DNA of 32,000 nucleotides from Candidatus Saccharimonadota bacterium (lineage in GTDB: Bacteria > Patescibacteriota > Saccharimonadia > Saccharimonadales > Saccharimonadaceae), in contig CP075337.1 in NCBI GenBank assembly GCA_025349965.1, positions 748,699 through 780,698 of the forward strand, given 5' to 3'. Positions within the stretch are counted from its first letter, which is position 1. Every line of letters starts with the position of its first letter. The notes beneath the pieces are model-generated. The model did not search any database. It had not been told where the DNA came from and saw nothing but the letters and a program-made list of their open reading frames with translations. Positions 1 to 32,000 of this stretch are shown here, in pieces. A program made the position numbers and the translations under genes.

Positions 1-1066
1 TGAACCCAAGATTCTTAGCATTGCCACTCATCGCAGGAAAGATGTAGCCTGATGCACTAACACTCATGTAATATGCGTTGGTGGATGAGTACTGACTGGA
101 GGACCACAGTGTCGCACTAGTCCCAGGAACATTAAAGCCATAGTTGGTCACATTAGCACCAAACTGAATAAAAAATATTGACTTTAACATATTAACCCCG
201 GCCACACCACTTCCAGCGCCCAGTGCAGCAATAAGCTGAGTAAACTCACCTGCTCCATCCCCTGTAGGAAGTCGCCAGCCAGCAGGACAAATAGAGACGT
301 TCGTATTGGGAGCTGGAGTTGTTGCTTCTGCGCATGCGGCAGTGCTGGGTTGTCCATTAGTGCCGTTTTGAGCTCCCATTGCTGCGCACCAATTGTAATA
401 ATATCCATACTGAGGACTTGTCACCCCTCCGTCTGTAGACACCGACGGTTTAGTCGGAGTTGTTGTCGGGTTAGAGTTGCTATGAATAAAGTACTGAGGA
501 GCAGTTACACTAACACCACCACCAAGAGTTCCTTTTGCTATAGTCTTAACATCCCCATACGCATTGCTCCCCCCTCCGGCATAGGCGAGATTAGTAAGCA
601 TCCAACAGTTACCGTCTACAAGCTTTTGCACCCAGTATGTATGGTTATTCCTAGCATCCACAGCCACCGTCTTGACAACTGGACAGCCAGCTGTAGTTAT
701 CGTTTGGATATATGGAGCGGGGCACTCACCGTCTGCAACATCCCCTTCTTCGGTAGTATGAAAAGCCCTTCCAGTAGAGTCATCGCCTGTAATTGAAAGG
801 CAAAAAGTAGATCCCGTCATCTTAACATACGTTAGTACGTTCCCATTACTTTCCACCTTGATACTATCGGTCATCGTAGCAGGAAGGTCTTTATTCTTTG
901 CTTGATACAATAACAAGTTGTCTGCCGTATTCTTCAAATCTGAACGCATGGATGATTCGGCCGCACTACTAGTGACACCCCTGTATGCCACAACAACAAT
1001 GGCAGCAAGGATAGCAATAATAACCACGACAATTAGGAGCTCTACAATAGTAAATGCGCGCTTCAT
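1..1066 (-). CDS. Type IV pilin-like protein (prepilin-type N-terminal helix) fused to a FISUMP-type domain (Fibrobacter succinogenes major paralogous domain, TIGR02145-like); 3' end runs off the window
   Basis: Absent from the ORF track because no stop lies in the window. Manual translation from ATG 1066 stays open to position 2 (355 codons). N-terminus MKRAFTIVELLIVVVIIAILAAIVVVAY is a class III signal peptide plus pilin helix. Downstream, NCWMLTNL ... YYYNWCAAMG ... ICPAGWRLPTGDGAGEFTQL ... LWSSSQY ... KNLGF fits the FISUMP signature. Confidence 0.8.
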   Translation of the reverse strand, partial: MKRAFTIVELLIVVVIIAILAAIVVVAYRGVTSSAAESSMRSDLKNTADNLLLYQAKNKDLPATMTDSIKVESNGNVLTYVKMTGSTFCLSITGDDSTGRAFHTTEEGDVADGECPAPYIQTITTAGCPVVKTVAVDARNNHTYWVQKLVDGNCWMLTNLAYAGGGSNAYGDVKTIAKGTLGGGVSVTAPQYFIHSNSNPTTTPTKPSVSTDGGVTSPQYGYYYNWCAAMGAQNGTNGQPSTAACAEATTPAPNTNVSICPAGWRLPTGDGAGEFTQLIAALGAGSGVAGVNMLKSIFFIQFGANVTNYGFNVPGTSATLWSSSQYSSTNAYYMSVSASGYIFPAMSGNAKNLGF

Positions 1067-1204
1067 GTTGAGTTTAGTATAGCATAAGCACAATAAGCTA
1101 CTGCACTGTTTAGCACCTCGCCCCAGCCTCTTTACTTTTCCTCAATTTTCCGCTATAATTACCCCTTGATTAGTGCTATAAATCTTAAGAGGTAAAGGAA
1201 CTTC

Positions 1205-1579
1205 ATGCCAATCATCAAATCTGCTGTAAAGCGCGCAAAACAAACTATCGTACGCCGCGAGCGAAACATCGCTACTAAGAAGGCTGTTAAAGAAGCTACC
1301 AAGGCTTTCCTTGCAACTCCAAGCGCAGCAACTCTTTCTGCTGCACAGAGTGCAATTGACACTGCTGTAAAGAAAAACATTCTTGAAAAGAACACTGCTG
1401 CACGTCGCAAGGCACTTCTTTCTAAGAAGGCAAAGGAAGCTGGTGTTAAGCTTACTGCTAAGAAGGCAGCTCCAAAGGCTGCGGCTAAGCCTGCTACCAA
1501 AGTAGCTACAAAGCCAGCTGCAAAGAAGGCTCCAGCAACTAAGAAGCCTGCTGCAAAAAAGACTCCGGCCAAGAAGTAG
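1205..1579 (+). CDS. rpsT: 30S ribosomal protein S20 with a Lys/Ala/Pro-rich C-terminal extension
   Basis: MPIIKSAVKRAKQTIVRRERNIATKKAVKEATKAF is a typical S20 N-terminus. RBS AAGAGGTAAAGGA and TATAAT lie upstream. At 124 aa it is longer than the usual roughly 87 aa. Confidence 0.9.
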   Translation: MPIIKSAVKRAKQTIVRRERNIATKKAVKEATKAFLATPSAATLSAAQSAIDTAVKKNILEKNTAARRKALLSKKAKEAGVKLTAKKAAPKAAAKPATKVATKPAAKKAPATKKPAAKKTPAKK

Positions 1580-1593
1580 TACATCTTTATACA

Positions 1594-1624
1594 AATACCC
1601 CGTCTGCGTGACGGGGTATTTTTT
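1594..1624. terminator. Bidirectional intrinsic terminator between convergent rpsT and holA
   Basis: Perfect 11-bp stem AATACCCCGTC / GACGGGGTATT with loop TGCGT, an A-run before and a T-run after. Confidence 0.8.
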
Positions 1625-1637
1625 ATATAGCACGATC

Positions 1638-2558
1638 TTAGAAATCTTTATGAGCGATGCGAACAAGGAGACGCTCAACGAGCACCCACGGCTCCGCCTT
1701 GGAAGACTTTAAGTCTACATCCGCCTGCGCGCAAAGCTCTACCATTGCCAATGCACCTGGCGTGCCAAGACTACTCTTAAAGCGACGGAGTTTTGAAATA
1801 ACAAAAGGATGAACGCCGAAATCCTTGGCTGGGTCAGCCCCCTCTGGTGCAAGCACTGTCGCAGCCAGCGAAAAAACCTGGCTCACAATGAGCGCCATAA
1901 GACGGTGCGGATCTTCAGACAGCGCAAGCGATTGCACCATTCGTGCCACCTCTTCTGCCCTGCCACCGAAAGCAGCCTCAAGAAGCTGAAAGGCGCTCTC
2001 TTCGGTTGATGGCACGATGGTTGCGTCAATAAGCACAGGTGTTATTTCAGTACCCTCTTCGAGGAGCGCCAAGACCGCTATTGCCTGCGAGAGACGCCAT
2101 TGATCAACACCAACTTTCGACACGAGATGCGCAGCCACGGGGCGTGAAAGCGTCAGACCTTGATCCGCCGCGTAATGCACCGCCCATGCCTGAACGCGCG
2201 CACCGTCTTTTTCTGTCCAGGCTGGAAATTCTTTAATGTCAGCGCCTACTTTGAGCGCTTTATAGGTAGAGGTGCGCTTATCAAGTGATGGCTCAATCAA
2301 TACAAGGTGAATCGTATCACTCACTCGTGAGAGCCACTCGGGTAATTTAGCCCAGACAGCAGAACTGGCAGAAAGTTGATCAATAATAACGAGCCGGTTT
2401 TCCGCGAAAAGACTCACACCCATGAGCAGGTCTGGGATGTGCGCAAGTGTGAGCGAGGCGCCGTCAACGCGCTCAACTCCAGCAGTATATGAATCACTCA
2501 GCTCCGCCAAAGCTTGGCGGACTTCAAAGTTATTCTCCCCTGTCAGTACTGTAATCAT
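1638..2558 (-). CDS. holA: DNA polymerase III subunit delta
   Basis: The 306-aa form starts MITVLTGENNFEVRQALAELS and has the delta-like pattern SLFAENRLVIID ... LVLIEPSLDKRTSTYKALK. The longer track start at 2618 would overlap mutM, so ATG 2558 is preferred. Confidence 0.7.
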   Translation of the reverse strand: MITVLTGENNFEVRQALAELSDSYTAGVERVDGASLTLAHIPDLLMGVSLFAENRLVIIDQLSASSAVWAKLPEWLSRVSDTIHLVLIEPSLDKRTSTYKALKVGADIKEFPAWTEKDGARVQAWAVHYAADQGLTLSRPVAAHLVSKVGVDQWRLSQAIAVLALLEEGTEITPVLIDATIVPSTEESAFQLLEAAFGGRAEEVARMVQSLALSEDPHRLMALIVSQVFSLAATVLAPEGADPAKDFGVHPFVISKLRRFKSSLGTPGALAMVELCAQADVDLKSSKAEPWVLVERLLVRIAHKDF

Positions 2559-2568
2559 ATCTGTTTTA

Positions 2569-3438
2569 TTATAACACTTGGCAGTGCGGGCAAATGTGGG
2601 TGCCGCGTCCAGCAACACGAATCTTCTCTATAATCGTTCCGCAGCGAGGGCATGGCAGCCCTTCGCGTCGAAAGGCACGCGCAAAGTCCATATAGCTCCC
2701 CTTCTTACCCTCGGCATTGACGTAGGTGTGATTTGAAGAACCACCCTTTTCAATTGCCAAGCTCATGACAGCACGGACTTCGTTATACAAGTCGGTAAAT
2801 TCCTGTTCGGTAATAGTTTCAACTTTACGCGTCGGATGCACCTTTGCGCCCCACAGTGCTTCATCGGCATAAATATTACCAATCCCCGCTACCACAGATT
2901 GGTCGAGCAACGCAGCTTTAATGCTCGTCTTTTTTCGTCGTGTAAATCGTTCTTTGAACGCTTCTTTTGTGAAAGACGCATCGAGCGGCTCGGGGCCTAC
3001 TTTTTGCATAAACGAAAGTGATGGAATTTCGGCAGTAGGAATAAGTTTCATCCAACCAAATTTGCGCTGGTCATTAAAATAAAGGGCCGCGCCATCTTTA
3101 AAAGACAAGGTCACACGAGTAGATTTATCTGGCAATGTATTAATAAGGCTATCGTTCGGGTGGCCTGCGCCAAATCGGTCATCTGGCGAGACAAAGACCA
3201 GCTGGCCTGTCATTTTTAAATGCACAATCAGCGAGTACCCGGTTGAGAGATCAATCATTAGTACCTTTGCACGGCGTCGCACGCCTGTAATTGTTGCACC
3301 TAGCAGAAAGTTTTTAACATCCACAGGTGCATTTGGAAATCCTTTTTCAGTGTCGTGCATTTCAGCAATAATAATACGGCCGATGACACGGTCAGCAAGA
3401 CCGAGGCGAACAGTTTCTACCTCAGGAAGTTCTGGCAT
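2569..3438 (-). CDS. mutM: Formamidopyrimidine-DNA glycosylase (Fpg/MutM)
   Basis: MPELPEVETVRLGL N-terminus with catalytic Pro2/Glu3. H2TH region is present. C-terminal zinc finger CPRCGTIIEKIRVAGRGTHICPHCQ. AGGAG RBS. Confidence 0.95.
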   Translation of the reverse strand: MPELPEVETVRLGLADRVIGRIIIAEMHDTEKGFPNAPVDVKNFLLGATITGVRRRAKVLMIDLSTGYSLIVHLKMTGQLVFVSPDDRFGAGHPNDSLINTLPDKSTRVTLSFKDGAALYFNDQRKFGWMKLIPTAEIPSLSFMQKVGPEPLDASFTKEAFKERFTRRKKTSIKAALLDQSVVAGIGNIYADEALWGAKVHPTRKVETITEQEFTDLYNEVRAVMSLAIEKGGSSNHTYVNAEGKKGSYMDFARAFRREGLPCPRCGTIIEKIRVAGRGTHICPHCQVL

Positions 3439-3447
3439 AGACCGCTC

Positions 3448-4047
3448 CTACAAAGAAACTTTAGAAATATAGTTTGGGGCGTTAGGAATTTGGCGAGTAA
3501 AGAGCTGTGAAAGCTGCTCGGTGCTTGCGCGAAGTGAGCCACGAGAACCACTACAGGTAGATGTCCATAACGTTTGTACAGGTTCGCCACCCCTCTTGAT
3601 GATGAACTGGGTAATACGGCCTGTTGCACAAATACCCCGCATATCATTTGCATCGCCCTCAAGCTGCTTTCCGCTGGTCAAATTAGCCTTATCAAGCGCA
3701 TGAACAAATTCAGTGTACGCAGAGACGTTATTTGAGAGAGATTCTTCGTCAATAACAGCATCAAGGTACCCCGTAAACGTCTTCACTTCGCGTGATGATG
3801 GCGAAACAACAATCTGGAACGAGCGGAAATTTTCATCTGCAACAATTGGTCCACGAACGTTCATCGTCACCGAGCTGCCAGCGTCCGTAGAAAGTAACGC
3901 TTCACGGGCAACATTTACTTCTGGTGTCTTTGGCGCCGAGCCAACAAAGAGAAGCCGCGCAAGACCAACAAGCCCTGCAATGGCAACAATAATAACTACG
4001 ATGGCTAAAATGGTTGGGAGAATGCGATTTTTGCTATATCGTGACAT
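3448..4047 (-). CDS. Hypothetical membrane-anchored protein (single N-terminal TM helix)
   Basis: 199-aa ORF tightly packed in the polA operon, with 9-nt gaps on both sides. TM segment ILPTILAIVVIIVAIAGLVGLARLLF. No recognisable family. Confidence 0.6.
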   Translation of the reverse strand: MSRYSKNRILPTILAIVVIIVAIAGLVGLARLLFVGSAPKTPEVNVAREALLSTDAGSSVTMNVRGPIVADENFRSFQIVVSPSSREVKTFTGYLDAVIDEESLSNNVSAYTEFVHALDKANLTSGKQLEGDANDMRGICATGRITQFIIKRGGEPVQTLWTSTCSGSRGSLRASTEQLSQLFTRQIPNAPNYISKVSL

Positions 4048-4056
4048 GGTTTAACT

Positions 4057-4662
4057 TTATACTGTTACTGTAGTTTCGTCAAGGATTGTATTGAGGTCGG
4101 CAAGGGCTTGCTGAGTGGTTTTAAATTGGACCGCCTGCATACCCACCGTGCGCGCACCTTCACAAAAACGCTCAACGTCATCAATCATCACGCACCCTTC
4201 TGGGGCTACATCGAGTTTTGCGGCGGCATACTGATAGATAGCAGCATCCGGCTTAATCACGCCTAAATCTCCAGATATAACAATTTCATCAAAAAGCTCA
4301 TCAAGTAATCCATCCGGGAGTCGCACTTCAATACGCTCTCTACTATTAATATTACTCAGGAGTCCCACTTTATATGTCTTTTTCAGTTCACGTATATATG
4401 AGACGAGCTCAGTATTAAGCACTTCACCAGCAGCAAACCCATCTAAAAGCTGCTGCGGAGAAATACCAAGAAGCTTCGCACGCTCCACAGTTGCCTCTTC
4501 CTCAGACACAATGCCCTTGTCGGCTGCATATGTGAGCGAAAGGAAGTTCTGCGCATCTTCTTCGGAAAGTCGCGCCGTCCATTGCTGGAGTGTATTGCCA
4601 AGCAGTACACCAAAACAATCAAAGATAACCGCCTTAATTTTCACGGCTATAATTCGCCCCAC
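4057..4662 (-). CDS. HAD-superfamily hydrolase (subfamily IA-like)
   Basis: Motif I IKAVIFDCFGVLL, motif III K (GVIKPD) and motif IV VMIDDV. The start is GTG: 4662 overlaps the polA stop by 16 nt, and the alternative GTG at 4644 gives VKIKAVIFD. Confidence 0.75.
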   Translation of the reverse strand: MGRIIAVKIKAVIFDCFGVLLGNTLQQWTARLSEEDAQNFLSLTYAADKGIVSEEEATVERAKLLGISPQQLLDGFAAGEVLNTELVSYIRELKKTYKVGLLSNINSRERIEVRLPDGLLDELFDEIVISGDLGVIKPDAAIYQYAAAKLDVAPEGCVMIDDVERFCEGARTVGMQAVQFKTTQQALADLNTILDETTVTV

Positions 4663-7199
4663 GTATCGCCAATACTAACGTCAACTTTTAGATTAATGGC
4701 GAGTTCTGGCGCAATGGCCTCCATGATTTTCTGGAGCATGCCAGCAACTTGCTCGGCGTTCTCTTTTGGACACTCTACGAGGATTGAGTCGTGAATCTGA
4801 AGAATCTGCTTTCCTAACCCGCCAAGCTCTTCATCAACTTGAAGCATGGCGCGCTTCATAAGGTCAGCTTCAGTGCCCTGAATTGGCATATTCGCCGCAG
4901 CGCGTTCCGCTCCAGCCCGTACCATGAAGTTGCTACTTTTAATGTCTGGCGTTGGGCGGCGGCGGCCGTAGAATGTTTCAACGTAGCCTTCAGTGCGAGC
5001 CTTTTCAAGTGTTGCATTGATAAAGTCGCGAATTGGCGCGCGGAGTTCAAAGTAATGATCAATGAATTCTTTGGCCTGTCCAAATGACATGCCGGTTGCT
5101 GCCGCCAAACCATGCGGACTCATGCCATACAGAACACCAAAGTTAATCACCTTCGCTGCGCGGCGCTGACCTTTTGTAATGTCATCCATCGGAATGCCAT
5201 ACACTTCACTGGCTGTCTTGGTGTGAATATCCGTATCAGCGTTGAAGTCGTTAATAAGTTTTTCATCATTAGCGAGAATTGCCGCAAGCCGAAGTTCAAA
5301 TTGCGAGTAGTCTGCACTAACAAGTACATTGCCCTTCTCTGCGATAAAGGCTTCGCGAATGCGACGGCCTTGCTCGGTACGAATTGGGATATTTTGCAGG
5401 TTTGGCTGCGTGCTACTTAGGCGTCCGGTTGCAGCAACATCCTGATTAAAGGTTGTATGAATACGATCGTTAGCATCCGCTAGTTTTGGCAGCGCATCAA
5501 CGTACGTGTTCTTTAACTTTGCGAGCTCACGCGTCCGCTCAATCAGCTCAATAATTGGATGGTGCCCACGAAGCTTATCAAGCTCAGCCTGTCCCGTACT
5601 ATAGCTGGTTTTTCCTTTTTTAATACCCTGAGTTGGAAGTTGTAATTTCGTAAATAACACCTCTGAAAGCTGGGCTGGACTACCAATGTTAAACTCGTAG
5701 CCCGCCATTGTATACATTTCTTGTTCAAGCTTAGCGTGCTCTGCACCCAGCTCTTCGCTGAGTTTCTTAAACTGAGCTGGGTCAACTTTTACCCCCTCTT
5801 TTTCAATTGCAAAAAGTGTGTACGTCAACGGGAAATCGTAGTCATGAGCAATCTGCGCAACCTTTGGAATACGCTCGAATTGCGCTACTTGTTGCTTATA
5901 CGTATCAGCAAGCCCGGCCATGATTTGAGCCGCGCCAGTCTCGTCTTCAGAAACACCCGCAAGCGCAGTTATTGAGCGGTCTCGTCCAAGTGGGTCAATA
6001 AGAAAGGCTGCTTGGCGAATATCATGAACGGTACTAAATCGCACCGCTACACCATACGTATCAAGTGCGTGATAGAGCGCCTTCACGTCATAGCTCACAA
6101 CCGTCGCCAACTCAAGCGTACGCCAAACACTTGAATCAATTTCTGAAACTGATTTTTTGTGCACAGTGACACCGTCTGTTGAAACCCATACCATGTCATC
6201 AAAGCGCTCAATATGGACTGGTCCGTCAATGAGTAATGGCGTTGGCCAGTCAGCCTCAATAAGTGCAGGTTGCATCTGGGCGGCAATTTCTTCCGTGTCA
6301 TTCGCTGCAAATTGCATATGCTTTGGCAGACGCTTTTCAAGTGAATGGAACTGCAGTCGCTTGAGAATTTCAGCCACTTTATGAAGGTCGGTGTCGTCAA
6401 CGCTCGCCACCGCCCAATCAAGTTCCAGAGGAATATCCGTCCAGATGCGTCCGACTTCTTTTGTCATGTAGGCAAGTTCTTTACCGGCCTCAAGCTTCTT
6501 TGAAACCGATGGCTTAATGTTGTCTATATTGGCGTAAATACCATCAAGCGTCTTAAATTCTTGTAGAAGTTGCGTAGCGGTTTTTGCGCCAACCCCCGGT
6601 ACGCCCGGAAGATTGTCGGACGAGTCGCCAATCAGTGATTTGTAATCCAAGAATTGTTCAACTTCAATGCCATACTTTGTTTCAAAGGCCGCTACGTCAA
6701 ATTCTTCAATATTAGAAAGGCCATTCTTAATTGCATACATTTTTGTCATTGGTGTAATGAGCTGAAGTGCATCGAGGTCACTGGTGAGAAGATAGGTCTC
6801 AACTCCCTTCTCTTCCGCTTGTTTCGCGAAGGCGCCAAGAATATCATCCGCCTCGTAATCATCAATTTCATAAAACGGCCAGCCAAACGCGTCTAACAAC
6901 TCTTTAAGAATGGGTACCTGCGCATAAAAGTCTGCTGGCGCTGGCTTACGGCCCGCTTTGTACTCTGGATAAATTTCGAGACGCTTGCGGATATTTGTCT
7001 TCGGCTTATCCCACGCCACTGCAACGTAGTCTGGCTCAATCTTTTTAATAAGCTCAATTGCAATAGAGGCGAAACCAAATACACCACCCGTAGGCGTGCC
7101 ATCCGGAAGCGAAAGCCCCGGCATGGCGTAATAGCCACGATAAAAAATAGACTTTCCGTCAATAACTGCAAGTTTCTTTGGGCGCGCTCCGTCTGTCAT
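4647..7199 (-). CDS. polA: DNA polymerase I
   Basis: 850 aa. 5'-nuclease domain (LAVIDGKSIFYRGYYA, GDSSDNLPGVPGVGAKTA). Pol motif A VSADYSQFELRLAA, motif B RRAAKVINFGVLYGMS, motif C QIHDSILVE. Confidence 0.95.
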   Translation of the reverse strand: MTDGARPKKLAVIDGKSIFYRGYYAMPGLSLPDGTPTGGVFGFASIAIELIKKIEPDYVAVAWDKPKTNIRKRLEIYPEYKAGRKPAPADFYAQVPILKELLDAFGWPFYEIDDYEADDILGAFAKQAEEKGVETYLLTSDLDALQLITPMTKMYAIKNGLSNIEEFDVAAFETKYGIEVEQFLDYKSLIGDSSDNLPGVPGVGAKTATQLLQEFKTLDGIYANIDNIKPSVSKKLEAGKELAYMTKEVGRIWTDIPLELDWAVASVDDTDLHKVAEILKRLQFHSLEKRLPKHMQFAANDTEEIAAQMQPALIEADWPTPLLIDGPVHIERFDDMVWVSTDGVTVHKKSVSEIDSSVWRTLELATVVSYDVKALYHALDTYGVAVRFSTVHDIRQAAFLIDPLGRDRSITALAGVSEDETGAAQIMAGLADTYKQQVAQFERIPKVAQIAHDYDFPLTYTLFAIEKEGVKVDPAQFKKLSEELGAEHAKLEQEMYTMAGYEFNIGSPAQLSEVLFTKLQLPTQGIKKGKTSYSTGQAELDKLRGHHPIIELIERTRELAKLKNTYVDALPKLADANDRIHTTFNQDVAATGRLSSTQPNLQNIPIRTEQGRRIREAFIAEKGNVLVSADYSQFELRLAAILANDEKLINDFNADTDIHTKTASEVYGIPMDDITKGQRRAAKVINFGVLYGMSPHGLAAATGMSFGQAKEFIDHYFELRAPIRDFINATLEKARTEGYVETFYGRRRPTPDIKSSNFMVRAGAERAAANMPIQGTEADLMKRAMLQVDEELGGLGKQILQIHDSILVECPKENAEQVAGMLQKIMEAIAPELAINLKVDVSIGDTWGEL

Positions 7200-7205
7200 A
7201 TCTCT

Positions 7206-7300
7206 AGTATACTACGTGTAGCTTGGGTGCATTCTCGGAATAACACAAGCAAGCTTGGTTCTTCGCTCAAATGCTACAAGTATACGCTATCTGTTACAAT
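7206..7300. promoter_or_regulatory. Divergent promoter region with two -10 boxes placed for leaderless transcripts (polA operon and kinase gene)
   Basis: Minus strand: TATACT (7206-7211), then 6 nt, then ATG 7199. Plus strand: TACAAT (7295-7300), then 6 nt, then ATG 7307. Confidence 0.5.
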
Positions 7301-7306
7301 GAGGGT

Positions 7307-7876
7307 ATGACAGTACAAAAACACACACAAATTCTGGCTTTTGTAGGCCTGCCGGGCTCGGGAAAATCTACTGCCGTTGAATACTTTACAAAAAATGGCT
7401 ACCCAAAGGTATATTTCGGTGGCGTCGTTCTTGAAGCCATGCGCGATGAAGGCGTTGAAATTACTCCAGAAAACGAGCGGATCTTCCGAGAAAGAATGCG
7501 CGAAGAGCACGGAAAAGACGTTATTGTAAACCGAATCGTTGAGCAAATCCAGCGGCTCATTGACGCCGGTCAACGTCGCATTATCGCCGATGGTCTTTAC
7601 ACCTGGACAGAGTACAAGATTCTTAAAAAAGCCTTTCCGGGCGAGCTTACTGTTGTAGCCATTGTTGCTCCGCGCCGCACTCGCTACCGCCGTCTCGCAG
7701 AGCGTCCAATCCGCCCTCTTACTGCGACCGAAGCATATGATCGTGATACTTCTGAAATTGAAAACCTTGAAAAAGGTGGCCCGATTGCGATTGCCGACTA
7801 TTATGTTGGAAATAAAGAGTCTGTGGAAGAGTTGTATGAGGCGCTTGGTGGGCTACAAGAAGAACTTGGATTTTAA
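7307..7876 (+). CDS. P-loop nucleotide kinase-like protein (UPF0200 / dephospho-CoA-kinase-like AAA family)
   Basis: Walker A GLPGSGKST. Pattern PENERIFRERMREEHG ... IADGLYTWTEY ... RYRRLAERPIRP ... RDTSEIENLEKGGPIAIADYYVGN resembles archaeal/bacterial UPF0200 kinases. ATG 7307 is preferred over 7271 because of the -10 box position. Confidence 0.65.
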   Translation: MTVQKHTQILAFVGLPGSGKSTAVEYFTKNGYPKVYFGGVVLEAMRDEGVEITPENERIFRERMREEHGKDVIVNRIVEQIQRLIDAGQRRIIADGLYTWTEYKILKKAFPGELTVVAIVAPRRTRYRRLAERPIRPLTATEAYDRDTSEIENLEKGGPIAIADYYVGNKESVEELYEALGGLQEELGF

Positions 7877-10815
7877 TCCGCAACTTCTCCCTCGGAGCCA
7901 AATGAAACTCGACGCGTTCCTCGGCCAGATTTTTTAATTTGGTGTAGCACCTCTCTGCCATCATCAAGATATACAGGAGAAGTCGCTTGCGCCTGCTGTT
8001 CCGCAGTAATGCGCGTTACATAGGGGCGGCCCCTATCGTAGAAGATTTTTGTTTCAACGCCACCTATAGTGAGTATTTCTGGTGATCGCCTCGTCATCTC
8101 AACACGAGCAGCCGTGTCATAATAGCGAGCAATAGTAATTCCCTTTTCGAGCATATGTCGATCAAGCAGCGCATCAAGCTCCTGGGCATTACGTGTCCGT
8201 GCCGCATAGTTTTTGAGGATAGACTCTATATCATGTTTTGTTAGGTCTGCCGGCGCCTGCAGCTGCCTGTACTGCTCGAGGTCTTCTGCGGTATGTATTC
8301 TTCGGTACTCGGCAAGCTCCTCAGCCACCGAGCGCAGTGCAAGCTGGGCGTCGCCAGGATTCTGAAGAGAGTAGCGCACAAGTTCAGCCTGGCTTGTTTC
8401 CGGAATATCATCGTGGCTCTTCACCACTTCTGGACTACCTACCTTTATGTCGCCAAACATCGCTTGTTCGCGCTCAACAACCATACCACCATCCATACGC
8501 GCAGAACCCTTGATTGGAACATAGTCAACGAGATTCGTCTGAAGCGCAAAACGACCAACCACCTCAGGTCTCACCCTCAGCACTAGATCAAGCACATTCT
8601 TCACCTGCTGCTCACCTTGGCGATCTCGCGTGTAATACCGAGGGAATCCAGCAATCAACTGGCGCGGCTCTGGCTCAGCAACACTCCTGTCATTAATTGT
8701 TCGGAAGCGCACGGCATTCGCATCGCGAATATCTCTATATACGTGCTCTTTGTTGTGCACACCAGCCTCGCGGTATGTCATCATAAACATGCCAGCGGTG
8801 AAATCATCGCGAAGAAGCCCTACCTCTTCATAGCTCGGGGAATCGAGGTTGATATCAGAGATGTTAATGCCTAGGCGATGTAGAATCTTTCCTGCAACAT
8901 CGCGTGCGCGCTCAACGCGACGCGGGTTAAGGTCATATGCCTTGGCGTAGAGATACTGCTCTCGTGGTGTCACGTTTTCTTGATCAGCCTCACGCAACGC
9001 CAACATAAGATCAAGTTGTGCAGAGAAATCGTCGTCCGCACTGCTTGTAAGGAGTCGCTTCCACTCAGTTCCAGACCCCTTCCTAAATTCCTGCAAGCCA
9101 CCTGTGTCAACAGCAGAGGCTGTCAGCGCCATGAAGGCAAGTTGACGCGAGACACGCTCACGCCTCAGCGACTCTACAAGGCCACGTGAAAGCTCTACCG
9201 CGACCGGGAAGCGTGTCATTTCTTGCCCAATATCAGTCAGTTCGTTTACCCTATCAAGCGCTCCAATAGCGCGAAGACGAGTCTTTGTATTTTGGATTGT
9301 TGCTGGCTGTACCTCATGTCCAGTGAAAAGCCCCAGCTCTTCAAAATCGTAGCTCGTTTTTGCATTATCAAGAATGTTTGAAGACAAGTCGGTATTGTAA
9401 ATCTCCGGCACTGCGTAGGGGTCGCGCTCATCAAGCGACTTGAACGGATAGAGCTTTCTATTCTGTTCGATGCTTCGCTCGGTGCGTCCAATAATCATTG
9501 GTGCGCAAATATACCCAACGCCACCCGCAACATCACGACCCGCTCGACCAATCTCTTGAATTACCTCAGACTGCGAAAGATATTCGCGAACCAGCCCCGG
9601 GTGACCATCGACGTCGAGGATTTCACGATTAATCGTTCCGTCCGTATACACGGCTGTCACCTTAGGAAGCGTAATACCTGACATACCAGCCGGTGTTGCA
9701 ATCGTTACAAGTTTTTTGCCACGTTCTGCGGGTCGAGCCACCTGCTTCATTTGAAACTTCGTCAACTCTCCGTGTAGCATTCTGAATTCGTATCCCGCCG
9801 AGCTTCCCTTCTCTCGCGCTTCAAGCGCACGAATCGTTTCGGTAATAACGCTTTTAATCTCTTTCATGCCCGACGTAAAGATGAGAGATGATTCATCGCC
9901 TCTACCATTCTCAACAAACGCCTGTACCGGAGTCATATCGGGCATTTCGTGAATTTCCACATTAAAGGGGCGGCCTTCAATATTCACGACGGGGACTTCT
10001 GCTTTTTCTGGATATTCAGCATCGGTCACCCTGCCCAATGAGTACTGCAGCGTCTTTGCGTCAAGCGTCGCACTGGCGGCAATCAAGCGAGCATTAGGGT
10101 TCTCACGCACCCACATTGCAGCATGACCAAGCGCAAGTTCAGAATAGAGATTTCGCTCATGGATTTCATCAATCAAGAAAGCAACCTTCTTGTCCTTGTA
10201 TTCCCTGTCGATATGTCCATCGGCAAACATCAGGTTGAGGACGTTTGGCGTCATAATAGAAATTTTGTTCTTGTCATGGATAGAGACATCACCTCCATGA
10301 CGTTTTCCTACAAGGTTTCTCGCCTCATGCTCACCCAGCTGACCGTTAAGCTCTTCCTGAATACGCTCATGAAGTCCATCGACAATAATACGGCGAGGTG
10401 GAACAACAAAAACATCATACCCAGCTTCGTAAAGATACTGTGGAATTTGTGTGCTTTTCCCTGAGCCAGTAGCACCGGTACTAATTACCACCTTATTGTT
10501 CTCAACAGCGTCAATAATTTCATTCTTGTGATTAATCGCGGGGAGTTCTCTGTTTCCAAGACCGATAATTTCCTGCTCGTCCTGCTCCACAGACTGGGGA
10601 GGACTTACGGCCATCTCTTCAGGACTCATCAACTCCGGAATGAATGTCGTTGAGTTATACTTCTCACGCAAGCTCGCTAGATTTTGAGCACGATCACGCC
10701 GTGATTGCTCTAAGTTCTGAATGTACCCATAGCTTGGCGTCGCAAACACACCCCTGCGCTCACTTCCGTGAGTACGTCGTGCATACGAAGCCTTCCCATT
10801 CAGTCGCTCTGCCAT
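7873..10815 (-). CDS. DEAH-box (HrpA/HrpB-like) ATP-dependent helicase
   Basis: Motif I GATGSGKSTQIPQ, motif II DEIHERN, motif III SATLD, FTSGMKEI, motif VI QEIGRAGR. The track start is GTG 10833; ATG 10815 (MAERLNGK) is more likely. Confidence 0.85.
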   Translation of the reverse strand: MAERLNGKASYARRTHGSERRGVFATPSYGYIQNLEQSRRDRAQNLASLREKYNSTTFIPELMSPEEMAVSPPQSVEQDEQEIIGLGNRELPAINHKNEIIDAVENNKVVISTGATGSGKSTQIPQYLYEAGYDVFVVPPRRIIVDGLHERIQEELNGQLGEHEARNLVGKRHGGDVSIHDKNKISIMTPNVLNLMFADGHIDREYKDKKVAFLIDEIHERNLYSELALGHAAMWVRENPNARLIAASATLDAKTLQYSLGRVTDAEYPEKAEVPVVNIEGRPFNVEIHEMPDMTPVQAFVENGRGDESSLIFTSGMKEIKSVITETIRALEAREKGSSAGYEFRMLHGELTKFQMKQVARPAERGKKLVTIATPAGMSGITLPKVTAVYTDGTINREILDVDGHPGLVREYLSQSEVIQEIGRAGRDVAGGVGYICAPMIIGRTERSIEQNRKLYPFKSLDERDPYAVPEIYNTDLSSNILDNAKTSYDFEELGLFTGHEVQPATIQNTKTRLRAIGALDRVNELTDIGQEMTRFPVAVELSRGLVESLRRERVSRQLAFMALTASAVDTGGLQEFRKGSGTEWKRLLTSSADDDFSAQLDLMLALREADQENVTPREQYLYAKAYDLNPRRVERARDVAGKILHRLGINISDINLDSPSYEEVGLLRDDFTAGMFMMTYREAGVHNKEHVYRDIRDANAVRFRTINDRSVAEPEPRQLIAGFPRYYTRDRQGEQQVKNVLDLVLRVRPEVVGRFALQTNLVDYVPIKGSARMDGGMVVEREQAMFGDIKVGSPEVVKSHDDIPETSQAELVRYSLQNPGDAQLALRSVAEELAEYRRIHTAEDLEQYRQLQAPADLTKHDIESILKNYAARTRNAQELDALLDRHMLEKGITIARYYDTAARVEMTRRSPEILTIGGVETKIFYDRGRPYVTRITAEQQAQATSPVYLDDGREVLHQIKKSGRGTRRVSFGSEGEVAD

Positions 10816-10865
10816 ATGGGGTAATAGTACCACCTTTCACACCGTATAGAAAGCGTAAGTAGAAT

Positions 10866-10898
10866 TAAAAAGAAGGCCTCGTATGAGACCTTCTTTCG
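10866..10898 (-). terminator. Intrinsic terminator downstream of rpoD
   Basis: Stem AGAAGGCCTC / GAGACCTTCT (one mismatch) with loop GTAT. On the minus strand a T-run follows. Confidence 0.7.
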
Positions 10899-10909
10899 GT
10901 TTGCGGTTT

Positions 10910-11938
10910 TTAGCTCAAATAATCGTGTAGTTTCTTTGAATCTTTATGCTTACGAAGCTTGGCAAGCGCCTTTGCTTCAATCTGGCGAATACGCTCACGA
11001 GTAACGGCAAATTCTTGCCCAACTTCCTCAAGTGTATGGCTTTTGCCATTTTCTAGACCAAAGCGCATCTTAATAATTTTCTGTTCACGGTCTGAGAGTG
11101 TTGAGAGGATTCCTTGCACCTGCTCCTTAAGAAGCTGTGATGCCGCAGACTCTTCTGGTGTTGCAGACTCTTCATCTTCAATGAAATCACGAAGCACAGA
11201 ATCTTCATCATCACCATCGCGGCCAACGCCAGCATCAAGTGAAGTAATATCCTGCTTAATCTTCATGACGTATTCAACCTTTTCAGGCTCCATCTCGAGT
11301 TCTTTAGCAAGCTCTTCAATGGTTGGCTCACGGTTAAGCTCTTGTGTCATACGGCGTTGCGTACGGAGCAACTTGTTAATTGTCTCCACCATGTGCACCG
11401 GAATACGGATAGTACGCGCCTGGTCAGCAATAGCACGGGTAATTGCTTGGCGAATCCACCACGTTGCATAGGTTGAAAACTTGAATCCCTTATCTGGGTC
11501 AAACTTTTCAACGGCGCGAAGAAGTCCGGTGTTTCCTTCTTGGATAAGGTCGAGGAAATCAAGGCCACGGCCACTATAGCGCTTTGCGATTGAGACGACG
11601 AGACGCATATTTGCCTCTGCCATCTTATCTTTCGCCTTCTTTTCACCCGCAATCACACGCTGTGCAAGCGCCAGCTCTTCTTCAGCGTTGAGAAGCGGGA
11701 TTTTACCAATTTCACGAAGGTACAAGCGGACACTGTCGTCGCTTGCATCATCAAAATACTGCTCCTGACTTAGCAGATCTTCGTCCGTATCTACCTCTTC
11801 AAGCTCTTCTGCAGCTGGACCATCAAAGTCAATAGCTCCGAGTCCTTCGGTCTGTGGCGCTTCAGTCGCTTCACCCTCTACTCCTTCAAGCAATACATCT
11901 TCTACTGGTGCATCTTGCTTCTTTTTACCTCTTGGCAC
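10910..11938 (-). CDS. rpoD: RNA polymerase sigma-70 factor RpoD (short, acidic N-terminus)
   Basis: [21 protein letters not shown] (region 1.2), [30 protein letters not shown] (region 2) and [24 protein letters not shown] (region 4.2). Confidence 0.95.
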
Positions 11939-13670
11939 GTGTTGTCTCCTTTATGAGTTCATTCAGTGCGCGCATAAGACGCGTCGCCTCTGCGTCGTCG
12001 CCGGTATCCTGGGCGACTCGCAACTGTTCATTTAGTACTTGTATCTGTTTTTTCTTGTGTTCGGTTATTATAAGGCGGACCAAGCGAGCAGCTTCGAGAG
12101 CGCGATCCTTCGACTCCCATTGCCCGTATCGTGTATCGGCCTGTAGTAATATTATTTTTACATAGTTTTCATAATCTTGCAACTCTTTAGGCACCTCTTG
12201 AAGCACTTCCGTAGATGTCTGCAGGTATTTCAGTAGCTCAACTTGCTCATCAGTAATAAAATGCTCATACACAAGCGACCCAAGAAGCGGGCGCACTTCC
12301 GGATCGACCGCGGCGATAGAAAGTAGCGTATCATGGTTAGAGCGCGGCTGTGGACGCTGTAGTGGTACAGCACGCACTTCTTTTAGTTGCACCTCCTCTG
12401 GCACCTCGCCAGTAGCAAGCTTTTCGGCAATTGTTCCTTCAGACATCTCGACGTATCGTGCGATTTTTTTAACATACGCTTTTTGCTCAACGACATCATC
12501 AAGTCTTCGCACGACTTTCAGGGCTGCTGTAGTAAAATCACGCCTTCCCGCGGGAGTCTCCATATTTTCACGGGCAGCATATTGCCGGAAGAGCCAATCA
12601 ACTACCGCCTCGGAGGTATCGATTGCCCGTTGCCACAACGAAACATCTTTCTGAATAAGTTCATCTGGGTCTTTTACATCATCTGGCAAACTTACGATTG
12701 TGAGCTCCGCGCCAACGTTCTGTGCAATAGGAATCGCGCGTTCCGTAGCCGCAAGACCAGCAGCATCAGCGTCAAAGGCAAGTTTTATGTTCGGACTCAA
12801 ACGAACAAGTGCTTTTAGGTGTTGTTCCGTCATGGCTGTTCCAGCAGTTGCTACAACCGCCTTCACGCCCACCTGATGGCTACTCACAACATCAAGATTA
12901 CCCTCTACAACTACGACATAGTCGTTCTTGCGAATCGCCTCTTTTGCCTGGCTGAGACCAAAAACATGACGGCTTTTATCATACAGGAGTGTTTGCGGTG
13001 TGTTGAGATACTTTGGTGCATTTGGTTCATCTGTCAAAATACGTCCAGTAAACCCGATCACCTTCCCCGACGCATCCATAAGTGGCACCGTCATTCTTCC
13101 ACGGAAAAGATCGCCACCAAAGCGGTTCACAAGACCACTCTCATCAAGTTCTCGTTTCGTAAAACCCTTTCGATTTAAAAACTGGACGAGCGCCGCGCCT
13201 GAATCTGGCGCATAGCCAATTTGAAAATCCTGAACCACCTCTTTGCTCAAGTTGCGTTTTTTAAATACATATTCGAGTGCTGTCTGATTTTGCAATAAAC
13301 TTTGCTGAAAGTAACGAGCTGCAAGTACGTGCGCTTCGAGAAGGCGGCGCTTCTTCTTAGCATTCTCCTGAGCTTGCTGCGAATTCTGAGCAGAAAGGTC
13401 GACGCCTGCTTTTTGCGCGAGGATCTCAAGCGCTCCGCGGAAATCAGTCCCCTCGACTTCCATAACAAAGCTAAACACATCACCACCCTTATTTGAAGAA
13501 AAGTCATGCCAAATATTTTTCTCCGGGCTTACAATGAAGCTCGGGGTTTTTTCGGCAGAAAATGGACTAAGGCCCTTGAAGTTACGGCCCGCGCGCTTCA
13601 GTTGAACATACTCACCTACAACATCTTCAATGTTGAGCCGAGCGCGTATCTCTTCCTTGGCGTCTTGCAT
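11925..13670 (-). CDS. dnaG: DNA primase DnaG (zinc-ligand-less zinc-binding domain)
   Basis: [18 protein letters not shown] ... GGDVFSF, and [20 protein letters not shown] ... LAFDADAAG. It overlaps rpoD by 14 nt, as in the classic dnaG-rpoD operon. The track start is TTG 13688. ATG 13670 lies 6 nt downstream of TATAAT. Confidence 0.9.
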
Positions 13671-13793
13671 GATCTTATTATACCTCAAGGGGACAAGTGA
13701 AATAACTGCTTGCGCTTATTTCAAGACAACCCCAGAACTCACGACCCGCACACCGCCCTTTATCTCTGTTATCGATTATGGTTAAATGAGAGT

Positions 13794-14396
13794 ATGAACC
13801 AGTCACCTGCAGACTATCTTGATAAGATTGCACCCCAAGCCCCAAAACGCCAGCTTTTTCAGCTTAATCTACGGAACGTTATCTTTCTGGCAATTGGCAT
13901 CGTCATTCTTGTTATCATCATGGTGGTTATCGCCAATGCTATTGGTGGTGGAAAAAATACACCATGGCAGCAGCTTTCACTGCGCCTTACTAATACAGAG
14001 AAGGTCACCAGTGCGGCTGGAAGTTCTATCAAAAATAGCCAACTTCGTTCTTTGAATAGCGAAGTTAAGATCTACCTTACTAACACGCAACGAGATCTCG
14101 CAACACCTTTTAAAACAGTTGGTGTCACTCCGAAGAAAATACCCGCATCAATCACTAAATCAGAGGCAACACGTGACACTGAAATGACTACTCGCCTTGA
14201 GACGGCTCGATTTAATGCCAAGTATGACAGCGCGTACGCCCGTGAAATGAGCTACCAGCTCTCTGGTATCCTTGCCCTTTATCAACAGCTCCACTCGCAA
14301 AGCGGACCAAATACAAAAAAGACCCTCGAAACAGCGTACAACAACCTCTTGCCAACCCAGAAGGCAATTGCCGAATTTAGCGCCTCAAACGAGTAA
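13794..14396 (+). CDS. Hypothetical membrane-anchored protein
   Basis: MNQSPADYL start with a GAGAG RBS. TM helix VIFLAIGIVILVIIMVVIANAIGG. No family recognised. The longer track start at 13710 is unsupported. Confidence 0.55.
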   Translation: MNQSPADYLDKIAPQAPKRQLFQLNLRNVIFLAIGIVILVIIMVVIANAIGGGKNTPWQQLSLRLTNTEKVTSAAGSSIKNSQLRSLNSEVKIYLTNTQRDLATPFKTVGVTPKKIPASITKSEATRDTEMTTRLETARFNAKYDSAYAREMSYQLSGILALYQQLHSQSGPNTKKTLETAYNNLLPTQKAIAEFSASNE

Positions 14397-14762
14397 TTAT
14401 TTTTTTCCAGCAACAAGCTGATAGCTTAGGAGAAGTAGGTCAAAAATCTCTTCTCTAGAAAGCTGACCTGAGCAGATAATAGTGTTCCAATGCTTCTTGT
14501 TGAGGTGATAGCCCGGCTGAACTGTCTCGTACCGCTCGCGCAACGTCTCTGCAAGCACTGGGTCACACTTAAGGCTCACACGCAGTGGCGACGAGCCATC
14601 GTGAACGATAGCAAAAAGTTTCCCCTCTTTCGTGTCGGCGTCACCCACTTTGTATACACTTACACCCTCACCGAAAGGGTAATCAAGCCACGTGTCAGCA
14701 AAGCTCAATGCTTGCGCTTCAAACTCTTTGTGTGTAATTTGTCCTGAAGTATCTTGCATCAT
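14397..14762 (-). CDS. MmcQ/YjbR family DNA-binding protein
   Basis: YPFGEGVSVYKVG ... KLFAIV ... LKCDP ... PGYHLNKKHWNTI matches the YjbR (PF04237) signature. Confidence 0.8.
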   Translation of the reverse strand: MMQDTSGQITHKEFEAQALSFADTWLDYPFGEGVSVYKVGDADTKEGKLFAIVHDGSSPLRVSLKCDPVLAETLRERYETVQPGYHLNKKHWNTIICSGQLSREEIFDLLLLSYQLVAGKK

Positions 14763-14767
14763 ATCCC

Positions 14768-15346
14768 CTATTTAGTCCCTGCTTTAAGTGCATCAAGATA
14801 GTACTGTAATTCTTCTATACTTCCACGGATATCGTCAAGCGCGCGATGTGCTTCGCGTTTTGCAAACTTGCGACGAAAACGATGCTCGAAAACAAGCTTC
14901 CATGAGGTGACATCAAGCATACGGTAATGAAGCAGCTTCGCAAGACGCGCCCAGGTGCGATCAATAAACTGACGGTCCATATGAATAGAGTTGCCCGCAA
15001 GGATAATACGATCATCTGCGGTCATATGCGCTTCAACAAGCGCAATAAGTTCATTCTCTATCGTACGAGCCGAACGTGCAGTTTCGTTTTGCTTTAATAG
15101 CGCATCACGTGTTTCAGGTACGCTATTCCAAAATTCTGCTGCAGGACCTTTGAGCATTCTTTGCTCTGCAAGTCTTGGACCAACCTGAACGGCAGCCTCA
15201 TATGTGGCAACTTCGTTTAAGTCCCAGTCGGTAATAATTGCCCCGACTTCGAGAATGCGATCCTCCACCGGATCAAGTCCGGTCATCTCAAGATCTACCC
15301 ACAAAATGCGAGCGTCTTTTTTAGGACGGCTTACAAGTTTTGTCAC
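14768..15346 (-). CDS. orn: Oligoribonuclease
   Basis: ILWVDLEMTGLDPVEDRILEVGAIITD, GNSIHMDRQFI and HRALDDIRGSIEELQYY are colinear with E. coli Orn DEDDh motifs. GTG start. Confidence 0.9.
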   Translation of the reverse strand: MTKLVSRPKKDARILWVDLEMTGLDPVEDRILEVGAIITDWDLNEVATYEAAVQVGPRLAEQRMLKGPAAEFWNSVPETRDALLKQNETARSARTIENELIALVEAHMTADDRIILAGNSIHMDRQFIDRTWARLAKLLHYRMLDVTSWKLVFEHRFRRKFAKREAHRALDDIRGSIEELQYYLDALKAGTK

Positions 15347-15354
15347 CCGCTTAC

Positions 15355-15792
15355 CTACTTCTTCTTTGGAACTTCAAGCTTGAAGAGACTAACCAGCCAG
15401 TAAACAACGAGTGCGGTGGCAACGAGTGTTATAGCCGACGAAAGAGCTGCACCCCATGCAAAATCCGCAGAACGCCCAAAAGCTTCAAATGTCCATGTCG
15501 CGGTACTAAGTTTCGCCTGTGACCCAACAATAAACTGAACAATAGGGTTAATAAAGCCCTCTACAAGCTTCTTTACTGTATCTCCAGCGGCAGTACCAAT
15601 GGCAAGACCAACCGCGAGGCCAATAATTCCTTGGCCCTTGATAAATTCAACAAATCCATTGAAATGGCTTGAAACCTTCTGCGCACTTTCAGTGGCAGCG
15701 GCCTCTACACGATGCTTCGCCTGGTTGCGAAGTGCCCGACGCTTTGCTGCAGGTGTTTTCGCTTCTGTCTTTGAGTCTTTCTTTTGAGCCAT
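15355..15792 (-). CDS. mscL: Large-conductance mechanosensitive channel MscL with a basic roughly 40-aa N-terminal extension
   Basis: FVEFIKGQGIIGLAVGLAIGTAAGDTVKKLVEGFINPI is the MscL TM1 signature. AAAGGAGA RBS and TGcTATACT extended -10 lie upstream. Confidence 0.85.
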   Translation of the reverse strand: MAQKKDSKTEAKTPAAKRRALRNQAKHRVEAAATESAQKVSSHFNGFVEFIKGQGIIGLAVGLAIGTAAGDTVKKLVEGFINPIVQFIVGSQAKLSTATWTFEAFGRSADFAWGAALSSAITLVATALVVYWLVSLFKLEVPKKK

Positions 15793-15902
15793 ATAGGTCT
15801 CCTTTTGGAGTTGTATCTTAAATTAAGTATAGCATTTGGAAATAAAATTAGGAGAAAGCTAGGGTGATGGGGCCGATACCGTAGCGGCTCGGCCCCACCC
15901 TG

Positions 15903-16199
15903 TTACCGGAAGAGGTAGGTGACCACGAGTTGTTCAACCGAGTCGTTGATGCCGGCGCGCATCTTACGCACGCCGAAGGACTCATCGATGACACCCTCGT
16001 CCACAAGCTGGCGCAGTGCACCGTAGAGGTCATCAGTCGGCACGTTATCCAGGCCGAGCTTCGCAGGAAGCCCTGCCTTAACTACCGGCTCGTAGCCCTC
16101 CTCCTTCTCGTACTCGAACGTTACGGAGCGCATCTTAAACTTCTCGGCAAAGATGGCTCGCACCGCCCCGTAGGGGGTCTTCAAGATATCAGCATCCAT
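15903..16199 (-). CDS. Hypothetical 98-aa protein with atypically GC-rich codon usage (probable foreign origin)
   Basis: Intact ORF with AGGAGAG RBS. By my count GC3 is about 75 percent, against about 49 percent in a 41-codon sample of neighbouring orn. No family recognised. Confidence 0.6.
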   Translation of the reverse strand: MDADILKTPYGAVRAIFAEKFKMRSVTFEYEKEEGYEPVVKAGLPAKLGLDNVPTDDLYGALRQLVDEGVIDESFGVRKMRAGINDSVEQLVVTYLFR

Positions 16200-16257
16200 G
16201 CTCTCTCCTAATTGTAAAGGTGCTCCTACGGTCTAGGTGCACGGGTGTGCAGAGTCA

Positions 16258-16282
16258 GAAAAGCGCCGAGTTGCCCCGACGC
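16258..16282 (-). terminator. Terminator-like hairpin downstream of argS (GCAA tetraloop, T-run)
   Basis: Minus strand GCGTCGGG-GCAA-CTCGGCGC, an 8-bp stem including 2 G-U pairs, followed by TTTTCT. Confidence 0.5.
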
Positions 16283-16343
16283 TCCAAAACTCTACATTCT
16301 TATTATAGCAGTTTTTTGCTAAAAAAGCAATCTACCACCCCTG

Positions 16344-18029
16344 CTACATCTTGGTTGGCACTTCTATTCCAAGAAGCGCGAGTGCATGCGTGAAAACATG
16401 GGAAACTTTCGTAAGCACACCAAGGCGCGCCCGACGCTCATCATCAGACACTTCGCCAGTTGCGATAGGCGTCTTCTCATAGTAGCGGTTCATCTCACGA
16501 GCAAGCTCATAGATATAGTTTGCAACCTTATGCGGTTCAATGTCACGAGCCGCTGCGTTTACAACACTTGGATACTCAAGAAGTTTCGCAAGTACGTCCT
16601 TTTCCGCCACATAGTCATAGGTATCTACAAAAGCATCACCGCGACCATACTCATCAAGAATTTTATTCACGCGCACTGCTGCATACTGAACATACGGTCC
16701 ACTCATACCGGTAAGCGCAAAAATCGTCTTCCAGTCAAACAAAATATTTGTTCGGCGGTCAGAAATAAAGTCAGTAAACTTAATTGCGCCAAGGGCAATC
16801 TTCTTAATATCATCTTCCGAGATATCTCGATCACCAACGGTCTCGCGAGCCTTCGCCTCAGCCTGATCAAGCAGCTCTTCCATAAGCACCACACCCTTAC
16901 GGCTGCTCATTTTCTCGCGTGTGCCATCCTCGTTAAGCTGGTCAATAACGCCAAACCAAAGGTGGTAAAGGTCGGTGGTGATACCAAGTTTCTTCGCCAT
17001 TGCAAAGAGTTGCGAAAAGTAAAACTGCTGCTCTGCGCCCACTGAGTAAATAACTTTATCAGGCTTGATAGTTTCTTCACGGTACAGAATAGTAGCGAGG
17101 TCAGTAGTGGCATAGAGCGCCGCTCCATTACTCTTCTGTACGAGTAGTGGCACATCAAATCCGAACTCATCAAGTGGCACAATTATAGAGCCGTCGCCAT
17201 TCTGAACTGCAACACCCTCATTAAGAAGCTTTTTCACAGCATCCTTGCCTTTCGGTGCAAAGAACGCCTCACCAAGCTCATAATCGGTTGAGATCTTAAG
17301 GCGATTCATTACAGTATGAATATGGTCAAGTGAAATAGTATTGAATCGCTCACTGTAGGCAACCGCTTCTTTATCACCCGCTTCATATTTCAAGAGCCAG
17401 TCCTGCACCTCATCTGCAAGCGTTGCTTCGCCGCGCTCAGCCTCTTCTTTGAGCGCTCTCTTTGTCTCAATATATACACGACCAAGTTCATACACTCCAC
17501 CCTCTTCGAGTGCCGCATCATTAGAAAACTTCTTGAACCCAGTAATCCAAATACCGAGCGGTGCGCCGTAATCACCAAGGTGGTTATCAGTAATGACCTT
17601 CCAGCCGGTCGCCTCCATCAATTGACGCGCTGCCCAGCCCTGGTTCCCAGGACGGAGGTGCCCAACGCTGTACGGTTTTGCCATATTTGGGCTTGGATAT
17701 TCAACTACTACTGTCTTACCAGCACCCTCTGTTGAATTTCCATAAGTATCGCTCCATTCGTCGTTAAGACTCTTCACTAGGGCGCTCGCTGAAATGCGCA
17801 CGTTAATAAACCCTGGACCCGCAATGGTCACATCAGAATAAGCCCCTGATTCTTTGAGTTTAGCTGCAATCTCTTCTGCAATCTCGCGCGGATTCTTACC
17901 CACCTGCTTTGCAAGCTGCAATGCGATATTTGTGGCATAATCACCAAATTCCGGCGCAGGACGAGATACCTGTGGCTGGACTTCAAGGTTGTAGAGTTCG
18001 TGAATAATTTGAGAAAGATTTGTTTCCAT
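16344..18029 (-). CDS. argS: Arginine--tRNA ligase
   Basis: 561 aa. Class I motifs PNMAKPYSVGHLR (HIGH-like) and MSSRKG (KMSKS-like). The anticodon-binding C-terminus ends ...PTKM. Confidence 0.95.
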   Translation of the reverse strand: METNLSQIIHELYNLEVQPQVSRPAPEFGDYATNIALQLAKQVGKNPREIAEEIAAKLKESGAYSDVTIAGPGFINVRISASALVKSLNDEWSDTYGNSTEGAGKTVVVEYPSPNMAKPYSVGHLRPGNQGWAARQLMEATGWKVITDNHLGDYGAPLGIWITGFKKFSNDAALEEGGVYELGRVYIETKRALKEEAERGEATLADEVQDWLLKYEAGDKEAVAYSERFNTISLDHIHTVMNRLKISTDYELGEAFFAPKGKDAVKKLLNEGVAVQNGDGSIIVPLDEFGFDVPLLVQKSNGAALYATTDLATILYREETIKPDKVIYSVGAEQQFYFSQLFAMAKKLGITTDLYHLWFGVIDQLNEDGTREKMSSRKGVVLMEELLDQAEAKARETVGDRDISEDDIKKIALGAIKFTDFISDRRTNILFDWKTIFALTGMSGPYVQYAAVRVNKILDEYGRGDAFVDTYDYVAEKDVLAKLLEYPSVVNAAARDIEPHKVANYIYELAREMNRYYEKTPIATGEVSDDERRARLGVLTKVSHVFTHALALLGIEVPTKM

Positions 18030-18070
18030 CTCTGTTATTGTACGCTCTTTGGGGTGGATTTACTAGTTAC

Positions 18071-18193
18071 TCAAAAAGGGTAATGATCGAAACATCCAGC
18101 CCTCACTGCAAGCTCTTCTTGTGAGAGTCCTTCTTGACGTCGCAATATTGCGACACGCTTTGTAAATTTTCGCAAGAAACGTTCTTGGTTCAT
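18071..18193 (-). pseudogene. Truncated XRE-family helix-turn-helix remnant
   Basis: MNQERFLRKFTKRVAILRRQEGLSQEELAVRAG matches the first helices of an XRE HTH. It then stops after 40 aa, before the recognition helix would be complete. Confidence 0.4.
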
Positions 18194-18209
18194 ATTGTAA
18201 CCATAAACA

Positions 18210-18221
18210 ATACAATTGTAT
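18210..18221. promoter_or_regulatory. Perfect 12-bp palindrome ATACAATTGTAT in the divergent HTH-remnant/pilin intergenic region (operator-like)
   Basis: The sequence is its own reverse complement. A further inverted copy, ATTGTA, lies at 18195-18200. Confidence 0.35.
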
Positions 18222-18251
18222 AGGAACATAAGCAGCTGTATAGTAAATAGC

Positions 18252-18878
18252 ATGAAAGGCAACTATAATACACGGGTCGGCTTTACGATTGTCGAGCTCT
18301 TAATTGTCGTAATAGTAATCGCAATACTCGCCGCGATTACCATTGTTGCCTATAACGGAATAACAAATCGAGCGAAGGATGCGGCCATGGCGTCAACCGC
18401 CAGCGCATTAGAGAAGCAGACGCTCATTAATAAAAATGTTAAATTTAACGGTTGGATACTTGACCCATCACCACTCCCAGCTACACGAGATGAATTTATA
18501 GAACGTCAACACTATCAAGCAATGAAAGAGAAGCTTTGCATTATTGAATATGAAGAGGCGTGCAATCCAGAGCTAGTACAGTATGAGGTGCCATTATATG
18601 ACAAATCAAAAGTATACATACATATCAGCTCACACCAATGTGGTGGCGCACCGTTCTCTACCAGTATAAATTTCTCCCACTGGAGTAATGAAAAATCTCG
18701 ATGGATAGACACCACGCTACGCACAGGATTTCAAAGCTGTAGCTACAACAACTCCATAAACGGCGCCTTTCAAGAATCAACCGAAGGCTACGAACGCCGT
18801 TGCCTTCCGCTTTCGGTCATAGCCTTAGAGAGCGCATTCGATGAGGCTTGTCGACTCGTAGGGCCAACCGCAGACTAA
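18252..18878 (+). CDS. Type IV pilin-like protein with a Cys-rich C-terminal domain of unknown family
   Basis: MKGNYNTRVG|FTIVELLIVVIVIAILAAITIVAYNG is a canonical G/FTxxE prepilin cleavage and methylation motif. There are six Cys in the C-terminal 130 aa. Confidence 0.8.
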   Translation: MKGNYNTRVGFTIVELLIVVIVIAILAAITIVAYNGITNRAKDAAMASTASALEKQTLINKNVKFNGWILDPSPLPATRDEFIERQHYQAMKEKLCIIEYEEACNPELVQYEVPLYDKSKVYIHISSHQCGGAPFSTSINFSHWSNEKSRWIDTTLRTGFQSCSYNNSINGAFQESTEGYERRCLPLSVIALESAFDEACRLVGPTAD

Positions 18879-20476
18879 ATATCGCCAATAGCCCGCATAA
18901 GCCCCACGAACAAGGGGTGCGCCCTATCTGGCCGACTCTTAAATTCTGGATGTGCTTGTGTTGCGACAAAGTATGGGTGATTTTTTGCCTCCACAAACTC
19001 AACAAGTTCACCATCTGGTGAAGTCCCTGAAACCGTCAATCCGCCAGCCTCGACTTCAGAAATAAACTGTCGATTTACCTCATAGCGATGGCGGTGGCGT
19101 TCTGTGATATTTTGTACACCGTATAACTGTGCAGTCTTTGAGCCCTTCTTTAGGGTCGCTTGGTAATCACCGAGTCGTAGTGTCCCACCAGTCGACTCTT
19201 TACCCGCCTGTCCGTCCATAATATAAACAACGTCATGCTTAGTCTTTGCGTCAAATTCAGTACTGTTTGCACCCTTCAATCCGCCAAGGCGAGCAGCTGC
19301 AATAACCGCAACCTGCATACCTAAGCAAATACCCAAATAGGGGACGTTGTTTTGAAGTGCATACGTCGCTGCGGCAACCTTGCCCTCAACGCCACGCGCA
19401 CCGAATCCGCCAGGAACAAGCAAGGCGTCTACACCCGAAAACTCTTTCTCACTAGACTTTTCAGCATCAAGCCATGCGATATTGAGTTCTACTTTTTCCT
19501 GCCATGCAGCGGCACGCAACGCCTCAAGCACAGATAAGTACGTGTCTTCATTATCAAGGTATTTCGCGACAAGCCCAACGGTCACTTTTTTTGCATACGA
19601 GGCCTGTTGCGCCTTTGCAAGCTGCTTCCACTTTTTCAAATCTGGCTTTTCTGAATTACCAATAAACTCATCGAGCACCGGACCAATACCGCTCGCATAA
19701 ATAGTAAGAGGAATTTCGTACACTGTTTTCGCGTTCGGAAGGAGCACAACGCCACCTTCACGAACGCCACCAAATCGACCAATCTTCTCTGCAATAGCGT
19801 GCGGTGCGGGCGCTTCAGTCCGCACCACTACACAATCAGGCGTAATACCGAAGCCACGAAGTTCGTGTAGTGCATTTTGCGCAGGCTTTGATTTAAACTC
19901 TTTACTCGTTTCAATAAATGGTGCATACACTACGTGCACGTAGAGGCAGTTTTCACGCCCCACCTGACCGGCAAAATCACGAATCGCCTCAACAAAGCTC
20001 AGTCCTTCGTAGTCACCGACCGTTCCGCCGATTTCAACAATATGCACATCGGAACCTTCGCCCGCATCAACAATCGCCTGTTTAATTGCGTTCGTAAGAT
20101 GTGGCACAAGTTGTACTGTTTGTCCGTTAAATTTTCCAGCACGCTCGTCGGCAATGAGTTGACTCAAGAGGCGACCGGAAAGCGTCGTACTCTTTTGTGT
20201 TAATTCAATATCCAAAAATCGTTCATAATGACCCAGATCAAGATCTGTCTCCGCCCCATCTTTCGTGACGAAACACTCACCATGCTCCCTAGGATTCAAA
20301 AGGCCCGCATCTACATTGAGATACGGGTCACACTTTTGAATAGAGACTTTACTCCCTTTGGCCTGCAAAATAGCACCGATACTTGCAGCGGTAATACCCT
20401 TACCAACGCCCGAAAGCACACCCCCAGTTACAAAAATATATTTTTGTTTCTCCCCCATGTCTGTACCTACCTCCAT
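18875..20476 (-). CDS. pyrG: CTP synthase
   Basis: KYIFVTGGVLSGVGKGI, and glutaminase domain GICLGMQ with HRHRYEVN. The alternative start ATG 20458 (MGEKQKYIF) is preceded by GGAGGT. Confidence 0.95.
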   Translation of the reverse strand: MEVGTDMGEKQKYIFVTGGVLSGVGKGITAASIGAILQAKGSKVSIQKCDPYLNVDAGLLNPREHGECFVTKDGAETDLDLGHYERFLDIELTQKSTTLSGRLLSQLIADERAGKFNGQTVQLVPHLTNAIKQAIVDAGEGSDVHIVEIGGTVGDYEGLSFVEAIRDFAGQVGRENCLYVHVVYAPFIETSKEFKSKPAQNALHELRGFGITPDCVVVRTEAPAPHAIAEKIGRFGGVREGGVVLLPNAKTVYEIPLTIYASGIGPVLDEFIGNSEKPDLKKWKQLAKAQQASYAKKVTVGLVAKYLDNEDTYLSVLEALRAAAWQEKVELNIAWLDAEKSSEKEFSGVDALLVPGGFGARGVEGKVAAATYALQNNVPYLGICLGMQVAVIAAARLGGLKGANSTEFDAKTKHDVVYIMDGQAGKESTGGTLRLGDYQATLKKGSKTAQLYGVQNITERHRHRYEVNRQFISEVEAGGLTVSGTSPDGELVEFVEAKNHPYFVATQAHPEFKSRPDRAHPLFVGLMRAIGDI

Positions 20477-20567
20477 GGGACTTCATTATAGCACGATTTT
20501 TAGCCAATGCGCTATATATAGAGTGTTGTAGTATTTGCTAATACACCACATGTAGCGGATTAATACG

Positions 20568-20810
20568 TCAAGCTGCGAGTGCCCTGGCACCAAGTTCTGT
20601 ATTTATTTGATGCAGTCGCCCCTCGTAAAACTCCTTATTCTTAAGCACCTCCTGGCGGTCTGCTTCATAAAAATTAGGTGCCTGCAGGTTCTTCTCTATT
20701 TTTTCTATCGTATCAACGAGATGATCCCGTTGTTCAAGTAATTCCACTCTCGAAAACTCCTGTAGTGTTCTTACAGTATGTATCATACCTTTGTCTCTCT
20801 TTTGTCTCAT
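20568..20810 (-). CDS. Hypothetical 80-aa helical protein
   Basis: This ORF fills the gap between the ORF56 terminator and the pyrG promoter. It is charged and coiled-coil-like. It is one of only two ORFs here ending in TGA, so it is doubtful. Confidence 0.35.
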   Translation of the reverse strand: MRQKRDKGMIHTVRTLQEFSRVELLEQRDHLVDTIEKIEKNLQAPNFYEADRQEVLKNKEFYEGRLHQINTELGARALAA

Positions 20811-20832
20811 TTTTTATTTTAATCAGCTGAAC

Positions 20833-20867
20833 ATAAAAAATGCACCACCTCCCGAGTAATGCATTTT
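20833..20867 (-). terminator. Intrinsic terminator after the 56-aa ORF
   Basis: AAAATGCA ... TGCATTTT outer stem with an inner GC-containing stem. On the minus strand a T6 run follows. Confidence 0.6.
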
Positions 20868-20875
20868 AACTTTGG

Positions 20876-21046
20876 CTATTGGCAGCCAAGACACATTGTA
20901 AGATCGGCCGGGTCCGCCTGAACTGTCACGCCAGCGGTTTGAGTTTTTTGCTGTGCAAGTGCCATTGCATTCGCCATCGCCGCGTCAATTGCAGCAAGCT
21001 TTTCATCAAGTGTCATTTCATCTGATATGATAGCGTTTGAGTTCAT
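20876..21046 (-). CDS. 56-aa protein ending in CxxC (MNSNAIISDEMTLDEKLAAIDAAMANAMALAQQKTQTAGVTVQADPADLTMCLGCQ)
   Basis: Below the ORF-track size cut-off and found by manual translation. GGGGAGAA RBS lies 6 nt upstream of the ATG. It has its own promoter (TAGACA-16-TATAAT) and its own terminator. Confidence 0.55.
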   Translation of the reverse strand: MNSNAIISDEMTLDEKLAAIDAAMANAMALAQQKTQTAGVTVQADPADLTMCLGCQ

Positions 21047-21100
21047 GTTGGTTTCTCCCCTATTTTTTCTTATACACTTATATGGTGCTTATGTTTATTT

Positions 21101-21129
21101 ATTATACGCCACATATAGCGTTTGTCTAC
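21101..21129 (-). promoter_or_regulatory. Promoter of the 56-aa ORF with an NrdR-box-like 16-mer in the spacer
   Basis: Minus strand TAGACA (-35), a 16-nt spacer, then TATAAT. The minus-strand 16-mer ACGCTATATGTGGCGT (21106-21121) covers most of the spacer and its last base overlaps the -10. It matches 12/16 positions of the NrdR box consensus acaCwAtATaTwGtgt as I recall it. A degenerate second box is centred near 21081, about 32 bp away. Confidence 0.45.
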
Positions 21130-21533
21130 ACATTTTTGGTGTAAAAATACCAACGTTTTTCTGAGGATTTCTCTGTGTTCGGTTGCCCCAGAGGTACTCG
21201 ATATGCACTAACGCCATCAAAGACTGGCGGAATGCTTCCGAACGTTGCAACAACTATATCAAACGCTTTTTCAGCCTCCTCCCCAGCAAGTTTCTGGGCT
21301 AGGCCAGAAATATACGCACCATTTTGACCATTCTCCGTAGACCATAGGGCTATACTCACTCGTGGGTCATTTTCTACGTTGAGTGAATGCTGATGGGTGT
21401 CTTTTGAGAACCAATAAACAGCTTCGTTATCTGCTAATATGTGCACTGGAGTCGCCCACGGCGAACCATCCACGTTTAGAGTTGCGAGTGTACCAACTCG
21501 ATTATTACTTAAGATTGCTTGAATGTTTTCCAT
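21126..21533 (-). CDS. Pyridoxamine 5'-phosphate oxidase-family (FMN-binding split-barrel) protein
   Basis: VGTLATLNVDGSPWATPVHILADNEAVYWFSKDTHQHSLNVENDPRVSIALW fits the PNPOx-like fold signature. Its ATG lies 1 nt after the nrdB stop. Confidence 0.7.
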   Translation of the reverse strand: MENIQAILSNNRVGTLATLNVDGSPWATPVHILADNEAVYWFSKDTHQHSLNVENDPRVSIALWSTENGQNGAYISGLAQKLAGEEAEKAFDIVVATFGSIPPVFDGVSAYRVPLGQPNTEKSSEKRWYFYTKNV

Positions 21534-21534
21534 A

Positions 21535-22533
21535 CTACTTTGTACTATTCACTTCGTAACTTGTATTAGTACTTTCAAAGAAATTCACAAGTTCGAGCGT
21601 GTCGTTCGCAGCAGCCATCCACTTGGCAGGATTTGAAACATTATATTCTGGTTCAAACCCAAGTTCTTCAAGGCGGCGATCAGTCATGTGCATGACATAT
21701 TGATTCACATAGTCGGCATTAAGACCGAGAATACCATTTGGCAGCATGTCTTCGTTATATGCTTTCTCGAGCTCTACTGCTTCAAGGATAAGCGCACGGA
21801 TTTCATCGGCAAATTCTTGTGTTTGCAGTTCAGGATTTTCATCAAGAATAGTGAGGAGTAGGTTGATTCCAAAGGTGAGGTGGAGGTTTTCATCGCGAGT
21901 AATCCAATCGAGGAGTGATCCAACGTTACGAAGGAGGTTACGTTGACGGAAACTCATACCAACCATAAAGCCAGAGTAAAACCAAATACCCTCAAGCACA
22001 ATATTGTACGCCACGAGCGAGCGAACAAAATCCTTCTTGCCTTCAAGCGTGTAGATATCAAGATTCGGATCAAGCATCACTTCAAGGTGCTTATTCTGGA
22101 ACGCCGCCTTGTCCGCGAGTGACTTTTTACCAAAGCCGGCTGAATAAATTTCCTCACGGTCAAATGGAAACGTCTCAATAATATACTCAAACGTCATGAA
22201 GTGATTTGCCTCTTCCCACATCTGCTTTGAGAGATAAATCTGCGCCTCAGCCGCGTTTACGTACGGATAAATACCGAACGCGAGCGACTTGTTAATAAGG
22301 AGCTCATTTGGGTTGAGGTAGCTAATTACCGTCTTAAGCGCATGCTTCTCTTCATCCGTAAGCTTATCGAAATCGGCAAGATCCTGAACAAGCTGCACTT
22401 CGTTTGGAAACCATGTATTTGATACTGCCTGGTCATAGAGGTCCTTCGCCCACTGATAGCGAATGGGCTTAAGCTGTAGCCCGTCGCGAAGACCAGAGCC
22501 GAGAATTCCATGTGGTTGATTATTATCTGCCAT
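21535..22533 (-). CDS. nrdB: Ribonucleotide reductase beta subunit, class Ic-like (Phe at the radical-Tyr position)
   Basis: Metal ligands E77 (NPNELLIN), E108-x-x-H111 (WEEANH), VLEGIWFYSGF and RDENLHLTF. Residue H111+4 is F115, where class Ia has Tyr. The C-terminus is NFFESTNTSYEVNSTK. GGAGGAATT RBS. Confidence 0.9.
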   Translation of the reverse strand: MADNNQPHGILGSGLRDGLQLKPIRYQWAKDLYDQAVSNTWFPNEVQLVQDLADFDKLTDEEKHALKTVISYLNPNELLINKSLAFGIYPYVNAAEAQIYLSKQMWEEANHFMTFEYIIETFPFDREEIYSAGFGKKSLADKAAFQNKHLEVMLDPNLDIYTLEGKKDFVRSLVAYNIVLEGIWFYSGFMVGMSFRQRNLLRNVGSLLDWITRDENLHLTFGINLLLTILDENPELQTQEFADEIRALILEAVELEKAYNEDMLPNGILGLNADYVNQYVMHMTDRRLEELGFEPEYNVSNPAKWMAAANDTLELVNFFESTNTSYEVNSTK

Positions 22534-22542
22534 AATTCCTCC

Positions 22543-22779
22543 TTAAAATAGTGCCATTTCTTGTGTTACCATTACTTCTTCATTGTCCACACCCACATAA
22601 CTCGCCGGGGGCTGATACGCCTCTCTACTCATTACAAAGAGCGCCGTCCTACCGAGATGATTGTCGATTGCGCATAGTTCGTCCAGCAATTCAGCCTGAA
22701 GGCCTTCGGAATAAGATTGAGTCGCAAGACTCTCGGCTATTTCTCCACGCACGCTCACGAGTGCTTCCGTTTCCACCAT
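22543..22779 (-). CDS. Hypothetical acidic 78-aa protein encoded between nrdA and nrdB
   Basis: The ATG shares a base with the nrdA stop (TAATG). The ORF ends 9 nt before nrdB. Net charge is about -10 and there is one Cys. No family recognised. Confidence 0.5.
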   Translation of the reverse strand: MVETEALVSVRGEIAESLATQSYSEGLQAELLDELCAIDNHLGRTALFVMSREAYQPPASYVGVDNEEVMVTQEMALF

Positions 22780-25187
22780 TATGCAGCCCTCTTTGCAAAA
22801 CCAAAGCCAACTTTTCGCCCGCCACTTGCAGCAGTAATCTTTTCAGCCTTGTTTGACTTTACTGTCGTTTGTTCAGATTGGTGACGTGGCTTCACATGGA
22901 GGTAGTAAGTTGTCTTGAGTCCGCGGCGCCATGCCTCTGAGTAAATGTCTACATACTCATCAATGTCACGCGTCTCAAGATACATATTGCGACTAATCGC
23001 TTGGTCTACCCATTTCTGCGCCCGCGCCGCTACCTCAATAAAGGCGTACGGTGAAAGCTGGAAACTCGTTTTATAAATAGCCTTGATATTGCTTGGGATG
23101 GCATCGATGTTCTGGATATCACCCTGGTTAATGAGTAGTTCATCCTTCACTTCGTCCCAAATACCAAGCCCCTTAAGGTCACGAACAAGATTTGTATTCA
23201 CTTCAAGAAACTTGCCGTTCAACGTTGAACGACTAAAGATCTGAGAGAATTGCGGATCGATGCCAGGAGTGGTGCCGGCAATATGTGCAATGTTTGCGGT
23301 TGGTGCAATTGCCATAAGTGTCGCGTTACGCATCCCCTTCTTCACCTTGCCACGAAGCACATCCCAATCAAGGCGCGTCTTGAGGTTTACCTCAACCTTT
23401 ACGCCACGATCCTTTGTGAGATTCTGGATTGTATCAATTGGAAGAATCCCCTTGCTCCAGCCACTCCCCTTAAATGCAGGGTAGCTTCCGAGTTTCTGGG
23501 CAAGTTCGGCGGACTCATCAATTGCGTAGTAGCTAATATATTCAGTGAGTTGGTCGATAAGATCGTATGCTTCTTCAGATTCGTAACTGTACCCAAGTTT
23601 CTCTACTACATCCATAAAGCCCATAAGCCCAAGGCCGAGTGCACGCGTACTCTTGTTTGCGTTCATTGCCTCCGGAACAGCAAGCTCGGTGATGTCTACA
23701 AGATTATCAAGTTGACGAATAGCGCTCCGTGCACTTTGCTCAAGACGCTTCCAATCCCACGACTTGTCATCATTAAGATGCGCCGAAAGGTTAATACTCA
23801 CAAGGTTACATACAGCAATGTTTTCATTGTCTTGGGGCAATGTAATTTCAGTGCAAAGGTTTGAAAGGTGGATCGTGCCAGTATTATTGTTCAAGGCACG
23901 CACATTGATAGTGTCCTTCCACGTAAGCCATGGGTGACTGGTTGCTTGAAGCTGAATAAGAATCTGACGGAATTGTTGGCGCGCAGTTGTCTTTTCAAAC
24001 TTACGAAGCTTACCCGCTTCGGCCATCTTTACATATTCGTTATACCGCTTACTAAACTCGTCGCCGTAAAGTTCGGTGAGGTCCATAACTTCCGCCGGGT
24101 CAAAGAGATACCAGTCAGCATCCGCCTCAACGCGGCGCATAAATTCATCGCTAATAAAGGTTGCCGTATTTGCAAAACGCGTACGAAGATATGGATCGCC
24201 CGAGTTTGCCTTAAGGTCAAGGAACTGCGGAAAATTAAGATGCCAATTCTCCATATAGAGCGCTGCCGCCCCCGCCTTCTTCCCCTTGCGACTCACCGCA
24301 AAGAGCGCCGTATCAATCATTTTCATAAACGGAATTGGGCCAGTACTTTCAGTGTTCGTTGTTTTAACGGGACTCCCCGCTGCACGTAGTTTGGTAAAGC
24401 CAATACCAATACCACCAGTCCCCTTTGCGATATACATTGTATCGCGAACACTTTTCGCAATTGACGCCATGTCGTCATCAACGTTAATTAAGAAGCAGTT
24501 AGAAAGTTGCGGAAATGCACCACCTGCATTTACGCGAGTTGAGCCGCCCGGAACATAATCAAGACTACTAAGATGCTCGTAGAAATCAAGCGCTGAAGCA
24601 GTCGGATCTTCCGCAAGAAGCGAAAGCCCCATTGCAATACGCATGTGCGTATATTGCGGAACCTCGATTGGATCACCGCTTCCTTTTCGTAGCGCGTATC
24701 GATTTTTATTCGTGATAACCCCGAGATACTTAGAAAGGTCGTCCTTTGTCGGGTCAAGCGCCTTAGCGAGCTTCTTAAGATCAAATCTACCATCTGTCAT
24801 GCGAACATCGAGTAGCCCACTTTTAGTAGCCTCTTTTAGATAGTCTGCGAATTTTACTTCATGAAGTTTTTTCAACTCACTGGCGCTCGTGTAGTCACCA
24901 AGCACATTCTTATAGATAGTCTTTAGAAGAAGTCGCGCGGCAATCTTGTCGTAATCAGGATCATCCTTCACATTCTGAAGTGCAGTTTGGATTACCGCCT
25001 CATCAAGCTGCTCGGAAGTAATACCATCGAAGAGCGTTAGCTGGAGCTGTGACGCAACCTCAACCACTTTTGCGATTTGATCATCAAGCCCTTCACTTGC
25101 CGCAACAAGCGCTAAGTTAATCTTATTGGCATCAAACGGCTCTTTTGTCCCGTCGCGTTTTACAACACTAATTGATGTCATCCCCAT
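22779..25187 (-). CDS. nrdA: Ribonucleotide reductase alpha subunit, class I, with N-terminal ATP-cone
   Basis: ATP-cone VVKRDGTKEPFDANKI. Catalytic motifs QLSNCFL, NLCTEITLP, AVCNLVSINL and TTYYL. 802 aa. Confidence 0.95.
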   Translation of the reverse strand: MGMTSISVVKRDGTKEPFDANKINLALVAASEGLDDQIAKVVEVASQLQLTLFDGITSEQLDEAVIQTALQNVKDDPDYDKIAARLLLKTIYKNVLGDYTSASELKKLHEVKFADYLKEATKSGLLDVRMTDGRFDLKKLAKALDPTKDDLSKYLGVITNKNRYALRKGSGDPIEVPQYTHMRIAMGLSLLAEDPTASALDFYEHLSSLDYVPGGSTRVNAGGAFPQLSNCFLINVDDDMASIAKSVRDTMYIAKGTGGIGIGFTKLRAAGSPVKTTNTESTGPIPFMKMIDTALFAVSRKGKKAGAAALYMENWHLNFPQFLDLKANSGDPYLRTRFANTATFISDEFMRRVEADADWYLFDPAEVMDLTELYGDEFSKRYNEYVKMAEAGKLRKFEKTTARQQFRQILIQLQATSHPWLTWKDTINVRALNNNTGTIHLSNLCTEITLPQDNENIAVCNLVSINLSAHLNDDKSWDWKRLEQSARSAIRQLDNLVDITELAVPEAMNANKSTRALGLGLMGFMDVVEKLGYSYESEEAYDLIDQLTEYISYYAIDESAELAQKLGSYPAFKGSGWSKGILPIDTIQNLTKDRGVKVEVNLKTRLDWDVLRGKVKKGMRNATLMAIAPTANIAHIAGTTPGIDPQFSQIFSRSTLNGKFLEVNTNLVRDLKGLGIWDEVKDELLINQGDIQNIDAIPSNIKAIYKTSFQLSPYAFIEVAARAQKWVDQAISRNMYLETRDIDEYVDIYSEAWRRGLKTTYYLHVKPRHQSEQTTVKSNKAEKITAASGGRKVGFGFAKRAA

Positions 25188-25301
25188 TTCCCCTTTTCTT
25201 TTTACCCCTCACGTTGCGCTTTGGGTGCAAGAATAACCGCCAGGTCTCTCATCTGGTGGCATGCGATTTTCCCAAAAACGCTCTGTGTATTTTTCTGTAC
25301 G

Positions 25302-25355
25302 ACTACATATGTAGTGTCTACGTAGAACTATAGACCCTATATATATGGTTTGCAA
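25302..25355 (-). promoter_or_regulatory. nrdA promoter (TTGCAA-17-TATAGT) with tandem NrdR-box-like palindromes
   Basis: On the minus strand the -35 is at 25350-25355 and the -10 at 25327-25332. Box A, ACCCTATATATATGGT (25334-25349, 13/16 to consensus), fills the spacer. Box B, minus-strand ACACTACATATGTAGT (25302-25317, 12/16), lies just downstream of the -10. The box centres are 32 bp apart. Confidence 0.5.
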
Positions 25356-25483
25356 GGTTTTTGAGCATGTATTTTTAACTACATAGCACTTTTGCTTATT
25401 TTACCCCAGTACACCCCATAGCAAATGCCGTATTTTCTACATCTTTACTAGCTTTCCGCCGGAGTCGTTACTATACTTGGTAT

Positions 25484-26617
25484 ATGAATTACAACGAACA
25501 GGCGCTTGAACTCCACGCAAAACACAAAGGTAAAATAACCACCACGCTCCGCGATACAGGCGTACTTGATAAAGATAAATTGAGCGCCTACTACACTCCG
25601 GGCGTTGCTGAAGTGAGTCGAGTAGTTGCCGCAGATCCAGAGCTTCTCGGTAAGTATACTTGGACAAATAATCTCGTGGCAGTCATTTCTGATGGCTCTG
25701 CCGTACTCGGCCTTGGTGACATTGGTCCACGTGGCTCGATGCCTGTCATGGAAGGAAAGGCACTGCTCTTTAAGCATTTTGCGGATATCGACAGCGTGCC
25801 AATTACCATCGACGTACATACTGAAGATGAAATCGTGCAAACAATTAAGGCAATTGCACCAAGCTTTGGAGCAATTAACCTTGAAGATATTGCAGCGCCA
25901 AAATGTTTCGCTATTGAAGAGCGACTCAAGGCAGAGCTTGATATTCCCGTGTTTCATGATGACCAGCACGGCACGGCAATCGTTGTGCTCGCAGGGCTTT
26001 TGAATGCAGCAAAAGTAACAAATCGCTCACTAACTGACAGTAAGGTTGTGGTAATTGGCGCTGGTGCCGCTGGGACTGCAATCATTAAACTTCTCAACAA
26101 GCACGGCATAACAAATATTGTGGCAGTGGATAGCCGTGGTGCAGTCGGTGATCATCGTGATGATCTTAATGATGAGAAAAAAGCACTCCTTGAATACGTC
26201 GATCGCTCCGCACACGGACTACTTGAAGACGTTATTGTTGACGCCGATATCTTTATTGGTGTCTCAAAACCAGGCCTCCTCACTCAAGACATGGTGCGCA
26301 CTATGAGCAAAGATCCAATCATCTTCGCGCTCTCAAATCCTACACCAGAAATCATGCCCGAAGATGCTAAAGCGGCGGGTGCAGCAGTGATCGCTACGGG
26401 CCGCAGCGATTTTCCAAATCAAGTGAATAACGCACTTGCTTTCCCAGGTATCTTCCGAGGTGCGCTTGATAATGGCGTGAGGAAAATTACAGATGAGCAC
26501 AAACTTGCAGCAGCACAAGTGATTGCATCGCTCGTTGAAACACCGAGTGCAGACACTGTTATTCCGTCTGTATTTGAAGAACGGCTTGTTCCGGCAATTG
26601 CAGCAGTCATCAAGTAA
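25484..26617 (+). CDS. NAD(P)-dependent malic enzyme (short form)
   Basis: YTPGVAEVSRVV, VAVISDGSAVLGLGDIGPRGSMPVMEGKALLFK, IEERL..ELDIPVFHDDQHGTA and VVIGAGAAGTAI. Confidence 0.9.
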   Translation: MNYNEQALELHAKHKGKITTTLRDTGVLDKDKLSAYYTPGVAEVSRVVAADPELLGKYTWTNNLVAVISDGSAVLGLGDIGPRGSMPVMEGKALLFKHFADIDSVPITIDVHTEDEIVQTIKAIAPSFGAINLEDIAAPKCFAIEERLKAELDIPVFHDDQHGTAIVVLAGLLNAAKVTNRSLTDSKVVVIGAGAAGTAIIKLLNKHGITNIVAVDSRGAVGDHRDDLNDEKKALLEYVDRSAHGLLEDVIVDADIFIGVSKPGLLTQDMVRTMSKDPIIFALSNPTPEIMPEDAKAAGAAVIATGRSDFPNQVNNALAFPGIFRGALDNGVRKITDEHKLAAAQVIASLVETPSADTVIPSVFEERLVPAIAAVIK

Positions 26618-26631
26618 AAGTATCGTAATGC

Positions 26632-26659
26632 AAAACCCGCCACAAGTTTGGCGGGTTTT
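26632..26659. terminator. Bidirectional terminator between the malic enzyme gene and tRNA-Ser
   Basis: AAAACCCGCC / GGCGGGTTTT perfect 10-bp stem with an 8-nt loop. Confidence 0.8.
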
Positions 26660-26668
26660 ATAATTTCA

Positions 26669-26758
26669 TGGCGGAGAAGGGGGGATTCGAACCCCCGAGA
26701 GCGTTGCCACCCAACACGCGTTCCAGGCGTGCGCCTTAAACCACTCGGCCACCTCTCC
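26669..26758 (-). tRNA. tRNA-Ser (anticodon GGA), CCA encoded
   Basis: The reverse complement is GGAGAGGTGGCCGAGTGGTTTAAGGCGCACGCCTGGAACGCGTGTTGGGTGGCAACGCTCTCGGGGGTTCGAATCCCCCCTTCTCCGCCA. It folds into a cloverleaf with a 7-bp acceptor stem, anticodon loop CTGGAAC, a long variable arm and a GGGGG/TTCGAAT/CCCCC T-arm. Confidence 0.95.
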
Positions 26759-26824
26759 GTATCTTCTTATTGTATCGCATTTTACACCTCTCCAACTATT
26801 GTGTTTTCCACGTCACTTCTTCCC

Positions 26825-26853
26825 TTGTGATTATCTGAAAAACCTTTCATACT
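26825..26853 (+). promoter_or_regulatory. Promoter of the ABC transporter operon
   Basis: TTGTGA, then a 17-nt spacer, then CATACT. The ATG at 26862 is 8 nt downstream of the -10. Confidence 0.55.
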
Positions 26854-26861
26854 AGGAACAG

Positions 26862-27626
26862 ATGACCGAAAAGACACCACCGCCCGTAATTGAACTGACA
26901 AATCTTAAGAAAAGGTTTGGTATTGGCGATGCCGCGCATTACGCACTAGACGGCGTTGACCTTACGGTAAAAAAGGGCGAATTCATTGCCATTATGGGCC
27001 CGAGTGGCTGTGGCAAGACCACACTTCTTAATATCCTGGGCCTTCTTGATGGACAGGTTGAGGGGAGTTATAAGCTCAACGGCCAGCCACTTGAGTCGTT
27101 GAGTCGACGCAAACAATCTCACATCAGAAGCGAGCAAATCGGCTTTGTATTCCAGAGTTTCAACCTTATCCCCCGCCTTACCGTACTGGAAAATGTCGCA
27201 CTGCCCCTGCTTTATAAAGGCGATTTGAAAATAAAACGACTAAAAAAGGCAAGCAAGATGCTAAAAACCTTCCATCTGGGCGAGCGCGAATTCTACATGC
27301 CTCATCAATTGTCTGGCGGACAAGTCCAGCGTGTTGCTATTGCGAGGGCTCTCGTAAACGAACCATCTATTATTCTTGCCGACGAGCCAACCGGAAATCT
27401 TGACTCAAATGCCAGCCACATCATCATGGAAGAGCTGTCCGAACTGCACAAAAAAGGAAACACGATCATCATGGTGACACACAACCCTTACCTCACCACC
27501 TACGCAAGTCGAGTAATTACAATGCTTGACGGTAAGATTGACACCGACACCTTCCACCTTCCATCAACACCCGCCCCCTATTCAGAAAAAATTCCACTCA
27601 ATAAAACAGAATCGGAGGGTGCGTAA
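26862..27626 (+). CDS. ABC transporter ATP-binding protein (MacB/LolD/FtsE-like)
   Basis: Walker A GPSGCGKTT, Q-loop, signature LSGGQVQRVAIARAL, Walker B ILADEPTGNLD and H-loop VTHN. Confidence 0.9.
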   Translation: MTEKTPPPVIELTNLKKRFGIGDAAHYALDGVDLTVKKGEFIAIMGPSGCGKTTLLNILGLLDGQVEGSYKLNGQPLESLSRRKQSHIRSEQIGFVFQSFNLIPRLTVLENVALPLLYKGDLKIKRLKKASKMLKTFHLGEREFYMPHQLSGGQVQRVAIARALVNEPSIILADEPTGNLDSNASHIIMEELSELHKKGNTIIMVTHNPYLTTYASRVITMLDGKIDTDTFHLPSTPAPYSEKIPLNKTESEGA

Positions 27627-28849
27627 TGCTCTTCCTTAATCACATTGAGAATGCCATTCAATCCATACGTAGCAACCGGCTTCGCAGTATTCTAACTGCC
27701 ATCGGAGTGACAATTGGTATCGCAAGTATCACCGCCATCCTGTCGCTTGGCGTCGGCGCACGGTCAATCATCAGCAAGCAGGTCGATGAACTTGGCGGAA
27801 CAATCGCGGTGGTACGGCCCGGCGTTCCTCAAAACACTATCACGCAAAACATTAATCACCTCTCTGGCTCTCAATATGCAGCGAGCACCCTCACAAAACA
27901 GGACATTTCATCTCTCAAAAAGATTGAACACGTCACCGAGGCCGCACCGCTTATGATACTTCAGGGCGCAGTACGTGGAGACACAACCCCTTCTTCAAAC
28001 GCTAACATTATTGCAACATCGCCATCACTGGAGAAAATAAATCAACTCAAGCTACTTGACGGTCAATTTCTCGACCCCGACCTCATCGAAACAACAGCAG
28101 TAGTTGGACATCAGCTTGCCGTTGATCTTTTTGGTACAGAGCAAGTTATTGGAAAATCGGTCTCCGTACGTGGCCAGAGCTTTACTATCATTGGAGTATT
28201 ACAGCCAACACATGCACCTATTAATTTTAATACCGTCGACCTCGACTCATCCGTATTTATTGGGTTTGAGTCTGGTATTTTGCAAAATCAAGGAACAGCC
28301 CATATTCAACAGATTAATCTTCAGGTTGATTCGGTTAATAACCTTGAGTCTGTCGTCGTTGCCGCCAATAAGACTCTCTTGAAAAATCACTTGAACCAAG
28401 CGGATTTCTCGGTAATGTATGGAGATTCAATCGCACAACCAAATAGCCAGCTCTTCGGAATTATCACCGGCGTTTCGGTTGCAATTGCGGCCATATCACT
28501 CATCGTAGGTGGCGTGGGAATTATGAATATCATGCTCGTAAGTGTTGCCGAAAGAACTCGCGAAATTGGCATTAGAAAAGCCATGGGTGCAACCAACTCA
28601 ACAATTCTCATGCAGTTTATTACGGAATCACTCATACTTAGTACCATTGGCGGTATCGTCGGTTACGGCCTCGGTTACCTACTCGCTTTTGGCGTCAGTC
28701 TCCTGCTCACTTTTGACCCTGCATTCTCTTGGCAGGTTGCAATCGCGGCCCTGCTCGTTTCAGTTGTAACCGGTACCCTGTTTGGCGCCTACCCAGCTAT
28801 TAAAGCTGCTCGCAAAGATCCTATCACGGCCCTACGTCTTTATAATTAA
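27626..28849 (+). CDS. ABC transporter permease, MacB-periplasmic-domain plus FtsX-type
   Basis: 407 aa. N-terminal TM helix, large extracytoplasmic domain and C-terminal FtsX module (ERTREIGIRKAMGAT ... AYPAIKAARKDPITALR). The start is coupled to the upstream stop (TAATG). Confidence 0.9.
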   Translation: MLFLNHIENAIQSIRSNRLRSILTAIGVTIGIASITAILSLGVGARSIISKQVDELGGTIAVVRPGVPQNTITQNINHLSGSQYAASTLTKQDISSLKKIEHVTEAAPLMILQGAVRGDTTPSSNANIIATSPSLEKINQLKLLDGQFLDPDLIETTAVVGHQLAVDLFGTEQVIGKSVSVRGQSFTIIGVLQPTHAPINFNTVDLDSSVFIGFESGILQNQGTAHIQQINLQVDSVNNLESVVVAANKTLLKNHLNQADFSVMYGDSIAQPNSQLFGIITGVSVAIAAISLIVGGVGIMNIMLVSVAERTREIGIRKAMGATNSTILMQFITESLILSTIGGIVGYGLGYLLAFGVSLLLTFDPAFSWQVAIAALLVSVVTGTLFGAYPAIKAARKDPITALRLYN

Positions 28850-28877
28850 AAAGCTCCGCAGCTATGGCGGAGCTTTT
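28849..28877. terminator. Bidirectional terminator between the permease and isomerase genes
   Basis: AAAAGCTCCGC / GCGGAGCTTTT perfect 11-bp stem with a 7-nt loop. Confidence 0.8.
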
Positions 28878-28887
28878 GGTGGTCGAA

Positions 28888-29952
28888 TTAATTCACAGGG
28901 TTTTCGGCAAGTTCTCGTTTAAGATCTTCAATGAGCGCCACAGGCACGGGGTCCACACCATTGAGCACAGCTGCGTATGTACTCGAGAAGTCAGAAAGGA
29001 TTGCCCCCCACAAAAGCTGCGCAAGAAGCGTATCTCCCTTGAGCTGAATAGTTTCAGCGTGTGGACGCTGACCACTCAAAAGACGGTCGCTCACATCAAA
29101 CCGCTGCAGCACCCGTGGGTTCTCAAAGCTACTCTTTACGTCGAATACAGCAAATGGCTTCTCAACCGGATGTGACGTCCACCCCATAAACTCATTGTGG
29201 TTAAACTCAGGAAGCTGATTACAGAATGCAACGTTCTTAGCCGTTTCATTCCAACTAATTTTGAGTTTGTATGCAAGTGGTGCTGTTGTTTCGCCGCCAT
29301 AGAATACTGGAATTTTCCCCGGCGTCTTAAGCGCAATTTGCTTCGCGAGATTTTCTTCAGTTGGAACCTCTGGTCGCCACTGCGCAGACTCAGACTCAAG
29401 CCACTGGCCAAGTGAAGCAACTTCTTGATTCCATTCAGAAGAAATAACACTAAAGTTTTCAAGGAGCGCAAAAAGCGCACGAAGATTATAAAGCGTTGCC
29501 ATACGTGGCTGTACACCGCTTGGCAAAATAACATGCGCAACGCCATCATTCTTTGCAGCATCTATCAGAGCACCGCCCGACGCAAGAACTCCCATCTGCG
29601 CACCACGCTCCTTGGCCTGCGTGAATGTGGCGATTGTTTCTTCAGTATTTCCAGAGTAGCTACTCGCAATCACAAGACTGTTCTCGTTAACATAATTTGG
29701 AAGTGAGTACTCCCTTACAATCTCGATGGGTACGGTTATTTCCTTTGAAAGCAACACCTTGGCAATAAGTGCAGCAAGTGCTGAACCACCCATACCAGCA
29801 ATGACAATATTGGCAATAACCCGCTGATCATGTTCGCCGTTCTGGACTGTAGCGTCAAACTGAGCTTGTTGATACTGACTGGCAACTACCTCAAATCCAC
29901 CGTGTGGATCTTTTTCTTTAATAAGATTCAAATTATCAAGCATGTCTGTCAT
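28888..29952 (-). CDS. Bifunctional phosphoglucose/phosphomannose isomerase (SIS-domain PGI/PMI family)
   Basis: VIAGMGGSALAA, SYSGNTEET and the C-terminal PGI/PMI-type domain. 354 aa. Confidence 0.75.
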   Translation of the reverse strand: MTDMLDNLNLIKEKDPHGGFEVVASQYQQAQFDATVQNGEHDQRVIANIVIAGMGGSALAALIAKVLLSKEITVPIEIVREYSLPNYVNENSLVIASSYSGNTEETIATFTQAKERGAQMGVLASGGALIDAAKNDGVAHVILPSGVQPRMATLYNLRALFALLENFSVISSEWNQEVASLGQWLESESAQWRPEVPTEENLAKQIALKTPGKIPVFYGGETTAPLAYKLKISWNETAKNVAFCNQLPEFNHNEFMGWTSHPVEKPFAVFDVKSSFENPRVLQRFDVSDRLLSGQRPHAETIQLKGDTLLAQLLWGAILSDFSSTYAAVLNGVDPVPVALIEDLKRELAENPVN

Positions 29953-30031
29953 CTGGTATATATTTCCTCTCTTCTGTATCTATGATACAGTATATGTAAG
30001 TAAGTATAAACGGTTTAACTAAGGGTGGGAC

Positions 30032-30547
30032 ATGAACATTACTCCGCAAGATACAACAACTCAACCGATCAGCGATGATCAAGACCTTGCTAAGGCACTT
30101 GCAGGCGTACTCCCTGATGAGCCAGAAGCTCCGGCAGATTCTTCTGCACTCGGCGGACTTCAGTTTGAAGAAACCCCAGGCCTTCCAGTCATTCAACTCC
30201 CTACAGAGGAGCCTACTGTGGCTGAAGCGCCAGCTGTAGTAGCCCCAGAACCTGAAATTACACCAGAAGAAGAGGTTACGCCTGTTCTCGACACCCCGCC
30301 ATCAGGACTTGATACTATCAAGAACAAGGCACTCGATGAACTACGCCCACTGATTGACCGAGCAACACTTCCTGCAGAAGAGAAATTTGATACATATCTT
30401 ATGCTCATCCGTAGTACCGATGACGCATCACTCATCGAACCAGCTCACGAAGCTGCTCAGTCAATTTCCGACGAGACACGCAAAGCAGAGGCGCTCATCG
30501 ATATCATCAAAGAAATTGACTACTTATCTAAGAAATCAGCTCAATAA
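30032..30547 (+). CDS. Hypothetical acidic Pro/Glu-rich protein
   Basis: AAGGGTGGG RBS. The roughly 90-aa N-terminus is low-complexity and rich in P/E/T/A. The C-terminal half looks helical. A strong terminator follows. Confidence 0.55.
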   Translation: MNITPQDTTTQPISDDQDLAKALAGVLPDEPEAPADSSALGGLQFEETPGLPVIQLPTEEPTVAEAPAVVAPEPEITPEEEVTPVLDTPPSGLDTIKNKALDELRPLIDRATLPAEEKFDTYLMLIRSTDDASLIEPAHEAAQSISDETRKAEALIDIIKEIDYLSKKSAQ

Positions 30548-30554
30548 CACCACT

Positions 30555-30583
30555 AAAACACCTTCGGAACACGAAGGTGTTTT
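30555..30583 (+). terminator. Intrinsic terminator
   Basis: AAAACACCTTCG / CGAAGGTGTTTT perfect 12-bp stem with loop GAACA. Confidence 0.85.
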
Positions 30584-30606
30584 CAATATGGGGTACAATA
30601 GTATAT

Positions 30607-31641
30607 ATGACTGCACGATTTGCAACATCAGAAGAAATAAACAATTGGAACAATCTTGTCAGCGACAGTGCCGGTGCAGATACAGTATTCTCAACTAAAG
30701 AGTATGCCGAAATTAAGCAACTTACTCGTTATACACCTCGTTACGTTATAGTAGACGACCTAGCAGTACTCGTTCTCGAAAAGCGCGCTTGGCCATTTGG
30801 TTCGCTCTGGTATCTTCCAAAGGGGCCAAATGTTACTTCTGTTGAGGAGTTTCAATCTGTCATGGCTGGTCTTGAGCAACTCGCCAAAAAAAGCAACGTA
30901 TTCTTCATTCGAGCTGAAAGTGAGCTCCCCCTTGCAGACGCCCCGAAGCTTGAAGCACTTGGCTATCAAAAAGCCTCCCCTATTATTCCGAGTCAATCAA
31001 CAATCACACTCGACCTCACCCCGGTGTTAGATGATATCATCGCCACACTCCCGCAAAAAGGTCGGTATGCAATTCGGCGCGCCGAACGTGACGGCGTCAC
31101 CGTCAAGCAAGTCCCCACTACTGATGAAAACTGCAAAAAAATGTATAACCTTCTGCAAGGAACAGCCGAGGGTCAGTTTGGAATACGAAGCTACGTATAT
31201 TATCAAGCTTACTGGAAAACGTTCGCCGACGCACACATAGGACAACTCTTCTTCGCCTATGTCGACAATAAGGTCGTGGCGGGTGCATTTGCGCTTTACT
31301 TCAATCATAAGAGTACGTATAAAGACGGCGCTTCAATCCGTGAGCGCACCGCCTATGGCGCGAGTCATCTCCTTCAATGGCATGTGATTCAGTGGGCAAA
31401 GGAGCGCGGTGCTACACTCCACGACTTCTGCGGATCACCACCAAGCAGCGAGATTCATAACGAAGCACATCCACACTATAAAATTGGCCTCTTTAAAACT
31501 TCATTCAATAAAACAGTAACCGACTATATTGGTTGTTATGACGGTGTGGTGTCAAAAACACGCTACGCCATCTGGAGTAAAATTGGTGAACGAGTCCATA
31601 AAAAGCTATACTTCCAGAAAACCCACGACTATTACTACTAA
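30607..31641 (+). CDS. FemAB-family peptidoglycan interpeptide-bridge aminoacyltransferase
   Basis: GRYAIRRAERDGVTVK, FFAYVDNKVVAGAFALYFNHKSTYKDGAS and GASHLLQWHVIQWAKERGATLHDFCG fit PF02388. The track's GTG start at 30577 lies inside the upstream terminator, so ATG 30607 is preferred. Confidence 0.8.
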   Translation: MTARFATSEEINNWNNLVSDSAGADTVFSTKEYAEIKQLTRYTPRYVIVDDLAVLVLEKRAWPFGSLWYLPKGPNVTSVEEFQSVMAGLEQLAKKSNVFFIRAESELPLADAPKLEALGYQKASPIIPSQSTITLDLTPVLDDIIATLPQKGRYAIRRAERDGVTVKQVPTTDENCKKMYNLLQGTAEGQFGIRSYVYYQAYWKTFADAHIGQLFFAYVDNKVVAGAFALYFNHKSTYKDGASIRERTAYGASHLLQWHVIQWAKERGATLHDFCGSPPSSEIHNEAHPHYKIGLFKTSFNKTVTDYIGCYDGVVSKTRYAIWSKIGERVHKKLYFQKTHDYYY

Positions 31642-31662
31642 ATTCACGAAAGACCTTACCCT

Positions 31663-32000
31663 ATGATCAATTCAACTGTACTTATGTCCGATGCGCTTCA
31701 TTTTAGCGCCGAACAAGCTATTAACCCCTATTACTTCGATAGCCACACTGACACTTCTATCGCACAAAAAGAACATGACTCAATCCGCGCCGCACTCATG
31801 GCTGCTGGTGTTGAAGTTATTACAACACCATCTCCAACAGATAGCCAGGATGGCGTATATACCGCCAACTGGGCACTGGTTCGTGGCGACAAAGCGGTTC
31901 TCGCTCGTCTTCCAAATGTCCGCAAAAGCGAAGAGCTCTACGCAAAATCTGTATTAGAATCTCTTGGCAAAGAGGTGATTTTTGCACCCGAAGGACTCCG
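31663..32000 (+). CDS. Amidinotransferase/DDAH-like (guanidino-group-modifying enzyme superfamily) protein; 3' end off the window
   Basis: Absent from the ORF track. The frame from ATG 31663 stays open to the window end. MINSTVLMSDALHFSAEQAINPYYFDSHTDTSIAQKEHDSIRAALMAAGVEVITTPSPTDSQDGVYTANWALVRGDKAVLARLPNVRKSEE resembles the N-terminal pattern of this superfamily (A..EH..L...L...GVEV...P...D.V ... R..E). Confidence 0.5.
   Translation, partial: MINSTVLMSDALHFSAEQAINPYYFDSHTDTSIAQKEHDSIRAALMAAGVEVITTPSPTDSQDGVYTANWALVRGDKAVLARLPNVRKSEELYAKSVLESLGKEVIFAPEGL

Follow-up and report, generated by a model that had tools for sequence, protein, structure and literature searches.

Genes and features at the locus

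The window, by which we mean the whole 32,000-nucleotide stretch of Saccharimonadota DNA that was analysed, carries a class I RNR operon on its minus strand. NrdA, the alpha subunit, is encoded at 22779..25187. It has 802 aa, consists of an ATP-cone and a catalytic barrel (Pfam), and possesses the active-site Cys, Asn and Glu together with the YY dyad. Its catalytic motifs SNCF, NLCTE, AVCNL and TTYYL are all kept, just as an earlier note on this DNA had read them.

NrdB follows at 21535..22533 (minus strand). Its best match in the PDB is the R2 protein of Chlamydia trachomatis (1SYY, E = 5e-70), and in the alignment of the two EEANHFMTF stands against EEAVHTHTF and NPNELL against STAESL. There is Phe where the radical Tyr would be, and the first metal ligand is Glu in place of Asp, features of the R2c type, so that by its sequence the RNR encoded here is of class Ic type.

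Between nrdB and the small gene discussed below lies a gene for a PNPOx-like protein of the FMN/F420 split-barrel kind (21126..21533, minus strand; 135 aa; PF01243, E = 7e-14), which scores under the cut-off for F420 PPOX families. It recurs in many related loci of the same gene order and in the distant operon L103, and is a conserved operon member in this sub-clade.

The small gene, ORF56, occupies 20876..21046 on the minus strand. It has an ATG start and 56 codons plus a stop, and its translation is MNSNAIISDEMTLDEKLAAIDAAMANAMALAQQKTQTAGVTVQADPADLTMCLGCQ, ending in ADPADLTMCLGCQ directly before the stop. As noted earlier, it starts 79 nt past the stop of the PNPOx-like gene, the last of the nrd operon. 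It had also been called unlisted, but GenBank already holds it: the translation is identical to the NCBI hypothetical protein KI440_04035 of Candidatus Saccharibacteria bacterium TM7i.

No further copy or remnant of ORF56 was found in the window. One candidate, ORF78 (22543..22779), lies between nrdA and nrdB and contains LDELCAID. It was rejected as a remnant of ORF56 (hhalign probability 0.5%), and it had a tblastn match in only 1 of 80 loci.

An NrdA without tail cysteines

An ordinary class I RNR ends each turnover with a disulfide in the active site of its alpha subunit. A Cys pair on the flexible C-terminal tail of the same chain swings in and reduces this disulfide, and the pair is then re-reduced by thioredoxin, glutaredoxin or NrdH. 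The NrdA tail in the window (last 45 residues, 22782..22916, minus strand) translates without a single Cys, in line with the earlier reading, and closes with a conserved GFGFAK end. The match of this NrdA to NCBIfam NF005101 is strong (1312 bits) and stops at profile position 788 of 822, so the C-terminal end of the family is missing.

The same is seen in relatives. Tails are free of Cys in 75 of 76 genome loci retrieved through ORF56, the remaining reading running into masked sequence, and in 80/80 metagenome loci retrieved through NrdA, as well as in L103. More than 150 tails were readable in all; none holds a Cys, and almost every one has a GFGFAK-type ending. Among solved NrdAs the closest is that of P. 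aeruginosa (5IM3, 647 bits, versus 416 for the human protein). When a closer, Cys-bearing NrdA was sought in phage and plasmid collections, identity over the last 240 residues reached at most 45%.

ORF56 as a conserved small protein

Homologues of ORF56 are numerous (728) and nearly all 55-58 aa long. A profile search gave a family of 131 representative clusters, almost exclusively small proteins of 32-90 aa. In the conserved blocks, entropy is 0.00-0.21 at the first two codon positions and 1.29-1.42 at the third; there, 58 different DNA sequences translate into just 11 peptides. On this pattern of variation, concentrated at third codon positions, ORF56 is a real, strongly conserved gene under purifying selection. 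A chance open frame is excluded by the codon-position pattern and the more than 700 conserved homologues.

Searches of Pfam, NCBIfam and the PDB revealed no kinship with any unrelated family. A PDB profile search matched the helix to designed coiled coils and nothing else, and the match in PHROGs was marginal, to a family of unknown function.

The C-terminal motif DPADLTMCLGCQ-COOH (20879..20914, minus strand) contains a CxxC pair, Cys52 and Cys55, followed by the terminal Gln, and is the proposed redox-shuttle end. These are the only two cysteines of ORF56. Across 35 diverse family members P46, C52, C55 and Q56 are invariant, and the terminal consensus is (I/V)DPxDxxxC(E/L/M)GCQ-COOH; ORF56 here is of the DPADLTMCxGCQ-COOH type. 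With its ending MCLGCQ-stop, the protein does place a CxxC at the extreme C-terminus, resembling the tails of R1 proteins as the earlier note had observed.

Upstream of this end, AlphaFold2 (isolated chain, 35-sequence alignment; model pLDDT 69) predicts a single alpha-helix at residues 13-38 (20933..21010, minus strand). It includes the LDEKLAAID block, with pLDDT of about 77-80, whose residues L13, E15, K16, L17 and I20 are invariant or nearly so in the family, and it is a candidate docking element. Residues 39-56 are predicted as coil (pLDDT about 60-66), save for one short turn. One helix and a flexible C-terminal segment, if the model is right, make up the shape expected of a tethered swinging arm.

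Expression signals

Three signals predicted from the sequence would allow ORF56 to be expressed on its own, as had been proposed. An RBS, GGGGAG (21055..21060, minus strand), stands 8 nt before the ATG, and relatives have AGGGG(A/G) at the same place. Further upstream is a sigma-70-type promoter, TAGACA-16 nt-TATAAT (21101..21128, minus strand), with 11/12 matches and both hexamers conserved in 24 related loci. Just past the stop, a hairpin with a T-run (20837..20867, minus strand) resembles an intrinsic terminator.

The promoter spacer is filled by an NrdR-type box, ACGCTATATGTGGCGT (21106..21121, read on the minus, coding strand). The count of 12/16 positions matching the classical consensus was confirmed. 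The positions called highly conserved in NrdR boxes are C4, A6, A8, T9, T11 and G13 (PMC13584703), and the ORF56 box holds all six. In a scan with a weight matrix built from nrdA-upstream boxes of other genomes, it was the top site in the whole window (21.8 bits).

Promoters of the NrdR regulon have two 16-bp boxes, 15-16 bp apart (PMC13584703). Two good NrdR-type boxes lie in tandem upstream of nrdA in the window (25334-25349 and 25302-25317, 32 bp start to start), and boxes of the same kind are found there in most related loci. The ORF56 promoter has one strong box and a possible degenerate partner at 21073..21089, about 33 bp downstream and at a linker distance of 16-17 bp. This weaker box had been part of the original proposal, and it holds up only as a half-site: relatives keep the left half, GCAC(C/T)A, but not the right, and the score is -1.8 bits.

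The strong box follows the position of the gene. Of the 30 loci with the order nrdA-nrdB-ORF56, 23 have it at a distance of 48-95 nt upstream of ORF56, as does the truncated locus L044, against a background rate of 0.04 hits per 180 nt. No ORF56-upstream box was found in loci with the order nrdA-ORF56-nrdB, where ORF56 directly follows nrdA. The suggested co-regulation of ORF56 with nrdA gains from this distribution: where ORF56 is apart from the nrdA promoter, it has its own predicted promoter with a strong NrdR-type box. A search for nrdR by pattern, run over the window and about 100 related loci, turned up no ORF with an NrdR-like zinc ribbon and ATP-cone.

Co-occurrence with the nrd genes

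Synteny was sampled from both partners. Among 80 genome loci retrieved through ORF56, nrdA or nrdB lies beside it on the same strand in 77. Two layouts occur: ORF56 is either directly between nrdA and nrdB or placed after nrdB and the PNPOx-like gene. In about half of the genome loci it starts 8-175 nt (mostly 12-110) past the nrdA stop, ahead of nrdB.

In the reverse test, 80 metagenome loci were pulled with the C-terminal 120 aa of NrdA alone. An ORF56 homologue was present in 56/56 of those with at least 3 kb of downstream sequence, so that none of these relatives with a Cys-less NrdA lacked such an ORF. Cys-less NrdA and ORF56 co-occur completely in both sampling directions. No redoxin gene adjoins the cellular nrd operons examined, and the window yielded no cellular reductant.

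Comparison with fused tails

The closest NrdA clade, which includes proteins of Pseudomonas, Legionella, cyanobacteria and haloarchaea, has tails that end in the manner of IDNPDCEACQ-COOH. The ending C(S/R/K)(I/V)(D/E)(D/N)Px-CEACQ-stop, or a near variant of it, was read in six NrdAs of the clade, and CE(A/G)CQ-COOH tails are found in Pseudomonas, Aureimonas, Acaryochloris, Legionella, Natrononativus and Acinetobacter.

ORF56 resembles the P. aeruginosa-type tail (the clade of 5IM3) in having a CxxC among its last five residues, on a segment that in ORF56 is predicted to be flexible. The endings are also nearly identical, CEACQ-COOH in the one and C(E/L/M)GCQ-COOH in the other, with (I/V)D.P before them, which amounts to about 10 residues. 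ORF56 differs in being a polypeptide apart, which has a start codon and an RBS and, in the window, also a promoter of its own. Its conserved N-terminal helix has no counterpart in known NrdA tails. The spacing from DP to the first Cys is two residues in P. aeruginosa (P-D-C) versus five in ORF56, and a third, upstream Cys of the fused tails is absent. Since only about 10 residues are alike and the spacing differs, homology of the two motifs is likely and falls short of proof.

A fused form was also sought, as the earlier note had suggested. The terminal motif does occur on NrdA in the closest clade, but a whole ORF56-like extension does not: the ORF56-family profile found no NrdA bearing one among 1.84 billion representative proteins, and the few matches that were not small proteins were repetitive, low-complexity outliers (P0123, P0211 and P0223). 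ORF56 is separate from nrdA in all loci, with a stop codon and 8-175 nt between the two even where they are adjacent. With no NrdA among the profile matches, a simple cutting-off of an extant full tail is not shown. With no whole fused form and only the last 10 or so residues tail-like, a tail that was split off looks the same as one that was replaced.

Phage copies

Copies of ORF56 away from nrd genes are in phage-type contexts without exception (15/15, genome and viral sets together). In 8 phage-type loci, short metagenome contigs counted, a lone ORF56 is followed by a gene for a glutaredoxin-fold redoxin, immediately in seven and one gene off in L098. These loci are without NrdB.

Four of the eight redoxins are NrdH-like (CVQC...WSGFRPD); the one in L088 (8165-8410) scores 86.6 bits against TIGR02194, whose cut-off is 85.75. 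NrdH-like proteins are a known family of RNR reductants. In the other four loci the partner is glutaredoxin-like, with a CAFC motif (PF00462, E = 4e-13; 8159-8398 in L093). An adjacent redoxin is absent in about half of the phage copies of ORF56. The pairing with redoxins was not foreseen in the earlier note, and lends support to its hypothesis.

A probable redox tail acting in trans

ORF56 is probably the detached C-terminal redox tail, or dithiol shuttle, of a class I (Ic-type) RNR. The NrdA has lost its tail cysteines and a conserved protein of the same operon carries the tail motif, so the recharging arm seems to be a separate micro-protein. The proposal that the redox tail exists as a stand-alone small protein is supported by the co-occurrence, the shared terminal motif and the conserved box, all of them features read from sequence. 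Each comparative check that the earlier note had suggested turned out in its favour.

What follows on how ORF56 docks, how it passes electrons, what reduces it and what the phage copies are for is inferred. Saccharibacterial NrdA is without tail Cys, and the 56-residue protein would supply them. Its parts would be an amphipathic N-terminal helix with the LDEKLAAID block, a variable flexible linker and the DPxDxxxCxGCQ-COOH end. The helix would dock on NrdA, at a guess near the conserved GFGFAK end. The CxxC end would then enter the active site and take over the disulfide, after which a thioredoxin-fold redoxin would reduce ORF56. Reduction of the active-site disulfide by ORF56, and its own re-reduction by thioredoxin, glutaredoxin or NrdH, find indirect support in the eight phage-type redoxin loci.

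ORF56 would be made together with the RNR, either by co-transcription after nrdA or from its own promoter with the NrdR-type box. The phage copies, which frequently come with an NrdH- or glutaredoxin-type redoxin, would most likely raise the turnover of the host RNR during infection.

The wider picture is somewhat more probable than its opposite. Saccharibacteria would have a three-component class I RNR with a free 56-residue redox-arm subunit, which has separate NrdR-type control and lends itself to supply in trans. Phages would bring a copy along with a dedicated NrdH- or glutaredoxin-type reductant, boosting host dNTP synthesis without encoding an RNR. A literature search, which was not exhaustive, found no prior description of an RNR of this kind in Saccharibacteria or Patescibacteria, or of a separate class I tail.

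Alternative explanations

Several other roles can be imagined for a small CxxC protein in this setting. NrdA might take its electrons straight from a redoxin or a small-molecule thiol, with ORF56 an accessory or merely a co-located protein with an unrelated thiol role, such as a general disulfide carrier or a stress peptide. Direct reduction by small molecules has been proposed for some Cys-less class II RNRs (10.1101/2022.04.23.489257), so a tail may not be strictly required, and DTT is able to reduce active sites directly (PMC4520616). Phage copies without a nearby RNR gene would also suit this reading. It is nevertheless unlikely in view of the complete co-occurrence with Cys-less NrdA from both sampling directions, a terminal motif specific to RNR tails, NrdR-type regulation common to ORF56 and nrdA, and a phage partner that is NrdH-like in four loci. 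A different thiol role, maintenance of the cofactor or handling of metal for the Mn/Fe (class Ic) NrdB, would liken ORF56 to the YfaE ferredoxin of E. coli or to NrdI of class Ib, with the CxxC binding metal or passing electrons to the metal site. ORF56 does lie in the nrd operon and adjoins nrdB in many loci, a terminal CxxC can ligate metals, the NrdB is of the unusual R2c type, and a flavoprotein-type PNPOx-like gene is also in the operon. However, the protein has only two Cys and no predicted folded domain, its default place is directly after nrdA and not nrdB, its end copies the NrdA tail of the nearest clade, and phages pair it with NrdH or glutaredoxin in the absence of NrdB. The Cys-less NrdA would, moreover, stay unexplained, which makes such a role quite improbable.

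The small size of ORF56, its largely disordered chain, its tail-like end and its place under a repressor-type box would also fit a protein that regulates or inhibits RNR by mimicking the tail and sitting in the tail-binding or the active-site channel. The yeast protein Sml1 follows a comparable logic, and phages often bear modulators of host enzymes. Yet ORF56 would have no NrdA-borne tail as its competitor, co-transcription with nrdA would be odd for an inhibitor of an essential enzyme, and the invariant Cys pair and adjacent phage redoxins point to redox cycling; we consider inhibition very unlikely. Least credible is that ORF56 has nothing to do with RNR, being a chance open frame or the precursor of a modified peptide. 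It is short, belongs to no database family and has a Cys-rich C-terminus as in some peptide precursors, but chance is already refuted by the conservation described above. As for a precursor, no peptide-modification enzymes lie near ORF56, whose neighbours, phage copies apart, are always nrd genes. A redox tail working in trans is the reading that we prefer.

Comparison with known systems

If true, this would be the first natural class I RNR tail to act as a diffusible micro-protein, in effect a new RNR subunit, and the phage loci would hold a new kind of auxiliary gene pair. A function is proposed for a "hypothetical" micro-protein that is widespread in Saccharibacteria, including human oral episymbionts. 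As a natural experimental system, the separate arm would make docking of the tail and recharging of the active site accessible in trans, and its 56 residues are readily synthesised and mutated. The suggested phage strategy is that phages may raise the dNTP supply of the host by delivering only the cheap, rate-limiting redox parts. More generally, it would show cleanly how a micro-protein can arise when the flexible appendage of an enzyme turns into, or gives way to, a small protein that stands apart.

NrdH-redoxins and glutaredoxins of nrd operons are likewise small CxxC proteins tied to nrd genes, and a part in the relay is proposed for ORF56 too. Unlike them, it has no thioredoxin-fold match (PF00462 and TIGR02194 are absent) and is predicted as helix plus coil. 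Its CxxC is at the extreme C-terminus, whereas that of the thioredoxin fold is at the start of helix 1. Phage ORF56 sits beside NrdH or glutaredoxin genes and does not replace them.

YfaE of E. coli is a folded [2Fe-2S] ferredoxin with four ligand Cys, encoded after nrdB and acting on NrdB. ORF56, too, is small, contains Cys and comes last in a class I nrd operon, but it has two Cys and no ferredoxin fold.

A class I alpha subunit in two polypeptides that must assemble is known from nrdA of Aeromonas phage Aeh1 (PMC3045599). There the catalytic core is split by a mobile endonuclease gene, whereas with ORF56 it is just the redox arm at the end that stands apart, and mobile elements play no part.

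The nearest parallel is the split class II RNR of P. aeruginosa, in which the separate NrdJb carries out thiol-disulfide exchange and binds near the C-terminus of NrdJa (PMC4520616). Like NrdJb, ORF56 is a separate polypeptide encoded beside a catalytic subunit whose own chain is without shuttle Cys, and the role proposed for it by analogy, thiol-disulfide exchange with the active site, is the same. NrdJb, however, is part of a class II enzyme that depends on B12, and it is much larger, with folded IscU-like and four-Cys zinc-finger domains (10.1101/2022.04.23.489257). ORF56 has 56 aa, two Cys, no domain match and an R2c-type NrdB as partner in a class I (Ic-type) system, so it would work like NrdJb without being a member of its family.

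The distributions differ as well: split NrdJ is limited to P. aeruginosa and a few close gammaproteobacteria, while ORF56 is found across a whole phylum and its phages. NrdJa/NrdJb, described as unique among free-living organisms (PMC4520616), is the only characterised split of the dithiol-exchange function. A phylum-wide class I RNR with a separate micro-protein tail would, if true, end that lone status, and by analogy the ORF56 system may best be understood as the counterpart, within class I, of the class II split into NrdJa and NrdJb.

The nrd operon and its last gene

ORF56 (20876..21046, minus strand) is a 56-codon micro-ORF and the last of a minus-strand nrd series. It is preceded by nrdA (22779..25187), which encodes an ATP-cone, an all-alpha domain and a barrel, then by a 78-codon ORF (22543..22779), nrdB (21535..22533) and the gene for a 135-aa split-barrel (PNPOx-like) protein (21126..21533), from which a 79 nt spacer separates it. 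The signals ascribed to ORF56 in an earlier note are present: a GGGGAG ribosome-binding site, a TAGACA-16-TATAAT promoter with 11/12 matches, and a terminator made of a hairpin and a T-run. NrdA is also as described there. It keeps the catalytic motifs SNCF, NLCTE, AVCNL and TTYYL, and its last 45 residues, ending ...GGRKVGFGFAKRAA, lack cysteine.

The closest structure to NrdB is Chlamydia trachomatis R2 (1SYY). Aligned with 1SYY, NrdB shows Phe in place of the radical tyrosine and a Glu as its first ligand, which assigns the enzyme to the class Ic type; saccharibacterial RNR is therefore probably a Mn/Fe class Ic enzyme. Within the sub-clade that has the nrdA-nrdB-ORF56 layout, the PNPOx-like gene is a conserved operon member. 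It also occurs in the operon of a very distant member (L103, 6570-6980), which has pilus-assembly genes near nrd. Its product might supply electrons, in a flavin-dependent way, to the R2c cofactor or to the redox relay.

The 78-codon ORF fills the nrdA-nrdB gap and overlaps the nrdA stop. It is poorly conserved, with a tblastn match in only 1/80 related loci, and is probably not a conserved gene; as a relative of ORF56 it was ruled out (hhalign probability 0.5%). In an Acinetobacter baumannii locus (L086, 2372-2506), nrdA and nrdB are separated by a 44-codon ORF that carries the annotation 'YajC'.

Conservation of ORF56

ORF56 is a real, conserved gene. It is 100% identical to hypothetical protein KI440_04035 of Candidatus Saccharibacteria bacterium TM7i. 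Among 5.8 billion protein clusters it has 728 homologues, nearly all of 55-58 aa and, where named, from Saccharibacteria. When 1.84 billion representatives were searched with a profile, 131 clusters matched, nearly all small (32-90 aa). One match to the profile's C-terminal segment, the 321-aa protein P0223 with five copies of ...KLQKLTFCLGCQN..., seems to be an unrelated tandem-repeat protein. In Pfam and NCBIfam, ORF56 matches no family, and PHROGs gave only a marginal match, to a family without known function.

Two blocks, M-x-L-x-x-KLAAID and DPADLTMC-x-GCQ-stop, are invariant in 25 close homologues, and 35 diverse members agree without exception at L17, P46, C52, C55 and the terminal Q56. 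In the conserved blocks, entropy is 1.29 and 1.42 at the third codon position and 0.00-0.21 at positions 1 and 2, and 58 different DNA sequences translate into 11 peptides. Since third positions are free while the other two are nearly fixed, ORF56 is under purifying selection as a protein. AlphaFold2 predicts one helix (residues 13-38) in an otherwise unstructured chain.

Linkage to NrdA without tail cysteines

ORF56 belongs to the RNR operon whichever gene is used for sampling. Among 80 genome loci retrieved through ORF56, nrdA and/or nrdB adjoin it on the same strand in 77. About half have the order nrdA-ORF56-nrdB, with ORF56 starting 8-175 nt (mostly 12-110) past the nrdA stop. In the remainder, which include the window, ORF56 comes after nrdB, often with the PNPOx-like gene between. 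The NrdA tails of these loci have no cysteine in 75 of 76 cases, the other reading entering masked sequence, and nearly all finish in a GFGFAK-type motif.

The reverse sample comprised 80 metagenome loci, retrieved with no more of NrdA than its last 120 residues. Cysteine is absent from all 80 tails, and wherever at least 3 kb of downstream sequence is available an ORF56 homologue is present (56/56 loci). Loci without ORF56 end before its expected position. A distant family member, 29% identical, has the same kind of surroundings: an nrdA-nrdB-PNPOx-ORF operon, with an NrdA ending ...RRGFGFAKI. The GFGFAK-type motif (window 22782-22820, minus strand) is strongly conserved and found in nearly all related loci; it co-occurs with ORF56 and is absent from Pseudomonas-type tails.

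Resemblance to NrdA tails

The solved alpha subunit closest to the window NrdA is that of P. aeruginosa (5IM3, 647 bits; human, 416). The C-termini of six NrdAs of this clade were read from plasmid or chromid records: ...PQACSIDNPDCEACQ in P. aeruginosa, ...KACRIDDPECEACQ in Aureimonas, ...MCSILDPNCEACQ in Legionella, ...LCKVEDPTCEACQ in Natrononativus, ...MACSIDNPDCEACQ in Acinetobacter and ...NFDDCEACQ in Acaryochloris. The ORF56 family ends in ...(I/V)DP(A/S)D-x-x-x-C(E/L/M)GCQ, with CEGCQ in many members, including all phage copies. The two kinds of tail share more than the CxxC that function requires: a Glu, a small residue, a terminal Gln and an upstream (I/V)D.P would not be expected in both by chance.

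The match of the window NrdA to its best NCBIfam model, NF005101, stops at position 788 of 822. However, no NrdA fused to the whole ORF56 sequence was found in the profile search of 1.84 billion representatives, and the spacing from DP to Cys differs from that of the 5IM3-clade tails. ORF56 may have arisen by fission from NrdA, or as a mimic that replaced its tail.

Putative NrdR-type regulation

A weight matrix built from NrdR-type boxes upstream of nrdA in other genomes gave five strong matches in the window. Two boxes lie 32 bp apart upstream of nrdA. The best box (21106-21121, 21.8 bits) occupies the spacer of the ORF56 promoter and has all six highly conserved positions of the NrdR box, C4, A6, A8, T9, T11 and G13 (PMC13584703). 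A box of at least 16 bits occurs 48-95 nt upstream of ORF56 in 23/30 nrdA-nrdB-ORF56 loci and in one truncated locus (L044), and in no locus with ORF56 directly after nrdA; the background is 0.04 boxes per 180 nt. This distribution suggests that RNR-type control is kept or gained wherever ORF56 is away from the nrdA transcript. Of the two boxes previously proposed for ORF56, the one in the promoter spacer is conserved, but the second is degenerate, with only the half-site GCAC(C/T)A retained. Because no nrdR gene was found in the window or in the related-locus sequence examined, NrdR is named here as the putative regulator.

Tandem boxes (20509-20558; 20.1 and 16.6 bits) also lie upstream of the CTP synthase gene pyrG (18875..20476, minus strand). 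Since a box of at least 12 bits is found within 180 nt upstream of pyrG in 39/52 related loci, against the same background, pyrG appears to share RNR-type control in Saccharibacteria. Neither Pfam nor tblastn against the 80 related loci gave a match for an 80-codon ORF (20568-20810, minus strand) between these boxes and the ORF56 terminator. A 220-aa ORF (18216-18878, plus strand), whose N-terminus (GFTIVELLIVVIVIAILAAITIVAYNG) resembles that of type IV pilins, is convergent with pyrG; the two overlap by 4 nt at the pyrG 3' end.

Phage copies and redoxins

The three genome loci without nrd genes have phage or prophage surroundings (integrase, terminase, amidase, phage-type GroEL). In a prophage-like locus (L061, 6246-8162), a gene for a 557-aa GroEL-like chaperonin is directly followed by an ORF56 homologue. 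Twelve IMG/VR viral contigs carry a copy of ORF56 that has neither nrdA nor nrdB within 8 kb; genes for exonuclease, RNA ligase, polynucleotide kinase/phosphatase, amidase, integrase and terminase are among the neighbours.

In eight phage-type loci, all lacking RNR genes within 8 kb, ORF56 is followed by the gene for a glutaredoxin-fold protein; seven have it immediately after ORF56, and in L098 one gene intervenes. Four encode an NrdH-like redoxin (CVQC...WSGFRPD): L088 (pair at 8001-8410), L099 (44-487), L089 and L092. TIGR02194 scores the first at 86.6 bits (cut-off 85.75) and the second at 84.6. The others encode a CAFC glutaredoxin-like protein (PF00462, E about 5e-13): L091 (4956-5353), L093 (8001-8398), L095 (4274-4671) and L098 (8001-8588). 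Some of these contigs are closely related, and the eight therefore represent perhaps four or five independent lineages, with two redoxin types. The pair looks like a two-gene redox module. NrdH is a dedicated reductant of RNR tails, and its pairing with ORF56 provides independent evidence for the ORF56 cysteines as a putative redoxin substrate.

Proposed function and alternatives

Class I RNRs, like many of class II, re-reduce the active-site disulfide by means of two paired cysteines on a disordered C-terminal tail, and thioredoxin or glutaredoxin in turn reduces this pair (10.1101/2022.04.23.489257; PMC4078304). The split class II RNR of P. aeruginosa has a separate chain, NrdJb, that is responsible for this thiol-disulfide exchange and binds close to the C-terminus of NrdJa (PMC4520616). 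By analogy, the ORF56 helix would dock on NrdA, whose clade-specific GFGFAK end may be the docking site, and the flexible CxxC end would take up reducing equivalents from a redoxin and deliver them to the active site.

ORF56 could instead be a cofactor or metal factor for NrdB, an Sml1-like inhibitor or an unrelated thiol peptide. Each of these fails to explain the universal loss of tail cysteines from NrdA, the copied tail motif and the pairing with NrdH or glutaredoxin in phages without NrdB. NrdA may also be reduced directly by other reductants. A stand-alone redox tail, as the earlier note proposed, is supported by five independent comparative lines, and it is quite likely that ORF56 functions as a redox shuttle.

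Comparison with known split reductases

No prior description of RNR in Saccharibacteria or Patescibacteria, or of a separate class I tail, was found in the literature searched. Class I RNRs are reported to have 'almost exclusively' a double-cysteine motif at the C-terminus (PMC9669993), and split NrdJ has been called unique as a split RNR of a free-living organism (PMC4520616). In the present system, the redox tail of a class I (Ic-type) RNR would be a stand-alone micro-protein, phylum-wide and borrowed by phages. Like NrdJb, ORF56 would be a separate chain for thiol-disulfide exchange. In the other known split, nrdA of phage Aeh1, the cut falls within the catalytic core (PMC3045599), whereas here it is the redox tail that is separate.
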